A model generated the notes under the pieces. That model saw only the letters and a list, made by a program, of their open reading frames with translations. It was not told where the DNA came from and searched no databases. Both the position numbers and the translations under genes were made by a program. 64,000 bases of DNA, taken from assembly GCA_030648435.1 (NCBI GenBank), contig JAUSHE010000008.1, positions 3,449 through 67,448 on the forward strand. Reading direction: 5' to 3'. This document shows, in pieces, positions 1-64,000 of this stretch (its first letter is position 1; each line of letters starts with the position of its first letter). The DNA is from Candidatus Daviesbacteria bacterium (GTDB lineage Bacteria; Patescibacteriota; Microgenomatia; Daviesbacterales; UBA10151).

Positions 1-101
1 CGAAGTGCCTGCAAAAGCCCCATGAAGTAATTGCCATCATCACTTCTTATATTAGATAATGCTTCTCCTAATAAAAATTTTCTTCTCGACTCAGGCCGCA
101 T
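1..101 (-). CDS. Hypothetical protein, 5' portion only (ORF runs off the window start)
   Basis: ATG at 99-101 (minus strand) begins MRPESRRKFLLGEALSNIRSDDGNYFMGLLQAL... and stays open to the window edge. No recognisable motif. Confidence 0.25.
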   Translation of the reverse strand, partial: MRPESRRKFLLGEALSNIRSDDGNYFMGLLQAL

Positions 102-165
102 TCGCTTTAACCGCTCTTGACGAGATGCCACATGCTTTGCCAATAACTCAGGGCCTACGTCACTT

Positions 166-1662
166 TCACCCATAAACTCCGCTTCTCCTTAAGACCATTC
201 TTTTTTCCACCTGATGGAGTAAATCATGGACAGAGTGGAACTCGAATCGTTCAACTACCACTCCCATCACTCCTTTTTCCACTAAATATTCCAGCACTTT
301 CGGATAAAGCGTAAGTGACCCACAGGCAATGAATGGAACTTTAGACTTATGCAGCAATTTAATGCCATCTTCCAAAAACTTTAGTAATCCATCTACCTCC
401 TGCTTATAAAAAGCCAGCTCTCCTTCCTCCGTATCAAAACCGTTTAAATAAGCTACAAGCTCATTTAAGTTTAAAACCACCCCGTCAACCCCTGCTACCA
501 AATAATCATCCAGATTTACAATATTTTCCGGTAAGGCAACTTCCATCCAAATTTGTAGCGATTTTTTCCTGGAGAATTTTTTTACTGCCAGTTCCCTCTT
601 CATTTGCAAAAGTTCATTTACTCCCCTAACAAACGGAACCACTATTTGGATATTAGTGAGATTCTTTTTATGACGGGCAAAATCCAAAACCGCCGCTAAG
701 GGTTCAAACAGGCTTTTCTGATGAAGTAATCTTAGAGCTCCGCGAACTTTACCCATTCCTTCTGATTTATCTGCCAGTTTAAAAAGAATAGGGGAATCGG
801 GAAAAGTTTCTGCAGACTCAACCAGCTTTAACACCACTTCATCAAAAGATTCATTAGGTTTGTTTAGGTCAAAAATTTTTCCTGAATCTATATATGCTCC
901 ATCAATCTCTTTTTCAGCAACGACACCCTCAGTTAGATCATAAAATACTTTAATTACGCTCCTAGCTTTGCAAGGGGACGCCTTACAGCTCGATACTATA
1001 GGAACAGATACTGGATTTAAAAAGGGTGTATAGGGCTTTATGCCGGCTAATTTCACTTCCCCATCAATGATCCATTCATATTCATGAGGGATAAAAAGTT
1101 TCTTATTGGCTAATAAAACTATGTCAGAAATCTTTTTGGAATTGCTTGGATGTAATTTTCCCGTTTTTATTCTAATTTCGACATCATCCTGCAGCGGATC
1201 AAAAAAAGCACTGCCACAACTCTCCACTTTTTTAATGAAGATAACTATTTGCGGTTCCAGGTTCTCCGTAATTCCGGGAGCAAAGCCATTATTCCACAAT
1301 CTGCCTTTAATCTGATCTAACCAAACAGCCAGCAGAGCAGACCAGAGATTTTTAACTGACTTAATTTTTTCTCCGCTCAGAAAAAATTCTTTATGCTTGC
1401 CTGCTTCTGTTTCCAAAATTGATGGCGTTGGAATAGAGTAAATTTCTTTTTTCACCAAAGTCAGGGATTGCTCGAAGATTTCCTTTTTACCAAAATCATA
1501 ATGTTCCAGAATAGATTTTAATTTAAAATTGGGTGCTGTTACAACAATTCCGCTGCCAACGGCAAACCCGACCCTTTGCAGCTTTGCCAAACCAACACTT
1601 AAACCGCCAAAAATCCTGCTGTCTTCATCTATTAATAATCTAATCGGCAGTATTTCAATCAT
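166..1662 (-). CDS. PEP/pyruvate-binding (PPDK_N-like) domain protein of the PEP-utilising enzyme family
   Basis: N-terminal IFGGLSVGLAKLQRVGFAVGSGIVVTAPNF resembles the GGK...G.PVP.GF.iT motif of pyruvate phosphate dikinase / PEP synthase nucleotide-binding domains. 498-aa ORF. Carries an in-frame REP insertion (..SSCKASPCKARS..). Confidence 0.5.
   Translation of the reverse strand: MIEILPIRLLIDEDSRIFGGLSVGLAKLQRVGFAVGSGIVVTAPNFKLKSILEHYDFGKKEIFEQSLTLVKKEIYSIPTPSILETEAGKHKEFFLSGEKIKSVKNLWSALLAVWLDQIKGRLWNNGFAPGITENLEPQIVIFIKKVESCGSAFFDPLQDDVEIRIKTGKLHPSNSKKISDIVLLANKKLFIPHEYEWIIDGEVKLAGIKPYTPFLNPVSVPIVSSCKASPCKARSVIKVFYDLTEGVVAEKEIDGAYIDSGKIFDLNKPNESFDEVVLKLVESAETFPDSPILFKLADKSEGMGKVRGALRLLHQKSLFEPLAAVLDFARHKKNLTNIQIVVPFVRGVNELLQMKRELAVKKFSRKKSLQIWMEVALPENIVNLDDYLVAGVDGVVLNLNELVAYLNGFDTEEGELAFYKQEVDGLLKFLEDGIKLLHKSKVPFIACGSLTLYPKVLEYLVEKGVMGVVVERFEFHSVHDLLHQVEKRMVLRRSGVYG
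966..990. repeat. REP-like palindromic element copy 1 (TTGCAAGGGGACGCCTTACAGC), in-frame inside a CDS
   Basis: Sequence identity to the copies at 18599, 19139, 19346, 24874 and 32489. Imperfect 9-bp inverted arms around a GGGGACGCC core. Confidence 0.8.
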
Positions 1663-2141
1663 TCTACTTTCACGCTGTCCCCTGCTTTGATATTTAATTT
1701 TTGTGCCGTTCCGGCGTTAACTTCCAAAACCTTATTTGCATCCTCTTTTGCCTGATAAATTGGTAAGGACGCATCTTTTTGTCCCGCAGCCGGAGGCCCT
1801 ACATTTTCCGTGATATCCACAACTGCGTCTTTGTTAATCCAGATTAGGTCAAGTGCCAGTTTCATACCTTTCATCCAGAAAGGATGTTTGCCGCTAGCTT
1901 CAAAAATAAACAGCATCCCCTCATCCGAAGCCAGGGATTCCCTACCACCTAAACCTTTTTTTCTTTTTGAATCAGTATCCGCAATTTCAATTTTAAACCG
2001 GTTGCCACTGATAACGATTTGCTTACCTGGACTACTTGCAGGAATAAACGAGAGGCTATTTAAGGCACCTGTCTTAAACAAATAAAGTGCAACCCCGATT
2101 ACGGCCAGTAAAGCAAGTACCTGAAAGGTGAATTTCTTCAT
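1659..2141 (-). CDS. DUF192 family protein (secreted / membrane-anchored)
   Basis: N-terminal TM helix. MLFIFEASGKHPFWMKGMKLALDLIWI matches the conserved DUF192 (COG1430) core. Confidence 0.55.
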   Translation of the reverse strand: MKKFTFQVLALLAVIGVALYLFKTGALNSLSFIPASSPGKQIVISGNRFKIEIADTDSKRKKGLGGRESLASDEGMLFIFEASGKHPFWMKGMKLALDLIWINKDAVVDITENVGPPAAGQKDASLPIYQAKEDANKVLEVNAGTAQKLNIKAGDSVKVE

Positions 2142-2160
2142 ACAATTTCAGTGTACCATA

Positions 2161-2766
2161 TCAATTGCAGTCCCCCCAAAGGCCCCGTTTAAACTGTTTT
2201 GCTTCATTCTCTGCCTGTCTTAACTGCTCATTATATTTAACATCAGGAGGATAAGTTAAAACTCTGGCAAACCCTTCTCTGACCAGATAATCATTCACAA
2301 AAAGTATCTGACCGTCAGGAAGAGGCAGGAAAATTAAGCGCAACAGCCGGTCGTATTTATCTTTATCAGATATATCTTTCTGCAAAATAATCTCTTTATT
2401 GGTCAATAATGATTTTACCTCGTTTGAGGCTTCCTTTCCAAAACAGCCAACCGGACGGCGCGGGTCAACAGTTTCAGGAGTATCTATCCCTATAAAACGC
2501 ACTGATAAATTTCCCTGCACTTCAATTGTATCTCCGTCTACAACTTTTGTAACCAAAACCCGTTCACCTGCTAAACCAACTACAGCAGAAGTTGTGGCAA
2601 TCGGAGATGACTGATATTGTATTTGCGGATCCGACTTCAGCCCAAACCACAACAGGGAAAAACCCGTGATGATAATTAAAAAACCGGCTGTAACTAATAA
2701 TTTAGTATTAGACCACATTCTAATTTGCAAAATTTTGAGTAAACATCTTACCGTAAACCCCACCAT
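2161..2766 (-). CDS. Membrane-anchored thermonuclease (staphylococcal nuclease / SNase homolog)
   Basis: N-terminal TM helix. VVDGDTIEVQ...RFIGIDTPET...YDRLL...GLW are SNase-fold signature segments. Confidence 0.75.
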   Translation of the reverse strand: MVGFTVRCLLKILQIRMWSNTKLLVTAGFLIIITGFSLLWFGLKSDPQIQYQSSPIATTSAVVGLAGERVLVTKVVDGDTIEVQGNLSVRFIGIDTPETVDPRRPVGCFGKEASNEVKSLLTNKEIILQKDISDKDKYDRLLRLIFLPLPDGQILFVNDYLVREGFARVLTYPPDVKYNEQLRQAENEAKQFKRGLWGDCN

Positions 2767-3682
2767 CCATCACGCCTATCCCAACTTTTGCATAATCAGT
2801 TGAAAGTATATTTGCCCTGTGGCCTTCAGAGTTCATCAAACCCCGCTCAGCTAACTCTACACTGGGGGTATATGCCAAATTTTCACCTATCACCAAAAAG
2901 TCAATTCCTACCCTCAAAGCCCTGTCAGCTACAGTTTGATTTTCAGGTGAATAATGGGAAAAATAGCCTCTTTCAAACATATCCTTACTATGAGCCCTGG
3001 CAATACCCCGGAGCTTCGTATCAAAAACCAGCACCTTAAATCCCCTGCCAATCCTTTCCTTATTCACCATCTCCAGCATTTTGTCTTCCGAAGCGCTATC
3101 TACCAATAGTTGATTAGTTTGGAAACCCAGGTTGACTTTTTCATCTGTTTTGGGTTCTATAGTCAGGAAGGTTAAGGAATCATTAGCTACCCCTCCAAAA
3201 ACCTGCTTAACCGGAGATTCCAATCCATATGCAATTTTTAATATTTGGCTACCAATCCTGGAATCCAAAACATTTTTTTTAATAGTGGGCTGAATAGGGA
3301 AAGTTGCTACCATCACTAAAATTAAGGCAATAAAAACCAAACTCCGGAGAAGTGCCGGCACTAGAGCTAAAACTTTTGATCCCAGAATCCTAAATCTTGG
3401 GATCCTTGGCAGGATAAGCCTAACCAGAAAATAAAAAGCGGTTTCAGTTACAAACCAAACAGTCATAAAACCTAAAACCAAAGTTAAACCGTGCGGAATA
3501 TGAAACTGGCTTTCAAAGAATTTGGCAGGAAAATTGTAGTAGCTAAAAGATAGTAGGCCTGCTAAAAGGAAGCTCAAAAAATCAACAAGTTCCAGGATAA
3601 ATGACCTAGCTAACGATTCAATGACAAAAAGCAAAAGTACTCCTATAATGACAAGGTCTACCCAGTTTAGGCCGAAAAGCAT
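2720..3682 (-). CDS. CvpA-like membrane domain fused to a CAP/SCP (PR-1-like, YkwD-type) domain protein; start trimmed to Met41
   Basis: The ORF-track N-terminus (MSRLGIEPRTKRLKVSCSTAELPALG) is the antisense translation of tRNA-Lys. The plausible start is MLFGLNWVDLVIIG (CvpA-like TM helices). C-terminal GHRANIL...YAKVGIGV is CAP-domain-like. Confidence 0.55.
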   Translation of the reverse strand: MLFGLNWVDLVIIGVLLLFVIESLARSFILELVDFLSFLLAGLLSFSYYNFPAKFFESQFHIPHGLTLVLGFMTVWFVTETAFYFLVRLILPRIPRFRILGSKVLALVPALLRSLVFIALILVMVATFPIQPTIKKNVLDSRIGSQILKIAYGLESPVKQVFGGVANDSLTFLTIEPKTDEKVNLGFQTNQLLVDSASEDKMLEMVNKERIGRGFKVLVFDTKLRGIARAHSKDMFERGYFSHYSPENQTVADRALRVGIDFLVIGENLAYTPSVELAERGLMNSEGHRANILSTDYAKVGIGVMDGGVYGKMFTQNFAN

Positions 3683-3729
3683 AGATAAATCATAGCAAAT
3701 CCAGCTTAAATTTAGTACAATACATCCGA

Positions 3730-3802
<73 letters not shown>

Positions 3803-3926
3803 CCAATGATATCTGTGTTTTTAGAGGCTATTAGCCTCGAAAAATTGTTAAAAACTCCTCAAAAATAATCCTATAACCTAGAACCCCAACGAGATTCGAA
3901 CTCTTGATTAGCTTATCATATCAACA

Positions 3927-4091
3927 TTATTTGTTTTCCAAATCCATCTCGTCAATATCCTTATCCCAATCTCCTCCGTAAAAATGCTGCATTAATCCAC
4001 AACATAATTCATAAACAAACACCTGTATTTTCTTCAAATCTTCATCAGATAAATCAGGATAGTATTTTCTTATAGTATCTAAGGGTAACAT
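3927..4091 (-). CDS. Small ORF (54 aa), paralog of 7434..7526, strong SD
   Basis: AGGAGGTGATGATTGAAG-ATG. Product MLPLDTIRKYYPDLSDEDLKK... The first 21 aa are near-identical to the second copy, with a ~70% identical ~100-bp DNA repeat. Confidence 0.4.
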   Translation of the reverse strand: MLPLDTIRKYYPDLSDEDLKKIQVFVYELCCGLMQHFYGGDWDKDIDEMDLENK

Positions 4092-4354
4092 CTTCAATCA
4101 TCACCTCCTATTCACAACAGGAATAATTCTATAAGGTAAGTCAATGATTAGTTGAAAAAAAGGAAGTAAAAAAACTTCAACAGCTTTTTGAAAAATTAGG
4201 CGTTAGAGAAGAGGAATGGAAAGATGCAACCAAAAACATCGCGGGCAGTTTTCTTGTCCCGAGCGAACCGACATAGTATCTTGATTTTTCAAAATATGGA
4301 TAATACTTACACCATGTTAAACCGTTAGAGATGCTTAATGCCCTGTTCATTTCC

Positions 4355-5140
4355 CTAGCTCCTTGTTCTTTTCGCTTCTCTTGTTCGAGCAAGAGTATCT
4401 GCCTTTTGGAATCTTTCTGTTTGCATAACTCCATCTTTTATTTTTTGGTTCTCTTTCATCAGATTTGAATGCTTTTCTGCAAAGTCTGGCATAACTTCAA
4501 TGCTTTTATAACTTTGGCTTACTTCATACCATAAACCCATAATTGCAAGAGTTGTGTTGGCCAACTGCCATAGAGCTGCTTTTTCCATGTAGTCATCTTC
4601 AAAGTCGAAGTACGATACTTGAATCTGAGCACCTTCTTTTGAAGACAGAAACTTATATCCTCTGTTAGTGTCAACTAGGTTTGAATGACTGGAAACCTGC
4701 ACAGGTTCCTTTATCTTCAGTATTGCCTTAGATGTAGCTGGGTAATTTTTACTTAACCATTTGTATCTCTTACTTTTGAGTTTTATTGTGGAGTCCATGA
4801 TCCCAAACTCGTCTGTTTTTGCAAACTTCTCCACATCAGGGAATGCAATAGAATAAGCGGCATCTGTTCCAGATTCAATTAACTGTCTTAAGTTGAGTGA
4901 TGATTGTGCGTGGTGAAGGCGTATTATAGAAAATAAAGTAAGTAGATAAAAATTGCGGACAGAATAATAGAATCTTAAAAATATATCTTGTGGAGCCTTG
5001 AATTCGGTAAAAAAGCTTTCGAGCAATTGGAAAACCATCAAGTTATGAGCAAAATTTCCTCCATATTTGTTAAGTGCATTTAATGTTTTGTTATGTTCGC
5101 CTTCTATAATCTCAGTTAAGGTTCCGCTATGTTTTTTCAT
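4355..5140 (-). CDS. Hypothetical protein (261 aa), last gene of a 4-gene island operon
   Basis: Long ORF contiguous with the upstream gene (5140/5141). No recognisable motif. Its 3' end overlaps an 85-aa ORF in another frame (4177..4434). Confidence 0.5.
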   Translation of the reverse strand: MKKHSGTLTEIIEGEHNKTLNALNKYGGNFAHNLMVFQLLESFFTEFKAPQDIFLRFYYSVRNFYLLTLFSIIRLHHAQSSLNLRQLIESGTDAAYSIAFPDVEKFAKTDEFGIMDSTIKLKSKRYKWLSKNYPATSKAILKIKEPVQVSSHSNLVDTNRGYKFLSSKEGAQIQVSYFDFEDDYMEKAALWQLANTTLAIMGLWYEVSQSYKSIEVMPDFAEKHSNLMKENQKIKDGVMQTERFQKADTLARTREAKRTRS

Positions 5141-5962
5141 TTATTTCACTTTTTTAATTTCCACTAAAAACTCAGCATATTCATCATAACCTTCGAGAAA
5201 TAGATCTAACTGTTCCTGATTCAATATTCTCTTGTTTACATAAGGCTTCTTTACAAGAGGGATGACGGAAGTGACTTCATAAATAGCATCCATATAATCT
5301 TCTAATTCCTTTTTCGAAAGTACTTTTTCTGTAGTGGGTTTAATCACCTTTTCATAAAAAATATCATCCAATTCATTTATTATTTTAACTCCGATATCTA
5401 AAACGTTATTTATACTTGCTTCACTCGGGATGTCTCCGTGTACAACTCGGTTAAGTATTGAGGTTATTTCTAAGATCATATTCCGTACACGATTGTCTAT
5501 AACTCCAGTTGCAGCAAGTGTTTGTACCATTGTTCTCATGCTATGGGGATTTTTCTCTTCCGAGAAAGTAAAAAGTCTTTTAAGCCTAACTTCTATCTCG
5601 ATCCTTAGTTTCGCAAATGCTAAAACACCATCTCTTTCTGCAAGTTCGTGTAATTCATTAGCCAAAGTATCTGCTCTTTTTGAAGGTTTTTGATCAGAAT
5701 AGGCCTTCTCAGCTTTTTCTTTAAGCTCTTTTATACTTTTCTCTAGCTCAACTTCAAGATCGCCCCATTTTATTTTTTTAATCTGTGAAGCAAATGGTGT
5801 TAAAAGAACTAACACCATCAAAAGTATTGTTGTGTTGTCTATCAATACAAAAGATGCTTTAAATAAATGCAAAAATAAAATTAATGCGTTGAAGCAAAAA
5901 ATAACAGCAATTATTTTACCGCTCGTAATAGTATTTTCTAGCCAGTCTCTTAATTTTTTCAT
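5141..5962 (-). CDS. Hypothetical membrane protein (two N-terminal TM helices plus a charged/coiled cytoplasmic domain)
   Basis: Hydrophobic N-terminus IIAVIFCFNALILFLHLF...ILLMVLVLLTPF followed by KELKEKAEKAYSD. Operon member. Confidence 0.5.
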   Translation of the reverse strand: MKKLRDWLENTITSGKIIAVIFCFNALILFLHLFKASFVLIDNTTILLMVLVLLTPFASQIKKIKWGDLEVELEKSIKELKEKAEKAYSDQKPSKRADTLANELHELAERDGVLAFAKLRIEIEVRLKRLFTFSEEKNPHSMRTMVQTLAATGVIDNRVRNMILEITSILNRVVHGDIPSEASINNVLDIGVKIINELDDIFYEKVIKPTTEKVLSKKELEDYMDAIYEVTSVIPLVKKPYVNKRILNQEQLDLFLEGYDEYAEFLVEIKKVK

Positions 5963-5970
5963 TTTAGTTA

Positions 5971-6168
5971 TTATCTTTCCAATCTTTGACTCCTTTCGAT
6001 ATTTGGTCTACTTGGCATAAAAAGGTAGTAATATTGAGTGAAGTTTGGTTCAGGTTTGGGTTTGTTTAGCAAAGTATCTGCTATTTCTTCCGACATTAGA
6101 CCGTAGAATCCATAAGCTAACTGTTCTATTCTTTTTAATTCTGATTTTGATCTTGATAATTTATCCAT
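5971..6168 (-). CDS. Hypothetical small protein (65 aa)
   Basis: Tightly spaced (8-9 bp) between flanking same-strand genes. No motif. Confidence 0.35.
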   Translation of the reverse strand: MDKLSRSKSELKRIEQLAYGFYGLMSEEIADTLLNKPKPEPNFTQYYYLFMPSRPNIERSQRLER

Positions 6169-6177
6169 TGTCTAAAA

Positions 6178-6975
6178 TTAAAATATTAGTCTGTTGAATT
6201 GACTAAAATCACCCCAAAGAGAACATTTAAATTGAGTACCGTCAGAGATAAAAATATTCCTTTCTTTAAGTTTATCCTTAAAGAAGAAGTCGCTGAAAGT
6301 AAAAAAATCCAATACATTTTTAAGAATCATCTTTGTTTCTTTTTCGATTGTTTCGGGCTTAACCCAATTTTCCTTAACATCTCTCATTGCGAATATTTTA
6401 TCTTTTCGCATCTTAAAGCCTGCTTCAGTTACAGCTTTCACCGATACAACATGAGGAGTTTGTAAATGGTGAATAAAACTATGACGATCTGTATTTAGAA
6501 CTTCATACCAAGCCTTTTCTGTCTTTACTGATTTATACTTTTTTGTTAAACCATCGTGAATTTTATGCTTATTAAACCATCCACTTAAATCGTTAAAGAC
6601 GGGGCTTCGGTTTTTTTGGAAGGGTTCTTCGGATAGACCATAAAATAAAGGTACAAGAGTTGTAAATGAATCAAGCATAATCTGAGAGTAGATAATCAGA
6701 CTTTCCCAATCTAGATGAAGATTCATAAAAAGGCCATCCCCAGGTTTAGTTAAACGGTAAGAAATCGTTGATAAATAACCTAAGCAGGCTGAAATTCTTC
6801 CACTTGCGTCCTTGTGCTTTTGTTCAATAGGTAATTTAGATTCAGGAGTAATAATACTTATTCTTGAAAGAGCAAGGCGTCTATCTGCTAATTCTGTAAA
6901 TAAACCTGATATTGGTACTGCAATACCACTATCCGAATGGGGCAATAGTAATAAGTGCTTATATTTCTTTGCCAT
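6178..6975 (-). CDS. Hypothetical protein (265 aa), first gene of the island operon
   Basis: Long ORF. No recognisable motif. Confidence 0.5.
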   Translation of the reverse strand: MAKKYKHLLLLPHSDSGIAVPISGLFTELADRRLALSRISIITPESKLPIEQKHKDASGRISACLGYLSTISYRLTKPGDGLFMNLHLDWESLIIYSQIMLDSFTTLVPLFYGLSEEPFQKNRSPVFNDLSGWFNKHKIHDGLTKKYKSVKTEKAWYEVLNTDRHSFIHHLQTPHVVSVKAVTEAGFKMRKDKIFAMRDVKENWVKPETIEKETKMILKNVLDFFTFSDFFFKDKLKERNIFISDGTQFKCSLWGDFSQFNRLIF

Positions 6976-7034
6976 TTTTCCCCTCCATAATTGTTATTTC
7001 TTCCGGCGTGAGGCCGTAGAGTTTATAAATCATC

Positions 7035-7232
7035 TTATACCCCTGTAATTAGCCTAATAATATCTTCTCTCCGATATCGCCTTTCTCCGACCCCACGCTT
7101 ATTACCAATCCTAATAGCTTTTAATTTTCCGTTATTATCCCACCTTCTTAGTGTTGTAGGAACAACTCCTAGTATTTTGGCTACTTGGTTAATATTTAGA
7201 AGTCTTGGTAATCTTACCTTATTTTCTGCCAT
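7035..7232 (-). CDS. Excisionase/AlpA-family helix-turn-helix DNA-binding protein
   Basis: LNINQVAKILGVVPTTLRRWDNNGKLKAIRIG matches the Xis/MerR-type HTH_17 pattern (l..e.A..lgvs..T..rw...G.l.a.r.g). Confidence 0.65.
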   Translation of the reverse strand: MAENKVRLPRLLNINQVAKILGVVPTTLRRWDNNGKLKAIRIGNKRGVGERRYRREDIIRLITGV

Positions 7233-7433
7233 CTTAATTAAAAATAGTTATTGTACTTTATTATACAGAAAAAACCCGTATGTAACTATAATTAAAAAGA
7301 GGTAAACAATAAGGAAAAGTGGTTTAGTTTTTTATCGCAGGAGTTTTTGAGGCTAATTCTGGTTGTAACCACCAAATTAAATCTGGTAAAATATCCATAG
7401 ACAGAAAAGCTTCGCAGAAATTGCGAAGTCTGT

Positions 7434-7526
7434 TTAAGACACTAGGCGGATCACTGAATGGGATTTTTCCAAATCCTCGTCTGATAAATTAGGATAATAT
7501 TTCCTAATCACATCCAAGGGCAACAT
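7434..7526 (-). CDS. Small ORF (30 aa), truncated paralog of 3927..4091
   Basis: Same SD (AGGAGGTGATGATTTGAT-ATG). MLPLDVIRKYYPNLSDEDLEK then diverges to an early stop. Confidence 0.3.
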   Translation of the reverse strand: MLPLDVIRKYYPNLSDEDLEKSHSVIRLVS

Positions 7527-7596
7527 ATCAAATCATCACCTCCTAAGAATTGGTAACAAGAGTAACTGCAGAAGCTCAGAGGTTGTAGGATAATTT

Positions 7597-8394
7597 TTAG
7601 AGGACTACTGTAGTTTTTTCGTAAAGCATCGGCAAACAATCTTGTCGCATCCTAAATTTTGTTCCATGATTATGGCCGGTACGAGCGTCAAAATCGACAA
7701 GAATTTTTCCTTCCTCAAGGGCTTTCAAAAACCCATCAAAACTGAATTTTTGAAGCATCATAACTTTAGAATATTTGTAATACTCCTTCTTCCTTACTGT
7801 TTTTACTTCTGCCTGAACGTAAAAAGTATTTAATAGTTTTGTCCCTGCCTTATGTTCTAAATCATCAAAACCCCAATATGGTTGAGGACTAAGTTCGCCT
7901 ATCCCAACTCTTTTCTTAACTGTTTCTAACCATGCCTTGTGACGTATATCAACACTCCCTGCATCGAATGAAATTAAAATTTTCCGTTCTTTGCGGTCAA
8001 TTACCACCATAAAACCTCGATCGCTTCTTGATTGTCCGTGAATTGTTTGCCTAAAACTCATTTCCCCGAGTGTATATTTTTTACCATCTTCCTGATGGGA
8101 CCAACCGTATTTTGGCAAAAGCATTTGTGGTACAAATCGAATAGCCCGCGGAGAAGGTTCGATATGAAAAAGGGTTGTTAATGAAGATGAGTTAAGCCGT
8201 TGAGCTTTTAGTTCCCATTCAGCAGCATTAGGAATTGGTAAATTGTTTTCTTTGATGCCGAGTAAATCTTCTAATGTGTTCCCTATACCACCAGAGTTGC
8301 CTCGTCTAGCGTTCGGAACCCAGCCCATAGCAATAATTTCTTTGAGTTTATCAATTAATGCTTGTTTTGAATAAATAATCGGTTTATCTGCCAT
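7597..8394 (-). CDS. Type II restriction endonuclease, MvaI/BcnI-like (tentative)
   Basis: Adjacent to and co-oriented with the MTase. The N-terminus GWVPNARRGNSGGIGNTLEDLLGIKENNLPIPNAAEWELK resembles what I recall of the MvaI/BcnI family N-terminal region. The family call is from memory only. Confidence 0.5.
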   Translation of the reverse strand: MADKPIIYSKQALIDKLKEIIAMGWVPNARRGNSGGIGNTLEDLLGIKENNLPIPNAAEWELKAQRLNSSSLTTLFHIEPSPRAIRFVPQMLLPKYGWSHQEDGKKYTLGEMSFRQTIHGQSRSDRGFMVVIDRKERKILISFDAGSVDIRHKAWLETVKKRVGIGELSPQPYWGFDDLEHKAGTKLLNTFYVQAEVKTVRKKEYYKYSKVMMLQKFSFDGFLKALEEGKILVDFDARTGHNHGTKFRMRQDCLPMLYEKTTVVL

Positions 8395-8400
8395 TGCTGT

Positions 8401-9153
8401 TTATAAAAAACTTATTTGAGACTGGTGTATTCTAATTCTTTCTTGGGCCATTTCGCAATATTCAGGGGAAATATCTATCCCAATATAATTTCGTTTGAAG
8501 TTTAAAACGGATATTGCAGTTGTGCCGGAGCCCATGAAAGGATCGAGGATAATTTTTGCATCTGTTGACGATATAATTCGATCAATTAATTTAACAGGAA
8601 AAGCAGCAGGGTGCTCATTTTTCATCTCTTGTGTAAATTCCCAGACATCCCCATAAGCATTTGCTTTTGGTGCTAGTTTAAACTTTGGTTTGGCTATAAG
8701 ATAAATAACCTCGTAGGTGGGCAAGAAATAACCTGCATTGAAATTAAGACCTCCTTTTCTTTTCCAAATAATAATTTGCCTGACAGGAAATCCGCTAACT
8801 ATATCTTGGCGATCTTGTAATAAGCCATCTTGAACGCGCCATTTATGATTATAGAAAATTGCGCCATCTTCTGGAATTATTCTCATCATTTCACTCAAAC
8901 ATTCTTTTTGCCATTTAACATATTTATCATGGGGCATACAGTCGTCATGATGTGAATATCCATTTTGGAGTGCTGCATTTGCCCATTTCCCACCACGACC
9001 ATCTTTCATTCCATTACCAGTAGAATTTTTCAGATTATACGGGGGGGAGGTTATCACCAAATCAGCTGCACTATCAGGGATTTGCTTCATAACCTCCAAT
9101 GCATCACCACAAATAATTTTATTTACAAAACTGTCTGGAAATTTTAGACTCAT
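8401..9153 (-). CDS. DNA methyltransferase, beta-class (N4-cytosine or N6-adenine), R-M partner
   Basis: Motif IV LVITSPPY precedes motif I ILDPFMGSGTTAI (beta-class permutation). ParB-free DNA_methylase_N4/N6 fold. Confidence 0.85.
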   Translation of the reverse strand: MSLKFPDSFVNKIICGDALEVMKQIPDSAADLVITSPPYNLKNSTGNGMKDGRGGKWANAALQNGYSHHDDCMPHDKYVKWQKECLSEMMRIIPEDGAIFYNHKWRVQDGLLQDRQDIVSGFPVRQIIIWKRKGGLNFNAGYFLPTYEVIYLIAKPKFKLAPKANAYGDVWEFTQEMKNEHPAAFPVKLIDRIISSTDAKIILDPFMGSGTTAISVLNFKRNYIGIDISPEYCEMAQERIRIHQSQISFL

Positions 9154-9224
9154 CGCTCAAATTATAGCAGTTTTTCTAAACCATTTGTCGGTACAAATAG
9201 GATTTGATGTTGTATAATCTATCA

Positions 9225-9516
9225 CCGAGATTCTTGTGCCTGCCCGCCTCTGGAGGGGTGAAAGTATCCTTCGACTCGCTACGCTCGCTCAGGACTTAGC
9301 CTTACTGTTAGGGAGCCCTTCGACTCCGCTCAGGCCTTCGGCTCTGAGACCGCTCAGGCTCGAAGAGGTAAACTTATGTAGTGATTCATCTTGGCCATTA
9401 GGGTCGATTTAGTGGTTGCATTTTGTCATTATTTTTGATAATATAATGTTGTATTTCCAAAAGAAATACATTTGATTTGCTAATTCCCCCCGGCTCAACT
9501 CGACCCGGGGGTTTTT
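9225..9516 (+). ncRNA. Candidate structured ncRNA (GC-rich, repeated CGCTCAGG / CCTTCGACTC motifs) ending in an intrinsic terminator
   Basis: GC-rich stretch in an AT-rich genome with no ORF. TATAAT at 9213-9218 upstream. Terminates in a hairpin plus T-run at 9484-9516. No match to tmRNA, RNase P or SRP motifs by eye. Confidence 0.25.
9484..9516 (+). terminator. Rho-independent terminator (CCCCCGG-11 nt loop-CCGGGGG + TTTTT)
   Basis: 7-bp GC stem directly followed by a T5 run on the + strand. Confidence 0.6.
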
Positions 9517-9778
9517 CTTGCTTAAAATCCTTAGATCACAAGAAAGCAGGGTATAAAGATAAAACTTGGTTATCTTCTTAAGTCGTGCCCTTCAGAAAAA
9601 TTGCTCATCCTGCGTGATTTTAAATAAGGACCAAATCCTACTGATAGGCAAACTCTGAGTTTAGACCGTCCTGAAGGAGTAATTCAGGGAATTCCCGCAG
9701 ACCTGCCTGCCGGCAGGCAGGTCTGTTTGAGGGGTTCTATAGAATATAAAATCAGATTCCAGTATAATCAGAGGGTTT

Positions 9779-9852
9779 GACGCCATCGTCTAGTGGCCTA
9801 GGACACAGGGTTTTCATCCCTGTAACCGCGGGTTCGACTCCCGCTGGCGTCA
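9779..9852 (+). tRNA. tRNA-Glu (anticodon TTC)
   Basis: Acceptor GACGCCA/TGGCGTC, anticodon stem CAGGG/CCCTG with loop TTTTCAT, T-arm CGGGTTCGACTCCCG. No encoded CCA. Confidence 0.85.
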
Positions 9853-9982
9853 CAAAACAAAAAATATCCCTTATCCTAACCTATTATTTTTGAGTAATTT
9901 TTGTCTGAAGAATACATTTGCTTCATCTTGCGCTTGAAGTAATTTATCCTGATAAATGAAAGGTTAGGATCTTCAGTCTTTC

Positions 9983-10687
9983 TTAAGGTGCAAGTCTGTT
10001 TAAGATTCTGCCAAGCAGGGAATCAGTGCTTTCAACTACCTGACCGTTTTCAGCTGATACAACAGCCTCAACTTTTGTTTTAATTAGGATAAATCTTAAT
10101 AATTTATGGGTTTTAGTACCCTTAACTTTATAAACCAAAACCCCGTTTCTAGTCTCCAACTTTACCAGATCCGGAATGCTTCCTAAACTATTATTAACTT
10201 TCTCACCCGCTACATCATCCATTACATGAGATGAAAGCATATTATCAATTGCTTTTTGAGGTAAAACAGCCACCACTTTAGATCCTGAAGGAGTAGTGAC
10301 AGTTATTTGCCTGGTGGTGGGGTCAACTGAGATGGGGAAATTTGACAAAGCCCCAACTCTTTTGTTTACCAAGGCTATCTGACCCGGGGCTGTAGCTATT
10401 TTAACATCTTCTTTCTCCAGTTCTGCTTCTACTTCTTTAACCGCCTCATTTTCACCCTGCTTAACTTTAGTTTCTATTTTTACGGGCTTAGGAGTTGATT
10501 GAACAACAGATGATTTTCCATCATTGTAATTTCTGCTAACAGGTATTATTGAAGAAAAAACTAAAAAGCCCCCGATGCCAACTATTAAAACAGCCAGAAA
10601 GTGGGCAAAACCTTTATCTTGATTTGAATTAGGCATTAATTTCAGTTTACATAAAAACAGATTCCTTGTCAACTTTGCACTTGACAA
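9983..10687 (-). CDS. Hypothetical membrane-anchored protein
   Basis: N-terminal TM helix (FLAVLIVGIGGFLVFSSIIP). Start may be the internal Met18. Confidence 0.45.
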   Translation of the reverse strand: MSSAKLTRNLFLCKLKLMPNSNQDKGFAHFLAVLIVGIGGFLVFSSIIPVSRNYNDGKSSVVQSTPKPVKIETKVKQGENEAVKEVEAELEKEDVKIATAPGQIALVNKRVGALSNFPISVDPTTRQITVTTPSGSKVVAVLPQKAIDNMLSSHVMDDVAGEKVNNSLGSIPDLVKLETRNGVLVYKVKGTKTHKLLRFILIKTKVEAVVSAENGQVVESTDSLLGRILNRLAP

Positions 10688-10717
10688 GATCTTCTTAGCA
10701 CCATAAAATGTCGGTGT

Positions 10718-11074
10718 ATGTTTCGACGCCGACCAGAAATGGATGTTATCATTCCTGATAATCCTGAAATTTTAGGAGCTCCAAATTTGGATTTACCTGA
10801 AACGCCAATTGCTTCGAGAAAAAGATTCCTCGCTCAGCTAGGTTCAATTGCAATCATGCCCTTTCACAATCAAGCATTTCAGGGACCCAACTTGTTTTAT
10901 GGTGACAGTACTAGTGGTGCTGGTGTCGGTTTTTTCTTAGGAGCAATTCTAGGAGGAACAACAGAATCCATGCTCCATTTGGCAGGTAAACCCTGTAATG
11001 TGATATCTTCGGGAGGTAGGACATTATTGCTTGGAGTTGTCGGAGCCATTATAGGTTCTCATTTCTTGAATTAA
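10718..11074 (+). CDS. Hypothetical Gly-rich small protein
   Basis: ORF only. No motif. Confidence 0.3.
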   Translation: MFRRRPEMDVIIPDNPEILGAPNLDLPETPIASRKRFLAQLGSIAIMPFHNQAFQGPNLFYGDSTSGAGVGFFLGAILGGTTESMLHLAGKPCNVISSGGRTLLLGVVGAIIGSHFLN

Positions 11075-11202
11075 CAAACCCCTTTTCAGAAGAATTAAAT
11101 AACGGCATTCTCTAAAGATGATCTACGGTTTAATGAGTTGCAACGCGCTATAAGTAGATAAATTATCAGTTATCTACTCCCTAATGGTATAATGTCCCTA
11201 CA

Positions 11203-13398
11203 ATGAGTAACCCCCTTAGCGTCCGTGATTTTTTGTTTAAGAATCTTACTTCTTATGACGGCGGCCCGGAATTCCTGCAGAGTCCAACCGATCGGACCCA
11301 AAAACTTTGGGATATCTGCAAAATCTTAATTAAAAAAGAATTTGATAACGGGGGCGTTTTGGATATCGATACCAAGACCATTTCTACAATTACCAGCCAC
11401 CAGCCGGGCTATATAGAGAAAGATTTGGAACTGATTTTTGGTTTACAAACAGATGGGCCCCTAAAACGGGCCATTAAACCTTTTGGCGGTATTAAAGTGG
11501 TGGAGCGGGCCTGCGAGGATTACGGGAAAAAGCTGGATCCAGTGGTAATAGACCTTTTTACCAAATATTTAAAAAGCCACAACCAGGGGATTTTTGACGC
11601 CTATACAGATGAAATCAGGAAATACCGTTCTTCCGGCGTGATCACCGGACTGCCTGATAATTATGCCCGGGGCAGGATTATCGGAGATTACCGCCGGGCT
11701 GCGCTGTTTGGGATAGACAGGATTATTGAAGAAAAGCAAAAAGACCTCCAGGGCAAGGGAGGAGAAATGAGTGATGAGGAAATCCGGGACAGGGAAGAGA
11801 TTAAAGAAGAAATTCAAGCCTTAAATTTGATCAAAGAAATGGCCTTTTCGTATGGCTTTGATATTTCAAAACCGGCCACAAATGCCAAAGAGGCAATCCA
11901 GTGGACATATTTTGCGTATCTTTCTGCTTTGAAAGAACAGGACGGCGCGGCGATGAGTTTGGGGTCTGTTTCCGGATTTTTTGATATTTATCTTAAGAAA
12001 GATATTGCCGATGGGAAACTGGACGAAAAGCAAGCCCAGGAACTGGTTGATCAGTTTATTATCAAATTAAGGATGGTCCGGCAACTGCGGATGAAGGAAT
12101 ACGATACCATTTATGCCGGTGATCCAACCTGGCTGACAGAAAGTTTGGCCGGGATGTTTTTGGACGGAAGACACAAAGTGACTAAAACTTCCTACCGGTT
12201 TTTACAATCTTTATATAATCTGGGACCGGCCCCTGAACCAAACCTCACCGTGCTGTGGTCTGAAAAATTACCCAAAAAGTTTAAGGAATTTTGCGCCAAA
12301 GTATCAATTGAAACTTCTGCTATCCAATATGAAAATGATGACCTGATGCGGGAGACCGCTGACTGGGACGATTACGCCATCAGCTGTTGTGTTTCCCAGC
12401 TCAAAAACGGTTCCCAAATGCAATACTTTGGGGCTAGAAGCAATCTGGCCAAAATTTTGCTTTTGGCATTAAATTCAGGCAAGGATGAAAATACCGGCGT
12501 TGAATTGGTTCCCGGGATAGAAGCCCAAAATGATGGCGTTTTAAATTATGACAACGTTATTGCTGAGTACAAAAAAACCTTGGCTTACGTTGCGACCGTT
12601 TATGTTAAGGCCATGAATATTATTCATTACATGCATGACAAATATTATTTTGAACGGGTGGAAATGGCTTTACTTGACAGCAAACTTGATCGGTTAATGG
12701 CTTTTGGTATTGCGGGCTTGTCGGTTGTAGCCGATTCCTTTTCAGCCATAAAATATGCCAAAGTTACTCCAATAAGAGACGTTAACGGAATTACAAAAGA
12801 ATTCAAGGCCGTGGGGGATTTTCCGAAATATGGCAATGACAATGACCTGGCTGATGATATTGCCCGGGAATTGGTCAAAAGCTTCCATGAAGAACTCAAA
12901 AAACATCATATTTACCGTAATGCCACGCCTACTTTATCGGTTCTGACAATAACTTCAAATGTAATGTACGGCAAAAAGACAGGCGCCACTCCTGACGGAA
13001 GATTATCAGGTGCGCCTTTTGCCCCGGGAGCTAATCCGATGCACGGCAGGGATGTTCGTGGTGCAATTGCATCATTAAATTCCGTTGCTAAGCTAAATTA
13101 TGAAGATGCCAGAGACGGGATTTCCAATACTTTCTCGATAGTTCCAAAGGCTTTGGGAAACAATGAGGAAGCACAGATTGAAAATCTGGTCAATTTGATT
13201 GACGGATATTTCCTAAAACAAGCCCAGCACTTAAATGTTAACGTTTTAAATAAAGAAACTCTGCTTAAAGCGATGGCGCATCCGGAAGATTACCCCCAGT
13301 TAACGATTAGGGTGTCAGGCTATGCGGTCAATTTCGTAAAGTTATCCCGTGAGCACCAACAGGAAGTATTAGCGCGGTCATTTTTTGACTCAATGTAA
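11203..13398 (+). CDS. pflB: Pyruvate formate-lyase (formate C-acetyltransferase, glycyl-radical enzyme)
   Basis: N-terminal PFL segments ([65 protein letters not shown]) and C-terminal glycine-radical motif RVSGYAV. Confidence 0.9.
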
Positions 13399-13401
13399 AT
13401 T

Positions 13402-14124
13402 TTAAGATAAAAGGGCGCCGCCGTCGACCACAATTTGCGAACCTGTCATATAAGATGACATCTCCGAAGCCAGGAAAAGCGCCACTTTGCCAATTTCATC
13501 TGGTTCACCCATCCTGTGCATAGGAATTTTATTCATAAAAGCTTCCATGATTTTGGGATCAATTTTTCCAGCCCCCTCTTGTGCCTTCACTACCCCCGGT
13601 GTGACAATACCGCCCGGCGCAATGGCGTTGACCCAAATCTTGTGTTGGGCCAGCTCCAGCGCGGTATTTTTGGTAAATCCCCACACACCATGCTTGGAAG
13701 CATCATAGGCCGAGAGACCGATCATTGAAGGGTGCAAGGCATCTATTGAGGAAATATTGATAATTTTTCCGCCCCGCCCCTGCTTTATCATTTGTTCAGA
13801 GACATATTTCGTGGTTAAAAACACCCCCTCCAGATTCACTTTAATCACTTTTTCAAAATCCTCCAAAGTCATCAGGGAAAGCGGCACATTCGGATAAATG
13901 CCGGCATTGTTGACCAAAATATCTATTGAGCCGTATTTTTCAACCGTCTCTGCAACAAGTTTTTTAACGTCCTCTTCTTTGGAAACATTACAACCAGTGG
14001 CCAAATCGGCAATTACAACATTAGCGCCTGCCTCCTGAAAACGTTTGACTATCCCCGCCCCAATCCCTACAGATCCACCGGTAACTATTGCTGCTTTTCC
14101 TGAAAGATCCAGAAGACCGCGCAT
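13402..14124 (-). CDS. Short-chain dehydrogenase/reductase (SDR)
   Basis: TGGSVGIGAGI cofactor motif. NNAG and YDASK (YxxxK) catalytic motifs. Confidence 0.8.
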   Translation of the reverse strand: MRGLLDLSGKAAIVTGGSVGIGAGIVKRFQEAGANVVIADLATGCNVSKEEDVKKLVAETVEKYGSIDILVNNAGIYPNVPLSLMTLEDFEKVIKVNLEGVFLTTKYVSEQMIKQGRGGKIINISSIDALHPSMIGLSAYDASKHGVWGFTKNTALELAQHKIWVNAIAPGGIVTPGVVKAQEGAGKIDPKIMEAFMNKIPMHRMGEPDEIGKVALFLASEMSSYMTGSQIVVDGGALLS

Positions 14125-14136
14125 GCACTTATCTTA

Positions 14137-16155
14137 TTAGAACAAGACTTTGCAGTCAACTGCCAAAACGCCATCCGACATGACAATGGCCGGATTAATT
14201 TCAATATTGGAAATTTCCGGAATATTTAAGGCCAAATTGGCAAGACGGACAATTGTTTCATAAAGCTTATCTAAGCTACTTTCGGCCAGGAAGGAATATA
14301 TTTTTGATTTTGCCACCAGTTGTTTTGCCCGGGGCAGATCTATAGGCAGAAGACATAAATTGCGGTCACAAATCAGTTCGGCATACGACCCCCCTGCTCC
14401 GAAAAGCAGGACCGGTCCAAAATTCGGGTCTTTTTTAACGCCGATAATTACTTCTACTCCAGGAGGAACTTGCTTTTGAATCTGGATATCAAGATGGTGG
14501 GACTCAAGTTCCTTCCAGGCAGATTCAAGCTGAGGATTGTTTTCTATATCGGTAATAACCCCTCCAATGGCCTTTTTATGAAGCAGTGTCGGCGAAAAAA
14601 GCTTTAAAACTACAGGAAATCCGCATTTTGAGGCAAAACCTTTGGCTTCCTGCAAACCAGGGACAATGGCCGAATCGGGAACGGCAATTCCTGCCAGAGC
14701 AATAATTTCATTCGGGGTAGCCTGATGCATGATTTGCTTTATTTGATCCAGATTTGGCACTTGCTGTATTTGATTTTGGGTAATACTTTGCTTTAGATTT
14801 TGATGATTTTTGTACCACCACATTTTACCCACAGCCCAAATAGCCCGTTCCGGAAATCTGAAATGCGGGATTTTCAGTTCGTTAAGTTTTTGTTCTCCCT
14901 CCGCCACCAAACTTCCGCCAATAAATGAACAAAAAATTAATTTCCGGTATTTCTTTGATAAGTTCCCCAAATTTTCTGCTGTTTTTTCAATCTGGGTCAT
15001 AACTTGAGGAGTCAGGATGACAATTAACGCATCAACCTCCGTATTTGCCAAAATGACATCCGCCGCTTTTGCATACCTGTCAGCTAACGCATCACCTAAA
15101 ACATCAACCGGATTTAAAATTCCCGCTGAACGGGGCAGGATTTGCTGCAGTTTCAAGAGGGTTTCCGTGTCAAATTCCGCAAGTTCCAATCCTTCATTGA
15201 TAACAGCATCTGCAGAAATAACCGCCGGCCCGCCGGCATTTGAAATAATGGCAACTCTTGGCCCTTTGATATTTTCTGCCCAGGCAAAACTGCGCGACAA
15301 ATCAAAGAAATCCTCCAAAGTAAGACAGCGGATAACACCGGCCTGGGATAAAACTGCTTCCAAAACCGCATCTTCTCCGGCGATTGATCCGGTATGCGAC
15401 AGCATAGCTTTGGCGCCGGCCCGGGTTTTACCCGGTTTCAAAAGAAAAACAGGGTTTGTTTTTGAAATCTCCGCAGTCAATTTTAGAAATTCAGATCCTT
15501 TCGATATTGATTCCAGATACAGCCCCACTGCCATGGAGGGAGTATTTCTAAAATATTCTAAAACATCATTTTCGTTAATGACCGCTTTGTTACCGAGCGT
15601 CACAAACTGCGAAAATCCGACATTATTTGATTTACACCAGTCAAAAAGGCTGGAGGCGATGGCTCCGGACTGGGAAATAAAACGTAAATTACCGGAGGCG
15701 CTGACAACTTCTCCAAAGGTGACATTAACCGGACACAAATTATTCACAAAACCTAAGCAATTGGGACCTAAAACATTAATGCTGTATTTTTGGGCAATTT
15801 CAATTAATCTATCTTCTAACTTTTTTCCCTCCTCTCCGGCTTCTTTAAAACCGGCAGAGAAAACCACCGCATTTTTGATGCCTTTTTCCCCCACCTGGGT
15901 GAGCACATCCAAAGCGTCAGGTACAGGGATTGCGATTACTGCCAAATCAGGAATTACAGGCAGGCTGGCGGTGTCTTTATAGCACCACAGATTGCCAATG
16001 TTTGAAGCATTGGGATTGACAGGATAAATGTCGCCTTTAAAACCGGAGGCGATAATATTTTTTAAGACGGTAGCACCTACTTTTTCCGGGCTTCTGGAAG
16101 CACCGATGATGGCGATTGATTTGGGACAGAATAGGGTAGTGAGATCATGAGCCAC
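14137..16155 (-). CDS. Acetyl-CoA synthetase (ADP-forming), fused alpha/beta subunits
   Basis: N-terminal CoA-binding domain (SIAIIGASRSPEKVGATVLKNIIASGFKGDIYPVNP). Succinyl-CoA-synthetase-like and ATP-grasp portions. 672 aa. Confidence 0.8.
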   Translation of the reverse strand: MAHDLTTLFCPKSIAIIGASRSPEKVGATVLKNIIASGFKGDIYPVNPNASNIGNLWCYKDTASLPVIPDLAVIAIPVPDALDVLTQVGEKGIKNAVVFSAGFKEAGEEGKKLEDRLIEIAQKYSINVLGPNCLGFVNNLCPVNVTFGEVVSASGNLRFISQSGAIASSLFDWCKSNNVGFSQFVTLGNKAVINENDVLEYFRNTPSMAVGLYLESISKGSEFLKLTAEISKTNPVFLLKPGKTRAGAKAMLSHTGSIAGEDAVLEAVLSQAGVIRCLTLEDFFDLSRSFAWAENIKGPRVAIISNAGGPAVISADAVINEGLELAEFDTETLLKLQQILPRSAGILNPVDVLGDALADRYAKAADVILANTEVDALIVILTPQVMTQIEKTAENLGNLSKKYRKLIFCSFIGGSLVAEGEQKLNELKIPHFRFPERAIWAVGKMWWYKNHQNLKQSITQNQIQQVPNLDQIKQIMHQATPNEIIALAGIAVPDSAIVPGLQEAKGFASKCGFPVVLKLFSPTLLHKKAIGGVITDIENNPQLESAWKELESHHLDIQIQKQVPPGVEVIIGVKKDPNFGPVLLFGAGGSYAELICDRNLCLLPIDLPRAKQLVAKSKIYSFLAESSLDKLYETIVRLANLALNIPEISNIEINPAIVMSDGVLAVDCKVLF

Positions 16156-16226
16156 AACTTTAGTTTAAGTTATTTTACGTACCTAATCAAGCTGTATATG
16201 TTAAAATTACACCGGTTGCTTAAGCT

Positions 16227-16952
16227 ATGATAAGCGTTCATTCAATTGAAACATTTGGCACTCATGAAGGGCCGGGAATCAGATTAGTAGTATTTTTGCA
16301 GGGCTGCAATTTTAGATGCGTTTATTGCCATAATCCGGATACCCAACCGCTTGAGGGTGGCAAAGAAATGACCTCTGAGGAAATTCTTGCACTTCTTGAA
16401 AAACAGGAGCCATATTTTAAAGAAACAGGCGGTTTAACTGTTTCAGGAGGAGAGTCACTTCTGCAAAGGTATGCTCTCATTGATTTATTTACCAAAGCAA
16501 AAAAGAAGAGATTTAATACAACCCTGGATACCAATGGCTCTATTTTAGACGAGGATTCGAAAAAACTTTTGGAAGTCACAGATTTAGTGCTTTTGGACGT
16601 AAAACATATTGATCCGGTTTGGCATCAAAAAGTAACCGGTGCTGCAAATAATGTGGTTTTAGAGTTTGCCGGGTATTTGGAAAGTATTAATAAGTCAATG
16701 TGGCTAAGATATGTATTAGTCCCGGGTTATACCGATCAAAAAGATTCTCTGGAAAAATGGGGGAAACATTTTAAGGATTTTAAAAATATTAAAAGAGTAG
16801 AGATTCTGCCTTTTCATAAATACGGTTTTTATAAATGGAAAGAACTGGGTATGAAAAATCCGCTGGAAAATACCCCTGTTCCCACGAAAGAAGAAATTCA
16901 GGAAGCCTTTGATATATTCAAAAAATACTTTAAGGAAGTTTATATCAGGTAA
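16227..16952 (+). CDS. pflA: Pyruvate formate-lyase activating enzyme (radical SAM)
   Basis: CNFRCVYCHNPDT (CxxxCxxC) cluster motif. Adjacent to the PFL gene and ACD. Confidence 0.85.
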   Translation: MISVHSIETFGTHEGPGIRLVVFLQGCNFRCVYCHNPDTQPLEGGKEMTSEEILALLEKQEPYFKETGGLTVSGGESLLQRYALIDLFTKAKKKRFNTTLDTNGSILDEDSKKLLEVTDLVLLDVKHIDPVWHQKVTGAANNVVLEFAGYLESINKSMWLRYVLVPGYTDQKDSLEKWGKHFKDFKNIKRVEILPFHKYGFYKWKELGMKNPLENTPVPTKEEIQEAFDIFKKYFKEVYIR

Positions 16953-17388
16953 TATACCCGTGTTTTTTGAGCCAGGGGAAAATGGTTCTTTTGGCAATCA
17001 CGGAAATGTTTTTTTTATCAGAATTTGAGTCAAACCAACCAATCTCTGCTATTTCTGAAGAAGGCTTTGGTATACCAATTAATTTTCCCTCAAAAACCCT
17101 GATTGCCACCCTACCTCCGCCATGCGCCACATCCTCAAATTCTGTCAGGTATTTCAAAGAAGATTCTTCTATTTCACAACCAACTTCTTCCATAACTTCT
17201 CTTTTTAGAGCCTCTATTTCGGACTCCCCTTCTTTCAGCTTACCTCCCAGAGTGAAAAAGACTAAAGGTTGATTTTTGCTTCTGACCTGCAGCATTTTTT
17301 TATCCTTAAATACTGCCAGTGCTACTTTCTTGATAGTTTTCATAGTCTTTTGGACTATGTTATACTTTTCTAGATTATGAAACAACAA
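16945..17388 (-). CDS. NUDIX hydrolase
   Basis: Nudix box GGKLKEGESEIEALKREVMEEVG. Confidence 0.75.
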   Translation of the reverse strand: MLFHNLEKYNIVQKTMKTIKKVALAVFKDKKMLQVRSKNQPLVFFTLGGKLKEGESEIEALKREVMEEVGCEIEESSLKYLTEFEDVAHGGGRVAIRVFEGKLIGIPKPSSEIAEIGWFDSNSDKKNISVIAKRTIFPWLKKHGYIT

Positions 17389-18234
17389 TTAGGAATTATT
17401 GGCTACGGCATTGTGGGACAGGCTCTCTCGTATGGCTTTTCCCAACCGGAGATAAAAGATGATTATGAAATCAGATTCTATGATAAATATAAGGAAACCG
17501 AACCGCTAAAAGACGTCGTTATTTCAAGCGAATTTATCTTCATTTGTTTGCCTACTCCCATGAAAGACGATGAATCGGGCATTGACCTTTCGATTATTGA
17601 AGAAAGCATTGCAGAAATAACACAATATACAGACAATACTGACAAAATCATTGTCATCAAATCAACAGTTGCTCCCGGCACAACAGCTTCGTTGGAGAAA
17701 AAGTACCCTAAAAGCCACTTTGCCATGAATCCGGAATTTTTAACAGAGGCTAATTATCTGGAAGATTTTATCAAAGCTGACCGGAATGTAGTTGGCGCAA
17801 ATAATGACCTAATTTCCAGAAGAGTAGTTGCTTTATATAAACAAAGGTTTCCCCGGACAAAAATTTTCCAGACAGACACTACAACTGCGGAGATGGTTAA
17901 ATATATGGCCAATGCGTTTTTGGCAACCAAAGTTATTTTCGCCAATCAGATGTATGATTTATGTCAGGCTTTAGGAATTAAATACGAGGAAGTAAAAAGC
18001 ATAGTGGTGGGGGACCATCGGATTTTTGATTCACACCTGGATATTACAACTGCCAAAGGTTTTGGCGGAAAATGCTTCCCCAAAGATATTATTGCTTTAA
18101 TCGGCAGAGCTAAAGAACTCAAAGTAGAACCCGGACTTTTGGAAACCGTTTGGAATATTAATAAAAAGATCAGAAAAGTTAAAGACTGGGAAGAAATCCC
18201 CTTCGTGGTGGCGGGAAAAAGTAAAATTAATTAA
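17377..18234 (+). CDS. UDP-glucose/GDP-mannose dehydrogenase family protein (short, lacks the C-terminal UDP-binding domain)
   Basis: N-terminal Rossmann [12 protein letters not shown]. Central-domain segments [26 protein letters not shown] and [10 protein letters not shown]. Only 285 aa. Confidence 0.6.
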
Positions 18235-18545
18235 ACGCGGGTTGCGCTCTTGCCGGTTAGGTCTCTTAAGTAATAAAGCTTTGATCTGCGGACACCGGTG
18301 GTTTTTTTCTTAACATCAATTTTTACAATACTGTTGCTGTCAAGAGGCCAGGTCCGCTCAACCCCAATCCCGGCTGCACCAATTTTCCGCACGGTAAAGG
18401 TTTTATTGACATCCCTACCCCGCAGCCTGATTAAAATCCCCTCAAATATTTGAATACGGGTTTTTGCGCCTTCCACCACTTTGTTATGGACGCGGATAGT
18501 ATCGCCAATATGAATTTCCTGCTCTCCCACTCTGACTGAAATCAT
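18231..18545 (-). CDS. rplS: 50S ribosomal protein L19
   Basis: [25 protein letters not shown]...[19 protein letters not shown] is strongly L19-like. Confidence 0.9.
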
Positions 18546-18598
18546 TGTGAAATTTTACCACAAACTACAGCCTTGATCAACCAACAATCCGTTTCATC

Positions 18599-18620
18599 CT
18601 GTAAGGCGTCCCCTTGCAGC
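18599..18620. repeat. REP copy 2 (CTGTAAGGCGTCCCCTTGCAGC), 5' flank of RAYT
   Basis: Reverse complement of copies 1 and 3. Confidence 0.8.
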
Positions 18621-18652
18621 ACAACATTATAAGTGGTCTAATTATATTAGAC

Positions 18653-19345
18653 ATGCCCGGTAAAAATTCCGTAAAACAATATACAGATAAGGGTTATTAT
18701 CATATTTATAACCGTGGAGTGGAAAAACGGATAATTTTCCAGGAAATACAGGATTATCTTGTTTTCCTATCTTATCTTAAAAATTATCTTCTACCAAAAG
18801 ACGAAGAAAAACTAAAAGAGAAATTATCAAATCCTGACACCTCTTATACAGATAGGGATAAGATTATTAAGCTTTTGCGGTTGAATAATTTTGCAGACGA
18901 GATAAATCTACTGGCATATTGCTTAATGCCCAACCACTTTCACTTTTTCATTTACCAAAACAGCAGTATTTCAATGGATAAATTTATGAATTCACTAGCT
19001 ACGAGATATAGTATGTACTTTAACAGAAAATATAAAAGAGTAGGGCCTTTGTATCAGGATGTTTACAAAGCTGTATTAGTTGCAAATGAGGAGCAGTTTC
19101 TTCATCTTACAAGATACATACATAAACAGGCTTTAGCTTTGCAAGGGGACGCCTTACAGCACGGAATGACTGATCAACCATCATCTTATTTAGATTATAT
19201 TGGCAATAGAAAAACAAAATGGGTCAAAACTGAAGAAGTATTGTTATATTTCTCTAAAAGCAACCCTAAACTTTCATACAGAGCATTTGTTGAAGAAAAG
19301 GATGATATAGAATTAATAAGCGAACTCACATTAGAAGATATTTAG
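18653..19345 (+). CDS. IS200/IS605-family HuH tyrosine transposase, RAYT type
   Basis: YHIYNRGVEKRIIFQ N-terminus, HuH motif LLAYCLMPNHFHFFI, catalytic Tyr context LTRYIHKQ. Start placed at MPGKNS (ORF-track start at 18614 overlaps the REP). Confidence 0.8.
   Translation: MPGKNSVKQYTDKGYYHIYNRGVEKRIIFQEIQDYLVFLSYLKNYLLPKDEEKLKEKLSNPDTSYTDRDKIIKLLRLNNFADEINLLAYCLMPNHFHFFIYQNSSISMDKFMNSLATRYSMYFNRKYKRVGPLYQDVYKAVLVANEEQFLHLTRYIHKQALALQGDALQHGMTDQPSSYLDYIGNRKTKWVKTEEVLLYFSKSNPKLSYRAFVEEKDDIELISELTLEDI
19139..19160. repeat. REP copy 3, in-frame inside the RAYT CDS (..ALQGDALQH..)
   Basis: TTGCAAGGGGACGCCTTACAGC, identical to copy 1. Confidence 0.8.
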
Positions 19346-19369
19346 CCTTGCAAGGCGTCCCCTTGCAGC
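19346..19369. repeat. REP copy 4, immediately after the RAYT stop
   Basis: CCTTGCAAGGCGTCCCCTTGCAGC, a near-perfect palindrome. Confidence 0.8.
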
Positions 19370-22300
19370 TCAAACAATCTTGAAAGATCCCGGACCCAGG
19401 ATTTGTTCAATAGCATCCTGCAGATCAAATCCGGTATCTATGGAAAAAGGTAAATCCATCCTTTTGGCTGCATCTCCATTTCCCAAAAATAAAGCGACAG
19501 AAGTATTACCGGGAAATCCCCGCAAGGTTTTGTTAATATTTTGCAAAACTGATATATCAGTGCCTTTCGGAATATATATTTCCAAAGTTCCCCTGCCGGA
19601 AACAATATCCTCCACCATATTTTCAGGATCAAACAAACTAATTTTTTCCACAATCAAAGACAATTCCTCTTCCCTTTTATCTACCCTGCCGGAAATTAAC
19701 ACTACCCTGTCTTTATCTAAAAATTCCTTGCAGTCATCAAAGATTTTAGGAAAAACAACCACTTCAATAGATGAAATGCCGTCTGAAATTTTTACAAAAG
19801 CCATTTCAGCTGCTGTTTTTTTCGTTAATACTTTTTTAACTGCCACCACTACCCCACCCAATTTTAGTGTTTGTCCGACATGCTCATCCCCCAGATCAGA
19901 TAATTTATTAGAAACAAATCTTTTTAACTTTTGCAGAAGGGCCAGAAAAGGCGGCTCATGCAGATAAAAACCAAGCAGTTCTTTTTCATAAACCAAAAGC
20001 TGATCCAAAGGCAATTCTTCGACAGCCGGCAACTTAATTGCAAACTGATTTAATTCTTCTTCGCTATCAAACAAAGATACCTGTCCTGATAATTTGTTTT
20101 TGTTTTGCTTGTGAGATTCCTCTAAACATTGATCTAAAATCAAAAGCTGGGCTGCCCTGCTGCCCAGATGATCCAAAGCGCCTGCTTTAATCAAGCTCTC
20201 CAAAGTTTTCCGGTTAACCAACCTGGTATCAACCCGTGAACATAGGTCGCTTAGCGATTCAAACTCTTTGTCCTTTCTGGCCTCCAGTATCGATTCAATG
20301 GCTAATAATCCGACATTTTTGATAGCTGAAAGCCCAAACCTAATGCCCTGGCCTGCTTTCCGCTCAACACCTGTTAACTGTCTTTCCAGTTCTTCTTTAC
20401 TTAATTCCTTCAGTTTTTCAAGAGTAAAACCAACCCCTGATTTATTAATATCGGGCGGCAAAACAACAATGTTAAGCCTTTTGCACTCCTCTATTGCGGC
20501 TGCAATTTTATCAATGTCTCCCGATTCAGCAGTCATCACAGCAGCCATAAATTCCACTGTGAAACTAGCTTTCATATAAGCCGTTTGGTAGGCAATCATG
20601 GCATAGGAGGCAGCATGAGCTTTATTAAATCCGTAAGCTGCAAAAGGGGCAATTAAAGCAAAAATTTCCTCCGCTTTGGCCCGTCTCATCCCTTTGGCAA
20701 TACAACCTTCGATAAATTTGCCTTTTTGTTTAGCCATTTCTGAGGGTATCTTTTTACCCATGGCTTTTCTAAATTTATCAGCCTCTTCCCAGGAATATCC
20801 GGCCAAATTGATGGCAGTCAGTAAAACATCGTCCTGATAAACTAAAAGGCCCAAAGAGGCTTCCGTATAATCCTTCATCCGCTCGTCAATATATTTAATT
20901 TTTTTAGGATTATGTTTTCTGGCAATATATTCAGGGATTACGCTTAAAGGGCCGGGGCGGTAGAGGGCCACCATGGCCTGAATATCAAAAATAGTGGTAG
21001 GTTTTAGCTCCATTACATATCTGGTCATACCCGATCCTTCAAGCTGAAAAACTCCCATGGTTTCCCCTTTAGCCAGCAGTTCAAAAGCTTTTTTGTTATC
21101 CAGCGGAATCTTATCTAAATCAACCAGGGTACCGGTATTTTCCCGGACAATCTCAACAGCTTTTCCCAAAATAGATAAATTCCTAATCCCCAAAAGGTCC
21201 ATTTTAACGAGGCCCGCATCTTCCACCGCAAACATGTCGTATTGTGAAACCAACCTTTCACCGGAGGCTTCTTTTTGTAAGGGGGTGAAATTGGTAATCT
21301 CATCCGGCGCAATCACAATCCCGGCAGCATGAACCGAGGCGTGACGGACGGTTCCCTCAATTCTCCCGGCCAAATCCAGCAGTTTTTTGATCTGCGGATT
21401 GTTTTTATAAAGTGCACCCAGTTCAGGAACTTCTTTGATAACATCAATTAAAGGTTTGTGAAAGCCCTGATAAGGCGGGGGGACTAATTTTGCGATCCTG
21501 TCTACTTCACTATAAGCCAAACCCATCACTCTGCCGACATCCCGGATTGCCGCCCTGCCCATCATTGTTCCAAAAGTAATTATGTGAGCCACCCTGTTTT
21601 CACCGTATTTTTTCATCACATAATCAATCACTTCATCTCTTCTGTCATCTGCAATATCAACATCAATATCGGGTAAAGTAGGTCTGTATACAGTCAGGAA
21701 CCGTTCAAACGGCAGAAGATAATCCAATGGGTTTAAATTAGTAACATCAAGACAAAATAGCACCATCGAGGCTGCAGCAGAACCTCTGGTATTGGTAATA
21801 ATCCCCCTGGCGTGAGCCCATTCCATAAAATCGGAGACCACCAAAAAATAATCTGCATACTTTTTTTGTTCAATTACGGAAAGTTCATATTCCAACCTGT
21901 CCTTGATTTTAGCCGTCACCCTAAATTTCTCTTCTGCTTTTTTATATGTTTGCTCCCGTAAAAATTCCATGGAGGTTTTATTGCCCGGGGTTTCAAATAC
22001 CGGAAAACTTGCTACACCCAGTGGGATTTCCAAATCTACCAAATCCGCAATTTTTTGGGTATTTTCCAGTGCCTCCGGCAAATCACTAAAAATCTCTGCC
22101 ATTTCCTCCGGAGATTTAAGATAATAATCAGGGGTATCAATCATTCGGAGCCTCTTAGTTTCCGATAACAATTTGCCTGTCTGCACACAAAGCAGGGCAT
22201 CCTGAGCCTCTGCATCTTCTTTCTTAACATAGTGATAATCATTGGTTGCCACAATTGGGATACCAATTTTTATAGACAGCTCCTTCACAGATTTTGTAGT

Positions 22301-22930
22301 TTGGTTTTGAATTTCCAGCAACTCTTCCAGATCTTTTTTGATTACTTCATCCTCAGCTACTGCGTAGGACGCTGCATAAGGATGCCTTTGTGTTTCCAGA
22401 TAAAAATTCCCCTCACCAAATATTTCAAGATAGGTTTTTAAGATTTCTTCTGCTTTAGTGCCGGAGGCGCCCCTTGTTTCATCTTTCATCAGGTTGCGGA
22501 TAAATTCTCCGGACGGACATCCTGACAGGGCAATTAAGCCTTCGTGATATTCCTTAAGTAGGGCTTTATCAACTCTGGGCCGGTAATAATAACCTTGGGT
22601 ATGAGCAATTGTAGTCAGCTTTATTAAATTTAGATAGCCCTGATAATTCTTAGCTAAAACTGTCAGATGATAAGGCTCGCTATCCAGCTTCCCTTCTTTA
22701 TCTTTGTGGGATCTTTTGGCAACATACATCTCTACACCAACAATTGGTTTGATTCCTGCCTCAAGGCAAGCTTTATAAAATTCAATTGCCCCGTACATTA
22801 CTCCGTGATCGGTGATAGCCGTAGCATTCATACCCAGTTCTTTGGTTCTTTTAACTAATTCGGGAATTTTGGATAATCCATCAAGAAGAGAATATTGGGT
22901 ATGATTGTGAAGATGAACAAACCTAGGCAT
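19370..22930 (-). CDS. dnaE: DNA polymerase III alpha subunit
   Basis: PHP N-terminus (HLHNHTQYSLLDG), 1186 aa. Palm/fingers segments and a C-terminal OB region. Confidence 0.9.
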   Translation of the reverse strand: MPRFVHLHNHTQYSLLDGLSKIPELVKRTKELGMNATAITDHGVMYGAIEFYKACLEAGIKPIVGVEMYVAKRSHKDKEGKLDSEPYHLTVLAKNYQGYLNLIKLTTIAHTQGYYYRPRVDKALLKEYHEGLIALSGCPSGEFIRNLMKDETRGASGTKAEEILKTYLEIFGEGNFYLETQRHPYAASYAVAEDEVIKKDLEELLEIQNQTTKSVKELSIKIGIPIVATNDYHYVKKEDAEAQDALLCVQTGKLLSETKRLRMIDTPDYYLKSPEEMAEIFSDLPEALENTQKIADLVDLEIPLGVASFPVFETPGNKTSMEFLREQTYKKAEEKFRVTAKIKDRLEYELSVIEQKKYADYFLVVSDFMEWAHARGIITNTRGSAAASMVLFCLDVTNLNPLDYLLPFERFLTVYRPTLPDIDVDIADDRRDEVIDYVMKKYGENRVAHIITFGTMMGRAAIRDVGRVMGLAYSEVDRIAKLVPPPYQGFHKPLIDVIKEVPELGALYKNNPQIKKLLDLAGRIEGTVRHASVHAAGIVIAPDEITNFTPLQKEASGERLVSQYDMFAVEDAGLVKMDLLGIRNLSILGKAVEIVRENTGTLVDLDKIPLDNKKAFELLAKGETMGVFQLEGSGMTRYVMELKPTTIFDIQAMVALYRPGPLSVIPEYIARKHNPKKIKYIDERMKDYTEASLGLLVYQDDVLLTAINLAGYSWEEADKFRKAMGKKIPSEMAKQKGKFIEGCIAKGMRRAKAEEIFALIAPFAAYGFNKAHAASYAMIAYQTAYMKASFTVEFMAAVMTAESGDIDKIAAAIEECKRLNIVVLPPDINKSGVGFTLEKLKELSKEELERQLTGVERKAGQGIRFGLSAIKNVGLLAIESILEARKDKEFESLSDLCSRVDTRLVNRKTLESLIKAGALDHLGSRAAQLLILDQCLEESHKQNKNKLSGQVSLFDSEEELNQFAIKLPAVEELPLDQLLVYEKELLGFYLHEPPFLALLQKLKRFVSNKLSDLGDEHVGQTLKLGGVVVAVKKVLTKKTAAEMAFVKISDGISSIEVVVFPKIFDDCKEFLDKDRVVLISGRVDKREEELSLIVEKISLFDPENMVEDIVSGRGTLEIYIPKGTDISVLQNINKTLRGFPGNTSVALFLGNGDAAKRMDLPFSIDTGFDLQDAIEQILGPGSFKIV

Positions 22931-24242
22931 AAGTTAGAAGTCTTTCCAAAATTGATTTAAGTTTCGAAGTGTCTGCTTTACCGGAAGATAATTTCATCAC
23001 CCCTCCAATGATTGCCTGCAAGGCAACCACTTTACCGCTTTTGTAATCCTCTACCGATTTTTGGTTTTCTTCCATAGCTTGTTTGGCTAATTTTTCCAGC
23101 TCTCTTTCATCTTCTATTATCCCCACTTTTTTACCTCTTAGCTCTTCAATAACCTGAGTTGGCAAAACTTCTTTAATATTTATTTTTTTGTTGATAATAT
23201 GATTAGCTACCTGAACTCCATTTACATCGTGTCCCTGACCATGTTTTACAGTGTCTTCAAAAAAATCAGCCAATTCTTTTGATTCTGTTAAAATAGCTGT
23301 CTGAGAAATTGATAATTTAAATTCTTTTTGAAATCTTTCTTTTTTCTCCCACGGCAACTCCGGCATTTTTGCTTTTATACTGTCCACTGTAGCCTGTAAC
23401 CTGTCCACTTTCATCTCCGGTAGGTCCGGTTCGGGGAAATAGCGGTAATCATTTGCTTCTTCTTTACTTCTTTGTAGATATGTACACTTTTTGTCTGCAT
23501 TCCATCCCCTCGTTTCCTGAGAAAGTTTTTCTCCTGCTTTAATTGCGCCAATTTGGCGTTTAATCTCATACTCTATTGCCACCGCCATAAACCTAAAAGA
23601 GTTAATATTTTTAAGTTCCACCCTGTAATTTGGTAATTCTTCCTGCCCCACAAGCCTGACAGAAACATTTGCCTCAAGCCGCATATCACCACGCTCCATA
23701 TCGGCATTAGACACACCTAAATATCTAAATAATTGCTGGAGTTTTTTGGCATAATCCCTGACTGACTGCACATCCCGAAAATCCGGTTCAGTGACTATTT
23801 CTACAAGAGGCACTCCTGAACGGTTAAAATCTATCAGTGTTTCAGAGTCTCTGTGCGTCAGTTTCCCTGTATCCTCTTCCTGATGCACCCTATTAATTCT
23901 AATTTTCTGTCCATTATCTAATATTAAATATCCATTTATACATAGTGGCCACCGGTACTGAGATATCTGATAACCTTTTGCTAAATCCGGATAAAAATAA
24001 TTTTTTCTTTCAAACCTGCTAACTTCATTAATTGAACAGTTTAAAGCCAGCCCAATTTTCATACAGGCTTCAATAGCAGCTTTATTGATATACGGAAGCG
24101 CCCCGGGAAGCCCCAAACAAACAGGACAGGTATGAGTATTGGGCTCTTTGCCAAAGTAGTCAGCACTGCACCTGCAAAACATTTTAGATTTAGTATTTAA
24201 TTCTACATGAACTTCTAGTCCGATAACTGGTTCGTAATTCAT
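22923..24242 (-). CDS. gatB: Asp/Glu-tRNA amidotransferase subunit B
   Basis: N-terminus [23 protein letters not shown] is the canonical GatB start. Overlaps the dnaE start by 8 nt. Confidence 0.9.
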
Positions 24243-25579
24243 ATCTTAGGCTTCTCCTTTTTCCAATCTGTTGCCTGCTCATAAGCCTCACCTACATCTA
24301 AAATCGTCTCTTCGTCCCATTGTTTTCCTAAAATCTGAAGTCCAACAGGCAAGCCATCAGAGAATCCACAAGGCACAGACAATCCCGGAATTCCTGCTAA
24401 ATTGGCAGAAATAGTACAAATATCAGACAGATACATTTTTAGCGGATCATCTATTTTTTCTCCTAAATTCCAGGCTGTGGTGGGGGAGACAGGACCAACT
24501 ATTACATCACACTCCGTAAATGCTTTTTCAAAATCCTGTTTAATTAAAGTCCTGACTTTGGCAGCTTTAACATAATATTCATCATAATACCCTGCTGACA
24601 GAGCATAAGTGCCGAGCATTATCCTCCTTTGGACTTCCGGACCAAAATCCCCTCTTTCAGACCCGAACCTGATACCATCGAAACGTCCCATATTGGATGA
24701 GACCTCTGAGGGCACAATAATATAGTAGGCGGCCAGGGCATATTGGCTGTGCGGCAGACTTATCTCAATTATTTCCGCTCCCAGTTCTTCCAGTTTTTTA
24801 ATTGCTTGCTCTATAACTATTTTTACCTTTGGATCTAGTCCTTCTGCAAAATACTCCTTCGGCACTCCAATCTTTGCAAGGCGTCCCCTTGCAGCACGGC
24901 GAGGGGACGCCTTAAGGAAACAATTTGAATCATGTCCATCTGCCCCTGAAATCCAATCCAAAACTAAAGCTGCATCTTCCACTGATTTTGTAATCGGACC
25001 AATAGAATCAAAGGAGGAAGCCATATGAAAAAGACCGTATCTTGAAACTCTGCCGTATGTAGGTTTTAATCCCACTACTCCACAAAGTGATGCCGGCTGC
25101 CTGATTGATCCGCCTGTATCTGATCCCAGCGAAAATACACACAAATCTGCTGCAACTGCAGCTGCAGAACCACTGGATGATCCGCCTGTAATTTTATTTA
25201 AGTCCCATGGATTTTTAGTTGGGCCATAAGCAGAGTTTTCTCCTGATCCCCCCATGGCAAATTCATCGCAATTTGTTTTACCGATTATACTAATATTTTG
25301 CTCTGACAGCTTATCAATAACTGTTGCATTATATTGGGGTATATAATTACTCAATATCTTAGAACCAGCTGTTGTTTTAATTCCTTTGGTTGAAATGACG
25401 TCTTTAATTGCCGCAGGAATCCCGCAGGAATTTTTTTCTATTTCTAAGTAAGCATTTAATTTCGGGTTTAATTTTGTTATTCTCTCAAAATAAGCCTTAT
25501 TTAGCTCTTCCTCAGAAAATTCTTTCTTCTCTAGAGCCTCAATTGTCTCTATTAAAGTTAATTTAGTGATATCACTCAT
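24239..25579 (-). CDS. gatA: Asp/Glu-tRNA amidotransferase subunit A (amidase signature family) with an in-frame REP insertion
   Basis: Amidase signature ([13 protein letters not shown]), 4-nt overlap with gatB. Start trimmed to MSDITKL adjacent to the gatC stop. Insertion encodes ..[16 protein letters not shown].. Confidence 0.85.
24874..24916. repeat. REP copy 5 (compound: full hairpin plus a partial second arm), in-frame in gatA
   Basis: TTGCAAGGCGTCCCCTTGCAGCACGGCGAGGGGACGCCTTAAGG. Confidence 0.75.
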
Positions 25580-25862
25580 CGAAAACTCCTTTTGTTTCAA
25601 ACATAGAATCTTTTGTCTTCGAAGCATCCGATAAAGCTTCTTCCCGGGACAAACCAGCTGCTGTTTCATCTTCCCTAATGACATTATTCAATCCAGTTAC
25701 ATTAAATGTGGGTTCTACTCCGGAAGTATCAACCTGATTTAACTGGTCAACATACTCTAAAATAGCAGAAAGCTGCTCTGAGTACTTTTCCTCCTCTTCG
25801 ATGGTTAATGGCAGATTCGCCAACTTCGCTACTTTTTTTACCTGATCTGCAGTTAATTTCAT
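25572..25862 (-). CDS. gatC: Asp/Glu-tRNA amidotransferase subunit C
   Basis: [41 protein letters not shown] is typical GatC. Heads the gatCAB operon. Confidence 0.85.
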
Positions 25863-25864
25863 AT

Positions 25865-26413
25865 TTATGACTTGATAATAAAAGATTCTAGATCTTCTTT
25901 TTTAAGTAAAGTAGATTCTGAACAATTTGCTACTAAAGCTACACTAACTTTATGAGAAAATCCAACATATTCAACTACTTTATCTTTCTCTTTAGCTTTC
26001 TTTATCGCCGGCAATAAATCAGTATCCGAAGAAACAATTATAATTCTATCCGCTAGATTTTCATATGTAGCAACTAATATATCAACCGCTATATTTACAT
26101 CAACGCCCTTTTCGTGAAATTTTCCATCTGATTTTAGAAGGTAACCAAGAGAATATATAACTTTGTTCTTTCTCAGGTGAGCCAATAATCTTCGTTGATT
26201 ATTAAACAATTTCTGCATCTTTTCAGTTCCGTCTGTTCTTACCTTGCCTACATAGTAAGTACACTTCACTACTTCATAATCTTTAGCCAATTTTTTCGAG
26301 AAAGCAGCAAAATTGAAATCCAATAAATTATGCAGCCTTAAATCCTTTAATTTGAAGTAAAAATTGCTTCCATCAATGAGTACTACACAACGTTTTCTTG
26401 TCATAGAATTCAT
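25865..26413 (-). CDS. NYN-domain (LabA-like) protein
   Basis: VVLIDGSNFYF start and IIIVSSDTDLLPAI motif are typical of NYN/PIN-like LabA proteins. Confidence 0.55.
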   Translation of the reverse strand: MNSMTRKRCVVLIDGSNFYFKLKDLRLHNLLDFNFAAFSKKLAKDYEVVKCTYYVGKVRTDGTEKMQKLFNNQRRLLAHLRKNKVIYSLGYLLKSDGKFHEKGVDVNIAVDILVATYENLADRIIIVSSDTDLLPAIKKAKEKDKVVEYVGFSHKVSVALVANCSESTLLKKEDLESFIIKS

Positions 26414-26439
26414 TATATCATTCAGTAAAGGCTTTGGAG

Positions 26440-26480
26440 ATAAAAAAATCCTGTGAAGACCTTACGGTGTCACAGGAGAT
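26440..26480 (-). terminator. Intrinsic terminator downstream of obg
   Basis: Minus-strand hairpin CCTGTGA-(13 nt)-TCACAGG followed by ATTTTTTTAT. Confidence 0.5.
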
Positions 26481-26584
26481 TTTAGGATTTAATAATATCA
26501 TAAGTAGTGGCCTTATTCAAGAACCAATTGGGGCATCAATTTGGGCAAATTAGCCAGCATTGCTACATGTTTAACATCAATCCT

Positions 26585-27532
26585 CTATTTATTAACAAGA
26601 AGCTTTTCGAGGTTTTGCAAACTATCCCAATCATGAATTGAGACAGGAATAATTTCTTTTTTAAATTTCTTTAATTTAATAATCTTTTTCTGCAAATCCT
26701 TTTCTTCTATTAAATCATTCTTAGTTAAAATTATTATTTCAGGCTTTTTTGTAAGATCGGCATTATATTTTTCCAACTCATTTCTTACTACCTGATAATC
26801 CTTTAGGACATCTTCTGAATCAGCAGGTACACAGTGTAAAAGTAATTTAACCTTTTCAATATGCTTTAAAAACTTTACTCCCAGGCCTTTTCCTTCCGAA
26901 GCTCCCTCAATTAAACCCGGAATATCTGCAATAACTTTACCGTTATACATACCTAAATTCGGTTCAAGAGTGGTAAAAGGATAGTCAGCAATCTTGGCAT
27001 TTGCCGCTGTTAATTCATTTAATAAACTGCTTTTACCGGCGTTAGGTAAACCAATGAGCCCAAAATCCGCAATATATTTTAGTTCTACTTTTAATTGCCT
27101 TTCCCGTCCGGGTAATCCTTTTTGAGCATATTTGGGAGTTGTGTTTCTAGATGATTTAAATGCAAAATTTCCCCTGCCTCCTAAACCTCCTTTGCAGATT
27201 AAGAATCTTGAGTTTAAATCATTTAGTATAAATTCTTCACCTGTTTGTAGATCATTCATCTCCGTTCCAAGAGGCATTACGATCTCTAAATCTTTTCCGT
27301 CTTTACCTGATTGCTGAAATTTGCCACCCATTTCACCGTTTTCAGCTTCCTTGGTCTTTGATTTTGAAAATTGGTTCAAGGCCCTAAGATCGGAAGTAAC
27401 GCTAAGGTAAATATCTCCGCCTTTGCCGCCATTTCCGCCGTTAGGCCCGCTATGCTGCCCAGGATTAAAAGAAACCCTGCCCGGCCCGCCATGCCCTGCC
27501 CGCAATATAATTTCTACTTCATCAATTAACAT
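26585..27532 (-). CDS. obg: GTPase Obg (short form)
   Basis: Gly-rich Obg fold N-terminus (AGHGGPGRVSFNPGQHSGPNGGNGGKGGDIYL). G1 motif GLIGLPNAGKSSLL. Confidence 0.85.
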   Translation of the reverse strand: MLIDEVEIILRAGHGGPGRVSFNPGQHSGPNGGNGGKGGDIYLSVTSDLRALNQFSKSKTKEAENGEMGGKFQQSGKDGKDLEIVMPLGTEMNDLQTGEEFILNDLNSRFLICKGGLGGRGNFAFKSSRNTTPKYAQKGLPGRERQLKVELKYIADFGLIGLPNAGKSSLLNELTAANAKIADYPFTTLEPNLGMYNGKVIADIPGLIEGASEGKGLGVKFLKHIEKVKLLLHCVPADSEDVLKDYQVVRNELEKYNADLTKKPEIIILTKNDLIEEKDLQKKIIKLKKFKKEIIPVSIHDWDSLQNLEKLLVNK

Positions 27533-27540
27533 ATATAAAA

Positions 27541-27584
27541 TTTCTAATTACTAATTATTCTAATTAACCTAATCAAATCCCAAT
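27541..27584. repeat. AT-rich tandem/inverted repeat (CTAATTA / CTAATTAACCTAAT), left flank of the four-helix-bundle gene
   Basis: CTAATTAACCTAA is the reverse complement of TTAGGTTAATTAG, which occurs twice at 27969-28006. Confidence 0.6.
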
Positions 27585-27602
27585 AAACCAATGTCTAAAT
27601 AT

Positions 27603-27965
27603 CTAAGAAACCTTTTTGTATATTGAATTAAAGATTAAGTTTAACTCTTTTGCTTCCTGCCATAAAGGCTTAGCTTCTTCCTTCAATTCTGAAACAGCCA
27701 CAACTATCATTCTAATGAAATGTTTTGACTCTCTGGACTCTTTTTTACATATACCTATTTTATGTCTAAAATCCTGTTTACTTTCCGCATCGTCTGCTTC
27801 ACAATAATTTGCCCCAACACTGGTCCCGCACTTAATCAATTGATTAATTAAAGGATCAGTAATTACCCCTCTGGGAATCTTTTTGCAAAATTTAATTACA
27901 TCCTCACCAAACTTAGCAGTTCTTTCTTCTAAATCATATTTGGGCAAATTTACATCATTAATCAT
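27603..27965 (-). CDS. Four-helix-bundle protein (23S rRNA intervening-sequence-protein family)
   Basis: GTSVGANYCEADDAESKQDFRHKIGICKKESRESKHFIRMIV matches the ..NIAEG..R.S..DF..FL.IA.GS..E family core. Confidence 0.6.
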   Translation of the reverse strand: MINDVNLPKYDLEERTAKFGEDVIKFCKKIPRGVITDPLINQLIKCGTSVGANYCEADDAESKQDFRHKIGICKKESRESKHFIRMIVVAVSELKEEAKPLWQEAKELNLIFNSIYKKVS

Positions 27966-28010
27966 TATTTAGGTTAATTAGAAATTAGGTTAATTAGGTT
28001 AATTATCTTA
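27966..28010. repeat. AT-rich tandem repeat (TTAGGTTAATTAG x2), right flank; inverted relative to the left flank
   Basis: Seen directly in sequence. Confidence 0.6.
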
Positions 28011-28931
28011 AATCTTGCCTTCCATTTCGCGGAGGGCTTTGATACGGGCTTCAATTGGCGGATGAGTATTAAAAAGTCCTGCTAACCATGCTTTTGCTTC
28101 CTGGCCTTTTAAAGGATTAATAATATACAGGTGAGCAGTTCCCCTGTTGGCTGCTTCCAAAGGCTCCTTATCCGATGATATTTTTTGCAGAGCCGATGCC
28201 AAACCTTGAGGGTATCTGGTCAAAAGTACGCCTGAAGCATCTGCCAAAAATTCCCTCCGCCGGGATACAGCCAACTGGATAAGCACTGCCACTATTGGCG
28301 CCAGAATCGCTGCCACTATAGCTAAAACTATGAAAATTGTATTGTTTTTACTTTCTCTATCTCGTCCTCCAAAAAACATTGACCGGAGGAAAAAATCTGA
28401 CAGCAGCGCAATTGTTCCCACCAAAACCGACACAACCGCCATCACCAGAGTATCCCTGTTACCCACATGGGAAAGCTCATGGGCTGTGACCCCTTCTAAC
28501 TCCTGCTTATTTAATTTATCTAAAATCCCGCTGGTAAAACAAATAGCAGCATGCTTTGGATCCCTGCCGGTAGCAAAAGCATTTGTGGCGCTGTCTTCAA
28601 TAATATAAATCCTGGGGGTAGGTAATCCTGCGGCTATACAAAGATTTTCAACAATTCTATAAACTTCCGGGTTATCCTTTTTCGCAAGTTGTTTGGCGCC
28701 GGAAATACCCAAAACAATTTTATCCGACCAGTAGTAAGAAACAAGGTTCATTACCCCTGCCATAATCAAGGCTACGCCAACTATACCCAATCCCCCCATC
28801 TCTCCGTACCCAAATCCCCTGGCAATTACATAAATAACTGCCACCGTAAATATGGAAAACAAAAACATGATTACCCAGGTTTTAAAAATATTACCGGAAA
28901 CATGATCCCAAGCTGTATTCACAGTAGCCAT
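28008..28931 (-). CDS. htpX: Zinc metalloprotease HtpX (M48)
   Basis: HELSHVGNRD (HExxH), TM helices, downstream of lemA as in many bacteria. Confidence 0.85.
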   Translation of the reverse strand: MATVNTAWDHVSGNIFKTWVIMFLFSIFTVAVIYVIARGFGYGEMGGLGIVGVALIMAGVMNLVSYYWSDKIVLGISGAKQLAKKDNPEVYRIVENLCIAAGLPTPRIYIIEDSATNAFATGRDPKHAAICFTSGILDKLNKQELEGVTAHELSHVGNRDTLVMAVVSVLVGTIALLSDFFLRSMFFGGRDRESKNNTIFIVLAIVAAILAPIVAVLIQLAVSRRREFLADASGVLLTRYPQGLASALQKISSDKEPLEAANRGTAHLYIINPLKGQEAKAWLAGLFNTHPPIEARIKALREMEGKI

Positions 28932-29480
28932 TTAGAAGTTAACTTTTATGTCTGCTTTTTCTGACTCTGCGGCTTTGAAAAATTCTTCTTTCTTAAATCC
29001 AAACATAGACCCTACCCAGGCCGAAGGAACGGTTTCCAGGGAATTATTCAGATCCAAGACATTGGTGTTATAAAATTGGCGGGAGGCAGCTACTTTTGTT
29101 TCGGTATCGGAAATCTCCTCCTGCAGCTCCTTAAAATTCTCAGATGCCCGAAGGTTTGGATAAGCCTCTGCAACGGCAAAAAGTGATTTTAAAGCGCCTG
29201 TCAGCATATTATCCGCTTCTGCAGCTTCATGCGGACTTTTTGCGCCCAGCATAGCGCTTCTCGCTTTAGTGACATTTTCAAAAACTTGTTTTTCATGCTT
29301 GGCATAACCTTTGACGGCTTCAACAAGATTGGGAATTAAAGAAGAACGCCTTTTTAATTGAACTTCAATTTGTGACCAGGCTTCACGGACTCTGTTTCGG
29401 AGAGTAACAAGAGAATTATATATGGCCAAAAGCCAGAAAGCTATTAAAACTACTGCCCCGATTGTGATATATGTAATCAT
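28932..29480 (-). CDS. lemA: LemA family protein
   Basis: N-terminal TM plus [24 protein letters not shown] are LemA hallmark residues. Confidence 0.8.
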
Positions 29481-29483
29481 TTA

Positions 29484-31190
29484 TTAGATATTAAACCATT
29501 TGGCAAAAGTTGTCCAGTCCCAGGTATTCACAATATCTTCTTTCGTAGCCCAGCCGCGCCTGGCTACCGAAACTCCATATTTCATATTCTGCATAGAAGA
29601 TTTCTCGTGGGCATCGGTATTAATAGAAAACTTAACCCCAAAACTTAATGCCTGTCTAACCAGATCGTCCCTCAAATCCAATCGGTTGGGGAAAGAATTT
29701 ATTTCCAAAACTTTTTTGTTCTCACCGGCAAATTTAAAAACTTTCTCCCAGTCAACTTCATAAGAATCCCGTTTGCCGATCAATCTTCCGGTTGGATGGC
29801 CTAAAACTTTTACATAAGGGCTACTTAAAGCTTTTAGGATTCTATTTGTCATAGCTTCTTTGGATAAATGAAAAGAAGAATGAATAGAAGCTACTGCAAA
29901 ATCCAGAAGTTCTAAGACTTCGTCAGGTAACCCCAGGCTCCCATCAGGTAAAATATCTACTTCGAGTAAATTTAGTACTCGAACACTTTTCTGCGAGGAA
30001 TTAATTTGTTCAATAATTTTTTTCTTTTTCAATATTTCACTTGCTACCTGCGCTGCGGTGTGACCTGATTGACTGGGCTGATGGTCAGTAATCCCAATGT
30101 ATTGATATCCCATTTTATGAGCCTGAGCAACTATTTCTTCGATGCTATTTACACCCATATCATGAGATGGCTTGCTGATAAAATCAGAATGCGTGTGCAA
30201 ATCTCCTTTTATATCTTTTAATTCAACTAAATCAGGCAAACTATTTTTTAGGGCAGCCTCAATTTCGCCTAAATCTTCCCTAATTTCCGGTGGGGGAGTC
30301 TGCATCCCAAGTTTTTTATATAACTCTTCTTCGCTACGGCATCCGGTAATATTTATCTTATTTTTCTTTGCAAATTCATTTAAATGGATATTATGGTTTT
30401 TTGAACCTGTAAAATGCTGCAGCAGAGTTCCATAGTTACCGGGGCTTTCAACCAAAAGATCCAGCTGTAATCCCGAATTCAATAAAACAGTGGCTTTGTT
30501 TTCTCCATGGTTTATTATTTTTGATGTGCCGGGCATTTTGCAAAAATAATCTACGGCTTTTTGAGGATTTCTCGAGGCAACAGCAAAATCTAAATCCCCT
30601 ACTGTCGCAACCATTCTCCGTAAAGATCCCAGAACATTAGCATTCTCTATATCAGGACATTTTTTAAGATATTCCAGCACTTTCTCCGCCTGAGCGTCTG
30701 CATATGGCAATGACATCCTGCCTGCAAAAATATCTAATTTTTTCCATTTCAGCACATCACTGATTTTTTTGGAAAGCTTCTCTGAAAAACCTGCACTAAC
30801 CAAAACACCATTCTCAATCATGGCTGAAAGATCATCTTTGCTTTTAACACCCAATTTAGCCAGGCTGAGAGCGGTCTTAGCACCAATTCCCGGAATATCC
30901 AGCAGTTCAAAAACTACCTCAGGAATACCTTTTTTTACATCATCCCAATGTTTAACTTTTCCTGTTTTAAAAAACTCATCAAGATGGGCCTTTAGCGACT
31001 CCCCTAAACCGGGAATATGATTAAGATTACCCTCCTGCCATAAATCAAAAATCTCAGTAGTTGAGTGTTCAATAGAATCTGCTGCATTCTCATAGGCACG
31101 GATTTGAAAAATATTACCCGTCTTGTTGAGGGTATACGCCACGGCTACACTTCGCAACATCCCAGCCAACTGTTGATTGGAGATTTCCAT
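29484..31190 (-). CDS. polX: DNA polymerase X family protein with C-terminal PHP phosphoesterase domain (start revised to MEISNQQL)
   Basis: HhH motifs (IPGLGESLKAHL, IPGIGAKTALSL), Pol-beta-like palm, PHP motif DLHTHSDFS. The ORF-track N-terminus MLKPWKKKVTIILNK is an out-of-frame read of the hicA remnant. Confidence 0.8.
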   Translation of the reverse strand: MEISNQQLAGMLRSVAVAYTLNKTGNIFQIRAYENAADSIEHSTTEIFDLWQEGNLNHIPGLGESLKAHLDEFFKTGKVKHWDDVKKGIPEVVFELLDIPGIGAKTALSLAKLGVKSKDDLSAMIENGVLVSAGFSEKLSKKISDVLKWKKLDIFAGRMSLPYADAQAEKVLEYLKKCPDIENANVLGSLRRMVATVGDLDFAVASRNPQKAVDYFCKMPGTSKIINHGENKATVLLNSGLQLDLLVESPGNYGTLLQHFTGSKNHNIHLNEFAKKNKINITGCRSEEELYKKLGMQTPPPEIREDLGEIEAALKNSLPDLVELKDIKGDLHTHSDFISKPSHDMGVNSIEEIVAQAHKMGYQYIGITDHQPSQSGHTAAQVASEILKKKKIIEQINSSQKSVRVLNLLEVDILPDGSLGLPDEVLELLDFAVASIHSSFHLSKEAMTNRILKALSSPYVKVLGHPTGRLIGKRDSYEVDWEKVFKFAGENKKVLEINSFPNRLDLRDDLVRQALSFGVKFSINTDAHEKSSMQNMKYGVSVARRGWATKEDIVNTWDWTTFAKWFNI

Positions 31191-31191
31191 T

Positions 31192-31269
31192 TTATTTAAA
31201 ATTATAGTAACTTTTTTTTTCCAGGGCTTTAACAACTTGCTTACCGCTTACCTGGGGTATATTTGACAT
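31192..31269 (-). pseudogene. hicA: hicA toxin remnant (25 codons), truncated at an A9 tract and by the polX start
   Basis: ATG abuts the hicB stop (TAAATG). MSNIPQVSGKQVVKALEKK matches the HicA N-terminus (..sgkelik.Lek.G). Stops after GGAAAAAAAAAG. Confidence 0.45.
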
Positions 31270-31506
31270 TTATGCTGTAACTTGAACAGGTACAATAAAA
31301 CGATCCTTGTGAAGTGTGCCCTCGTTGAGCTTATCATTATCAGCATCTTCTAAATATAGCTCTGCAGATTCTTTAATATTTGCTATTGCCTTCTCTAAGG
31401 AGTCTCCCTGAGAAGCACAACCCGGAAGATCAGGAATCCAAACAGAATAACCACCATCTGGGTCTTTTTCAAAAACGGCATCATATTGCAGCACTTTTCT
31501 TTTCAT
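31270..31506 (-). CDS. hicB: HicB-family antitoxin (UPF0150)
   Basis: YDAVFEKDPDGGYSVWIPDLPGCASQGDSLEKAIANIKESAELYLE is the classic HicB/UPF0150 fold sequence. Confidence 0.65.
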   Translation of the reverse strand: MKRKVLQYDAVFEKDPDGGYSVWIPDLPGCASQGDSLEKAIANIKESAELYLEDADNDKLNEGTLHKDRFIVPVQVTA

Positions 31507-31616
31507 ATACTATCATTATAGTCTAAAAACATTCAAAAATCTACAACTCAGCTTCACGCTTTTACCCATACTTATAATTGAATACACAGGCTTTCTCTGC
31601 TAAAATATCTAGGTTT

Positions 31617-31693
31617 GGGGCCGTAGCTCAATTGGTTAGAGCGCCTGATTGTCAATCAGGAGGTCGCGGGTTCAAGTCCCGTCGGTCCCGCCA
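31617..31693 (+). tRNA. tRNA-Asp (anticodon GTC)
   Basis: Acceptor GGGGCCG/CGGTCCC, anticodon stem CCTGA/TCAGG with loop TTGTCAA, T-arm GCGGGTTCAAGTCCCGT, encoded CCA. Confidence 0.85.
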
Positions 31694-31771
31694 ATTTCCC
31701 CTCTTGACAAGAGAATCAATTTAGATTAAAAGTTAGATTGTAATTCTGCCTCCTGATCTGCCCACAAAAAA

Positions 31772-32356
31772 ATGGCTAAAAAAACTTCTGCAAATTATTT
31801 AGAGAAACTGGAAAGCGGAATTGAGTCAAATCAATCCAAAGTTAGTTTGGTTTTAGGCGCTTTAATTGTCTTAGTTATTGGTGTCTTAATTTTCAATTAC
31901 TTCAACCGCAGCAAATCTGATCTGGGACCTGCTCAACAAACATCCCAGGAAACCCAACAGGATGTTTCACCTGATCAACTTCCCGGTAAATACACTGTCA
32001 AAGAAGGGGATACACTATTTGTCATCGCAGAAAAATATTATACCGACGGGGAGAAGTTTTCCGAAATTGCCATTGCAAACAACTTAACGAATGCGGATCA
32101 GATTGCAACAGGACAGGTTATTGAACTACCTAAATTAACTGTCCAGGAGCCCTTGGGTACCGGCGGAGGCAATACTACAATATGGGGAGAAAAAATTGAT
32201 GGCAATACCTACACTGTAGTTGATGGAGACTGGCTCTCTACAATAGCGGGCAGGGCTTACGGAGACATAATGGCCTTTGATAAAATAGCCAAAGCAAACA
32301 ACATCTCAAATCCGGACATTATCGAACCGGGTACTGTCTTAAATTTACCCCGTTAA
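31772..32356 (+). CDS. LysM-domain protein (two LysM repeats, N-terminal TM anchor)
   Basis: YTVKEGDTLFVIAEKYY...IELP and YTVVDGDWLSTIAGRAYGD...LNLP LysM motifs. Confidence 0.8.
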   Translation: MAKKTSANYLEKLESGIESNQSKVSLVLGALIVLVIGVLIFNYFNRSKSDLGPAQQTSQETQQDVSPDQLPGKYTVKEGDTLFVIAEKYYTDGEKFSEIAIANNLTNADQIATGQVIELPKLTVQEPLGTGGGNTTIWGEKIDGNTYTVVDGDWLSTIAGRAYGDIMAFDKIAKANNISNPDIIEPGTVLNLPR

Positions 32357-32488
32357 TTTTGTATACTAGTTAGGTGATCAAAAGGAACTGGCTTACTTTA
32401 TTCTTCCTTTTTATTTTAATTTTAAATGTTGACCAGGGAAACCAAATAGCCACTCAAGGTTTGGCAGAATCATCTAAATAATATTTAG

Positions 32489-32514
32489 CCTCGCAAGGGG
32501 ACGCCTTGCAGCAC
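32489..32514. repeat. REP copy 6 (CTCGCAAGGGGACGCCTTGCAGCAC), intergenic
   Basis: Same element as the other copies. Confidence 0.8.
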
Positions 32515-32591
32515 AATACTATCACTGAGCTACTCCGGCACACACTTATTCTTCAGAAGGCAGGATTAATAAACTACTGCAGGATTCAATC

Positions 32592-32915
32592 ATGGGAATG
32601 AATTTATCCGATATTCACCCCGACTTACCAAGCGGAATTATAGAAATTCAGGAAGGTTATATGAAGTCAGTGACTATAGACGGCACAAATTGTTATCTAA
32701 GCGGCAGGTTTGATATTTTAAGCAAACTTGATGATGGAACTTACGCAATTATAGACTTTAAAATAACCACTCCGGATGAGGAAAAAATACAAAAATATGC
32801 CAACCAATTACATGCCTATAAATTTGCCTTGGAAAACCCGGCAGACGGAGAACCGATTAAAATCTCAAAAATGGGTATTGTCAGTATAAATCCTAATGAA
32901 TTTTTGCTATATTGA
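32592..32915 (+). pseudogene. PD-(D/E)xK nuclease (Cas4/RecB-like) domain fragment
   Basis: DGTYAIIDFKITT (D..D/E.K core) followed by YANQLHAYKFAL (QxxxY motif). Only 107 aa with no N-terminal Cys cluster. Confidence 0.45.
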
Positions 32916-32988
32916 ATTTTACTTCGGCAGTTTGTATATTTATAGATGAACTCAGATCTGGTTTGACCCCACACCTCAAGGAAAATTT

Positions 32989-33360
32989 ATGTTAACTATT
33001 GCCTTCGGGCAAAGTAAATACTTCGTGGACTCGCTGTCGGAAAATACCAAAAGAGGTTTACGCCAAAAAGTTAAACACGGCGAAATGCCTGGCCTTGCTC
33101 CTTTTGGATACTTAAACATCTTAACCGCTGATAGGAGAAAAATTATTATTGTAGATAAAAAGCGTGCTCTTCTTGTCCGCCAAGCTTTTGAAATGTTTGC
33201 TACTGGTAAATACCGAATATTAGACATACGGGACTTTTTGGCGAAAAATGGTATTTTCACCCGCGGTGGTAAAAAATGGCCAATAAACCAAGTAACTAAA
33301 CATATACTGACAAATCCTTTCTATTATATCCATTTTAAATTTTTAGGCGAGATCCACGAA
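32989..33360 (+). pseudogene. Large serine recombinase fragment (recombinase domain only; catalytic N-domain and zinc ribbon missing)
   Basis: KRGLRQKVKHGEMPGLAPFGYLN...LVRQAFEMFATGKYRILDIRDFL...KWPINQVTKHILTNPFYY matches the end of the resolvase alpha-E helix plus the Recombinase domain. Stop codon 14 codons upstream. The ORF then reads through tRNA-Thr. Confidence 0.55.
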
Positions 33361-33562
33361 GGGGTTCATGAGCCAATGAAAAACTGGATAGTGGAAGCCG
33401 CCACGGCGGCTAATACCGCAAGGGGGGAAGACATGGAAGCAAAAAAGGTACTTGCACAAAAAATCTTCGGCTCGAACCTCAAGCTCACCGACAAAATAGT
33501 TTGCTGCAAAGCGCTAAACCAATGGGCGGCGCTCTGCGCCGCCCCGCTTACTCGGGGATGGG

Positions 33563-33634
33563 AGCCGAAGGTGGGAATCGAACCCACGACCTACGGTTTA
33601 CGATACCGCCGCTCTACCACTGAGCTACTTCGGC
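33563..33634 (-). tRNA. tRNA-Thr (anticodon CGT)
   Basis: Minus strand: acceptor GCCGAAG/CTTCGGC, D-arm GCTC-AGTGGTA-GAGC, anticodon stem GCGGT/ACCGT with loop ATCGTAA, T-arm GTGGGTTCGATTCCCAC. Confidence 0.8.
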
Positions 33635-33693
33635 ACAACACATATCACAAATGTATCTTACCAAAGTTGAATCAAGGATTCTATCCAAGTAGC

Positions 33694-34224
33694 TTATTCT
33701 TCAGGAGGTAGGAATTCTTCACCGGCGCTACTTTTTGGTTCTTCGCCGGGTTTGAGCCACTGAATATAGGTACATCCCGTGGCAACTCTTTTTTCCCTAT
33801 CCCAACCAGCAGTCGAGCACTTCTTCATCTTTTTTCCACTGGATGTAGTAAATAAAATTAAACTTTCGCTACAATCAGGACATTTTTCTTCTAGAGTTTC
33901 GATTATACCATTAATCCATTCTACATAGTCACAACCTGTCGCCTGTTTAGTTTCTTTATCCCAACCGCCCCTTGAACATTTTTTCATTTTTTTACCAAAA
34001 CGTGTTGTTTGTAAAATTAATGCAGAATCGCATTTGGGACATTTTTCATCTAATTCCTTAGGTTCAACCAATAGCCACTTTACGAAGCCGCAACCTTCAT
34101 TCTGCTTCGTTTGCGGATTCCAGGAACCCATACTACATCTTTGCAGTTTCTTGCCAGTTTTTGTCTCTATTGGATCGCCTAAAGGAGAACTACATTTTGG
34201 GCAAACATCACTAAAATCTGACAT
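33694..34224 (-). CDS. Triple topoisomerase-type C4 zinc-ribbon protein (YrdD-like)
   Basis: Three ~55-aa repeats of CP(K/D)C...RFGKKMKKCS..GW(D/N)..K...GC.Y(V/I)(E/Q)W resemble the zf-C4_Topoisom module. Confidence 0.6.
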   Translation of the reverse strand: MSDFSDVCPKCSSPLGDPIETKTGKKLQRCSMGSWNPQTKQNEGCGFVKWLLVEPKELDEKCPKCDSALILQTTRFGKKMKKCSRGGWDKETKQATGCDYVEWINGIIETLEEKCPDCSESLILFTTSSGKKMKKCSTAGWDREKRVATGCTYIQWLKPGEEPKSSAGEEFLPPEE

Positions 34225-34267
34225 CGTATAACATTACCACGTTTAGTTTTTAAACAAAAGTAGGAAT

Positions 34268-34341
34268 TGGAGCAGGGTACGAGAATTGAACTCGCTTCTC
34301 TACCTTGGGAAGGTAGCATACTACCGGTGTACTAACCCTGC
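34268..34341 (-). tRNA. tRNA-Gly (anticodon CCC)
   Basis: Minus strand: acceptor GCAGGGT/ACCCTGC, anticodon stem CTACC/GGTAG with loop TTCCCAA, T-arm GCGAGTTCAATTCTCGT, encoded CCA. Confidence 0.8.
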
Positions 34342-34381
34342 AAGCTCACATTATTTTACCAGATTTTGGTATACTCATGAT

Positions 34382-35113
34382 ATGAGATATAAATATCACT
34401 CCAGAAGGGCAGCAAAAAGGTTGGCCAGCAAAAGCCGACGGAACTTTATCATTACCCTAATAATTATAGCTATTCTTATCTACTCCACTATTACCTGGGT
34501 GCTCCCTTCTTTTATCGGCGGATTGGGTTTTATTAAAAATATTGTGAGTCCTCCTAAAAAAACTGTTATCAGGTCTTCAGAAAATGCCAATCTGGCTCCC
34601 CCTGTCTTAAATATCCCTTATGAAGCTACTTATTCCGCCCGGATTAATATCGCGGGCTTTTCTACTCCCGATACTAAAGTTAAGTTGTATTTGGATGATG
34701 AGGACAAGCAGACGATTGACGTCTTATCTGACGGCAGTTTTACTTTTGAAGATATTTCCTTAAGTCTGGGAACAAATAATATTTATGGAACAACGCTGGA
34801 TAATGAAAACAAGCAAAGCCTGCCTTCCAAAACTATCAAATTAATTTATGATAATGAAAAACCCATTCTTTCTATCAACGAACCTGAGGATAATAAAAAG
34901 ATCCAAGGCGGTGACAAAAAGGTGAAGATTTCCGGCACCATCGAACCAGGCGCAAAAGTTTATATTAACAGCGCCCAAATAATTGTCGGCAAAGAAGGTA
35001 ATTTTAGTACAGATCAACCCGTAAATGACGGTGATAATGATATTATTATTAAAGCAGTCGATATAGCACTAAATTCTACCGAAATACAAAGAAGGGTAAA
35101 TTATGCTCCATAA
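34382..35113 (+). CDS. Membrane-anchored protein with predicted beta-rich (Ig-like) extracellular repeats; start trimmed to Met33
   Basis: The ORF-track N-terminus overlaps tRNA-Gly. MRYKYHSRRAAKRL followed by a TM helix. No catalytic motif. Confidence 0.4.
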   Translation: MRYKYHSRRAAKRLASKSRRNFIITLIIIAILIYSTITWVLPSFIGGLGFIKNIVSPPKKTVIRSSENANLAPPVLNIPYEATYSARINIAGFSTPDTKVKLYLDDEDKQTIDVLSDGSFTFEDISLSLGTNNIYGTTLDNENKQSLPSKTIKLIYDNEKPILSINEPEDNKKIQGGDKKVKISGTIEPGAKVYINSAQIIVGKEGNFSTDQPVNDGDNDIIIKAVDIALNSTEIQRRVNYAP

Positions 35114-35115
35114 AC

Positions 35116-36150
35116 TTAACTAACCCAATAACCCGTTACAAACATCACGCTAAAGATACCCAGCAACATCAAAGAAATAACCTGAAAAAACAAAACAAAA
35201 TATTGATTCTTAACAAAAGCCATTAAAATAAAAATCGGAAATACCGGCAGTAGAAACCTGGGGCTGGAAGTTAATGTTGGAGTAAAAAGCGGAATCACAA
35301 CTGAAAGCAAACCATATATGGCATATACGGAAGGCAAAAATCTAAAAGCCCTGATGGCAAACCCCAGACCGAAAATCGCAAAGCCCAAATCCAATATGCC
35401 GGTGGGCATATTTTTTAATGCTTCCCAAAAGCCCACACCCGGAGCCACCAAGATCCGCTGCCAGTGATTTTCGGCCGTAATAAAATAAAACGGATCGCCT
35501 GTTTGTCTGTACAAAAATATACTGTAAATAACAAAACCCAAAATAGCAAAGAAAACATACCAATTTTTTCTGTTTATACCATCTTTTCCCAAAACGTCTA
35601 TGATAACCGCAGCCGCAACCGCCAAACCAACTAACCTGGTTGCTGATGCCAAACTTGCAAAAACTACAGCCCAAAATAATTTATTTTTCCTTAAGAAGTA
35701 AAAGGTCAGTACTGTCAGCAGGAAGAAAAGCCCCTCAGAGTAGGCTGTGAGAAAAAAGAAGGAGGTGGGAAAAAACAGTAATACGATCACAGCTTTTTCA
35801 GCAATTTGTTTTTTGAAATCAGACTGTACTAATTTGCAAAAATAATGCAGCCCTAAAAATGTCGAGCCCACACTTATGAAAATGGCAGATATTAAATAAT
35901 TATTAATTATTTTATTTAATACATTTATTAGTAACGGATAAAACGGAAAAAAAGCATATTGAAACTTCTCACTATAACCCTTTTCTGCAATTCCTAAAAA
36001 ATGCCCTCCGTCCCAATTTGCCAAATTGGAGAAAAAATTGTTACTGAATTTTCCTGAATGGGGTAGGGTAGAAAAACCAAAATATGAAACCAGTAAAACT
36101 GATACTAACCAGATGATGAAAATTTTATTGATATTAGGATATAATTTCAC
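35116..36150 (-). CDS. PIG-V/GT-C-like mannosyltransferase family membrane protein
   Basis: WDGGHFLGIAEKGYS...YAFFPFYPLL matches the Mannosyltransferase (PIG-V)/DUF2029 signature. Polytopic. Confidence 0.55.
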   Translation of the reverse strand: MKLYPNINKIFIIWLVSVLLVSYFGFSTLPHSGKFSNNFFSNLANWDGGHFLGIAEKGYSEKFQYAFFPFYPLLINVLNKIINNYLISAIFISVGSTFLGLHYFCKLVQSDFKKQIAEKAVIVLLFFPTSFFFLTAYSEGLFFLLTVLTFYFLRKNKLFWAVVFASLASATRLVGLAVAAAVIIDVLGKDGINRKNWYVFFAILGFVIYSIFLYRQTGDPFYFITAENHWQRILVAPGVGFWEALKNMPTGILDLGFAIFGLGFAIRAFRFLPSVYAIYGLLSVVIPLFTPTLTSSPRFLLPVFPIFILMAFVKNQYFVLFFQVISLMLLGIFSVMFVTGYWVS

Positions 36151-36152
36151 TT

Positions 36153-37265
36153 ATGACCCTTTTGGTTCCGATTTTAGCATTTGCTCTGACCTCCGGTCAA
36201 TTAATCAGACTTCCCTTTCTGGGGGGGGGAGTCACCCTTCTTGATCTAACAGTTGCAGTTTTGTCAGTCTATGGACTTATTAAACTAAAATTGAAATTGA
36301 AAAATCCGCCCTTTTTAAAGCCAGCTTTATGCTTTATTCTGATCGCTTTATTCTCTCTTCTGCTCACCCCACTGCGCTTGACACTCCCTGAATACTTGGT
36401 AAGTTTTTCTTACATTGCCAGATTGTTTCTTTATGTGCTATTTGGCTGGGTAGTATATTCGGGAAGTTTTTTAGATACAAGGAAAGCATTTCTTCTATCG
36501 GGCATGTCTTTTGCTGTTTTGGGGCTATTGCAGTTTGCATTCTTTCCTGATTTGTATTTTCTAAAACTGGCCGGCTGGGATCCTCACTATTTCCGGACTG
36601 TTTCCACTTTTCTGGATCCAAACTTTGCCGGAGCATTTTTAGTCTTAACCATGATTTTATCATTCAAGGAAAAGAATAAAAAAATATCTATATTTATTTT
36701 TGCATTACTTTATATTGCACTTTTTACTACTTTTTCCCGCAGTAGTTATCTGATGTTTTTGGTATCAGGTTTAACTTTTTTCTTTCTTAATAAATCAAAA
36801 AAATATTTGCTTTTAACTTTAGTACTTTTCGCTTTCCTTCTTTTTGGTTTTCAAATATATTCAAAACTAGTTGCAGCACCCCGCAATATCAACAGGGAGC
36901 AGTCTGCATCATTTCGTCTTAATACCTGGCAGCAGGGGCTTGACCTGTTTAAGAAGTCTCCTGTTTTAGGGATAGGATTTAATGCATACCGCTACGGCAT
37001 AAAAAAATACAATCTGGGAGATCAGCAGTTTCTGGACAGCCACGGATCATCCGGCAATGATTCTTCTTTATTATTTGTTGCCTCAACTACCGGAATAATT
37101 GGTTTCTTAGTCTATTTATATTTTCTATTTTCCTTAATGAAAAGCAGTAAAATAATTACTGCGGCAATCTTAGGGCTAATCGTTCACTCCTTTTTCAGCA
37201 ATAGTTTATTTTACCCGCCAATTTTAGCCTGGATATTGATTATGTCCGTAGTCCCCAAAAAGTAA
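36153..37265 (+). CDS. O-antigen ligase / Wzy_C-family membrane protein (candidate oligosaccharyltransferase)
   Basis: Polytopic. Wzy_C region RLNTWQQGLDLFKKSPVLGIGFNAYRY. Contains G9 tract at 36221-36229 encoding L-G-G-G. Confidence 0.6.
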   Translation: MTLLVPILAFALTSGQLIRLPFLGGGVTLLDLTVAVLSVYGLIKLKLKLKNPPFLKPALCFILIALFSLLLTPLRLTLPEYLVSFSYIARLFLYVLFGWVVYSGSFLDTRKAFLLSGMSFAVLGLLQFAFFPDLYFLKLAGWDPHYFRTVSTFLDPNFAGAFLVLTMILSFKEKNKKISIFIFALLYIALFTTFSRSSYLMFLVSGLTFFFLNKSKKYLLLTLVLFAFLLFGFQIYSKLVAAPRNINREQSASFRLNTWQQGLDLFKKSPVLGIGFNAYRYGIKKYNLGDQQFLDSHGSSGNDSSLLFVASTTGIIGFLVYLYFLFSLMKSSKIITAAILGLIVHSFFSNSLFYPPILAWILIMSVVPKK

Positions 37266-38205
37266 CTTTCTTATCTGTTAAAAAACCTTCAATATAGCCG
37301 TCACTAACTTTTCTATTCTTCTGTATTGCCCTTCTCTGATTGAGTAGGCTTGGCAGATGATACAATAACCAAAGTTTTGTCAGAACCGGAGGCCAAATGT
37401 ATCCGTTTTTCAGTTGGTAAAAAATAGTATTCAGAAAAACCAGAATAATTTTTAACCATCTCCATTTTTTAAATAAAACACCAACCGGAAAATCTTTAAT
37501 AATTGTTTGCATCATATTTCTAAATTGCCAATATTCAATGTGCTGCGGTTTTTTCCCGGCTGTTGCCTTATGTTTGTGGTAAACAATTGCCATAGGGCAA
37601 AAGATTGACTTATATCCCAAAAATTGCGCCCGAAAGGCAAAATCAACCTCCTCTGAATACATAAAATAACCTTCATCAAACCCCCCTACTTTAATAAAAT
37701 CTTCCCGACGGAAGAGAGACGCTCCCCCTGTTGCTCCAAAAATATACTCTTCCTTATCAAACTGCCCGTGATCTTTTTCCTGCCAACCGATCGAACGGGC
37801 CTGCCCTACTTCATTTATCTCGATCCCTACTCCGTCAATTATTTTTTTATCATAAAAATTTAGTAACCTGGGATTTACGGAAATTACTTCCGGGTGAGAA
37901 TCGGCGCATGTTATTAAACTTTTTACAAAATCTTTATCTGATTCTGTGTCGTTATTCAACAAAATCACATACTCAGTATTTGAAATTTTTACGCCTTCAT
38001 TTATTGCCCGGGCGAAACCAAAATTATTTTTTAATTTAACTAATCTAACTTTGGGATAATTTTTTTTTAAAAAATCTATCGAGTCATCAGTAGATCCATT
38101 ATCTACAAGAATTATCTCAGCCGGTTGGTTTTCTAGCGAATCCAAACAATCTTTCAGCAATTCTTTGCCGTTCCAGTTGGGGATAATTACTGAAACTTTT
38201 TTCAT
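37240..38205 (-). CDS. Family 2 glycosyltransferase
   Basis: VSVIIPNWNGKELLKDCLDSL plus DNGSTD and a D.D-type GT-A fold. Confidence 0.8.
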   Translation of the reverse strand: MKKVSVIIPNWNGKELLKDCLDSLENQPAEIILVDNGSTDDSIDFLKKNYPKVRLVKLKNNFGFARAINEGVKISNTEYVILLNNDTESDKDFVKSLITCADSHPEVISVNPRLLNFYDKKIIDGVGIEINEVGQARSIGWQEKDHGQFDKEEYIFGATGGASLFRREDFIKVGGFDEGYFMYSEEVDFAFRAQFLGYKSIFCPMAIVYHKHKATAGKKPQHIEYWQFRNMMQTIIKDFPVGVLFKKWRWLKIILVFLNTIFYQLKNGYIWPPVLTKLWLLYHLPSLLNQRRAIQKNRKVSDGYIEGFLTDKKVTFWGLRT

Positions 38206-39425
38206 CTGAAGATCTTCTTTGTAATCAGATTATAAAATATTATAAAAGAAAGGGCATCTGAGACAACTGTAATCCAAGATGCTGCTATAAATCCAAATTT
38301 AGGGATAAAAAGAATATTTAAAATAATATTAAATGCTACTGTAAAAAGGGAAAGCACTATGACGTTTTTCAGATATTTTTCTGATGAAAATAATACCTGC
38401 ACCCCGGGGGTTGCAAGAAATATAAACGGGATTGAGAGTGAAAGAATCCTGACTGCCTCAATGGCCTGAAGATAATTTGGCAAAAAGATTTTAATTACTT
38501 CCGGTAATATTAAAAGGTAAGCAAAAAATAATATCATTCCAGCCGCACCCATTAGTTTAAGGCTTTTAAAATACAGCTTTTTCATCTCATCTGTATTTTC
38601 ACCATGTAATCTTGCCAAAGCAGGAAACAACGCCATAGCAAAAGCTCCGGGGATAAATATTATTGCCTCCAAAAACCTATAAGCCGCCCCATATATACCT
38701 GTTTCGAAATTCCCCCTCATATACGATAACAAAACTGCATCTACTCTAAAATAGAGTAGTCCTAAAATTCCCAGTAGCCCATAGGGTAGCGACCCGATGA
38801 TAATTTTTTTAATGATAGAAAGCCGGACAGCGGATAGAATTAACTGTTTATATTTATACAAAAATACCAGCAGGGCTAACGCATAAATTACCTGTCCGAA
38901 AATCAAAGCATTTACTGCGCCAAAAGTACCAAAGCCGTTGTTTATTAAAATAAAACCAAATAACGCAGTTGCCAAAGAAGAGATAAAAAGGGAGGCAGCA
39001 GAAAATTGCAACTTTTGAATCGCCACAAAAACCGCATCAAAAGTTAAAGCAATGGCTTGGGGTAAAATTGCCAGAGTTGCCAGAAGTATCAAACTGACCC
39101 GCATTTTGTCGGCATCAAATAAATATAAAATTACTGAGAATACGGCAAATAAAACAGAGGTTAAAGTAACCCTGAGAATACTTATATTCCAAAGCAATTC
39201 AGAAACTTTCGACCGGTCCAGGGCAACTTCCCTGATCAAAAACCGGTTAAACCCTAAATCGGCAACAGATGAAATAATGGAAAAATAAGCCAGCGCAACA
39301 GTAAGTAAACCGAAATCGGCAACCCCAAAAGACCTGGCCAAATAAATGGTATAAAAAAAACCAACTATCCGTGTTAGACTCTGTGCCAAAAACAACCAGG
39401 AAGTCTGTTTTAAAATATTCCTCAT
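38202..39425 (-). CDS. Polysaccharide biosynthesis / oligosaccharide flippase (Wzx-like) membrane protein
   Basis: ~12 TM helices, MOP-flippase-like N-terminus. 4-nt overlap with GT2. Confidence 0.65.
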   Translation of the reverse strand: MRNILKQTSWLFLAQSLTRIVGFFYTIYLARSFGVADFGLLTVALAYFSIISSVADLGFNRFLIREVALDRSKVSELLWNISILRVTLTSVLFAVFSVILYLFDADKMRVSLILLATLAILPQAIALTFDAVFVAIQKLQFSAASLFISSLATALFGFILINNGFGTFGAVNALIFGQVIYALALLVFLYKYKQLILSAVRLSIIKKIIIGSLPYGLLGILGLLYFRVDAVLLSYMRGNFETGIYGAAYRFLEAIIFIPGAFAMALFPALARLHGENTDEMKKLYFKSLKLMGAAGMILFFAYLLILPEVIKIFLPNYLQAIEAVRILSLSIPFIFLATPGVQVLFSSEKYLKNVIVLSLFTVAFNIILNILFIPKFGFIAASWITVVSDALSFIIFYNLITKKIFR

Positions 39426-39462
39426 TCTTTCATTATACCTAATCTGCTAAAATGTGCATTAA

Positions 39463-39534
39463 GGACGGATAGCTCAGCGGTAGAGCGCTGCATTCACATT
39501 GCAGATGCCGGGGGTTCAAATCCCTCTCCGTCCA
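39463..39534 (+). tRNA. tRNA-Val (anticodon CAC)
   Basis: Acceptor GGACGGA/TCCGTCC, anticodon stem CTGCA/TGCAG with loop TTCACAT, T-loop GTTCAAA. Followed by T5. Confidence 0.8.
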
Positions 39535-39693
39535 CTTTTTGGGCTTTTTATCTTTACCGACCGGCCTCGCGATAAACTGTCGGCTCGAACACGTCCTGCA
39601 CCAAACGATGCGGGACTTCAAAAAACGCAAAAATTTTAAAGAACTTTTCAAAATTAAATATACAGATTAGAAAATTAATTTGCAATAGTGCTG

Positions 39694-40221
39694 TTATCTT
39701 ACGAATTTATAAACAGTGATCTCGCTTATTGAGGATTTTTCAAAATCCTTGGCAACGCTCATAATGATGCTTAAAACTTCATCATCGGAAATAGGTTTAA
39801 GTCGGTTATTATCTGTAAATTTAGCCATAATCTTATCTACTATTGAACACTTTTTAAATCCTGGGTTTAACATGGGTATGGCCAGTGTCTTAACTTTGTA
39901 AATATCTGCCAAAGTTAATGCTGATCTTATGGCTTGATGTAAAAGGGTAAAATTCATTAAGTAAGTGGGATCAAAACTGTCTTTTATAGGTACAAAAATA
40001 ATGTGTTTGACTTTTATATCATGTCCCTTGGTGATAACGGCATTACCTAGAGCGCAATATCCTATTGCCAACAATTCCGCCTCCAAACCTTTCCCTGCTT
40101 TTTCAAGAAGCTCCTTAGCGTTTTTATTTGTTGTGGCGGTTAGATCTGTCACCGATCCACAGATTAAAGAGTCACCCTTAAAATCTGTTAACTGACCTGT
40201 TGCTAAAGTAATAGTAGGCAT
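39694..40221 (-). CDS. Macro-domain-like protein (tentative)
   Basis: ITLATGQLTDFKGDSLICGSVTDL and KTLAIPMLNPGF resemble the GDIT...DAIVNAAN and IAFPAISTG motifs of macro domains. Confidence 0.45.
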   Translation of the reverse strand: MPTITLATGQLTDFKGDSLICGSVTDLTATTNKNAKELLEKAGKGLEAELLAIGYCALGNAVITKGHDIKVKHIIFVPIKDSFDPTYLMNFTLLHQAIRSALTLADIYKVKTLAIPMLNPGFKKCSIVDKIMAKFTDNNRLKPISDDEVLSIIMSVAKDFEKSSISEITVYKFVR

Positions 40222-40243
40222 ATAGGCTGTATATTACAGTAAA

Positions 40244-40474
40244 TCACGGCAAAGTCTCACAAGCAATACCATCCCCATCTCTATCCAACCTATGTGGATC
40301 ACCTGAGCCAGCAGACTCAAAGAATGCCTGAGCCTCTGCATGAGTTGCGAAATCAGTACAATCTTTATCTCCAGATTTTGTAGTACCAGTAGGTTTTTGT
40401 GTAGGAGTTACATTAATTTCTGGAGAGTAAGAGGGTCGTGGTGCTGGTGTTGATGATTTAGTATTACCAAACAA
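40244..40474 (-). CDS. Excalibur calcium-binding domain protein (membrane-anchored)
   Basis: [38 protein letters not shown] matches the Excalibur motif. Confidence 0.6.
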
Positions 40475-40596
40475 GGCTACTGCACCCCCACCAATAATTG
40501 CTGCTGCAATAATTGCAAGTATCCACTTGCCAGTGTTATTTGGTTTTATTCCATTTGTTGATGTTTGTTCTTCTATGATAGATCACCTCTTTTCAG

Positions 40597-41952
40597 TTAT
40601 TGATCGGGAAGCTTAAGGGCTGCTACAACTCCACTTTCATAACCTTTTCGAATCTTGACCATCTCTCCGTTTATACGCTCTAATTTCTCGTCTAACTTAT
40701 TGATTAGTCCCTGATAATGTTCACTTAGTTTATTAATATCAATCTCAAGTCTCTCTTCTAAACTCATTCTTAAACCATTCCTTCTTGCTATCTCCGCCCT
40801 GTTATTTTCTATCTCTTCCGCTACTGTCATTTTAGTTTTGCTTTCAAACTTCTCTTTTTGTAAATATTTACGGATATAATCTAAACCTACTTCAAATAAG
40901 AGGAGTACGTTAAAAAGTGTTATTAAAAAGATAGCGAAAATAACTTTTATGGGAGTGAATAAGAACGAAAAGCCGTATTCTTTTTGCACTTTCCTTATAG
41001 TAATAGCTACAGCAATTATGAGTGGTACAAAAAGCAAGCGTAGTAGTGAATCTAAAACTTCAGGTACATTACTAAGCCAAGATAGAGAAACCATAAGGAT
41101 ATAGATTGTCATCAAAATTAAACCAACTACTAGCATTGTACCCGTCTGTAATTTTCTAAGGTGCTTCCTAAAGAATGGAGATTTTTCCAGAAAATCAATA
41201 ACTCTATCTATTAAGACTAGGAATACTAAAGCTACTATCCCGCTAAATATATAAATTGCTATTCGATTGTCTTTAAACTGAATTTTTAAAACATCATTAA
41301 AAATAAAGTAAGTTATATAGAAATCACCAGCCAAGAGTAAACCAATAACTATTATATAAACATATCTCAACGCATCTGTTTCTAATCTTTCAGCAGCTTT
41401 AGAAAGGGATTCTTTAGTTTTCTGAATGAGATCAGAGAAAAAATATTTCCTTTGAACGTTGACCTTATTATTTTGTTCCAATACTTCATTTTTTCCATCC
41501 TCTTCCCGTTTTAGTTGGAATAATTCTTTTTCCTTAAGATCCAAATTAGTTTCTAACTCTTTTATCTCCTCTTCTAGCTTTTTATCTCTTTCTCTGTACA
41601 CTCTAGTTGCTATTTGTTTTTTACCATCTAATTCTTCTTTAAGAGAACCTATTTGTTCCTGTAGTCGACCTACATTCTGGTTATAGTCCTTAATGTATTC
41701 TGAAAGTCCCATTTGAAAAACCATATCCTTTACCATATCAACACGCTCTTGCATACTTTTTTGAGAGTGAGGTGAAGTTAATCTTTTATTAATTTCAGGT
41801 CTAAATCTAGTTACAACCTTTTTACCAGTTCGATAGCCATAGCGGTGATGTCTTGTATTATATAAATAAGCTGCTACGACTGCTCCTGTACCACCAAAAA
41901 TAGTGGTTAGGGTAGTAAAATTAGTTTGTAAAAAGTTAATAAATTCACTCAT
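40597..41952 (-). CDS. Hypothetical polytopic membrane protein with long coiled-coil segments
   Basis: Coiled-coil EEIKELETNLDLKEKELFQLKREEDGK followed by ~6 TM helices and a second coiled coil. Confidence 0.45.
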   Translation of the reverse strand: MSEFINFLQTNFTTLTTIFGGTGAVVAAYLYNTRHHRYGYRTGKKVVTRFRPEINKRLTSPHSQKSMQERVDMVKDMVFQMGLSEYIKDYNQNVGRLQEQIGSLKEELDGKKQIATRVYRERDKKLEEEIKELETNLDLKEKELFQLKREEDGKNEVLEQNNKVNVQRKYFFSDLIQKTKESLSKAAERLETDALRYVYIIVIGLLLAGDFYITYFIFNDVLKIQFKDNRIAIYIFSGIVALVFLVLIDRVIDFLEKSPFFRKHLRKLQTGTMLVVGLILMTIYILMVSLSWLSNVPEVLDSLLRLLFVPLIIAVAITIRKVQKEYGFSFLFTPIKVIFAIFLITLFNVLLLFEVGLDYIRKYLQKEKFESKTKMTVAEEIENNRAEIARRNGLRMSLEERLEIDINKLSEHYQGLINKLDEKLERINGEMVKIRKGYESGVVAALKLPDQ

Positions 41953-41960
41953 AATTCTAA

Positions 41961-43169
41961 CTAAAAATTCTCAAATATCACTTGGCAAGGGTTTAATAAT
42001 TCTTTATAAAACTGTTGTACGAGGTTGCGGTAAGATAGGTTATTATCATATTCCATACCTACAATAATAAACTTGTCGTCTGGCTTTTTACAAATAGTAG
42101 AACCATTTACGCTGAATCCCTTATTAGTCCTTTTCTCTAAATATCTTTTTAACACATCGTAATTTTTGGGTGTTGCATATACTTCCTTTCCTCCTGTAAC
42201 CTCGTCATCTCTAAGATAGAACTCACCATCTGTTACTAAAACAAATTCGCGATAACTATATTCTTCATTTCCACTATATTTTTCATTGACGATGTCATCA
42301 CTGATTTCTATTAGGTGGGGAATTAAATACGTACCAAAATGGCAACCCTGATTAGGATTAGCAATCCCTTTGCTGTAAAAGTCATATATGATATTATATA
42401 TCTCATCCGGATTATTAGTAACAATCTCTAACCCGTTTCTTTCTGTTTTTGGCTCCAGTTTATCTCCTATTTCAATGAGTATTTGTTCATTCCTACGAGA
42501 ATAAGTAATATTAGCTTCCCACTCGGGTTCTGTATATTTAATTACTAACTTATTGTTACAAGGATTGTCTTTAAGTTCTGGGCCATAAAAACGGATATTT
42601 ATTTTATTACGAGGAAGTATTCCCTGGTTGTTTAACATATATTCCTTAAACTTTTGAAACACAAAATCCGAATATTTAATGTTTGCTTTATTTTTTAGTG
42701 ATTCATTATCTCTATAAATTACAGAGTTGGAAATATCAAAAGACACATCAACTAATCTATTGGGAAATTGGTTTCCGAAGAGTTTGATGGAGGTGTTTGG
42801 TTTGTCTCCTTCTGTCGCTTTATTTATTAAATACTTCCTAAGTCTATTATCTTCACTACTTTTCAATGACTCTTCAAATACCGGCTCACCCTTTTTGTCT
42901 CTAATAATCAACTCACTACAATTATCACATTCATCTACTATAAAATTTCCTGCGTGTGGGTTATTCTTATTCTTTATGTCGATTCTTAAATCTCTGGGGG
43001 GTCTATTTATTGATTGAGCTATTAAATATCCAATTGGTGCTACTACAACTAAAAAGGTAATCAATCCAAATAATAAAACCCATTTATCCATTAAAGGAGG
43101 GGTAGTTTTAATCGACCGTTTTTTGTTCAGCTCTGCCAAATTTTTACCAATTTTAGTTTTATTAAGCAT
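41961..43169 (-). CDS. Hypothetical membrane-anchored protein
   Basis: N-terminal TM helix (WVLLFGLITFLVVVAPIGYLIA). No motif. Confidence 0.45.
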   Translation of the reverse strand: MLNKTKIGKNLAELNKKRSIKTTPPLMDKWVLLFGLITFLVVVAPIGYLIAQSINRPPRDLRIDIKNKNNPHAGNFIVDECDNCSELIIRDKKGEPVFEESLKSSEDNRLRKYLINKATEGDKPNTSIKLFGNQFPNRLVDVSFDISNSVIYRDNESLKNKANIKYSDFVFQKFKEYMLNNQGILPRNKINIRFYGPELKDNPCNNKLVIKYTEPEWEANITYSRRNEQILIEIGDKLEPKTERNGLEIVTNNPDEIYNIIYDFYSKGIANPNQGCHFGTYLIPHLIEISDDIVNEKYSGNEEYSYREFVLVTDGEFYLRDDEVTGGKEVYATPKNYDVLKRYLEKRTNKGFSVNGSTICKKPDDKFIIVGMEYDNNLSYRNLVQQFYKELLNPCQVIFENF

Positions 43170-43233
43170 AATTAATACCTAATCTTAACTTAAATGATAG
43201 CATATTGAGATTAAATTTTGTTTCCGTCTATAA

Positions 43234-44154
43234 TTATCTGCATAAAGTTTCGCAAGGCACACCATCTTTATCTCCATCCAAGCGTGATACACCACAGGTA
43301 TTTAGATAGAACTCAGCTTCTGCACAGGATGACATTTGACCACAGGTTGTTTTTTCTGCACAAGTAAATCCACTAGTTGTAGTGGGGTTGACTGTTCCGC
43401 TAGTTTGTGTTGATGGTTGTGGGGTATTTGTAAGACAAGCATTATCAGCCCACAACCCCCTTTTATTTTCCTCGGCTTCCTTTTGTGCTTGCTTGAATTC
43501 AGACTGATATTTGTAGGGTATATTGTAGGTATATTCATGTGCATATCCTTCGCTAATCATCAGTTTATTAAAATTAGTTCCATCTTCTAAAAACACATAC
43601 CTAAGAAGTCTTTGATATTTATCTCTCTCACCTTGCGTTGGGTCTGACTCAAGCATTACGGATTTATCTGAAAGTAGTAACTTAGCTTTTGCCGATGCTT
43701 CTTTACCGAAACACTGAACTGATTTTCTAGGATCTACTGTCTCGGGTGAGTCAATACCAATCAAACGGATGGTTTCTTTTTCGTTATCAATAACAACCTG
43801 GATGGTATCTCCGTCAATAACTTTGGTAACCTTAAATGTTTCACTCTGTTTAGCTTGAGTTTGTGGGTTTTTTTGTTCTTCTGCTTTCTCTTGGGTATTC
43901 TGACCAGTAGATTGAGTACTCTCTTGATTACTCCCTTTTACAGCTGAGGAGCCGATATCTTTTTTTATGGATGATGGTTCTGCAACTATACCTGTAAGGA
44001 CAAAGAAGATTATACTCAAAGATCCAAAAACTAGTAATATCTTTTTTCTAGTTAGAGAGCGTTTGATAAACTTAATTAATAAGGTCGGTCTAATTAGACC
44101 TAACACTAAACCTAATGATGATATAAGAAACAAGATCAAAAATATATAATTCAT
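43234..44154 (-). CDS. Membrane-anchored thermonuclease (SNase) with C-terminal Excalibur domain
   Basis: VIDGDTIQVV...RLIGIDSPETV...YQRLL SNase motifs. C-terminal CAEAEFYLNTCGVSRLDGDKDGVPCETLC Excalibur. Confidence 0.75.
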   Translation of the reverse strand: MNYIFLILFLISSLGLVLGLIRPTLLIKFIKRSLTRKKILLVFGSLSIIFFVLTGIVAEPSSIKKDIGSSAVKGSNQESTQSTGQNTQEKAEEQKNPQTQAKQSETFKVTKVIDGDTIQVVIDNEKETIRLIGIDSPETVDPRKSVQCFGKEASAKAKLLLSDKSVMLESDPTQGERDKYQRLLRYVFLEDGTNFNKLMISEGYAHEYTYNIPYKYQSEFKQAQKEAEENKRGLWADNACLTNTPQPSTQTSGTVNPTTTSGFTCAEKTTCGQMSSCAEAEFYLNTCGVSRLDGDKDGVPCETLCR

Positions 44155-44238
44155 AATGTCACTTCAGGTTAGCTTTGCCCAGAAAAATCTTAACTGCAAT
44201 TTTACTCTTTTCTAACTATAATTTCTAGAGGAACAGTA

Positions 44239-44523
44239 ATGATTAATATATGTTATAATTGTTTTGTGAGAAAATTCATTCTTTGTCTTTCTGCTCTATT
44301 TCTAATTATTTCCTTTGCTTTAGCCAATATATCATCTGTGGAAGCTGCTCAAAAAGTCAAGGGTTATATAAAGAAAAATGGAACCTATGTAGCCCCTCAC
44401 TTCAAAACCTCCCCTAATAAATCAAAGTTTGATAATTTTTCCACTAAAGGTAACATAAATCCTTATACAGGTAAAAAAGGAGCTGTTAGTCCTTTTAAAA
44501 TAACTCCCAAAAAATACAGATAA
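44239..44523 (+). CDS. Small secreted protein sharing an N-terminal motif with the downstream repeat protein
   Basis: Signal peptide, then YIKKNGTYVAPHFKTSPNKS, comparable to YFRKDGTFVQSHYRSRPDG in 44915..46531. Confidence 0.4.
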   Translation: MINICYNCFVRKFILCLSALFLIISFALANISSVEAAQKVKGYIKKNGTYVAPHFKTSPNKSKFDNFSTKGNINPYTGKKGAVSPFKITPKKYR

Positions 44524-44524
44524 A

Positions 44525-44914
44525 ATGAGCAAAAATCATTTAATAGTCATTTATATACTTCTAGCCATACTTACATTTTTCACTTTTTCTCAAAAAACTG
44601 GTAAGACTACTGATCTAGATGACATAAAAAATAGGGTTATTAAAGTTGAGTTTCTTCAAGAAGCTACTAGAATTCGGGATAATTTGGTGGGGTTCAAACA
44701 AGTTAACGCCTCTTTAGCTAATGATGCCGAACGCATAAAAAGTTGTAATGAAAGTAAAGATTTATTAATTGAATGGTCAGAGGATGTCAAGAAACTGGGT
44801 AATAATTACTCTGACCGCATAAATAATAACCAAGATGCTAAAGAATACTTTGATGCAATAAGCAAACTAAATGATGCCATTGCGGCTGATTGTAATAAAC
44901 TTACCTCAAATTAA
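44525..44914 (+). CDS. Hypothetical membrane-anchored protein
   Basis: N-terminal TM helix. 1-nt spacing to flanking genes suggests co-transcription. Confidence 0.4.
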   Translation: MSKNHLIVIYILLAILTFFTFSQKTGKTTDLDDIKNRVIKVEFLQEATRIRDNLVGFKQVNASLANDAERIKSCNESKDLLIEWSEDVKKLGNNYSDRINNNQDAKEYFDAISKLNDAIAADCNKLTSN

Positions 44915-46531
44915 ATGACTGGGCGAATAATCTATAAACTTGTAATCTGCCTTTTATTGCTAATTCCTGTATTTTTTATCCTTACTTCAATTGCAGAAGC
45001 CAGAAGTTATAGGAGTTCTTATTCTGATGTACAAGTAAGATCATATTTTAGAAAAGATGGTACTTTTGTCCAGAGCCATTATAGATCTCGTCCTGATGGG
45101 GTTATCTCTAATAATTATTCCTGTATTGATAATGGAAGGTGTGGTGCAAATTACACATCACGAAGTTATAGCACTTACTCATTTACCCTTCCGAGTAGCT
45201 ATACCTATAAACCATCTTGGCTACCTGTACTTGCACCAGTGGGTTATGATTATGGGGGTTCAACCGGATATACATCCTATACACAACCTGCACCCAAGAT
45301 TACTCCGCCTATTAATGCTCATTTGAATTACTTTGGTGACAGTTGGGTATGTGATAACGGTTATAAGCGCAACTATCTAACTGATCAATGTGACAAAATT
45401 GAGGTTCCCTCAAACGCATATTTGGCATCTTGGGGAAGCGATTGGCTTTGTAGCACAGGGTACAAAAAGAATTATCTAACTGATCAATGTGATAAGGTAA
45501 TTATCCCTGCTAATGGGTCACTAAACTACTTTGGGAATGATTTTACTTGTAACAAAGGTTTCAAGAAGGATTATTTAACAAACCAATGTGATCAAATTAC
45601 AATTCCTGAAAACGCTAGTCTAAGCTATTTTGGCGATGACTGGACATGTAGCTATGGCTATAAAAAGAATTACTCTATAAACAGATGCGATAAAGTAGAA
45701 GTTCCTGCTAACGCTAGTATGTATAGTTGGGGTTCAGACTGGTACTGTAATAAAGGGTTTAAAAAAAATTACACCACCAACCAGTGCGATTCTGTAATAG
45801 TACCTGAAAACGCAAGCTTAGATTACTTTGGTTCTGATTGGAATTGTAACTCTGGGTACAAAAAGAACTACTCAATTAACGGGTGCGACAAAGTTGAGGT
45901 TCCAGCTAATGCGACTTTATACAGTTGGGGATCGGATTGGTATTGCAATAAAGGATTTAAGAAGAACTATACTACCAATCTATGTGACTCAGTAGTGGTT
46001 CCTGAAAACGCAAGTTTGAATTATTTTGGAGATGATTGGGTCTGTAATAATAGCTTCAAAAAGAATTATTCAACCAATAAGTGCGACAAAATAGAAGTAC
46101 CTGCTAATGCTACCTTAAACAGTTGGGGTAGCGACTGGACTTGTAATTCTGGCTATCGAAAAAACTATACAACCAATCAATGTGATAAAGTAGAATGTTC
46201 TACCAACTCTTACGAGTCCTACGGATATTGCTACTGTAACTCTGGCTATAAAAAGAACTATTCTACTGGTCAGTGTGAAAAGGTTGAATGTCCAGCAAAT
46301 TCTTATGAATCTTATGGCTATTGTTACTGCAATAGCGGATATACCAAAAATTATAGTACAAATCTGTGTGAACCTAATATTAAGACTACTCCTACGCCCA
46401 CTATACTCCCTACCCCCATTCCTACTCCAACGCTTACGCCTACTTCTACACTAACACCGATCCCAATTCTTACACCTACCCCCACTCCTGAATTAACTGT
46501 ATCTCCATCTCCCTCACCCACCAGTCCGTAA
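44915..46531 (+). CDS. Secreted Cys-repeat protein: 10 x 33-aa repeats, 2 x 35-aa CxC repeats, Pro/Thr-rich C-terminal tail
   Basis: Signal/TM N-terminus. Repeat consensus P.NASL.(Y/S)(F/W)G.DW.C..G(Y/F)KKNY(S/T).N.CD.V.(V/I). Tail TPTPTILPTPIPTPTLTPTSTLTPIPILTPTPTPELTVSPSPSPTSP. Confidence 0.6.
   Translation: MTGRIIYKLVICLLLLIPVFFILTSIAEARSYRSSYSDVQVRSYFRKDGTFVQSHYRSRPDGVISNNYSCIDNGRCGANYTSRSYSTYSFTLPSSYTYKPSWLPVLAPVGYDYGGSTGYTSYTQPAPKITPPINAHLNYFGDSWVCDNGYKRNYLTDQCDKIEVPSNAYLASWGSDWLCSTGYKKNYLTDQCDKVIIPANGSLNYFGNDFTCNKGFKKDYLTNQCDQITIPENASLSYFGDDWTCSYGYKKNYSINRCDKVEVPANASMYSWGSDWYCNKGFKKNYTTNQCDSVIVPENASLDYFGSDWNCNSGYKKNYSINGCDKVEVPANATLYSWGSDWYCNKGFKKNYTTNLCDSVVVPENASLNYFGDDWVCNNSFKKNYSTNKCDKIEVPANATLNSWGSDWTCNSGYRKNYTTNQCDKVECSTNSYESYGYCYCNSGYKKNYSTGQCEKVECPANSYESYGYCYCNSGYTKNYSTNLCEPNIKTTPTPTILPTPIPTPTLTPTSTLTPIPILTPTPTPELTVSPSPSPTSP
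45302..46195 (+). repeat. Intragenic tandem repeat, 99-bp unit x ~10 (alternating two subtypes, giving a 198-bp super-repeat)
   Basis: Read directly from the translated ORF and the DNA. Confidence 0.7.
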
Positions 46532-46551
46532 TCTACTATAATCTTATCTCT

Positions 46552-46728
46552 TTTTCTTCCCCAAAACTTTTTCTAACCCACCCTTACCATATTTAATCAC
46601 TTGCCCAATTTTAGAAACAGTTGAGGTACTTGTTTCAACTTTTTCTGCTATTTCATCATAAGTTTTTCCATCAAGAATTAATTTTGCAATTTTTAATCTT
46701 TGAGCTAAATCTAAGATTTCTTCTTACC
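46552..46728 (-). pseudogene. TrpR/YerC-like DNA-binding protein fragment (no start codon)
   Basis: EEILDLAQRLKIAKLILDGKTYDEIAEKVETSTSTVSKIGQVIKYGKGG matches the YerC/TrpR-like HTH. The frame opens right after a TAA with no Met. Confidence 0.3.
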
Positions 46729-47083
46729 TAATTATTGCACAAAAAAGGGTTAATTAGTAGCTTTATTGGTTTGGTAAAGATTGTCCAGAATTTGTTGCAG
46801 GTTTGGGTTGAGTTGGAGCAGGAGTTTGTTTTTCAAAAGCTATCACTTCTTTTACCTCAATAACATTATTTTCAGGTGTCATATTTCCTTTAACCATAAC
46901 TTGCCTGTTAATATCATCAGCTAAATTAATATTGTTATTTGTAGGCCTTAGAGTCCAGATAGAATTATTAGGGGGATTTTGGTTAGGATCTTTTAAGTGT
47001 GCTGTAGGGACAAACCTACCTGATGAATCTCTTTGTTCATGCTGGGCAACCCAGCAGACAATTAAAGGTTCAAGTTAAGAATA

Positions 47084-47656
47084 TTATTCAATAGCAAAAA
47101 CTATTAATTTTTCGTGATATTCAGGCTTTTTTGTAGAATCAACACCATATAAAACTACCTCCGTAATATCAAATGTCCAGTTGACTTTCTCTAGCCTGGA
47201 GTTTAATTCCAATTGGGAGGCTTTAAATGCTTTTTGAGCTTCCGGATCTCCTACCCAAGCTAAAGAAACATGAGGATGAAATGGTAAATCATTATCAGAA
47301 GCGTAGTAATGAGATAGACTTTTTGAAAGTATTTTATTAAATTCCTTTAATTGCTTAGGGTATTGAACATCTAAAAATAGCACTCTCGGTTTATCTTTTC
47401 CAAAATATCCAAGACCGCCAACTTTTAATTTAGCTCCTTTTAATATTTCTAAATGCTTTTTAATATCTTCTACTATCTCCGGCAAAGCAGATTGAGATTG
47501 TTTGCTTAAGTAACAAACGGTAATATGAGGAGTTTTGGGGTAGGTTGTTTTAAATAAAGGACTAATTTGAGAAACATCAGCTTGTAGATCTTCAAAATCT
47601 TGTTGATATTTTTGAGGAAGAGGGATTCCAACGAAGTATGAACTATAATCTTTCAC
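47084..47656 (-). CDS. 2H phosphoesterase family protein (LigT-like 2'-5' RNA ligase / cyclic phosphodiesterase)
   Basis: Two H-x-(T/S)-x motifs: PHITVCYL and HPHVSLAWV. Confidence 0.75.
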   Translation of the reverse strand: MKDYSSYFVGIPLPQKYQQDFEDLQADVSQISPLFKTTYPKTPHITVCYLSKQSQSALPEIVEDIKKHLEILKGAKLKVGGLGYFGKDKPRVLFLDVQYPKQLKEFNKILSKSLSHYYASDNDLPFHPHVSLAWVGDPEAQKAFKASQLELNSRLEKVNWTFDITEVVLYGVDSTKKPEYHEKLIVFAIE

Positions 47657-47793
47657 AACAGCAGTATATCAAATTTATAATGCGGGGCCTCATCCGGGGG
47701 GGGGATGCGTCGATGAAAGGACGTCCGGATTTTTTCGTATACGTCCACCCGCCTCTTGCTTCACAACTGAAATTTTTGAGATAATCACAGGAT

Positions 47794-48378
47794 ATGGATC
47801 CAAATTATTACGGAGCAGAATCTCAGAAAAGTTTTTTTGGAAATTTTGGCGGATATGCAGTTGAATTTATTGAAACATTAGTAGTTTTTGGAGCAGTTTT
47901 CGCAGCCATTTATTTGTTTGTTGCCCAGTTCCATAAGGTGGCAGGAAACTCCATGGTCCCAACCATGCATAATGGCGATTACTTAATTACCGAGAAAATA
48001 AGTTACCGGTTCAGAGAACCAAACAGAAGTGAAATTATTGTCTTGGAAAATCCTAGAGACGAATCACAGGATTTCATTAAAAGAATCATTGCTGTGCCTG
48101 GTGACACAGTACAAATCTCCAATAATAGTGTTTATGTAAACGGACAAATCTTAAACGAGCAATATCTCCCATCAGGCACTCCAACCCCTCCCGGTACCTT
48201 TGTCCGGGAAGGTGACATTATTAAAGTAGGAAAAAATCAATATTTTGCTTTCGGAGACAACCGGGAACATTCTTCCGATTCACGGGAATGGGGACCGGTT
48301 ACAAAAGAAGAGATTGTCGGCAGAGCGCTTTTCCGCTACTTTCCGTTTCAAGACGCTGGTCTACTTACCGGCAAGTAA
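47794..48378 (+). CDS. lepB: Signal peptidase I
   Basis: GNSMVPTM (catalytic Ser), KRIIAVPGDTV (catalytic Lys box), GDNREHSSDSREWG box E. Confidence 0.85.
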   Translation: MDPNYYGAESQKSFFGNFGGYAVEFIETLVVFGAVFAAIYLFVAQFHKVAGNSMVPTMHNGDYLITEKISYRFREPNRSEIIVLENPRDESQDFIKRIIAVPGDTVQISNNSVYVNGQILNEQYLPSGTPTPPGTFVREGDIIKVGKNQYFAFGDNREHSSDSREWGPVTKEEIVGRALFRYFPFQDAGLLTGK

Positions 48379-49221
48379 GTTAAAATATCCGACAATTGCC
48401 TGATTTAAATCCTCTAAAACCGGCATTGTATCCTTAGGTTCTCCGTCAATTAATAATTCCAGGCGGGCTCTTTTACCGGTCAACTGACACTTCACCTGAG
48501 GTTTTTTTGTCCTACCCGATAAGGCAGCATTAATATTTTCCTGAATCTTATCAACATCTTCATTAATGATGCGTACAGCGTCTATATCAGCCCTGTTTTT
48601 GGGTCCAATCCCCTGTTCGTTCCTCACTCTGCGCACCAACTCTTCCGTTCCCCTGACTGAGAGATTTCTTTTTAAGACCTCTTTATAGGCGGTAATAATA
48701 AGGTGCGGATCCTCCAGTGCTGCCAGGGCTCTGGCATGACCTTCAGAGGTAGCACCGGCCATTAAAGCATCCTTTAGAGCGTCCGGCAAAATTAAGAGTC
48801 TGATGGTGTTAGAAATATAGGCCGGGCTTTTTGAAACTCTTTCAGCAATTTCCTGATTTGCCAAACCAAATTCGTCCATTAATCTCCGGTAAGCCTGGGC
48901 TCGCTCCAGCGGATTTAAATCAATTCTTTGTACGTTTTCCACAATAGCCATTTCAAACATGCCTTGCGGGCTCGTTTCTCTAATAATGACGGGAACTTTA
49001 ATTAAACCGGCTAATTTAGAGGCTCTCCATCTCCGTTCCCCGGCAATGATTTGATAACCGGCCGGAGTTTTGGCAACTACCAAAGGTTCCAGGACACCAT
49101 GTACTCTGATTGAATCAGCCAGCTCACTTAGTGAATCAGGAGCAATTAGTCCACGGGGTTGTAGTGGGTTTGGTTGCAGTAGTTCTAATTCCAATTCGTA
49201 AATATGTTCTTGTTGATCCAT
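48361..49221 (-). CDS. parB: ParB/Spo0J-family partition protein
   Basis: GVLEPLVVAKTPAGYQIIAGERRWRASKLAGLIKVPVII ParB box. HTH follows. Confidence 0.85.
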   Translation of the reverse strand: MDQQEHIYELELELLQPNPLQPRGLIAPDSLSELADSIRVHGVLEPLVVAKTPAGYQIIAGERRWRASKLAGLIKVPVIIRETSPQGMFEMAIVENVQRIDLNPLERAQAYRRLMDEFGLANQEIAERVSKSPAYISNTIRLLILPDALKDALMAGATSEGHARALAALEDPHLIITAYKEVLKRNLSVRGTEELVRRVRNEQGIGPKNRADIDAVRIINEDVDKIQENINAALSGRTKKPQVKCQLTGKRARLELLIDGEPKDTMPVLEDLNQAIVGYFNLLAGK

Positions 49222-49466
49222 TATGCGATACTCACAACTGTTTTGCCTAATTTTTTCTTAAAAGCTACTTTGCCGGTGGAAACGGAAAAAATAGTATAGT
49301 CATTGCCCTGCTTTGTTCCCGTTCCGGAGTAAAATTTATTACCTTTTTGCCGCACTATAATATTGCCGGCAGCTGCTTTTTGACCGCCATAAATCTTAAC
49401 TCCCAATCTCTTGGAAATTGAATCTCTATTCTTTCTTGTACTTCCACCGCCTGTTTTATGCGCCAT
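49221..49466 (-). CDS. rpmA: 50S ribosomal protein L27
   Basis: [29 protein letters not shown] is the canonical L27 N-terminus. Confidence 0.9.
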
Positions 49467-49506
49467 AGGATATTAAAATACACCCCGTGAAAACTTAAGT
49501 CAATAG

Positions 49507-49818
49507 TTATTTTTTCACGACCTTTTGATTCAAAACTAATTTTGTCAGTTTGGACCTGTAACCAATTGTTTTCCTGTAATTTGCCTTTGCATGAAATTTA
49601 CTCACTCTGATTTTTGCGCCTTTCAAATCTTCAATCCGTTTTAGGGTTATTTTTTCTTTAAGGTAAGGTGTACCTATCTTTAACTTGCCGTCTTCAGATA
49701 AAAGTAAAACAGCAGCTTCGATTAAGTCACCTTCTTTTTGAAGACTTACTTCAAAACTTTTGCCGGGAATAACTTTATATTGTTTTCCTGATATTTCACA
49801 AACTGCATAATTTAGCAT
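49507..49818 (-). CDS. rplU: 50S ribosomal protein L21
   Basis: MLNYAVCEISGKQYKV..G is the canonical L21 start. Upstream of rpmA. Confidence 0.9.
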   Translation of the reverse strand: MLNYAVCEISGKQYKVIPGKSFEVSLQKEGDLIEAAVLLLSEDGKLKIGTPYLKEKITLKRIEDLKGAKIRVSKFHAKANYRKTIGYRSKLTKLVLNQKVVKK

Positions 49819-49827
49819 TCTGAAATT

Positions 49828-50874
49828 CTACCTTTTTTTTGCCGAAGATGCAACCATTCCCAACGAAATGAAAGTTACAATCAGCGAACTTCCCCCATAA
49901 GAAATCAGCGGCAAAGTAATGCCGGTTATCGGCAAAATCCCCACATTCATCCCAATATTAACAAATAACTGAAAAAGAAACATTGAGAATACACCAATTA
50001 TTACTAAAAAACTAAAACTATTATTAACCTGATAAGCTACTTTCAAAAAATAACTAAGTAGAAACATATATAATGATAAAATCAACACAGAGCCGGCAAA
50101 TCCCATTTCTTCGGCAATTGAGGCGAAAATAAAGTCGGTCCTAAATTCCGGCAAAAACTGTAGGCGCGATTGAGTGCCTCTACCCAATCCCCGGCCGAAA
50201 AATTCCCCTGAACCAACAGCTATTGTTGACTGAATAACATTGTAGCCCGTTCCCAGCGGATCAGATTTAGGCGAGAGAAAACTGGTAATCCGGTCTTTCT
50301 GATAACCGTGCAAAAAAAACCAACCAATGGGGACCATCAGTAAAAAAATCAAAAGCAATATAATTGTCTTTTTTAATGAGATACGCGCTGCAAACAGCAT
50401 TCCCAACCATATAGCCCCTACTGTAAGAGCCGAGCCCAGATCAGGCTGTTTAAAAATAAGAAAAATTAAAGGGGCAGACCATAGTAAACTTTTTAAAATA
50501 TTTATTACTGTGGGAAGATTTTCCGACCAAAATTTGGCAAGAAACAAAATCAAAATAGGCTTGGCGAATTCAGAAGGCTGGATATTAAAGATGCCGAGAG
50601 GGATCCAACGTAGCGATCCCCTTGTTTCAATGCCTAAGATAAAAACAGCAATCAGTGAGATAAAAATAACCAGATAAAGCGGCTTAATAATATTTCTAAA
50701 AAACTTCAGTTCACTACGGGAGACCATCAGGAAAAAAATTATCCCAATGATCGCAAAAACAGCCTGCTGAATTGCCAATTCAAAAGACGAGGAATAAATC
50801 ACCAGTACTCCGATTGAAATTAGAAAAAAACTTGCTAAACTAATTTGAAGATTAATGAATTGAAAAATTTTCAC
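49828..50874 (-). CDS. rodA: SEDS-family peptidoglycan glycosyltransferase (RodA/FtsW type), copy outside the dcw cluster
   Basis: 10-TM SEDS topology. C-terminal GILPITGITLPLISYGGSSLI motif. Confidence 0.7.
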   Translation of the reverse strand: MKIFQFINLQISLASFFLISIGVLVIYSSSFELAIQQAVFAIIGIIFFLMVSRSELKFFRNIIKPLYLVIFISLIAVFILGIETRGSLRWIPLGIFNIQPSEFAKPILILFLAKFWSENLPTVINILKSLLWSAPLIFLIFKQPDLGSALTVGAIWLGMLFAARISLKKTIILLLIFLLMVPIGWFFLHGYQKDRITSFLSPKSDPLGTGYNVIQSTIAVGSGEFFGRGLGRGTQSRLQFLPEFRTDFIFASIAEEMGFAGSVLILSLYMFLLSYFLKVAYQVNNSFSFLVIIGVFSMFLFQLFVNIGMNVGILPITGITLPLISYGGSSLIVTFISLGMVASSAKKR

Positions 50875-53702
50875 ACTTTTATCACCTTAAATTCAGAACC
50901 TTTTTCCAAAGAAACAGAAGCTGTACTTTTCAAAATTTCTTTTTCAAAATTCTGTGGCCAAGAGGGTGCAATAATTTTAGTCTTATCGGCCAGTGTCATA
51001 TTCTGGTCCTTGCGGTTTTGTTGAACCTGACGGATTAATTCCCGCGCTTTTCCTTCTTCTTCCAGCTCCTGAGTAAGTTTGGTATCCAAAATTGCTTCCG
51101 GCTCAGTTGAGGATTTTCCGTACTCAACTTTCTTAATATTAAGTTCTTCTGCAAGAATTTTTTCCAAATCAGGCATTAATCTTTCAGGTAATTTGTATAA
51201 GATGGAAGCCAATGGCTGGCGAAGCTTAATGCCAGCTTCTTTTCTTTTAGCGTGACCCAATTCGGCAATTTTACGGACCTTGCTCATATCTTCTATCAGT
51301 TTTTCATCAACCGGACCATTTGCCTCCGGAAAACTCTGCAAATGAACCGATTCTTCGTCAGTTAAATTCTTAAATATTTCTTCTGATACAAAAGGCATAA
51401 ACGGCGCCAAAAGCTTACTCAGGGTTGCTAAAACTTCATACATTACCGGTAAAGCTACCTCGACCCTGTCTCTTGACCTTCTGATATACCAAGTTGAGAA
51501 ATCTTGAACAACAAAATCTTCAATTGCCCTCGCAGCACTAACAGCATCATATTTTTCCAAACTTTTACTTACTAAAAATATCAATTGTTCTAATCTCGCC
51601 AAAATCCATTTGTCTAGAACTCCAATATCCCTAATATCCCTAATATCCCTTTTCTCCCCCTCAGCTAAATTCACATAATCAACAAAAAACTTATACGAAT
51701 TCCAGAGAATTAACAAAAATCTTCTTCTGATGTTATTTGCTGCCTCAATCCCGAAATTAAGATTATTTTCAGGATTCTGTGCAACATACAACCATCTCAT
51801 CACATCAACACCAATTTTATCTGCTGCCTCATTAAACTCAATCGCATTACCTTTTGATTTATGCATTTCCTCTCCCTTTTCATCCCTGACTGAGGCAAAA
51901 CCCAAAATTGTTTTAGAAGGGTTTGTCCGCTTTAACGCAGTACTCATGGCAATCAATGAATAAAACCAGTTCCTAAATTGACCAGGGAAACTCTCAGTAA
52001 TAAAATCCGCCGGAAACCAATCCGGAGACATAGTTGAAAACGGCACAATCCCGGCATCAAGCCAGGGGTTTCCCACATCCGGTATCCTTGAAGCAACAGC
52101 CTCACATTTTGTACACTTTATTTTAATTTGATCTATCCATGGTCTATGCGGAGAATTACCTTCAAATTTTTCCCAACCATCTACTGCTTTTTCTCTCAGT
52201 TCTTTTTTACTTCCTATAACCTCAAAATTCCCACACTGATTACATTCCCAAACAGGCAAAGCCAAACCCCAATAACGCTTCTTAGAGATTAACCAATCAT
52301 GCATATTTTTTAACCAATCCAATTCACGTTCTAAGCCCCATTTAGGAAGCCACTTAATCTTTTCAGCCGTCTCTATCATTTGCTCTCGGTAGGTTTTACC
52401 TGAACCATCATCGCGATCCATTGCTATATACCATTCATCAACCACCCGCCACACCAATTCTGTTTTACACCGCCAACACATCGGATAACGGTGTTTTATC
52501 CTTTCCGTTATAAGTAAAAATTTTCCGTTTTCTTTATTTTTCAGAAAATCAATTATTAATTCCGGATGTTTTTTAGCATTTGCTCCTGAAAATTCTTTCA
52601 TCCCGTTTAAATAATTTGCCTCCTCATCTATCAATTCAATTACCGGAAGACTTAATATTGCACCTAATTTAAAATCTTCAGAACCTGCTCCGGGAGCAAT
52701 ATGTACCAGACCTGTTCCCTCCTCCGAACTTATAGGAAGGATCAATTCATCATTTGCTACAACACGGTGAATATAATCTTTCAATGCTTCATCAACTCGT
52801 GGTAAATGATCAAATGGAGCCACATATTCCAAACCGACCAGATCCTGGCCTTTAGTTTTCTTACTTTTCTCTAATTTTCCTAATACATCTGCTCTTTGTT
52901 CCATGACCCAAACTAAATCCCCATTTTCCAACTTAACCTGTATATAATCTGCTTTGGGATCAACCGCCACTGCCACATTTGCCGGAATCGTCCAAGGAGT
53001 TGTTGTCCAAACCACCAAAAACTCATTCTCTCTACTTTTGATCGGCAATTTAAAATAAACTGACTCATGAACAACCTCCTTATAATCCTCAGTCAGCATC
53101 TCGTGTTGTGATATTGCCGTACCACACCTTGGACACCAGGGAACACTATCATGACCTTTATATAACCAACCTTTTTCATTAACTGTCTTTATAAAATTCC
53201 AGATCGCATAGTTATTTTCATCGGAGGATGTGTGATAAGAATGATCCCAATCCATGAAATAACCTAATCTTTTGGATTGTTCTGTTTGAATACCTGAGTA
53301 TTTCTTAACCCTTTCTTTACAAAGGTTAATGAATTTCTCTAAGCTTTTAAATTTATCTCCGGGAATTAGATTCTCAATATCTTTTTTAGAGTGTAAATTT
53401 AATTCTTTCTCAACTTCCACCTCAACCCAAAGTCCCTGCTCATCAAAACCATTCTGGAATCTTTGCTTAAACCCTTTCATATTAAAAAACCGCTGCCAGA
53501 GATCTTTATAAGTCCTACCCCAAGCATGATGAACGCCCATAGGATTATTGGCAGTGATCGGCCCGTCTAAAAAAGAAAACTTTTCATTTGCGAAATTATT
53601 TTTGTTTAAGTATTTTTCAACTATCCCTTCTCTTTTCCAATAATCCAAAAGTTCCCGTTCAAGAGCGGGAAAATCGACCTGTGATGATACCGGTTTAAAC
53701 AT
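50871..53702 (-). CDS. ileS: Isoleucyl-tRNA synthetase
   Basis: Class I HIGH-like PMGVHHAWG. Editing-domain WTTTPWTIPANVAV. KMSKS-like MHKSKGN. Zinc-ribbon CPRCGT/CWRCKT. Confidence 0.9.
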   Translation of the reverse strand: MFKPVSSQVDFPALERELLDYWKREGIVEKYLNKNNFANEKFSFLDGPITANNPMGVHHAWGRTYKDLWQRFFNMKGFKQRFQNGFDEQGLWVEVEVEKELNLHSKKDIENLIPGDKFKSLEKFINLCKERVKKYSGIQTEQSKRLGYFMDWDHSYHTSSDENNYAIWNFIKTVNEKGWLYKGHDSVPWCPRCGTAISQHEMLTEDYKEVVHESVYFKLPIKSRENEFLVVWTTTPWTIPANVAVAVDPKADYIQVKLENGDLVWVMEQRADVLGKLEKSKKTKGQDLVGLEYVAPFDHLPRVDEALKDYIHRVVANDELILPISSEEGTGLVHIAPGAGSEDFKLGAILSLPVIELIDEEANYLNGMKEFSGANAKKHPELIIDFLKNKENGKFLLITERIKHRYPMCWRCKTELVWRVVDEWYIAMDRDDGSGKTYREQMIETAEKIKWLPKWGLERELDWLKNMHDWLISKKRYWGLALPVWECNQCGNFEVIGSKKELREKAVDGWEKFEGNSPHRPWIDQIKIKCTKCEAVASRIPDVGNPWLDAGIVPFSTMSPDWFPADFITESFPGQFRNWFYSLIAMSTALKRTNPSKTILGFASVRDEKGEEMHKSKGNAIEFNEAADKIGVDVMRWLYVAQNPENNLNFGIEAANNIRRRFLLILWNSYKFFVDYVNLAEGEKRDIRDIRDIGVLDKWILARLEQLIFLVSKSLEKYDAVSAARAIEDFVVQDFSTWYIRRSRDRVEVALPVMYEVLATLSKLLAPFMPFVSEEIFKNLTDEESVHLQSFPEANGPVDEKLIEDMSKVRKIAELGHAKRKEAGIKLRQPLASILYKLPERLMPDLEKILAEELNIKKVEYGKSSTEPEAILDTKLTQELEEEGKARELIRQVQQNRKDQNMTLADKTKIIAPSWPQNFEKEILKSTASVSLEKGSEFKVIKV

Positions 53703-53899
53703 AAGCTATATTTTACCTGACTTAGATCAACATTTAAACTAGATAATTATACAATTCCCACAAGGGCCGATCCCATCTCTTTATTTGAATTTATTTGTTT
53801 CATACTCATATTTTTGCCACAAAAAAACCCCACCTTGGCGAGGTTCTTTTTTCACTTTATTCTTTGCAAGTTCATACCAATACGTGGATTTTACCAATT

Positions 53900-54229
53900 T
53901 TAAGCAAAGGACTCAAGATGAAGTTCAGGAAGCACTTTTATCTTGGCAGCTTTTTCAACAGGTTTTAATCTACTTTCAATTCTTCTGATATTACTATCAT
54001 TCATTTTATACATATCAGCATATCCTTTAACTGTTTTCTCAAGCTCAATCACTGCCCCAGTATTAGCATCGAGTCTGTTGTTTATAGCTACCAAGCCAGT
54101 ATCAGGATCATCTAATCTCTCTGTAACACCATCTAATCTCTCTGTAACACCATCCAGCTTTTCTTTAATTGGCTTAATAGTCTCATTAACTACTTCTTTA
54201 ACTACTTTTCTAAATGTATTTTCATCCAT
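53900..54229 (-). CDS. Hypothetical small coiled-coil protein containing a 21-bp tandem duplication
   Basis: KLDGVTERLDGVTERLD encoded by CATCTAATCTCTCTGTAACAC x2 at 54108-54149. Confidence 0.35.
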   Translation of the reverse strand: MDENTFRKVVKEVVNETIKPIKEKLDGVTERLDGVTERLDDPDTGLVAINNRLDANTGAVIELEKTVKGYADMYKMNDSNIRRIESRLKPVEKAAKIKVLPELHLESFA

Positions 54230-54304
54230 GATTTGATAGTAATCTTAGCAAAAACAAAAATCAAGCGGGATTTTATATATCAAACTAGCCAAAATCTATC
54301 TTAT

Positions 54305-55462
54305 TTAGCGGTTAGAACGCAGGAATGCGGGAATCTCAAGGTCTTCTTCCTCTTCTTCTTGTTTTTGCTCTTCTTGTGCAACTGTCTCCTCGGAAGCTGC
54401 CTGTACCGGTTGCGCATCGTCTGTTGCCTGGAGAGCTCTCCAGTCTGAAGCATGTTGCTGGGAGGAGGAACCAATACCGGTCCCAATATACTCCCTTAGC
54501 CTTCTTCTGGTTTCATCAAAACCCGTGGCAATAACTGAAATCTTAATCTGATCCAGCTGGTCTTCTTTAATGGTGGCACCAAAGATAATATTGGCATCCG
54601 GGTCTGCGGCTTGAGCTATAATTTGCGCCGCTTCGTTTACCTCAGACATGGAAAGATCTGACCCGCCCACAATATTAAATAGCACTCCTTTGGCTCCTTC
54701 AATGGACACTTCGAGAAGCGGGGACGCAATTGCCATTCTAGCCGCAGCGGCCGCTCTATTCTCTCCGCCAGCTACACCAATACCCATAAGAGCTGATCCT
54801 GCATTAGACATAATCGCTTTAACGTCTGCAAAGTCAACATTAATCAGTCCGGGCATAGTGATTAAATCGGAAATGCCCTGCACACCCTGGCCTAAAACCG
54901 AATCAGCCAGCCTAAATGCCTCCTGCAAAGTCATATTTTTCTCTACAGTTTCCAGCAACCGTTGGTTTGGAATCACAATCAAAGCATCAACTTTATCTTT
55001 CAACTTTTCTAACCCGTCCTCAGCCGCTACCATCCTTCTGGTGCCTTCAAAAGCAAAAGGTTTAGTTACAACGGCTACTGTCAATGCTCCAACGCTCTTG
55101 GCAATCTGAGCTACGATTGGTATAGAACCTGTCCCTGTGCCTCCCCCCATACCTGCAGTTAAAAACACCATATCCGCATCCCCCAGAACATCCTGTAATT
55201 TTTGTGTAGACTCCTCAGCAGCTTGTTTTCCTATTTCCGGATCTCCACCTGAACCCAGACCCTTAGTTAAGGTTTCCCCGATTTGAACTTTAGTTGGAGA
55301 CTGGTTATTAAGTAGCGCCTGAGCATCAGTATTTACAGCTACAAATTCAACACCCTGAATCTGCTGAAGAGAAATCATGGAATTTAGGGAGTTGGAACCA
55401 CCGCCTCCAAGGCCCATTACTTTGATCTTGGCAAATCTTTGAACATCAGGTTTGATAAGCAT
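54305..55462 (-). CDS. ftsZ: Cell division GTPase FtsZ
   Basis: GLGGGGSN start and tubulin signature GGGTGTG. Confidence 0.9.
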
Positions 55463-55591
55463 AAATTTTACCTTGTCAAAATTTAAGCTTGAAAACGAAG
55501 TTTTTCAAGCGGTGCTTTCAAACTCCGTTTATAAGCATAAATGTCTTCGGGCAGAATATATCAAAAACTAATTAGTAATAGCAAGCCCCAA

Positions 55592-56890
55592 TTACGGCAG
55601 AAAGGACTTTACCAAATCTATTCCCTTTTGTATCATCCCTTTGATCGGAAGACTTCCTGAAAAAACCGTCATGTGAGAACCTCGCTCTGACCCCTGAGAC
55701 GTTCCGTATAAAATCAAACCCGCTGCTGCCGAAAAAGCCGGAGAATCTATTTCCTCAACCAGTCCCGAAAATCCGTCGATTTGACCAACTCTGGCCGGGA
55801 AACCCAACACATATTTAGCCTGATCTAAAACTCCGATAGTTTTCGCTCCCCCCCCACAAATCACCAAACCTGAGGGTATCTGTGTGCCAAAACCGCTTTT
55901 TTTGAGTTCTTTACCGACATATTTAAATATTTCCTGAAGCCGGGGTTTAATAATACCATCCACAACTGCCTTACGTGATATCTTTTGAATATCTTCTTCT
56001 ATACCCAATGATTTAACATCTATCCCCTCTTCTTCCTTTTTCTTTATAGCGCTTTTATTGTTTTCCAGTTCAAAGCTATCTGACAAAACAGGAATCGTCT
56101 TGATCTTACCAAGCGATAATTTAATTTTCTCTGCCGATTCCAGGGAAACCCGGAGACCCACTGCCATATCTGATGTAATATGTCTGGCTCCAATTGGTAT
56201 AACGGCAGAATAGGCTACGGATCCGTCAATAAAGATCACAACATCCGTTGTTTCTCCGCCAATATCCAAAAGCATAACACCCAATTCTTTTTCCGTATCG
56301 GTCAATACCGACAAAGCTGAAGCAATCCCCGAAAAAACCAGTTCAGTAACCTCGATACCGACTTCCGAAACACATTTAACCAGATTTTTCATCGATGTCG
56401 AAGAACCCGTAATGATGTGTGTTTCCGTTTCCAGTCTCACTCCGGTCATACCAATCGGATCCTTAATCCCCTGCTGACCATCAACAGTAAAAGTCCGGGG
56501 AATGACATGCAGGATTTCACGGGAAGATGGCAAAGGCATAGCACGGGCCGCATCATTCACCCTTCTTATATCCGACTCTTTTATCTCCTCTTCCGGCTCC
56601 GATACGGCAACAACAGCATGCTGGTTAACGCTTTCAATCTGAGGTCCGCCCAATGCTATAAAAGCCTGAGATATCGAATATCCGGCCATTCTTTCAGCCG
56701 CTTCAACAGATTCTGTTATCGCAGCCACTGCCTCTTCGATATCAACAACTTGCGTTTTTTTAACCCCTTTGGAAACAGTTGAAGAAACGCCGATTAAATT
56801 TATTTTGCCGGCCTCATCAATTGAAGCAATTAAAGTAGCTATTTTTGATGAACCGACATCTATTCCGCAAATTATTCTATCTTTTGCCAT
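55592..56890 (-). CDS. ftsA: Cell division protein FtsA
   Basis: Actin-like ATPase. ICGIDVGSSKI N-terminus, DIGGETTDV. Confidence 0.9.
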   Translation of the reverse strand: MAKDRIICGIDVGSSKIATLIASIDEAGKINLIGVSSTVSKGVKKTQVVDIEEAVAAITESVEAAERMAGYSISQAFIALGGPQIESVNQHAVVAVSEPEEEIKESDIRRVNDAARAMPLPSSREILHVIPRTFTVDGQQGIKDPIGMTGVRLETETHIITGSSTSMKNLVKCVSEVGIEVTELVFSGIASALSVLTDTEKELGVMLLDIGGETTDVVIFIDGSVAYSAVIPIGARHITSDMAVGLRVSLESAEKIKLSLGKIKTIPVLSDSFELENNKSAIKKKEEEGIDVKSLGIEEDIQKISRKAVVDGIIKPRLQEIFKYVGKELKKSGFGTQIPSGLVICGGGAKTIGVLDQAKYVLGFPARVGQIDGFSGLVEEIDSPAFSAAAGLILYGTSQGSERGSHMTVFSGSLPIKGMIQKGIDLVKSFLP

Positions 56891-56893
56891 AAA

Positions 56894-57643
56894 CTATTTC
56901 TTCTTGGGAGCAAATCGCACCACCGGTTTATCGAATCTTAAATCGATAAATTCCAGTTCATTTAGATCCATTTTAGCTTTATTTAAGATCAGTTGTAAAG
57001 ATGCAAGTTGCACATCAACATTATTATTTAAACGGAAAAGTATCTCTAAAACCGGAGGGTTTGATGTAATAGTAAAAATATCCTGATTAATTCGGGCCGT
57101 ATTAATTTGAATGTTTAAGGTTTTTATTTTATCCAGAACTTTCGGAATATCCGATATGATGCCGGTTAATTTTTGTCCGACTGAAAGATTTTGATTAAAA
57201 ATATAAATTTTCAGAAAATCAGAATTTTCTTCTCCTTTACCGAATACAACCCCCTCATTGTCAATCAAAAAAAATTCTTTTACTAATTCTGCTGATGGGG
57301 TTGCGGCAAAAACTGCCAGCGCTTTGCGGTTTGAAACTTGAAGATATATTTTGTTGGGAAAATACTTTGCAACCGCGGCTGATTTCATGCAGATAAATTG
57401 GCTTTTTAAATTTTCTTCTATTTTTTTTGATTCAATCAGGAAGAAATTCTGCCCCATAAGACCGGAGGAGACCTTCAATTGGTCTTCATTAGCACATGAA
57501 ATATCTTTTGCCTGTATATCAATTTTTTTAATAGTGAAAAAATTGGATTTATAGAAAGCGGATAAAAATCCGGCAATCAAAAATAGAATAATCAGAATAA
57601 TAATTTTCCGGGGGAAATGTTTTCTCTGTTTCTTTTTCCACAT
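56894..57643 (-). CDS. ftsQ: Cell division protein FtsQ/DivIB-like (POTRA)
   Basis: N-terminal TM, POTRA-like start. C-terminal IDLRFDKPVV. Position between murG and ftsA. Confidence 0.65.
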   Translation of the reverse strand: MWKKKQRKHFPRKIIILIILFLIAGFLSAFYKSNFFTIKKIDIQAKDISCANEDQLKVSSGLMGQNFFLIESKKIEENLKSQFICMKSAAVAKYFPNKIYLQVSNRKALAVFAATPSAELVKEFFLIDNEGVVFGKGEENSDFLKIYIFNQNLSVGQKLTGIISDIPKVLDKIKTLNIQINTARINQDIFTITSNPPVLEILFRLNNNVDVQLASLQLILNKAKMDLNELEFIDLRFDKPVVRFAPKKK

Positions 57644-57644
57644 A

Positions 57645-58703
57645 TTAATTATTTACTAAAAGTATGGTTTCCAAAGCAAGTCGGGAAGCACCATCTGTGA
57701 TAATATTCTTTTTAACGCGCCCCGCTTTTTCATTTAAGGATTTTAAATTATTTAGCATTAATTTAATATTTTCCAAAAGCGTTTGCCCTGATAATTTTGA
57801 TTGCGTCAAAATTTTCGTCAGTCCCAACTTTTCAAAATATTCTGCATTTTTATTTTGTTCTTTGTTTTGAATAGGAATTGTCAGCGTTGGTTTTCCTAAA
57901 ATAGCCACTTCTGTCAAAGTATTGATCCCTGCCCTTGAAACAACAAGATCAGATTGAGATAAAACGTCTCCCCAGTCTTTATTAATCCATTTTCGAACAG
58001 AATAATTGGAATTACTAATATTTTCGAGTCTTTCGTAATCTCTAAATTTATTATCCCCTGTCACATGAATAATTTGCGCAATTTTTGTTAATTTTCCAAT
58101 ACACTGCTCAACGGCTAAATTAATTATATGAGAGCCCTGATTGCCTCCGGTTATTAAAATCGTTGGTAACTTTGTGTCTTTTCTGACTCTGGTTGTCCTG
58201 ACGATCCTCCTGATCGGATTGCCGGTTAAAATAACTTTTTCACCTCTTTCGGTATTAGGAAAAGATACGGCAATCTTATCGGCAAACCAGCCACAGATTT
58301 TATTAGCCAGACCTGAAACTAAAGTTTGTTCATGAATAATTATTGGAATCGAAAAAAGCCAACCCACCATCACTAAAGGAACTGCCACATAACCCCCAAA
58401 AGATAAAATTACATCCGGTTTTTGGGATAAAATTACAAAAAATGATTGTATAAATCCGACTGGGATTTTTAGGAGCGAAGGAATGGTGTAAATTGTAAAA
58501 GTTCTCTGCAGTCGTCCGGTAATTATCGGAATAAATTTTATCCCCATTGATGGCAAAATCTGTGACTCAATCGAGGAAGTACTATCCCCTTCTTGCGTTG
58601 TTTTTCTACCGGCATAAACCACCCGGACGCCGGGATATTTTTTTAATTCCTCCAAAGTCGCAACTGCCGGAGTAAAATGCGCCCCTGTGACCAAAATCTT
58701 CAT
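57645..58703 (-). CDS. murG: Undecaprenyl-PP-MurNAc-pentapeptide GlcNAc transferase
   Basis: MKILVTGAHFTPAVA N-terminus, GT-B fold. dcw position. Confidence 0.85.
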   Translation of the reverse strand: MKILVTGAHFTPAVATLEELKKYPGVRVVYAGRKTTQEGDSTSSIESQILPSMGIKFIPIITGRLQRTFTIYTIPSLLKIPVGFIQSFFVILSQKPDVILSFGGYVAVPLVMVGWLFSIPIIIHEQTLVSGLANKICGWFADKIAVSFPNTERGEKVILTGNPIRRIVRTTRVRKDTKLPTILITGGNQGSHIINLAVEQCIGKLTKIAQIIHVTGDNKFRDYERLENISNSNYSVRKWINKDWGDVLSQSDLVVSRAGINTLTEVAILGKPTLTIPIQNKEQNKNAEYFEKLGLTKILTQSKLSGQTLLENIKLMLNNLKSLNEKAGRVKKNIITDGASRLALETILLVNN

Positions 58704-58717
58704 TTATAAATTATATC

Positions 58718-59821
58718 CTAACTGACGCTATTCTGCCTGGAGATATTAAGCAGTATACCCATGGCTGTTAAATTAACAACCAAAGCAGAACCGCCATAAG
58801 ATATAAAAGGCAGAGGAACACCGGTCAGAGGCATCAAGGAAGTCATGGAAGATAAATTAATAATAGTCTGTATCCCCAACCAGGAAGTAAGCCCCAAGGC
58901 CAGTATTTTTCCAAAATTATCTCCGCAATTTGAGGCAACCTTAAAACATCTCAACAGCAGAAAAACAAAAATGCCTATCAATACAACACATCCAAAGAAT
59001 CCCAATTCTTCTCCGGCAATTCCAAAAATTGAATCAGTACTAACCTCCGGAATATATGAGAACTTTTGTCTGGAATGACCCAGTCCTAAACCAAATAATC
59101 CGCCCGAACCTAAAGCAATCAAAACCTGTGAAATGTGATAAGTAAAACCCTGAGGATCTGAGAAAGGATCAAGAAAAGCCAAAATTCTCTTACTTCTGTA
59201 AGCTGATGTTGAAACTAAAAGAAAAAAGGCCACAACTACTGCCGGTATTAATAGGGCGAAATGCCAAATCGGACCCCCTGCCGTAAAATAAACTGCAGCT
59301 CCCGTTGCGGCAAAAACAATGGTAGATCCCAGATCTTTCTGGAAAACGGCAGTTACTAGCGAAACAGCAGAAACCACTACAAGAAAAGGCAGTAGTCTTA
59401 CTTTTTTTTCAAATAAAGCAGCCAAAAAAATAACTCCTGTTAGTTTAATAATTTCAGCCGGCTGCACTGTAATTCCTCCAAATTTTAACCACCGGTGAGC
59501 ACCTCCGCCTGCAACTCCAAATCCCGGGATAAAAACAGCCAGCAGCATGATAAAAGAAAAAACAAATAGCGGCAAAGCTAAAGTCTTAAATTTTTTGTAA
59601 TTAAAACTGGCAAAAAAAATCATGGAACCTATTCCCAATCCCGCCCAAATAAGCTGTTGACGAATATAATACAGACTATCCTTGGCATCCCGAAGGCCCT
59701 GCACGGCTGAAGCATCATAAACCATCAACAATCCGAAAACCACCAGAATGATTGTTGTAAAAAGTATGGAAAAATCAAAAGATCTGTTCTGAAACTGAAG
59801 ATTATTTTTTTTGTATTTCAT
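58718..59821 (-). CDS. ftsW: SEDS-family protein FtsW
   Basis: SEDS topology. LPLTGVPLPFISYGGSAL motif. Sits between mraY and murG. Confidence 0.8.
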   Translation of the reverse strand: MKYKKNNLQFQNRSFDFSILFTTIILVVFGLLMVYDASAVQGLRDAKDSLYYIRQQLIWAGLGIGSMIFFASFNYKKFKTLALPLFVFSFIMLLAVFIPGFGVAGGGAHRWLKFGGITVQPAEIIKLTGVIFLAALFEKKVRLLPFLVVVSAVSLVTAVFQKDLGSTIVFAATGAAVYFTAGGPIWHFALLIPAVVVAFFLLVSTSAYRSKRILAFLDPFSDPQGFTYHISQVLIALGSGGLFGLGLGHSRQKFSYIPEVSTDSIFGIAGEELGFFGCVVLIGIFVFLLLRCFKVASNCGDNFGKILALGLTSWLGIQTIINLSSMTSLMPLTGVPLPFISYGGSALVVNLTAMGILLNISRQNSVS

Positions 59822-60828
59822 TATTTGCTAATCAAAGCTAACCATAATCCCAAGATAGCAAACATACCTTGTGCCAACCAAAATCTCATGACGATTTTAG
59901 GCTCTGCCCAACCAATATATTTAAGATACATATGAAAAGGTGCTAAAGGAAAAATTTTCTTCTTAAATATCTTTTTTGAAAAAATCTGAATTAAAGAAGA
60001 AAAAGCAATTATTACAAACATACCACCGATAATGACCAATGCTAAAACTTTACCTGTGAGCAGACCTACAACTGCCAGCGTAGCACCAAAAGCAAAAGCT
60101 CCTGCATCACCTAAAAATATCCTGGCCGGCCAGACATTAAAATAAAGAAAAGCAAACAGTGCCCCAATCCAAATTCCAATAAAAGAAGCCAAGGTTAAAT
60201 CCAATTTTTGTGAGGCAATTGCCAGAAAAGCAAATAAACAGATTAAAAGTAAACCGGCTGATAAACCGTCCAAACCATCAGAAATGTTGTATGCATTGGC
60301 AAAGGATATAATCACAAATGCAGAAAGGGGTATATACCACCAGTTGATGATAAAATTACCCAACCCCCAGATATAGATATTGTTAAGACCACCCATAAAA
60401 TAAAGCATTGCTGCAATCACAAAAGCCAGAATAATCTGAACCAGGAGCATCTTTTTTCTACCCAATCCTAAAAATTTTCCTTTTCTTCTTGTAAGAATAT
60501 ACTTAATATCATCAGCCAAGCCCAACGTCCCAAATGACAACAAAGTAAAAAGCAGAATTTTCAAACTAACTCTATCTACCAGTGGGTTTAAAAAACTCAA
60601 TCCCGCACTTAGCACGATTAATATTAAAACCAGAAGAATTCCTCCCCCCGACGGGGTATTTTCATCAGCTTTCATTAAAACATCATGAATTGGTGTTTCG
60701 GATTTTTTTTCTTCACCCTGATTATTCTCAAAACGCCTTTTGAGAGAAAAAAGTAAATCAATAAACGGCACCATCAGGACAGCAGTTAAAACAAACGATA
60801 ATATCACCAGTCCTAAAAGTTGTGTCAT
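59821..60828 (-). CDS. mraY: Phospho-N-acetylmuramoyl-pentapeptide transferase
   Basis: NAYNISDGLDGLSAG (MraY DDxxD-like loop). 10 TM helices. Confidence 0.9.
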   Translation of the reverse strand: MTQLLGLVILSFVLTAVLMVPFIDLLFSLKRRFENNQGEEKKSETPIHDVLMKADENTPSGGGILLVLILIVLSAGLSFLNPLVDRVSLKILLFTLLSFGTLGLADDIKYILTRRKGKFLGLGRKKMLLVQIILAFVIAAMLYFMGGLNNIYIWGLGNFIINWWYIPLSAFVIISFANAYNISDGLDGLSAGLLLICLFAFLAIASQKLDLTLASFIGIWIGALFAFLYFNVWPARIFLGDAGAFAFGATLAVVGLLTGKVLALVIIGGMFVIIAFSSLIQIFSKKIFKKKIFPLAPFHMYLKYIGWAEPKIVMRFWLAQGMFAILGLWLALISK

Positions 60829-61958
60829 GTTTTTTTGGCTATTCTTGAAACCACCTCATCTAATCTTACAGATTTTGATCCTTTAATCAGACAAACATCT
60901 CCTTTGCCTAAGGTTTTCAAAAGCCTTGAAACAAGTTGAGAGCTTTGCAGGTCAGATTCCATTTTTTCCTCCCAGAACCCTAAACTTTTAAGTTCTTCGG
61001 CAATAAAACGGGTTTCTCCTTGCCCTAAAAAAACCAGATCAAGCTTTTCTTTATAGATCTTCCGGGCAATTTCCCGGTGCATTACTTCTGAGTTAACACC
61101 CAAATCCCGCATCTCACCCAAAACAACAATTCTCCTTCTGGCCGGCACCGCAAGCAGTGTATCAATTGCCGCTTCAACTTCTACGGGAGAAGTCCCATTG
61201 GTATCATCCAGAATAATGGAGTTATTTGGTCCAAGAAGAGTTTGCATGCAATGCGGAATGCTCTCAAGCGATTCAAGAGCCGGCTTGATCTTAGTTAAAG
61301 GAATCCCCAGTACCACTCCCAGTAAGGATGCCGCCAAGGCCGCATAAACTTCATTGATCCCTAACAGTTTAAAGTTTATTTTTACTCTTTCTACTCCCGA
61401 ATTTAGCTCAAAAGAAGTTCCAAAGTTTTCCACTCCGATATTACCTGCCCAAACAGTACAGTTCTTCGGATCGGTTCCGTAGAATAAAACATTTCCACGG
61501 CATTGTCCGGCTATTTCTTTTAGAGCAAGATCATCCCAATTTACAATCGCCACCCCCTGTTTCCCCAAACTCTCCATTAATTTCTGCTGTTCTGACAAAA
61601 TTTCTCCTACAATACTGGATTCTGTGCCCGGCATATAAGTTGTTTTGGTAAAAAGAGCAATTTTAGGTTTAACTTGTGACAGATAAAAATCCATTTCCCC
61701 TTTGTGTTCCGCTTCCAATTCTAGGATAACTTTTTCTGTTTTAGGATTTATCCGCAGAAGTGTATGGGATATATTATGAACGGGATCTGAATAGGGGTTT
61801 GTAGTAATTGTTTTATATTTTTGGGAACAGACCGCTGCAGCTGCCTCTACACAAGTTGATCTTCCGACAGAACCGGTAATTCCGATAAAAAGATTCGGGG
61901 GATACAATTTTACATATTGTCTTGCCAAATGAGTCTGCAAGGACTGCAAAAACCTCAC
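60825..61958 (-). CDS. murF: Mur ligase, MurF-like (short form without N-terminal domain)
   Basis: IGITGSVGRSTC P-loop, ILDDTNGTSP (DDxYN), VVLGEMRDLG (GEMxELG), C-terminal domain. 377 aa. Confidence 0.65.
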   Translation of the reverse strand: MRFLQSLQTHLARQYVKLYPPNLFIGITGSVGRSTCVEAAAAVCSQKYKTITTNPYSDPVHNISHTLLRINPKTEKVILELEAEHKGEMDFYLSQVKPKIALFTKTTYMPGTESSIVGEILSEQQKLMESLGKQGVAIVNWDDLALKEIAGQCRGNVLFYGTDPKNCTVWAGNIGVENFGTSFELNSGVERVKINFKLLGINEVYAALAASLLGVVLGIPLTKIKPALESLESIPHCMQTLLGPNNSIILDDTNGTSPVEVEAAIDTLLAVPARRRIVVLGEMRDLGVNSEVMHREIARKIYKEKLDLVFLGQGETRFIAEELKSLGFWEEKMESDLQSSQLVSRLLKTLGKGDVCLIKGSKSVRLDEVVSRIAKKT

Positions 61959-63208
61959 ACACCCTCCCTTACAATATCTGCACCCAAAGATTTTAGTTTC
62001 AGTGTAACATCTTCATAGCCTCTTTCAATCAGCTCTGCCTGATTGATAATACTTTTGCCCTTTGCTCCCAGTGCTGCCACCACTAAAGCCATTCCGGCAC
62101 GGATATCGGGGCTTTCCAGGTTTCTGCCTCTTAATCTGCCTGGTCCGCTGACCAAAACCCGGTGAGGATCAGCCAGTGTGATTTTGGCTCCCATTGAAAT
62201 CAGTTTATCCGTAAAAAACATTCTGCCCTCATACATCCAGTCATGGCATAAAGTTATCCCCTGGGATTGCGTTGCCAGAACAATCGCCACACTCATCAGA
62301 TCCGTCGGGAATCCGGGCCAAATATTGGTTGTTAATTTTGAAATTGATCTAAGCTTGGAAGGGTAAACTATAATACTTGCTGCATCTCTCTCCATTCTAA
62401 TTCCGAAATTCCGTAAAGGTACAAGTACGGGATCCAAATCCTCGTCCCTTAAGCCTTCAATCCTAATTTGACCACCGGTAATGGCAGAAGCAATTATGTA
62501 TGTTCCGATCTCTAAATAATCGGCACTGATCCTGTATTTTGTTCCGTTAAGTCTACCCACACCTGTTATTTTTAAGGTATCCCCTCCAGTACCTTCAATT
62601 TTTGCTCCCATCTGAGTAAGCATCCGGCAAAGATCGATGATATGCGGTTCTTTAGCACAGTTCCGGAGTATGATCTGTCCATCTCCTAACACTGAAGCAA
62701 GAACCAGATTCTCGGTGGCTGTAACTGAAGCTTCAGATAGGAAAATATCAGAATTTTTCTTTTGATCCAGCGTTAAAGAATATTTTGAATTATCTTTCTT
62801 AACAGAACCCCCCAATTCCTTAAAAGCTTCCAGATGAGTTTCTATGCTTCTTTTGCCGATAATATCGCCTCCGGGATGATAAAAATTCACCCTATTCAGT
62901 CTGCCTAAAAGAGCACCAACCAATACTATTGAGCCCCGAAGTTTTGTCATTAAATTTTCCGGCAAAGAAAATTTATTGATATCGGATGCCTTAATAACTA
63001 AAGTTGATTTATTTTTCTCTACGGAGATTCCCAGTTTCCTTAAAATCGCTATTAAAACTTCCGTATCTTTTAAATTGGATACATTTTCTAAAATAACCTC
63101 ATCCGAAGTAAGAAGTGCAGCTGCCACACAGGGAAAAACGGAATTTTTGCTTCCGGAAACATTAACTTTACCTTCCAGTTTATGTCCGCCAATAATTTTA
63201 TACTTCAT
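61955..63208 (-). CDS. murA: UDP-N-acetylglucosamine 1-carboxyvinyltransferase
   Basis: MKYKIIGGHKLEGKVNVSGSKNSVFPCVAAALL. EPT-fold, 417 aa. Confidence 0.9.
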   Translation of the reverse strand: MKYKIIGGHKLEGKVNVSGSKNSVFPCVAAALLTSDEVILENVSNLKDTEVLIAILRKLGISVEKNKSTLVIKASDINKFSLPENLMTKLRGSIVLVGALLGRLNRVNFYHPGGDIIGKRSIETHLEAFKELGGSVKKDNSKYSLTLDQKKNSDIFLSEASVTATENLVLASVLGDGQIILRNCAKEPHIIDLCRMLTQMGAKIEGTGGDTLKITGVGRLNGTKYRISADYLEIGTYIIASAITGGQIRIEGLRDEDLDPVLVPLRNFGIRMERDAASIIVYPSKLRSISKLTTNIWPGFPTDLMSVAIVLATQSQGITLCHDWMYEGRMFFTDKLISMGAKITLADPHRVLVSGPGRLRGRNLESPDIRAGMALVVAALGAKGKSIINQAELIERGYEDVTLKLKSLGADIVREGV

Positions 63209-63217
63209 TTTTTAACA

Positions 63218-63805
63218 TCATATGCCCCGAGCCTTTATCTTAAACACTGCGGATAATATTATATGATTTTTCGGCCGCAAAGATCCAACTTCGATCTTCT
63301 CTATTTCTGAGGCAGAATCTAATACTTTAATACTTTTTGTCCTATTTTGCAAAAAACGGTTAAAGAAAAGGTTGCCACCGATGCTGCCGGGAATACCGGC
63401 AAATTCTACACTTTCCAGTTTTTCCGAATCCAGGTATTCCACCCATTTATTTATACTGACCCCCCCGTCCACCTCTATCATCGCCTCCTCAACATCTATA
63501 CCGGATTTTGTTACCTTACCTTTGACGGAAACCGTCTGAACAACTTTGGTCCGGTTTTTGATAACAATGCCATTAAATCCTAAATCAGAAATGGTAATCT
63601 TACTGCCTGTTCCGAATAAAAAATAAGGTACCGTGAGCCCCCTGCACATGGTGATAATCTTAATCAGTTCTCTTTGGGTAAAAGCAATAAAAAATACTTT
63701 TGCAGGTCCGCCTACTTTTAACGCCGTATAATTACCAATAAGTTCATTAAACTTAAACCTGTCTTTACCGAAAGAGTCAATAATGAGTTTTATTTTGTTA
63801 TCCAT
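63218..63805 (-). CDS. murB: UDP-N-acetylenolpyruvoylglucosamine reductase, unusually short (195 aa)
   Basis: FAD-binding domain (TALKVGGPAKVFF...LFGTGSKI...GIPGSIGGN). Only a short tail remains after it. Confidence 0.65.
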   Translation of the reverse strand: MDNKIKLIIDSFGKDRFKFNELIGNYTALKVGGPAKVFFIAFTQRELIKIITMCRGLTVPYFLFGTGSKITISDLGFNGIVIKNRTKVVQTVSVKGKVTKSGIDVEEAMIEVDGGVSINKWVEYLDSEKLESVEFAGIPGSIGGNLFFNRFLQNRTKSIKVLDSASEIEKIEVGSLRPKNHIILSAVFKIKARGI

Positions 63806-64000
63806 CTATAATTTGTCTTACGGTCTCCGTATCAGACCAGGGGACCTCCGTTTTGCCATCTAAATTCATTGATTTTTCATGCCCTTTGCCAAAAATTCCG
63901 ACAGTATCTCCGCTCTTTGCATTATTGACTGCAAATTCAATCGCTTTTTTCCTATCCGGGATTACAAAAAAGTTTACATCCTTTTTAGCTCCTGCTTTAA
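63802..64000 (-). CDS. Mur ligase C-terminal end (likely murC), partial at the window edge
   Basis: ...KKAIEFAVNNAKSGDTVGIFGKGHEKSMNLDGKTEVPWSDTETVRQII is a typical MurC/MurE C-terminus (GKGHE). The stop overlaps the murB ATG. Confidence 0.5.

Follow-up and report, generated by a model that had tools for sequence, protein, structure and literature searches.

The window, the whole 64,000-nucleotide stretch of DNA analysed here, comes from Candidatus Daviesbacteria (candidate phyla radiation) and contains about 6 kb of low-GC sequence between a tRNA-Lys gene (UUU; 3730..3803, plus strand; ARAGORN, and Rfam tRNA at 70 bits), whose 3' end faces the islet, and a tRNA-Glu gene (UUC; 9779..9853, plus strand; ARAGORN/Rfam). 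GC content is 31-37% within this islet vs 39-45% in its flanks. The open reading frames of the original prediction are all present, on the minus strand and at the coordinates given here. Upstream lies, as had been proposed, a Type II restriction-modification (R-M) pair, which is intact and has its own terminator, comprising an N6_N4 DNA methyltransferase (250 aa; 8401..9153; PF01555 at E 8.5e-41, PADLOC MTase_II at E 9.6e-121) and its cognate full-length MvaI/BcnI-family endonuclease (265 aa; 7597..8394; PF15515 at E 8.9e-67 over model positions 1-227 of 227, PADLOC REase_II at E 1.4e-81). The region that follows (7233..7454) holds a terminator-like hairpin (7410-7428) closing the upstream unit and then the presumed promoter of a small HTH_17 protein of MerR/BldC/excisionase-like DNA-binding type (7035..7232; E 1.6e-11), behind which come four reading frames, A (265 aa; 6178..6975), B (65 aa; 5971..6168), C (273 aa; 5141..5962) and D (261 aa; 4355..5140). 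The spacing of 0-9 bp described for all five genes holds for A-B-C-D, the gap between the HTH gene and A being 59 nt; as B is most likely not a gene (see below), the distance from A to C would become 215 nt.

The HTH protein is probably a regulator heading an A-C-D transcription unit, since the same protein heads other cargo at another locus (L024; loci outside the window carry L numbers) and since HTH-A-Mod-Res operons with such a protein occur elsewhere. Positions 7041-7454 of the window, covering the gene and its upstream region, are 89% identical to L024 at the nucleotide level, and the two proteins, of which that in L024 heads AbiL, share 98% of their residues, with 17 synonymous and 3 nonsynonymous changes; HTH proteins 53-54% identical to that of the window stand before A in L011 and L076. 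The 90% identity cluster of the protein has 36 members, with names from Daviesbacteria, Nomurabacteria and Levybacteria. The earlier description as excisionase-like is apt as to the HTH_17 fold, but a role as Xis is not supported, as the islet holds no integrase and the excisionase model scores 24.7 bits against a cutoff of 28.8.

Several reading frames around these genes are probably debris left by former gene arrangements. B has no Shine-Dalgarno sequence, forms a singleton cluster without family match, and has as its only homologue a truncated copy in L078 that is cut at another 5' point. Between the window and L078, DNA identity is 92.3% in B and 91.5% in the non-coding flank, vs 98.9% in C and 98.0% in D, and the codon changes in B are 8 nonsynonymous and 1 synonymous. 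B is thus most likely the decaying 3' end, no longer functional, of an upstream gene that has been lost. A 37-nt repeat ties it to a second remnant at 6992-7028, within a 24-codon ORF (6959..7033, minus strand; MIYKLYGLTPEEITIMEGK..., the 'YKLYGLT' ORF) whose end supplies the Shine-Dalgarno sequence of A. This ORF is what remains of the C-terminus of an R-M methylase of Eco57I/TaqI_C type: over 31 nt it is 90% identical to a comparable orphan tail in L009, whose peptide matches the C-termini of plasmid proteins annotated Eco57I, N-6 methylase or TaqI_C, and the window's own 24-aa peptide gave a single weak match, to a DNA methyltransferase (E 8). The direct repeat said to bracket the block is real, although it spans 82 nt (4029..4110 and 7464..7545) rather than about 100-180 nt; the copies are 79% identical, with 65 of 82 positions matching vs 43-46 in 30 dinucleotide shuffles. 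The first copy contains the Shine-Dalgarno sequence, a strong one, and the opening ~23 codons of micro-ORF 1 (3927..4097, minus strand; 56 aa), which lies beside tRNA-Lys and is probably a real small gene, as judged from an equally long, 86% identical orthologue by the tRNA-Lys of L024 (10 synonymous and 8 nonsynonymous codon changes, frame undisrupted) and a 54-aa, 55% identical paralogue adjoining tRNA-Leu in L078. Micro-ORF 2 (30 codons; 7434..7526, minus strand) joins the 5' 23 codons of such a micro-ORF, near 7454-7464, to the final ~8 codons of a different gene, the 3' part being homologous to a 133-aa ORF that precedes the HTH gene in L024. From this composition it is read as a chimeric recombination scar and not an intact paralogue, and the view that the two micro-ORFs form functional boundaries is not supported.

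The family of protein A, which is all-alpha and associated with R-M genes, is tiny (24 relatives in 1.84e9, or 1.84 billion, representatives; 11 close homologues) and seems to be limited to Patescibacteria-type metagenome sequences. R164 is invariant in 21 aligned family members, E91 is invariant even in very divergent ones, and the histidine of a conserved R-x4/5-H motif is invariant in the 11 close homologues and substituted in some distant members. Searches of A against Pfam, PADLOC, PHROG, NCBIfam and PDB returned no match, comparison with HEPN families by profile, hhalign and PDB gave no similarity, and AF2 yielded a poor model, with a pLDDT of 47; A would be a candidate HEPN protein by its motif alone, homology not being provable. 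Its linkage to R-M is shown by its neighbours: across only six contexts examined, R-M genes adjoin A in five. In the window these are the MvaI/BcnI pair upstream and the methylase tail remnant abutting the start of A; in L077, a 40% identical A lies beside MvaI_BcnI and methyltransferase genes; in L011 and L076, A sits in a Type III operon of overlapping genes (HTH-A-N6_N4 Mod-ResIII); and in L009 it follows HEPN_AbiU2 within a Type I R-M island. The L009 arrangement, together with an A locus without a nearby R-M gene (L010), indicates that A is not bound to one R-M type.

HEPN proteins in or next to R-M operons have been described as a 'multi-pronged defence', with PrrC-EcoprrI as the tested paradigm, and for at least 16 clades such proteins are known to be linked to R-M as a second defence line, an AbiU2-linked family and DUF4145 in R-M operons being among those listed (Anantharaman et al. 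2013, PMC3710099). A resembles such systems in its position in or next to Type I, II and III R-M loci and a Type IIG remnant, and in having a conserved R-x4/5-H motif after an invariant acidic residue. However, it differs from PrrC and RloC in having no ABC-ATPase domain, and from described HEPN families in that no sequence or profile similarity was detectable and no confident fold was obtained. It is conceivable that A is instead a non-nuclease R-M accessory, such as a restriction-timing regulator or an anti-restriction or immunity factor, its R-x4/5-H motif being coincidental; the location of A between HTH and Mod in the two Type III operons, the overlap of those genes, the absence of detectable HEPN homology and the poor model would all fit. 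However, this is unlikely given the invariance of R164 and E91 and the largely conserved histidine across very divergent members, and given that A also occurs after HEPN_AbiU2 and once without nearby R-M genes.

Proteins C and D, in which no motif had been recognised, can both be assigned. C has the two transmembrane helices that had been noted (two hydrophobic segments within residues ~11-64), followed by a charged linker, a HEPN-type domain (DUF4145) and, C-terminally, one more conserved domain. The window's own C gave no match to the DUF4145 model; its membership is shown by transitive homology. Among its 59 homologues, 4 have a precomputed PF13643 assignment, 16 of 33 C-family members match DUF4145 (best E 1.6e-6), a Vibrio plasmid homologue, full-length and 34% identical, exceeds the gathering score, and the aligned domains contain a near-invariant N-R-x-x-H-G motif. 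Among the closest known systems is RAZR (PD-T7-4), in which a zinc finger accompanies a DUF4145 HEPN domain that is the catalytic RNase; assembly on phage ring proteins activates it, and its mode of action is abortive infection (PMC13017515). C shares with it a DUF4145-type domain and a conserved histidine in an N-x-x-x-H-G context, but has two transmembrane helices and a charged linker in place of the zinc finger, an additional conserved C-terminal domain, a dedicated partner gene (D here, Abi_alpha in Vibrio), and no arginine at -8 from the histidine, the residue that is catalytic in RAZR (PMC13017515).

D, the partner of C, has an all-alpha, HEPN-like fold. Neither HEPN_AbiV nor any other Pfam HEPN model matched its sequence significantly, and its one recurrent weak Pfam signal, DUF7403, occurs in 6 of 15 members and lies below cutoff. 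Among the closest known proteins are AbiV and the AF0298-like HEPN-T proteins, whose HEPN folds lack the canonical R-x4-6-H motif; D differs from them in the absence of a significant HEPN_AbiV match and in being roughly twice as large as a minimal HEPN domain. None of A, B, C or D matched a PADLOC model.

In about a dozen C or D contexts examined, C and D form the sole conserved pair of the block, kept in 5 of 6 distinct C-family contexts with the window counted. Each is also found alone. D lies directly 3' of an OLD/GajA/AriA-like ATPase gene in L007, beside AbiEii on a Caulobacter plasmid and against a nucleotidyltransferase gene in L083, and the Vibrio plasmid homologue of C adjoins Abi_alpha. 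Another reading is that C-D, and possibly HTH-A, serve as toxin-antitoxin or addiction modules for maintaining the islet or a plasmid and are not phage-triggered effectors. HEPN domains are common as toxins of such modules (PMC3710099), C and D are a tight pair of abutting genes, plasmid homologues lie beside HicAB, ParA and AbiE genes, and the adjacency in L083 recalls MNT-HEPN pairs. However, the separate occurrence of C and of D would be unusual for an obligate toxin-antitoxin pair, and profile search of the window found neither MNT nor a known antitoxin domain; the probability of this reading is low, and Abi and toxin-antitoxin roles can coexist.

The setting of these genes is variable. 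The 6-kb stretch is absent from related genomes or has other content there: L025 has 0.47 kb between tRNA-Glu and tRNA-Lys, L023 has 1.7 kb, and unrelated genes occupy the slot in L022. In L024, the HTH gene and the micro-ORF/tRNA-Lys frame are as in the window, and AbiLi (8e-74) and AbiLii (2e-13) replace A-D. Elsewhere, the neighbours of A, C and D are mostly R-M, Abi, toxin-antitoxin, IS and plasmid genes. The defence-island setting that had been proposed is thus supported, the block being an islet of defence genes whose slot beside the tRNA varies. Defence islands and hot spots next to tRNA genes, with interchangeable cargo, are a general concept in the defence-island literature. The window resembles them in that one frame, running from the HTH gene to the micro-ORF and tRNA-Lys, carries AbiL in L024 and A-C-D here, the slot of other relatives being small or filled with genes of no evident defence role; it is unlike them in that neither an integrase nor an att duplication was detected at the islet.

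This difference bears on whether the block is an integrative element inserted site-specifically at tRNA-Lys, with the HTH protein as excisionase and the micro-ORF repeats as attL and attR. The tRNA-adjacent, low-GC position and absence from relatives would agree with such an element, as would the weak excisionase-family similarity of the HTH_17 protein, the imperfect 82-nt repeat flanking HTH-A-B-C-D, and the occurrence of C-D with a micro-ORF at tRNA-Leu in L078 and of C-D at tRNA-Gly elsewhere. However, the ORF list and a profile search turned up neither an integrase nor a recombinase within the islet, no second copy of the tRNA-Lys 3' end exists elsewhere in the window, and the excisionase model stays below cutoff for a protein whose different cargo in L024 and place before HTH-A-Mod-Res operons fit a regulator. 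In addition, the divergence of the repeat copies and the fusion of one of them to the 3' end of an unrelated gene suggest that these are products of deletion or illegitimate recombination and not att sites. A site-specific element is therefore quite unlikely.

The original prediction was of a four-gene cassette, which with the HTH gene would constitute one undescribed defence system of four or five genes working as a unit. The genes all run in one direction, closely packed behind a single HTH gene and its promoter region, and B-C-D occur together in L001 and L078 as near-identical copies. However, none of the A contexts examined outside the window (L009-11, L076 and L077) contains C or D, B is a singleton evolving like non-coding DNA, and C-D, which stand alone in five other independent contexts, occur without A in L004-6, L016/17, L018-21, L078 and L080/81. 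A single system is already contradicted by the contexts examined and is very unlikely. It is extremely unlikely that C-D serve a housekeeping role in the cell envelope, for although C is a membrane protein and C-D are embedded in clustered cell-envelope glycosylation genes (glycosyltransferase, PMT_2, LytR) in L004-6 and L016, those loci sit beside tRNA-Gly, as does D in L079/L082 among quite different neighbours, the pair is patchy and found at three different tRNAs, with 80-88% identity in D between lineages whose C proteins share only 58-78%, and C has a DUF4145 domain and a Vibrio plasmid homologue beside Abi_alpha.

Taken as a whole, the 6-kb stretch is probably a mosaic defence islet, assembled from independent modules by successive insertion, replacement and deletion, and not one four-gene system. 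Its modules are the R-M pair, the HTH_17-led unit with A, the C-D pair, and the debris represented by B, the 'YKLYGLT' ORF and micro-ORF 2. The most likely function of such a mosaic, by analogy with 'multi-pronged' HEPN/R-M arrangements and with the DUF4145 RNase RAZR, is a layered defence in which R-M is backed by HEPN-type abortive-infection effectors. The R-M pair would act as a first line against incoming DNA; A and C-D may be second-line effectors, acting on RNA through HEPN-type active sites once infection proceeds; and the HTH protein would set the transcription of A and C-D. The gene content and its modular make-up, the variability of the slot, the tie of A to R-M, the DUF4145 membership of C and the HEPN-like fold of D are shown; the RNase activity, the triggering by phage and the regulatory role of the HTH protein are what we infer. 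The theme of R-M layered with HEPN is already in the literature, and the islet is a useful instance of it and not fundamentally new. Homology to other loci ends at gene boundaries, for A at 6177-6975 and for C-D at 4350-5962, and the islet junctions fall where gene ends are conserved, at methylase tail remnants and at the micro-ORF 5' end, which suggests recombination at short conserved segments.

Taken together, the present data allow the 6-kb low-GC stretch between two tRNA genes of a Candidatus Daviesbacteria (Patescibacteria/CPR) metagenome-assembled genome to be read as a layered defence islet assembled piecemeal, which is the best-supported explanation. Its edges are tRNA-Glu (9779-9853), where reading along the minus strand begins, and tRNA-Lys (3730-3803), and its GC content is 31-37% vs 39-45% outside. 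From the tRNA-Glu edge, an N6_N4 methyltransferase gene (8401-9153) and an MvaI/BcnI-family endonuclease gene (7597-8394) are co-oriented with 6 nt between them; in Pfam the endonuclease covers positions 1-227 of 227 of PF15515 (E 8.9e-67) and the methyltransferase positions 2-221 of 221 of PF01555 (E 8.5e-41), and the pair is a Type II restriction-modification (R-M) system of the MvaI/BcnI type. The same minus strand then carries the 30-codon micro-ORF 2 (7434-7526), the gene for the HTH_17 protein, hereafter HTH (7035-7232), A (6178-6975), B (5971-6168), C (5141-5962), D (4355-5140) and the 56-aa micro-ORF 1 (3927-4097). A terminator-like hairpin (7410-7428), kept in the related genome L024, lies between the R-M unit and the HTH unit. 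In the proposed model, A and C-D are two HEPN-type modules that were added to the intact R-M system and are served by a promoter at the head of the HTH unit. Judged by PrrC-EcoprrI, by the HEPN clades that a 2013 catalogue links to R-M (PMC3710099) and by the DUF4145 protein RAZR as analogues, both modules would most likely be abortive-infection RNases or regulators of them. The window proteins A to D gave no significant match in Pfam, PADLOC, PHROGs or NCBIfam. A PrrC/RloC-type anticodon nuclease was rejected for A, C and D, as PrrC and RloC fuse an N-terminal ABC-ATPase to the HEPN nuclease whereas no ATPase domain was found in these three; nor did Pfam place a nucleotidyltransferase next to the HEPN-type genes of the window, which thus do not form a HEPN-MNT pair.

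Protein A belongs to a small family (24 matches in 1.84 billion representatives) that stands beside R-M genes in five of its six contexts, the window counted. At two loci, L011 and L076, genes for an HTH_17 protein, A, a Mod-type N6_N4 methylase and ResIII form a series in which start codons overlap stop codons, and the L076 operon has type IV secretion genes beside it. At a third, L077, A at 40% identity adjoins an MvaI_BcnI endonuclease and a LexA-methylase fusion, while in L010 the gene after A encodes an unknown 308-aa protein and R-M genes are absent from the vicinity. The L076 region (2800-13800) places its HTH-A-Mod-Res set near genes for TraG-like P-loop, TraC-like, PrgI and T4SS pilin proteins, which suggests an R-M variant borne by a conjugative element; this contig bears no taxonomic label and is presumed to be patescibacterial because the A family is. 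Across 21 divergent sequences, E91 and R164 are the only invariant residues besides the start methionine; H169 is invariant in 11 close homologues, and distant members mostly have a histidine at +5 or +6 after R164, replaced in some. A thus has the R-x4-6-H motif and upstream conserved acidic residue of HEPN-like proteins. It is predicted to be all-alpha, with a poor AF2 model from an 11-sequence alignment (pLDDT 47). None of 11 close and 10 distant members of the A family has a Pfam match, searching PDB with the family profile yielded nothing, and hhalign against an AbiU2 protein, C and D gave probabilities <1%; with AbiU2 the R...H motifs were aligned, but at a non-significant probability of 0.16% (reported value 0.16). 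A may accordingly be called HEPN-like by motif, although neither homology to a described HEPN family nor a shared fold was detected. It was also considered that A is a non-nuclease accessory of R-M systems, a role for which its place between HTH and Mod in L011 and L076 and the negative homology searches speak; the HEPN-like motif and the R-M-free setting of L010 stand on the other side.

The ancestry of A may be recorded in a short coding remnant. Between HTH and A, a 24-codon ORF reads MIYKLYGLTPEEITIMEGK, and its end is the ribosome-binding site of A; the locus L009 carries an orphan 31-nt copy of this window methylase tail between genes, 90% identical in DNA. Against plasmids, all 11 R-M-annotated matches of the L009 tail peptide are C-termini of Eco57I-type, N-6 or TaqI_C methylases, the others being one hypothetical protein and six under no listed gene; each match is individually weak, and the 24-aa tail peptide of the window had a single weak match. 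From these tails we infer that A probably once lay 3' of a Type IIG-like R-M gene. The L009 tail, 'IDEEVYKLYGLTSEEVEIVKGNY' (12971-13030), has two unrelated small genes on either side, inside a large defence island, which suggests that methylase tails survive repeatedly at recombination junctions. An integron-like attC nature of the small ORFs was dropped because the tails read as protein-coding methylase C-termini and no inverted-repeat structure was seen.

Protein C begins with two hydrophobic segments, and its alignment proceeds from a conserved IKKIKxGDFEAE box through a charged linker and an N171-R172-x-x-H175-G176 domain to a conserved C-terminal domain, with N171, R172, H175 and G176 near-invariant. 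Window C has no match to DUF4145 (PF13643) at E<=1. However, 16 of 33 family members do (best 1.6e-6), four carry a precomputed DUF4145 domain, and a full-length homologue on Vibrio owensii plasmid pVOWZ1 (34% identity, E 7e-41), which adjoins an Abi_alpha gene between resolvases, scores 25.1 vs a gathering cutoff of 23.1, so that C would belong to DUF4145 by transitive homology. DUF4145 is a HEPN-clan domain (PMC3710099), and in RAZR, an abortive-infection protein, it acts as the catalytic RNase (PMC13017515). R146 and H154 are catalytic in RAZR, whereas C keeps the histidine (H175) and has no conserved arginine at -8 from it. For D, a usable AF2 model (pLDDT 77, pTM 0.79) predicts the four-helix up-down core of the HEPN fold, and AF0298 is its top match. 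In Foldseek searches of PDB and BFVD this model hit nothing but GPCR-like helical bundles below significance, and the invariant residues of D show no R-x4-6-H spacing; AF0298 and AbiV likewise have no canonical R-x4-6-H motif (PMC3710099). A distant D homologue, too, lies on a proteobacterial plasmid, Caulobacter pCB4 (23% identity), where it adjoins AbiEii. Comparisons of A with D, D with C, A with C and D with Abi_alpha by hhalign were all non-significant.

C and D form an abutting pair in L004-6, L016/17, L018-21 and L078, the L018-21 arrangement being found again in L080/81. In this latter, Collierbacteria arrangement (L018 8001-11323, also L080/L081), two further overlapping genes make a four-gene variant; one product, of 308 aa, is an unknown protein, and the other, of 274 aa, weakly matches pP_pnuc_1 (pPIWI-associated nuclease). 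C occurs without D in L012-15, beside HigB/HigA-like and Schlafen/AlbA_2 genes, and D occurs alone in L002, L079/82 and L086, its neighbours in L079/82 being an IS transposase gene and two small divergent genes, read as a putatively toxin-antitoxin-like pair. Elsewhere D has other partners. In the prophage-like region of L007/8 it directly follows an OLD/GajA/AriA-like ATPase gene; in L007 (4490-7291) the ATPase has 653 aa, the region also holds a serine recombinase and a GP3_package gene, and ATPase and D may form a distinct two-gene defence system. In L083 D abuts an AadA-like nucleotidyltransferase (1480-2844; NTP_transf_2 and AadA_C, zero spacing), an arrangement that recalls MNT-HEPN pairs. 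Many C/D loci adjoin tRNA genes (tRNA-Gly, tRNA-Leu and tRNA-Lys), and D is 80-88% identical across lineages where C is only 58-78% identical, which points to horizontal movement and re-assortment; a scan of viral contigs found no relatives of A, C or D. Two rival readings bear on these contexts. Pure toxin-antitoxin modules were considered, in keeping with the tight C-D pair and the nucleotidyltransferase next to D in L083; against this may be set the loci with C or D alone and the window, where Pfam found no nucleotidyltransferase. A housekeeping role for C-D would suit a membrane protein such as C, and fits less well with the tRNA-adjacent loci, the re-assortment and the Abi_alpha neighbour of the Vibrio homologue.

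The original prediction regarded A-B-C-D, closely spaced in one operon, as a candidate defence or mobile module. This four-gene reading fell once gene neighbourhoods were compared: DNA homology to other loci ends at gene boundaries (6177-6975 for A; 4350-5962 for C-D), A was never found with C or D outside the window in the six A contexts examined, B has elsewhere only a truncated copy in L078, and of the scattered components only C-D is kept together as a conserved combination. B is itself better seen as a remnant than as a gene. Window 4226-6100 is 97.5% identical to L078, in which the 5' cut of the B region falls elsewhere; identity is 92.3% in the B region and 91.5% in the non-coding flank vs 98.9% in C and 98.0% in D, and this neutral-like value, the eight nonsynonymous to one synonymous codon changes, the missing Shine-Dalgarno and the singleton cluster together support that view. 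B also has no family match, and its peptide none in plasmids. Its 'LAYGFYGLMSEEIA' segment and 6992-7028, where the 24-codon tail ORF lies, share a 37-nt repeat (29/37 matches vs a shuffle maximum of 28 in 30 shuffles).

The islet occupies a slot whose content differs among relatives, which were fetched via the conserved flanking CvpA/CAP gene. The distance between the tRNA genes is 0.47 kb in L025; in L023 it is 1.7 kb and takes in a gene for a HAD-type hydrolase and one of unknown kind, and in L022 unrelated genes adjoin tRNA-Lys. The core flank of L024 is ~69% identical to the window, vs 89% DNA identity for the HTH gene and its 220-nt upstream region (protein 98%; 17 synonymous, 3 nonsynonymous changes), and a full-length micro-ORF adjoins its tRNA-Lys. 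Between HTH and micro-ORF lie genes for an AAA_21 ATPase matching AbiLi (8e-74), an RloB-like protein matching AbiLii (2e-13) and a membrane protein. The same HTH/micro-ORF/tRNA-Lys frame thus carries a known abortive-infection system in L024 and A-B-C-D in the window. This AbiL system is complete (1091-2868), directly behind the HTH copy in the orthologous slot. Absence from related genomes and deviating composition are features that the islet shares with genomic islands, and a variable tRNA-adjacent defence slot, as originally suggested, is borne out by the relatives. However, a search with the tRNA-Lys 3' end gave no att-type boundary repeat, this end having one copy only in 64 kb at <=3 mismatches, and ORF calls and Pfam found no integrase between the two tRNAs. 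A tRNA-targeting integrative island is therefore unlikely, and so is the rival of an integrative element with an Xis protein, for which the tRNA setting and the excisionase-like HTH had spoken; HTH scores only 24.7 against the excisionase model TIGR01764 (cutoff 28.8). HTH is an HTH_17 protein (E 1.6e-11), MerR/BldC-like. It matches PADLOC mad1 (E 1e-13), but a role as marker of the methylation-associated defence system MADS (MAD1) was discarded, as NCBIfam MADS1 scores 14.1 bits vs a cutoff of 80 and no other MAD proteins are present. Clustering at 90% identity puts HTH in a group of 36, whose names come from Daviesbacteria, Nomurabacteria and Levybacteria; one of the 36 was seen on 57 contigs, and HTH is an unusually conserved and probably mobile small regulator.

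The paralogous micro-ORFs within direct repeats, taken to bracket the block, were upheld in part. The repeat is real (65 matches vs 43-46 in shuffles) and contains the Shine-Dalgarno and first ~23 micro-ORF codons, but it spans 82 nt (4029-4110 vs 7464-7545) at 79% identity, and homology in the micro-ORF pair is confined to the 5' parts. Micro-ORF 2 is a chimera: its homology to micro-ORF 1 ends at ~7459-7464, and from ~7454-7458 it is homologous to the 3' end of a 133-aa gene of L024, including stop codon and terminator, which marks a deletion junction. Micro-ORF 1 and its L024 orthologue agree in length and stop (10 synonymous, 8 nonsynonymous changes), and a 54-aa paralogue, 55% identical, follows C-D and adjoins tRNA-Leu in L078; on these comparisons it is probably a real small gene.

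A more far-reaching joint reading, which makes A a minimal guard coupled to R-M and lets the slot swap cassettes with no integrase, is considered unlikely. A would then be an undescribed effector, largely confined to CPR bacteria and coupled to at least four R-M types, acting as a minimal ATPase-less PrrC analogue that fires upon restriction inhibition. HTH promoter, cargo, micro-ORF and tRNA would together be an integrase-less cassette-exchange hot spot, its cargo swapped by recombination at short gene ends, namely methylase 'YGLTxEEI' tails and the micro-ORF 5' end. Returning to the layered islet, A and D belong to families absent from the catalogues and C probably shows a new architecture of DUF4145, while the kind of system, HEPN proteins accompanying R-M in a tRNA-adjacent hot spot, is already established; the islet extends known themes (HEPN with R-M, DUF4145 RNases, defence hot spots) and opens no new one. 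In bacteria of the candidate phyla radiation genomes are tiny, and today's catalogues of defence systems cover their immune repertoire poorly; PADLOC recognises none of A, C and D. Three candidates for second-line abortive-infection defence can be put to the test: A, which goes with R-M systems; C-D, which pairs a membrane-anchored, putative DUF4145/HEPN protein with a conserved partner; and D alone, a mobile HEPN-fold protein. The tRNA-flanked slot, in which an AbiL system and the A/C-D genes replace one another, offers a small natural example of defence-cargo exchange.

Some minor features of the region may be added. An Rfam scan of the islet found nothing beyond the two tRNAs. A perfect 28-bp palindrome, CAGACCTGCCTGCC/GGCAGGCAGGTCTG (9698-9725), precedes tRNA-Glu by 54 nt; the CPR loci L010, L026, L035 (twice) and L078 share its 18-nt core, which in L078 lies between micro-ORF and tRNA-Leu, and the palindrome may represent a terminator or a dispersed hairpin element. 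The gap between methyltransferase and tRNA-Glu holds, at 9230-9370, GC-rich degenerate repeats of a CGCTCAGG-type motif, which look like a small repeat element and give rise to a spurious Leu-, Arg- and Ser-rich ORF of 58 aa. Finally, a 360-aa ORF (2720-3802) overlaps tRNA-Lys; the true start of this CvpA/CAP-domain gene is probably at 3682 (MLFGLNWV...), as in its orthologues.

Follow-up and report, generated by a model that had tools for sequence, protein, structure and literature searches.

To our knowledge, work on REP/RAYT systems has been limited almost entirely to Proteobacteria, Cyanobacteria and Bacteroidetes, in which a REP is extragenic by definition. The canonical REP carries a 5' GT[AG]G foot (PMC6006769). 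Class-1 TnpA_Y1 proteins are core-only enzymes of ~150 aa with the motifs DH[VI]H and Y[IV]ENQ, and Y---Q is the class-1 Y motif (PMC6006769, table 1). In-frame REPs within tnpA_REP genes have already been published for subclass 2.4 (Quentin et al. 2018, PMC6006769), and in-frame intragenic REPs have likewise been described (Di Nocera et al. 2013, PMC3733652). A search of the literature on REP/RAYT in CPR/Patescibacteria found nothing relevant. Here we describe a locus from this group that is likely to be a RAYT-like system, composed of one vertically inherited gene for a Y1 HUH ssDNA nuclease/transposase and a cognate hairpin (REP) family.

The window analysed is a 64-kb stretch, read on one strand, of a Candidatus Daviesbacteria (CPR/Microgenomates) genome. 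When it was searched with TGCAAGGGGACGCCTTGCAG, allowing at most 3 mismatches, six sites were found (969-988, 18599-18618, 19140-19159, 19348-19367, 24874-24893 and 32492-32511); none of 100 shuffled windows contained any match, and none is expected by chance. The hairpin repeat is genuine and non-random, with these six full copies and a partial seventh (24901-24913) in 64 kb. This agrees with the original prediction, which had proposed at least six copies and had placed three dispersed ones at 966-990, 24874-24916 and 32489-32514, where the first and the last two of our matches lie. The predicted geometry of 9-bp arms around a GGGGACGCC centre, however, had to be replaced, as folding of the window copies gave a stem of 7-8 bp, (C)TGCAAGG/CCTTGCA(G), closed by a 5-nt loop, GGACG or CGTCC. 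The cross-genome consensus has a stem of 13-15 bp, TTTAGCCTYGCAAGG-GGACG-CCTTGCAAGGCTA(AA), and is free of a GTAG or GTGG foot. All six frames of the hairpin core are free of stop codons.

Two features were noted beside the copies. Copies 2 and 6 have 10 of 14 positions of the 3' flank in common, which is suggestive only. Some copies are adjoined on their 3' side by the motif ACTATAGG, which resembled a cleavage or guide site; this candidate was rejected, as the motif in the PEP-gene copies of the window and of L034 corresponds to the conserved P-I-V codons of that gene.

Three of the copies surround or interrupt a single gene at the junction between rplS (18231-18545, minus strand) and dnaE (19370-22930, minus strand). 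Comparison with the same junction in the relative L126 delimits a unit on the plus strand (18565-19369), composed of a degenerate half-hairpin, a 5' hairpin, the Y1 gene with its internal hairpin and a 3' hairpin. The 5' flanking hairpin, CTGTAAGG-CGTCC-CCTTGCAG (18599-18619, plus strand), lies 33 nt ahead of the ATG, contains one mismatch and has a DNA folding energy of -4.8 kcal/mol. The 3' flanking hairpin, TTTAGCCTTGCAAGG-CGTCC-CCTTGCAGC (19341-19369, plus strand), is a further match to the repeat, folds as DNA at -8.1 kcal/mol (z = -4.2), includes the TAG stop of the Y1 gene (19343-19345) and spans the gap up to the dnaE stop codon. The matches of the two flanking copies fall on one strand, which makes the copies direct repeats, and not inverted ones as had been proposed. 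The internal hairpin, TTTAGCTTTGCAAGG-GGACG-CCTTACAG (19132-19159, plus strand), was also found by its match to the repeat, and, compared with the flanking copies, only its 5-nt loop is turned. It codes in frame for L-A-L-Q-G-D-A-L-Q, at about residues 161-169 of the protein, and the copy is read through without stops (ALQGDALQ), in line with the predicted copy inside the gene. At the left edge of the unit, TACAGCCTTGATCAA (18566-18580, plus strand; compare TTAGCCTTGCAAGG) may be a weak, degenerate half-hairpin, as read from the sequence only.

The gene between the flanking hairpins (18653-19345, plus strand) encodes a Y1 HUH enzyme of 230 aa, a RAYT-like tyrosine nuclease/transposase as judged by Pfam, conserved residues and predicted fold. 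Its product matches Pfam Y1_Tnp (PF01797) with E=5e-12 and 46.4 bits (cut-off 23), and contains the motifs LMPNHFHFF, with the HuH residues H95 and H97, and RYIHKQ, with the catalytic tyrosine Y155. All three residues are invariant across 25 homologs. In the AlphaFold model (pLDDT 82.8), Y155 resides within helix 146-167, and the 10-residue block that includes the hairpin-coded residues (161-170, mean pLDDT 64) is at the end of this helix. The best Foldseek matches of the model were 2F4F, 4ER8, 2A6O, 2XQC and 2VJU (probability 1.0, TM(target) 0.42-0.54), and the matched folds are those of IS200, which ranked best, E. coli RAYT, IS608 and ISDra2. A PDB sequence search with a profile of the family alignment returned zero matches, and fold comparison alone succeeded. 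The predicted IS200/IS605-like Y1 transposase is thereby borne out in motifs, domain match and fold. As for the proposed comparison with Y1_Tnp and RAYT models, only the former scored above its cut-off; the NCBIfam equivalog NF047646 (REP_Tyr_transpos) gave 37.6 bits, under its cut-off of 80.

Beyond the core, the protein has a tail of ~60 aa, and three additional helices separate strand 1 from strand 2. Its Y motif is YIHKQ in the clade of the window, and YIH[RL]NP in remoter members of the same family. Downstream of the internal hairpin, the tail carries an SSY motif. We considered whether the gene was ancestrally a short, IS200-like one with its 3' end at the internal hairpin, and rejected the idea because the SSY tail is common to the hairpin-less members of the family and to published class-2 proteins (PMC6006769).

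The history of the gene was read from its neighbours. The RAYT/DnaE/L19 identities are 78/77/77 for L002 and 69/68/69 for L004, and the synteny around the Y1 gene is conserved in relatives. In its relatives, the Y1 protein is thus as diverged as the DnaE and L19 encoded beside it, which indicates that the gene has long resided there by vertical descent. By this comparison, it is apparently vertically inherited, diverging in step with dnaE and rplS. It is also apparently single-copy, as one copy is present within the 64-kb window, and the homolog clusters at 90% identity are nearly all on 1-3 contigs, with one on 16.

Both the copy number and the co-divergence bear on an alternative that we regard as unlikely, namely that the unit is an autonomous IS200/IS605-type insertion sequence. 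The 5' and 3' hairpins would then mark the left and the right end of the element on one strand, solo ends or PATE-like derivatives would account for the dispersed hairpins, and the unit would still transpose by peel-and-paste. The direct, same-strand arrangement of the flanking hairpins is indeed that of IS608, the Y---Q motif is that of class 1 (PMC6006769, table 1), and the best fold match is the IS200 transposase. Furthermore, presence or absence of the unit at the dnaE-rplS junction is precise. L126, the closest relative (DnaE 81% and L19 92% identical), has a dnaE-rplS gap of 19 nt and lacks the unit; the junction there, CACAAA/CTAAAC, aligns with CACAAA/CTA...TTGCAG/CTCAAAC in the window. 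In all, the Y1 gene is cleanly missing from this junction in three close relatives, two of them, L126 and L125, being empty and the third, L121, retaining a solo hairpin, and in L005 the gene is found in another context, the dcw cluster. However, an element that still transposes fits poorly with a single copy in 64 kb, with nearly all homolog clusters on only 1-3 contigs, and with an identity to relatives equal to that of DnaE and L19. The protein also has NHFH instead of DH[VI]H, a length of 230 aa with an 'SS' tail typical of class 2, and YIHRNP in its remoter relatives, and tnpB is absent. Under the RAYT-like reading, some relatives have lost the gene cleanly or have retained the solo hairpin only.

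The arrangement of hairpins around the gene is shared by many of its homologs. The three-hairpin layout (5' flank, post-Tyr loop and 3' flank) occurs in about 40% of roughly 75 homologous loci. An equivalent of the 5' flank, 20-75 nt ahead of the ATG, is present at 33 of 75 loci, and an equivalent of the 3' flank, at or past the stop codon, at 31 of 77, in each case above the 99th percentile of a cross-locus null. The flanking copies are in direct orientation at 24 of these 33 and 23 of these 31 loci, respectively. In about half of the Y1 family, the gene neither contains nor adjoins a hairpin. Where hairpins are present, their sequence is genome-specific, with many lineage-specific cores, and is alike at all three gene-associated places within each genome, the internal-hairpin DNA of the homologs matching the flanking hairpins of their own genome.

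At the protein level, 115 of 120 close homologs have [QK]G-x-[ATSP] at the position of the internal hairpin. Behind the loop codon, 115 of 115 homologs have A, T, S or P, encoded by an NCC codon that pairs with GGN, and the loop residue itself is hypervariable. Compensatory pairs (GGA..TCC and CAG..CTG) are found in the internal hairpin. These patterns suggest that a DNA-level constraint acts on the internal copy. On the evidence of the alignments, this copy is a family-wide feature and not a recent insertion in this genome. The predicted in-frame copy is therefore present, but its description as an insertion does not hold, given the position shared by 115 of 120 close homologs. Some relatives have a second hairpin site in the Y1 gene, about 30 residues ahead of HuH.

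Away from the unit, the repeat matches the plus strand of the window at three places. The copy at 963-989 lies in a PEP-utilizers_C gene (166-1662, minus strand) and is read as S-C-K-A-S-P-C-K-A-R. In gatA (24239-25579, minus strand), a full copy and a degenerate inverted copy form a REPIN-like doublet (24871-24916), which folds into a 15-bp hairpin of -17.6 kcal/mol. The third, TTTAGCCTCGCAAGG-GGACG-CCTTGCAGC (32484-32512), is intergenic, between a LysM gene and a PD-(D/E)XK gene. The copies in gatA, the PEP gene and the Y1 gene contain no stops in the reading frame, which upholds the claim of three ORFs with frame-preserving copies (CKASPCKAR in the PEP gene, ALQGDALQ in the Y1 gene, and gatA), and those in gatA and the PEP gene lie in hypervariable linkers and add no net length. 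The alignment of GatA confirmed an in-frame REP-coded stretch, but corrected the notion that it had been inserted: the usual linker is replaced, and GatA is here 4 aa shorter than its ortholog and the solved GatA. In the PEP gene, the copy occupies a hypervariable linker with KASP, RASP, KGTP, RGTP or KATP in the orthologs.

The same doublet is present in gatA of Daviesbacteria JACPEX (L038). Because the gatA doublet and the PEP-gene copy are both common to other Daviesbacteria, they are inherited, and recent spread is not shown. Orthologs thus carry in part the same residues, which had been named as an outcome speaking against the prediction; the cause is an inherited REP, and not the absence of a REP. 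A palindrome at the doublet site in gatA of L002 may be due to chance and was left out of the evidence. A 500-aa PEPcase_2 gene of L004 was ruled out as an ortholog of the PEP-utilizer of the window, at 24% identity.

In related genomes, the same 20-mer is present in 7-9 exact copies in Daviesbacteria JACPEX and Blackburnbacteria JACPEJ, both of which have the Y1 gene. Near other homologs, dispersed copies of the locus's own hairpin number only 9 in 300 kb, with none within 10 kb on either side of most loci, and this count does not allow a claim of high REP abundance. The density of dispersal is low, about one copy per 15-30 kb. About 80% of the dispersed copies in related genomes are intragenic, the majority being so because the core has no stop codon in the six frames. 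ORFs of at least 120 aa contain 31 of 44 copies, with five reading frames used. The hosts are genuine housekeeping genes, and those of in-frame REPs in relatives include Fmt, DprA, SHMT, UvrC, a class I Trp/Tyr-type aminoacyl-tRNA synthetase and a P-type ATPase.

A role of the hairpins in host regulation or structure, as mRNA stabilisers, terminators or protein-binding sites with no relation to Y1, is quite improbable; their proximity to the gene would then be coincidental or reflect general hot spots. Such elements would suit the 3' copy, which lies exactly between two convergent genes, and the L121 junction with a hairpin and without the gene, and published REPs are often transcribed and located 3' of genes (PMC3733652). 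On the other hand, the genome-specific hairpins track the Y1 gene in more than 30 independent loci, including its coding sequence, and most copies lie within ORFs, where a terminator would harm. No terminator-like site was found in a scan of 18400-19500, no T-run follows the hairpins, and promoter-like matches in the same region were at chance level. An Rfam scan of the entire window gave six tRNAs only, and no match at the hairpins. A selected peptide motif (LQGDALQ) in place of a DNA element has next to no probability: members of the Y1 family conserve an LQGDAL-like peptide, which is also present in several host proteins, but this reading is effectively refuted by the diversity of frames, in which the same DNA gives LQGDALQ, LQGVPLQ, CK(AS/GT)PC, ARRPLA or ARGRLA by gene and also stands between genes, and synonymous positions are conserved and the permitted residues are exactly those preserving the palindrome.

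The RAYT-like reading links protein and hairpin by position and co-variation, the hairpin being the putative partner of the enzyme. If it works as IS608 TnpA and E. coli TnpA_REP do, the enzyme would bind the hairpin extruded in single-stranded DNA, cut beside it and re-join the DNA, and this would now and then copy or move hairpins. Because the enzyme probably acts preferentially in cis, its own gene and the flanks would be repeatedly colonised or refreshed. In a gene-dense genome, only in-frame copies in tolerant linkers would be expected to persist. Template switching at the hairpins might then flip the loop (KASP to KGTP) or perfect the palindrome at inherited sites. A loop flip is seen at the inherited PEP-gene site, where the orthologs have KASP and KGTP states.

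A bolder version, which we consider rather unlikely though worth stating, is that the Y1 enzyme overwrites hairpins in place and homogenises inherited sites to the current variant. Loop-flipping would then toggle the peptide between two states, and the internal hairpin would be an obligatory cis site, for self-recognition or autoregulation, and not a tolerated passenger. Among the overwritten sites would be loops in essential proteins and two in the Y1 gene itself. Three observations hint at it: the three, sometimes four, gene-associated copies change together in more than 30 lineages; in JAQUSJ01, the hybrid arms CTCCAGGGG...CCTTGCRAGGCTA are found both in the inherited PEP-gene copy and in the solo copy at dnaE-rplS; and gatA of L004 and of L026 each has the variant of its own genome at one common site.

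If the RAYT-like reading is correct, a REP/RAYT-type system operates in ultra-small, gene-dense CPR genomes, where its copies mostly end inside genes, and the nuclease gene permanently hosts its own candidate recognition hairpin, with a core that is open in six frames. Its thousands of metagenomic homologs form a natural data set on a domesticated single-strand transposase co-evolving with its DNA target, and the same set bears on how palindromic repeats remodel linker peptides of essential proteins and on the in-place refreshing of hairpins. Odd CPR peptides such as LQGDALQ, CKASPC and ARRPLA are repeat-derived and should not be taken for functional motifs.

Among known systems, the locus resembles REP/RAYT (TnpA_REP, class 2 TnpA_Y1; E. 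coli YafM, PDB 4ER8) in its Y1 HUH fold, in an apparently single-copy, vertically inherited gene, in a cognate palindromic hairpin that flanks the gene and is dispersed at three sites in the window, in one REPIN-like doublet, within the window in gatA only, and in the conserved SSY motif of the tail and the YIHxNP of remoter family members. The predicted REP/RAYT-type association of a Y1 HUH gene with a flanking and dispersed hairpin is accordingly retained. Unlike in REP/RAYT, the GT[AG]G foot is missing from the hairpin here, the flanking copies are direct and not inverted REPINs, the clade of the window has YIHKQ and not the Y---NP of class 2, and the protein remains under the NCBIfam equivalog cut-off; the copy number is low, ~80% of the dispersed copies are intragenic, and the host belongs to the CPR. 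With IS200/IS605 (IS608 and ISDra2 TnpA), the locus shares the fold, Y---Q, same-strand subterminal hairpins at both ends, and clean presence or absence at the site with no obvious target duplication. It differs from them as an apparently single copy co-diverging with neighbouring housekeeping genes, and in a 230-aa protein with additional helices and a tail, NHFH and no TnpB.

The tnpA_REP genes of subclass 2.4 likewise have an in-frame cognate REP of their own in a peripheral loop (PMC6006769); the sites here are instead just past the Tyr motif and, in some relatives, ~30 residues before HuH, and they persist across a deep CPR family with copies changing in concert. Intragenic REPs and Rickettsia palindromic elements (PMC3733652) are similar as in-frame palindromes that a reduced genome tolerates in the linkers and loops of its housekeeping proteins, and the parallel that had been drawn with the latter is apt, with REP-derived DNA in frame in gatA, the PEP gene and the Y1 gene. 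Here, by contrast, the locus also has a cognate Y1 gene, and the copies examined add no net length. The unit measures 20-35 bp and is probably of different sequence; RPE-1 is much longer, about 100-150 bp. In plastid non-coding DNA, small hairpin-loop inversions flip a loop between short inverted repeats, with the flanks fixed and two states among orthologs, whereas the flip here is within coding sequence and alters the peptide (KASP to KGTP). In-frame REP spread had been put forward as the novelty; in-frame REPs were already published for other phyla (PMC3733652, PMC6006769), so that the CPR host lineage and the architecture are what remains of it. The locus is best seen as a variant of the REP/RAYT system and not a new kind of element, and what is new is its host lineage and its particular architecture.

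The 20-mer TGCAAGGGGACGCCTTGCAG, with up to three mismatches allowed, matches six sites in the 64-kb window (969-988, 18599-18618, 19140-19159, 19348-19367, 24874-24893 and 32492-32511), while none of 100 dinucleotide-preserving shuffles contained any match, in line with the palindrome of at least six copies in the original prediction. A search with the 13-nt core AAGGGGACGCCTT, which is free of stop codons in 6/6 frames, revealed a seventh, degenerate copy at 24901-24913. In the window copies, a stem of 7-8 bp, (C)TGCAAGG/CCTTGCA(G), rather than the 9-bp arms first described, encloses a 5-nt asymmetric loop that reads GGACG or, in complement, CGTCC. Their predicted folding energies as single strands of DNA are -3 to -8 kcal/mol, and the doublet in gatA folds into a 15-bp hairpin (-17.6 kcal/mol). 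The two copies flanking the Y1 gene both match on the minus strand, so that they form a direct repeat instead of the inverted pair proposed originally. The loop of the internal Y1 copy is turned relative to the flanking copies, and the asymmetric arms of all three gene-associated copies run in the same direction. Since the hairpin centre flips or is 'corrected' at inherited sites, loop orientation is a poor guide to the orientation of the element.

The product of ORF 18653-19345 (plus strand, 230 aa) scored 46.4 bits against Pfam Y1_Tnp (threshold 23), confirming a Y1 transposase, but stayed below threshold for the NCBIfam RAYT equivalog (37.6 vs 80). An identical protein is annotated in the database as 'transposase [Candidatus Daviesbacteria bacterium]'. 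More than 7,700 homologs were retrieved, the best 120 of which are mostly 225-235 aa long and 64-88% identical; the few of these with a source name come from Daviesbacteria, Levybacteria and Microgenomates. An exhaustive search of 50%-identity clusters yielded 185 at E<=1e-30 and 4,207 at E<=1e-10. All 25 aligned homologs keep H95 and H97 of the HuH motif as well as Y155. In the AlphaFold model (pLDDT 82.8), the beta-alpha core has its Tyr in helix 146-167, three additional helices separate strands 1 and 2, and a tail extends the C terminus. The closest folds in the PDB are those of the IS200 transposase 2F4F, the E. coli RAYT-REP complex 4ER8, ISHp608 and ISDra2 TnpA; a PDB search by sequence alone returned no match.

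The hairpin inside the Y1 gene, originally taken for an insertion, is instead a family-wide feature. The ALQGDAL peptide that it encodes is conserved in position across the alignment of 25 homologs, and is followed by variable residues with indels. The hairpin sequence differs between genomes and is identical within each genome at three places: 20-75 nt 5' of the ATG, directly behind the Tyr motif, and at the stop codon or beyond it. The core is AAGGGGACGCCTT in the window, GCAGGGCCTCGCCCTGGAG in the related locus L002 (78% identical), AAGGCCTGGCCTTGG in L004 (69%) and AAGGAGACTCCTT in L005 (66%). In 77 loci from genomes and metagenomes, we compared the 81 nt after the Tyr motif with the flanks of the same locus, counting as matches those above the 99th percentile of cross-locus comparisons. 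The segment matched its own 5' flank in 33/75 loci and its own 3' flank in 31/77, mostly in direct orientation (24 vs 9 and 23 vs 8, respectively), and the matching loci contain many unrelated hairpin cores. In some homologs, a second internal site, also in frame and about 30 residues N-terminal to the HuH motif, is occupied by a hairpin (residues ~50-65; L070, L074, L082, L087, L092, L102 and L117), and in L070, L087 and L092 the identical hairpin occupies both internal sites in differing frames. In 115/115 close homologs with the motif, the loop codon is followed by one for A, T, S or P, and the NCC codons of these residues are exactly those that pair with a GGN glycine codon. Together with the hypervariable loop residue in close homologs and the paired changes (GGA..TCC, CAG..CTG), this pattern shows a constraint on DNA, not on protein. 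Such hairpins are missing from around half of the family, chiefly from its more distant YIHxNP members.

In Daviesbacteria, the Y1 gene lies between rplS and dnaE, followed by gatB-gatA-gatC, and in L005 it lies in a dcw cluster. Relative to the window, Y1 proteins show the same level of identity as the adjacent housekeeping proteins (L002: Y1 78%, DnaE 77%, L19 77%; L004: 69%, 68% and 69%; L038: Y1 81%, L19 82%), indicating vertical inheritance at the dnaE-rplS locus under housekeeping-like constraint. Several relatives nested among the carriers lack the gene at this junction. The dnaE-rplS spacing is 19 nt in L126 (DnaE 81%, L19 92%) and 31 nt in L125, both without a hairpin, and 74 nt in L121, which retains a single hairpin, TCTAGCCTCCAGGGGGACGCCTTGCAAGGCTAAG; in L123 and L124, a radical-SAM gene lies there instead. 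Alignment of the window with L126 places the unit limits at about 18565-19369 (CACAAA/CTA...TTGCAG/CTCAAAC, slashes marking the limits). A solo hairpin is the expected remnant of recombination between direct flanking copies, and the clean empty site is compatible with precise excision as well as with deletion. Such clean empty sites, direct end hairpins and the Y---Q motif would also suit the main rival explanation, an autonomous IS200/IS605-type element. Nevertheless, we regard such an element as unlikely, given that the window has a single copy, that the Y1 gene co-diverges with its neighbours, and that the protein has an NHFH motif and a tail resembling class 2.

The radical-SAM/SPASM gene of L123/L124 spans 5036-5890, and the dnaE stop there carries a partial hairpin, TCTAGCCTTGCAAGGT; this junction seems to be a site of variation. 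In the Daviesbacteria genome JAQUSJ01, which has no Y1 gene at this junction, three hairpins share the variant arm GCCTCCAGGG: one in gatB (L121:1603), one solo at the junction (L121:5932) and one in the PEP-utilizer gene (L122:3682).

The repeat also occurs beyond the window: a scan of 185,579 species-representative genomes, with the window's own MAG outside that set, found the 20-mer in 35 loci of other genomes. Daviesbacteria JACPEX has seven matches and Blackburnbacteria JACPEJ eight loci, and further loci belong to other Daviesbacteria, Levybacteria and Patescibacteria, and to low-GC MAGs titled 'uncultured Gammaproteobacteria'. The cross-genome consensus is a longer palindrome, TTTAGCCTYGCAAGG-GGACG-CCTTGCAAGGCTA. 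One 'Gammaproteobacteria' locus, L026, shares synteny with the window and has proteins 47-58% identical to those there; at least this one is therefore a mislabelled CPR genome. In the MAGs with this title (GC 36-50%; L007, L011, L014, L021, L024, L026, L032, L036, L037, L039 and L040), the same 20-mer is often read LASQGDALQG.

Across the window and the CPR loci, ORFs of at least 120 aa contain 31/44 copies, or ~26/32 when Y1-attached copies are excluded. Five reading frames are used: LQGDALQ (11 copies), ARRPLA (5), CK(AS/GT)PC (3), ARGRLA (3) and LQGVPLQ (2). Genuine host genes encode O-antigen ligase, Fmt, DprA, SHMT, a PMT_2 glycosyltransferase, a P-type ATPase, UvrC and a class I Trp/Tyr-type aminoacyl-tRNA synthetase. 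The density of dispersed copies is low, with three sites in 63 kb of the window; for other hairpin variants, 300 kb surrounding homologous genes contained only nine such copies. Two further GC-rich perfect palindromes in the window (genome ~38% GC) are unrelated to this family: CAGACCTGCCTGCCGGCAGGCAGGTCTG (9698-9725), with a 12-bp stem ~50 nt before tRNA-Glu, and GGGCGGCGCTCTGCGCCGCCC (33524-33544), adjoining tRNA-Thr.

In gatA (24239-25579, minus strand), the doublet-encoded peptide aligns with an ordinary, poorly conserved linker, where the window protein is 4 aa shorter than the L002 ortholog and the solved Aquifex GatA (3H0L). The hairpin is in frame, but the added length expected of an insertion is not seen. 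JACPEX gatA carries the same doublet with two nucleotide differences, indicating that it was inherited. In the gatA genes of L004 (14799-14813) and L026 (691-708), a hairpin, each the variant of its own genome, lies at a different site, before PLLGIP, in a 23-aa segment absent from window and L002 GatA. A longer gatA ORF (24239-25684) starts 35 codons upstream of the ortholog-aligned start (MSDITKLTL) and overlaps a gatC-sized ORF (25572-25862); this longer start is probably not used.

In the PEP-utilizers_C protein (gene 166-1662, minus strand), CKASPCKAR lies within a hypervariable linker. Here, too, the predicted hairpin is in frame, but orthologs carry versions of it at the same site, so it is inherited. 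Those with 65-78% identity have one of three forms in the same frame: KASP or RASP; KGTP or RGTP, with the 13-mer reverse-complemented in place; or KATP, a perfect palindrome, AAGGCGACGCCTT. These forms mark an old hairpin, passed down by inheritance, with a centre that flips or is 'corrected', possibly through hairpin-mediated template switching. PEP-utilizer orthologs from other genomes contain further palindrome-like in-frame inserts: HSLRLPDGSLK (P0122), HSLRLQDGSLK at another site (P0223), GLPAGQA (P0152), IARSEATKQS / CHAIARDD (P0126, P0133) and a ~25-aa insert (P0128). These loops seem to have been colonised by several repeat families.

By analogy with IS608/ISDra2 TnpA and E. coli TnpA_REP, a comparison based on established structures and biochemistry and on PMC6006769 and PMC3479197, the Y1 enzyme would recognize the hairpin in single-stranded DNA, and then cut and re-join beside it. 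A cis-acting preference, possibly with in-place replacement, would fit two observations: the gene's own flanks and two loops of its product have been colonised repeatedly, and the copies there change in concert. Dispersed copies would survive only where a linker tolerates them.

A full-text literature search for REP/RAYT in CPR/Patescibacteria found no paper. In-frame REPs as such were already described within genes in 2013 (PMC3733652) and within tnpA_REP genes themselves in 2018 (PMC6006769), and Bertels et al. (2017, PMC5581495) described RAYTs as genes present in single copy and inherited vertically. New features are the host lineage; a direct layout of three hairpins, including a persistent intragenic site behind the Tyr motif; a non-canonical hairpin that has no GT[AG]G foot; a preponderance of copies within genes; and loop-flip variants within coding sequence.

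Follow-up and report, generated by a model that had tools for sequence, protein, structure and literature searches.

A four-helix-bundle gene between inverted repeat arrays in the htpX-obg spacer of a Daviesbacteria lineage: probable resident copy of a widespread IVS-type cassette family

A 120-aa gene of the kind known from 23S rRNA intervening sequences (IVSs) stands between obg and htpX in the 64-kb stretch of Candidatus Daviesbacteria DNA analysed here (the window), raising the question of whether the gene and its A/T-rich flanks form a unit, how such a unit reached this site and what the flanks are for. An earlier note on this DNA had read the interval as a free-standing cassette, representing either a transposed IVS-like element or an RNA-level structural element. 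With a probability of roughly 0.7, positions 27539-28004 represent one resident member of an IVS-type cassette family that is both old and widespread and in which a PF05635 gene lies between inverted repeat arrays. From the upstream to the downstream host gene, the locus is organised as follows:

28008..28931, minus strand: upstream host gene, an htpX-type M48 peptidase, co-oriented with the cassette; left border of the insertion site
27539-28004, minus strand: IVS-type cassette of 466 bp with refined boundaries, made up of arm, ORF and arm
27966..28004, minus strand: 5' arm, AATT-AAC CTAATT-AAC CTAATT-T CTAATT-AAC CTAAATA, with four AATT cores, directly abutting the ATG
27603..27965 (stop codon included), minus strand: ORF of 120 aa, PF05635/TIGR02436 by HMM scores, start ATG, stop TAG
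27585..27602, minus strand: 3' untranslated spacer of 18 nt from the stop codon to the 3' arm, containing CATTGG
27539..27584, minus strand: 3' arm, ATTGGGATTTGATTAG GTT AATTAG AAT AATTAG T AATTAG AAATT
26585..27532, minus strand: downstream host gene, the obg GTPase, co-oriented with the cassette; right border of the insertion site

The cassette is tightly packed between its host genes: the htpX stop codon TAA is followed by GAT and then the 5' arm (a 3-nt gap), and the 3' arm is followed by TTATAT and then the obg ATG (a 6-nt gap). Its G+C content is 29.8% across the 466 bp, compared with 38.3% for the window. The 3' arm is an inverted copy of the 5' arm with an additional conserved subterminal motif, TTGGGATTTGATTAG; the CTAATT-type cores of this copy are spaced 7-9 nt apart within each arm, and the CATTGG of the 3' spacer is able to pair with the start-codon region. 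The surrounding genes, between 22.9 and 32.4 kb, are gatB, gatA, gatC, an NYN-domain gene, obg, htpX, lemA, polX and a LysM gene, with lemA and polX beyond the htpX side and the NYN-domain gene and gatCAB beyond the obg side; none of the genes in this interval encodes a transposase, an integrase or a reverse transcriptase. Searches of the 64-kb window with phmmer and with a broader HMM based on eight diverse sequences of the family recovered no second copy of the gene, and the window contains no further arm array and no ORF-less miniature. An Rfam scan of the window returned no known RNA family at gathering or E-value thresholds and no rRNA. In addition, consensus matches to a promoter of the cassette's own were found at chance level only, and no terminator was found.

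Could the flanks be ordinary A/T-rich, low-complexity spacer around an ordinary gene? The low G+C content of the region is in keeping with such a chance origin, and so is the unexceptional energy of the predicted flank duplex, whereas the inverted repeats themselves are difficult to reconcile with it. Positions 27558-27572 and 27969-27983 are complementary at 15 of 15 positions, and two longer inverted repeats link 27552-27573 with 27984-28005 (22 nt, 91%) and 27544-27567 with 27965-27988 (24 nt, 83%). Three exact occurrences of the 13-mer TTAGGTTAATTAG were counted in the 64-kb window, all of them on the two cassette flanks, which answers the earlier note's suggestion to look for further copies of the repeat, and a one-mismatch copy lies at 27994-28006. 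As an internal control, each of the window's 76 ORFs of 100 aa or more was scored for the best ungapped Watson-Crick inverted repeat between its two flanks. The cassette gene ranked first of 76 with a score of 16, against a mean of 7.0 (sd 1.6) for the other ORFs, bearing out the description of A/T-rich inverted tandem repeats on both sides of the gene. The predicted duplex energy of its flanks, -33.1 kcal/mol, ranked only 7th of 76 (mean -23.4, sd 6.3) because the helix is A/U-rich. The inverted repeat is therefore confirmed as a sequence feature, and its thermodynamic weight should not be overstated.

The encoded protein belongs to PF05635/TIGR02436, the family that includes S23p and Avd from diversity-generating retroelements (DGRs). 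This family is very large, with 6056 cluster representatives at 50% identity, and to our knowledge it has no known function outside DGRs. The family assignment made from the letters alone holds for the ORF at 27603-27965 on the minus strand, which matches the PF05635 (23S_rRNA_IVP) profile at 42.2 bits (cut-off 33.8) and the NCBIfam profile TIGR02436 (four helix bundle protein) at 64.3 bits (cut-off 24). The AF2 monomer model (pLDDT 93) consists of four helices at residues 13-27, 36-58, 63-90 and 92-119, and its best Foldseek matches are 2RLD (TM 0.77-0.85; phmmer 4e-10) and 2GSC (TM 0.80), followed by Avd (4DWL/8UB7, probability 0.96-0.99, TM about 0.65-0.75, identity about 13-15%). Its fold is the one seen in 2RLD, 2GSC and DGR Avd (PMC10053308). 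Within the family motif GxxRxxxSxxxNxxE (PMC3936711), S49-x3-N53-x2-E56 is invariant in the clade, while the G and R positions are occupied by Q42 and K45. Profile searches, PADLOC and PHROG gave no match to a catalytic domain or a transposase; no PADLOC or PHROG match assigned the 120-aa protein to defence or phage, and no close relatives were found among 2.9 million viral contigs.

Comparison with relatives indicates how the gene came to lie at this site. Eighty obg loci were fetched from metagenomes, and the htpX-obg neighbourhood is kept in six of them. The spacer is empty in four, measuring 9 nt in L094 and L116 and 61 nt in L092 and L093; L090 carries a PEMT/ICMT methyltransferase gene between htpX and obg, and L091 an antisense NUDIX gene. 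L010, a closer relative, harbors the cassette at the identical site, with a protein 92% identical to that of the window and arms that diverge from the window arms mainly in their spacers. The cassette is thus an insertion into the htpX-obg spacer of a Daviesbacteria lineage. The transposed-cassette option of the earlier note is upheld by these empty and filled spacers, as well as by the recurrence of gene and arms at 72 contexts; relatives do not have the gene bare of its repeats, nor are the repeats low-complexity sequence of the genome at large.

The same unit is widespread. A protein search returned thousands of homologues, the best 120 at 78-100% identity, and 554 relatives were found in species-representative genomes (one genome per species). 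The best 80 of these 554, at 68-92% amino acid identity, belong to numerous Patescibacteria classes as well as to Ignavibacteria, Caldithrix, Bacteroidota, Eisenbacteria and Marinimicrobia. Of 85 non-identical copies, drawn from Patescibacteria, Ignavibacteria, Bacteroidota and other groups, 79 have arms that pass the arm filter. Across homologues the 5' arm is built of CTAATT units separated by T, GAC, AAC, GAT or ATT and ends in CTAAAnA-ATG, and the 3' arm begins with TTGGGATTTGATTAG, continues with AATTAG units and ends in GAAATT. In a subset of copies the 5' arm CTAATCAAATCCCA-ATG is the exact complement of the 3' TGGGATTTGATTAG, and the repeat therefore extends to the start codon there. 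Four AATT cores per arm is the modal number, whichever side is counted (49/70 and 52/70 copies). Cassettes have a median length of 461.5 bp, and beyond the outer AATT conservation is lost on either side. Contig ends frequently fall within the arms (L008, L009, L170).

Seventy-two distinct upstream gene contexts were counted, among them the ATP synthase operon, the position downstream of a class-I tRNA synthetase gene, priA-def-fmt and mreB. The upstream gene is co-oriented with the cassette in 68/72 contexts (94%; binomial p = 5e-16), and the cassette usually starts 0-20 nt past the stop codon of that gene. These observations show that the gene moves, and is retained, jointly with its arms across phyla. 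The statement that the gene is normally found inside rRNA intervening sequences is untrue for this clade, as the 23S sarcin-ricin and 16S 515 marker motifs are absent from all 89 cassette loci; other members of the family sit within cas, restriction-modification and efflux operons. Since the armed unit occupies dozens of non-rRNA sites, the rRNA intervening sequences seem to be one of the places where a wider and poorly described family of cassettes has landed.

Substitution patterns indicate that the copies are old and that both of their parts are maintained. The dN/dS ratio of the protein is 0.04-0.09, with dS saturated for most pairs, even for copies from one genome; two copies within a single locus (L084), for example, have 89% amino acid identity and 44% third-position identity. 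Several protein blocks are near-invariant (TSvGANYcEADDAES, HKIGIcKKE.RE.KHf.RM and LW.EAKELNLIFN), and each 45-nt arm keeps 2.6-2.8 CTAATT/AATTAG cores, where shuffled arms have 0.06. Low dN/dS and the retention of cores amid saturated synonymous sites therefore show that protein and repeat cores are both under purifying selection and that the copies are old. The presence of arms in 79/85 copies across phyla despite such saturation, together with the confinement of the 13-mer and the flank score, also refutes the low-complexity chance explanation, to which we assign practically no probability. Recent movement was not seen: the identical proteins P0021, P0038 and P0095 always occur in one context each. 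Target-site duplications were likewise not detected, since flank-identical 2-, 3- and 4-mers numbered 8, 1 and 1 against 8.1, 1.8 and 0.6 expected, although those of old insertions could have been lost since.

Twenty ORF-less arm pairs of 70-165 nt were identified in 728 kb of cassette loci, while 361 kb of obg control loci contained none. Each miniature has both a 5' and a 3' arm, together with a start remnant (ATGAC...) and the subterminal TTGGGATTTGATTAG motif; six follow a full copy immediately, and the other 14 are isolated in other spacers. The miniatures of one genome have a loop sequence in common (three in L073, two each in L075 and L081), being about 85% identical by eye in L075 and about 90% by eye in the L081 pair, whose members are 490 nt apart. 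The shared loops indicate that the miniature form itself was copied. ORF-less miniature derivatives thus exist and have duplicated, and the near-identical L081 miniatures show no target-site duplication either.

Two properties of the arms, helix formation in RNA and a repeated motif in DNA, need to be distinguished. In the predicted RNA fold of 27533-28010, the flanks pair with each other in the MFE structure as well as in the centroid (z = -2.7), and across copies arm duplexes average -24 kcal/mol, versus -9.7 for shuffled arms. However, the arms of a copy pair with each other no better (-24.2 kcal/mol) than with the arms of other copies (-25.1 kcal/mol; permutation p = 0.96), revealing no copy-specific covariation; folding is no more favourable for the sense than for the antisense strand, and no excess of G-U pairs is predicted (285 sense, 305 antisense). 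The spacer repertoire (T, GAC, AAC, GAT, ATT) is equal in both arms. Given these negative tests for RNA constraint and the equal spacers, what is conserved within the clade is a motif array rather than a particular helix. The proposal of an RNA-level stem accordingly stands as far as the predicted fold pairs the flanks, but it gains nothing from strand asymmetry, G-U excess or copy-specific compensation. Between clades, the arms of distant paralogues are unrelated in sequence, yet again mutually complementary: those of L077b reach -55 kcal/mol over about 48 bp including the AUG, those of L063b consist of ATCAATT repeats, and those of L181b, downstream of mreB, of CTGACAA repeats.

These features are compatible with more than one agent acting on the arms. 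One alternative is a DNA-level element of the terminal inverted repeat (TIR) type, either MITE- or foldback-like, whose arms would be bound by a transposase supplied in trans, with the gene as passenger or accessory and the RNA stem incidental. It would readily accommodate symmetric arms with a common spacer repertoire, the want of strand asymmetry and of copy-specific compensation, the miniatures duplicated within genomes (L073 x3, L075 x2, L081 x2) and contigs that break within arms as at repeated DNA (L008, L009, L170). However, no candidate transposase lies beside any copy examined, target-site duplications are absent and no near-identical copies occur in differing contexts. In addition, a dN/dS of 0.05 and blocks invariant across phyla would not be expected of a passenger gene, and 94% co-orientation with host genes would require additional selection. 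On balance, we regard such an origin as unlikely.

Under the preferred reading, that of a resident copy of an old IVS-type cassette family, the unit would be a promoter-less cassette of ~460 bp whose arms are inverted arrays of a family-specific short repeat, and it would be transcribed by read-through from the host operon. Read-through is suggested because promoter and terminator signals do not rise above chance and, in 68/72 contexts, the cassette points the same way as the gene before it. Once transcribed, the arms could pair into an A/U-rich helix of about 27 bp reaching the start-codon region. By analogy with rRNA IVSs, this helix may be a substrate of RNase III, which would excise the cassette RNA from the operon transcript; we put this forward tentatively, at less than even odds. 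In view of the lack of target-site duplications, recent copies and a strand-specific signature, an RNase III stem is plausible but unproven.

For the arms themselves, conserved cores, uncompensated spacers and a separate repeat in each subfamily are most simply explained by arrays of sequence-specific binding sites. The ligand of such an array is possibly a multimeric protein, most economically the encoded four-helix-bundle protein, an idea drawn from sequence patterns that we hold about as readily as excision by RNase III, likewise short of an even chance. That protein would be the only element-encoded candidate binder, with four CTAATTAAC units of DNA or RNA as its putative ligand. Members of the PF05635 family crystallise as pentamers.

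The known systems closest to the cassette include the ORF-bearing 23S rRNA IVSs of Leptospira and Coxiella burnetii. The Coxiella IVS is 428-444 nt long, has a 28-bp terminal stem and an S23p ORF, and is cleaved by RNase III in vitro (PMC4990558); a mobile-element origin of ORF-bearing rRNA IVSs was proposed long ago (PMC4990558), and 23S_rRNA_IVP ORFs also occur in 16S and 23S rRNA insertions of CPR bacteria (10.1101/2024.02.27.582315). The cassette resembles these IVSs in carrying a PF05635 gene within 466 bp, in having complementary termini that enclose the insert and form a long stem around the ORF, in a G+C content below that of the host, in a sporadic distribution suggesting horizontal transfer and in the existence of an ORF-less class (short IVSs there, miniatures here). 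It differs in its location, since IVSs occupy helix 25 or 45 of 23S rRNA, whereas the cassette lies in the spacer between the protein genes htpX and obg, in a window devoid of rRNA. In addition, its arms are arrays of short tandem repeats, its ORF is intact and strongly constrained where that of Coxiella is decaying and apparently not translated, and its excision by RNase III is putative.

The protein has the four-helix-bundle fold of Avd (4DWL, 8UB7) and belongs to one superfamily with it. Avd forms a pentameric, nucleic acid-binding barrel, and DGR RNA pairs sequences upstream and downstream of the template (10.1101/2023.10.23.563531). Unlike Avd in a DGR, the cassette gene has no adjacent reverse transcriptase and no template/variable repeat pair.

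REPIN-RAYT systems and MITEs (such as the Correia elements of Neisseria) are likewise dispersed intergenic inverted-repeat doublets with long vertical persistence, in which a gene goes with its own cognate repeats, and transcripts of Correia elements are processed by RNase III. In contrast to those systems, the cassette encodes a 120-aa helical bundle without a known catalytic fold rather than a Y1 transposase, has no TA duplication and is present in the low copy numbers seen here. Terminal inverted repeats that define its ends and non-autonomous miniature derivatives are both features of a TIR transposon, while target-site duplication, and a linked transposase with recent near-identical copies, are missing; the cassette therefore lacks two of the traits that define a classical TIR transposon. 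It also departs from integron gene cassettes, which have a single 3' attC and belong to an intI/attI array, in that it bears repeats on both sides of the ORF, stands alone and has no integrase. Overall, the cassette works most like an IVS or a REPIN-type element, and by location it is not an rRNA IVS. In the literature covered, which was incomplete so that a prior description is possible, we found no paper joining PF05635 genes to flanking tandem-repeat arms and no description of the arm sequences or of a free-standing armed cassette.

Distant carriers include cultured organisms. A tblastn search against plasmids gave 30 records, mostly Nostocales, at 30-42% identity, and nine of the 30 were inspected for arms. 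Clear examples are Nostoc flagelliforme (AATTCAA x4.4, 31/31 complementary), Dolichospermum flos-aquae (TAATTCG x4.7, 33/33 complementary), Nostoc punctiforme PCC 73102 (GGAGGTC/GGAAGTC, -90 kcal/mol), and Planktothrix agardhii and Candidatus Chlorohelix, both with clear inverted tandem heptamers; arms are moderate in Anabaena cylindrica and weak in Bernardetia, Pseudanabaena and Chondrinema. In three records the gene lies between a helicase-related gene and a downstream gene of the same restriction-type cluster; in Chlorohelix the next gene encodes a methylase, and in Dolichospermum the methylase comes after one intervening gene. Other distant family genes separate the adaptor gene of an RND efflux system from its permease gene, lie between cas2 and cas1, or adjoin cas1; 23S_rRNA_IVP genes in cas loci had been recorded by an earlier survey, which said nothing of repeats (PMC3936711). 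The three plasmid copies of Nostoc flagelliforme lie within larger duplications and so do not define the cassette ends. Cassettes of cultured carriers are located at 162.1-163.4 kb of pNPUN01 in N. punctiforme PCC 73102 and at 28.9-29.6 kb of pAfl69 in Dolichospermum CCAP 1403/13F; the N. flagelliforme strain is CCNUN1.

Such arms recall the STRR of cyanobacteria, short tandem heptamer arrays reportedly described by Mazel et al. in 1990. Similar unexplained heptamer arrays lie just upstream of start codons in Beggiatoaceae (TAACTGA), Cyanobacteria and Bacteroidetes (PMC4679880), and convergent GGGAATC pairs are found in Xanthomonas, where they were stated not to be associated with mobile elements (PMC4692102). 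Like the STRR, TAACTGA and GGGAATC arrays, the cassette arms are intergenic, comprise 2-10 copies of a 7-9 nt unit, often end before a start codon, often form convergent pairs, occur in unrelated phyla and have no known function; unlike in those arrays, units here are mostly 9 nt, with some of 7-8 nt. PF05635 genes of cyanobacterial plasmids are flanked by such heptamer arrays, a link seen in five or six cultured examples only and not drawn in the papers on the arrays (PMC4679880, PMC4692102).

The arrays also bear on a further alternative, in which the unit is a regulatory module rather than a parasite: a trans-acting protein would bind its cognate repeats in DNA or RNA, the arms would be autoregulatory, and ORF-less arrays would be additional targets in a post-transcriptional network. 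A motif specific to each subfamily and conserved cores with uncompensated spacers would suit such a module, as would the heptamer arrays upstream of start codons elsewhere (PMC4679880) and the convergent GGGAATC pairs (PMC4692102). At least 10 arm-heptamer arrays lie within 6.5 kb around the gene in Dolichospermum pAfl69, whereas the 64-kb window, with one gene and no other array, displays no regulon. The 3' arms and miniatures commonly end 0-12 nt before a downstream ATG, but this nearness is expected anyway in compact genomes, and 72 differing sites would go unexplained unless the module were also mobile. Regulation without parasitism consequently appears improbable to us.

For the cassette family as a whole, a broader and still rather doubtful extension is that PF05635 proteins are the missing trans-acting partners of STRR, TAACTGA, GGGAATC and CTAATT arrays. 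A pentameric barrel might read four to five units, and a self-propagating module might seed ORF-less arrays into operon spacers and structural RNA genes, of which rRNA IVSs would be the most visible landing site.

If members of the family are generally repeat-armed cassettes, the nature of ORF-bearing rRNA IVSs, open since 1993, would be addressed, the "four helix bundle" genes in cas, restriction-modification, efflux and housekeeping operons would be explained, and so would the dispersed heptamer arrays of cyanobacteria and other phyla, merging three puzzles into one. For genome annotation, the arms account for contig breaks and over-extended gene calls near cassette genes. Cultured Nostoc, Dolichospermum and Planktothrix possess the same architecture, and both RNase III processing and the binding of the protein to its repeats are therefore directly testable.

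The flanks of the cassette are not the most strongly pairing in the window, as the predicted RNA duplex between flanks is stronger at other ORFs, among them these three:

Window 13405-14133, minus strand, ORF with a flank duplex of -42.9 kcal/mol
Window 2164-2769, minus strand, ORF with a flank duplex of -37.3 kcal/mol
Window 53903-54244, minus strand, ORF with a flank duplex of -36.5 kcal/mol

None of these three ORFs (0/3) is exceptional in the ungapped inverted-repeat score.

On Dolichospermum flos-aquae plasmid pAfl69 (L200, NZ_CP051207.1), at least 10 arrays of the cassette-arm heptamer (AATTACG/TAATTCG), with 3-10.7 copies per array, are clustered at 27263-33647, within the 6.5 kb surrounding a four-helix-bundle gene, and several of them fall within annotated CDSs (helicase-related, DNA methyltransferase). 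No further arrays of this heptamer were seen elsewhere in the first 50 kb of pAfl69, and the closest variant array in that stretch is AATTACC x3.6 at 35382. The densest cluster of cassettes and miniatures (ORF-less arm pairs) among the loci compared is in Microgenomates contig JACQJR010000001.1 (L073, 2451-6712), where a complete cassette is accompanied, within 10 kb, by three related miniatures that share the loop motif GAAATTTCCCAA. In metagenome contig Ga0209542_10027274 (L181, 2001-2363 and 3588-3962), mreB is flanked on either side by one PF05635 cassette, the two belonging to different subfamilies:

Upstream of mreB, cassette with CTAATT arms
Downstream of mreB, cassette encoding 124 aa, with CTGACAA/GTTGTCA arms

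Assemblers break contigs at repeated DNA. Three short metagenome contigs with the four-helix-bundle gene start (L009, L170) or stop (L008) within the arms, hinting that the arm arrays are multi-copy in their source communities. Many PF05635/TIGR02436 cluster representatives are 150-175 aa long, with the match beginning at residue 40-65 (e.g., P0125, P0126, P0129, and P0131); the extra residues probably come from gene calls that start too far upstream and take in the 5' arm, and not from genuine N-terminal domains.

Four-helix-bundle genes were also observed in cas loci. In Anabaena cylindrica PCC 7122 pANACY.01 (L191, 1045-3136), one separates cas2 from cas1 and is encoded on the opposite strand; in Pseudanabaena galeata pPg_04 (L196), one lies immediately upstream of cas1. 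This placement matches an older report, which already described 23S_rRNA_IVP genes within cas loci (PMC3936711).

In the cassette-free relatives L090, L091, and L092, a TATAAT hexamer precedes obg (each at about 2485-2503), ending only 6-8 nt from the ATG, and a Shine-Dalgarno sequence is absent, which suggests that obg transcripts are leaderless in these relatives. In the window, the end of the 3' arm and a TTATAT stand where this box was. The htpX-obg spacer is occupied by a PEMT/ICMT-family methyltransferase gene in L090 (1791-2351) and by an antisense NUDIX hydrolase gene in L091 (1982-2449); the differing occupants suggest that small genes have landed repeatedly at the htpX-obg junction.
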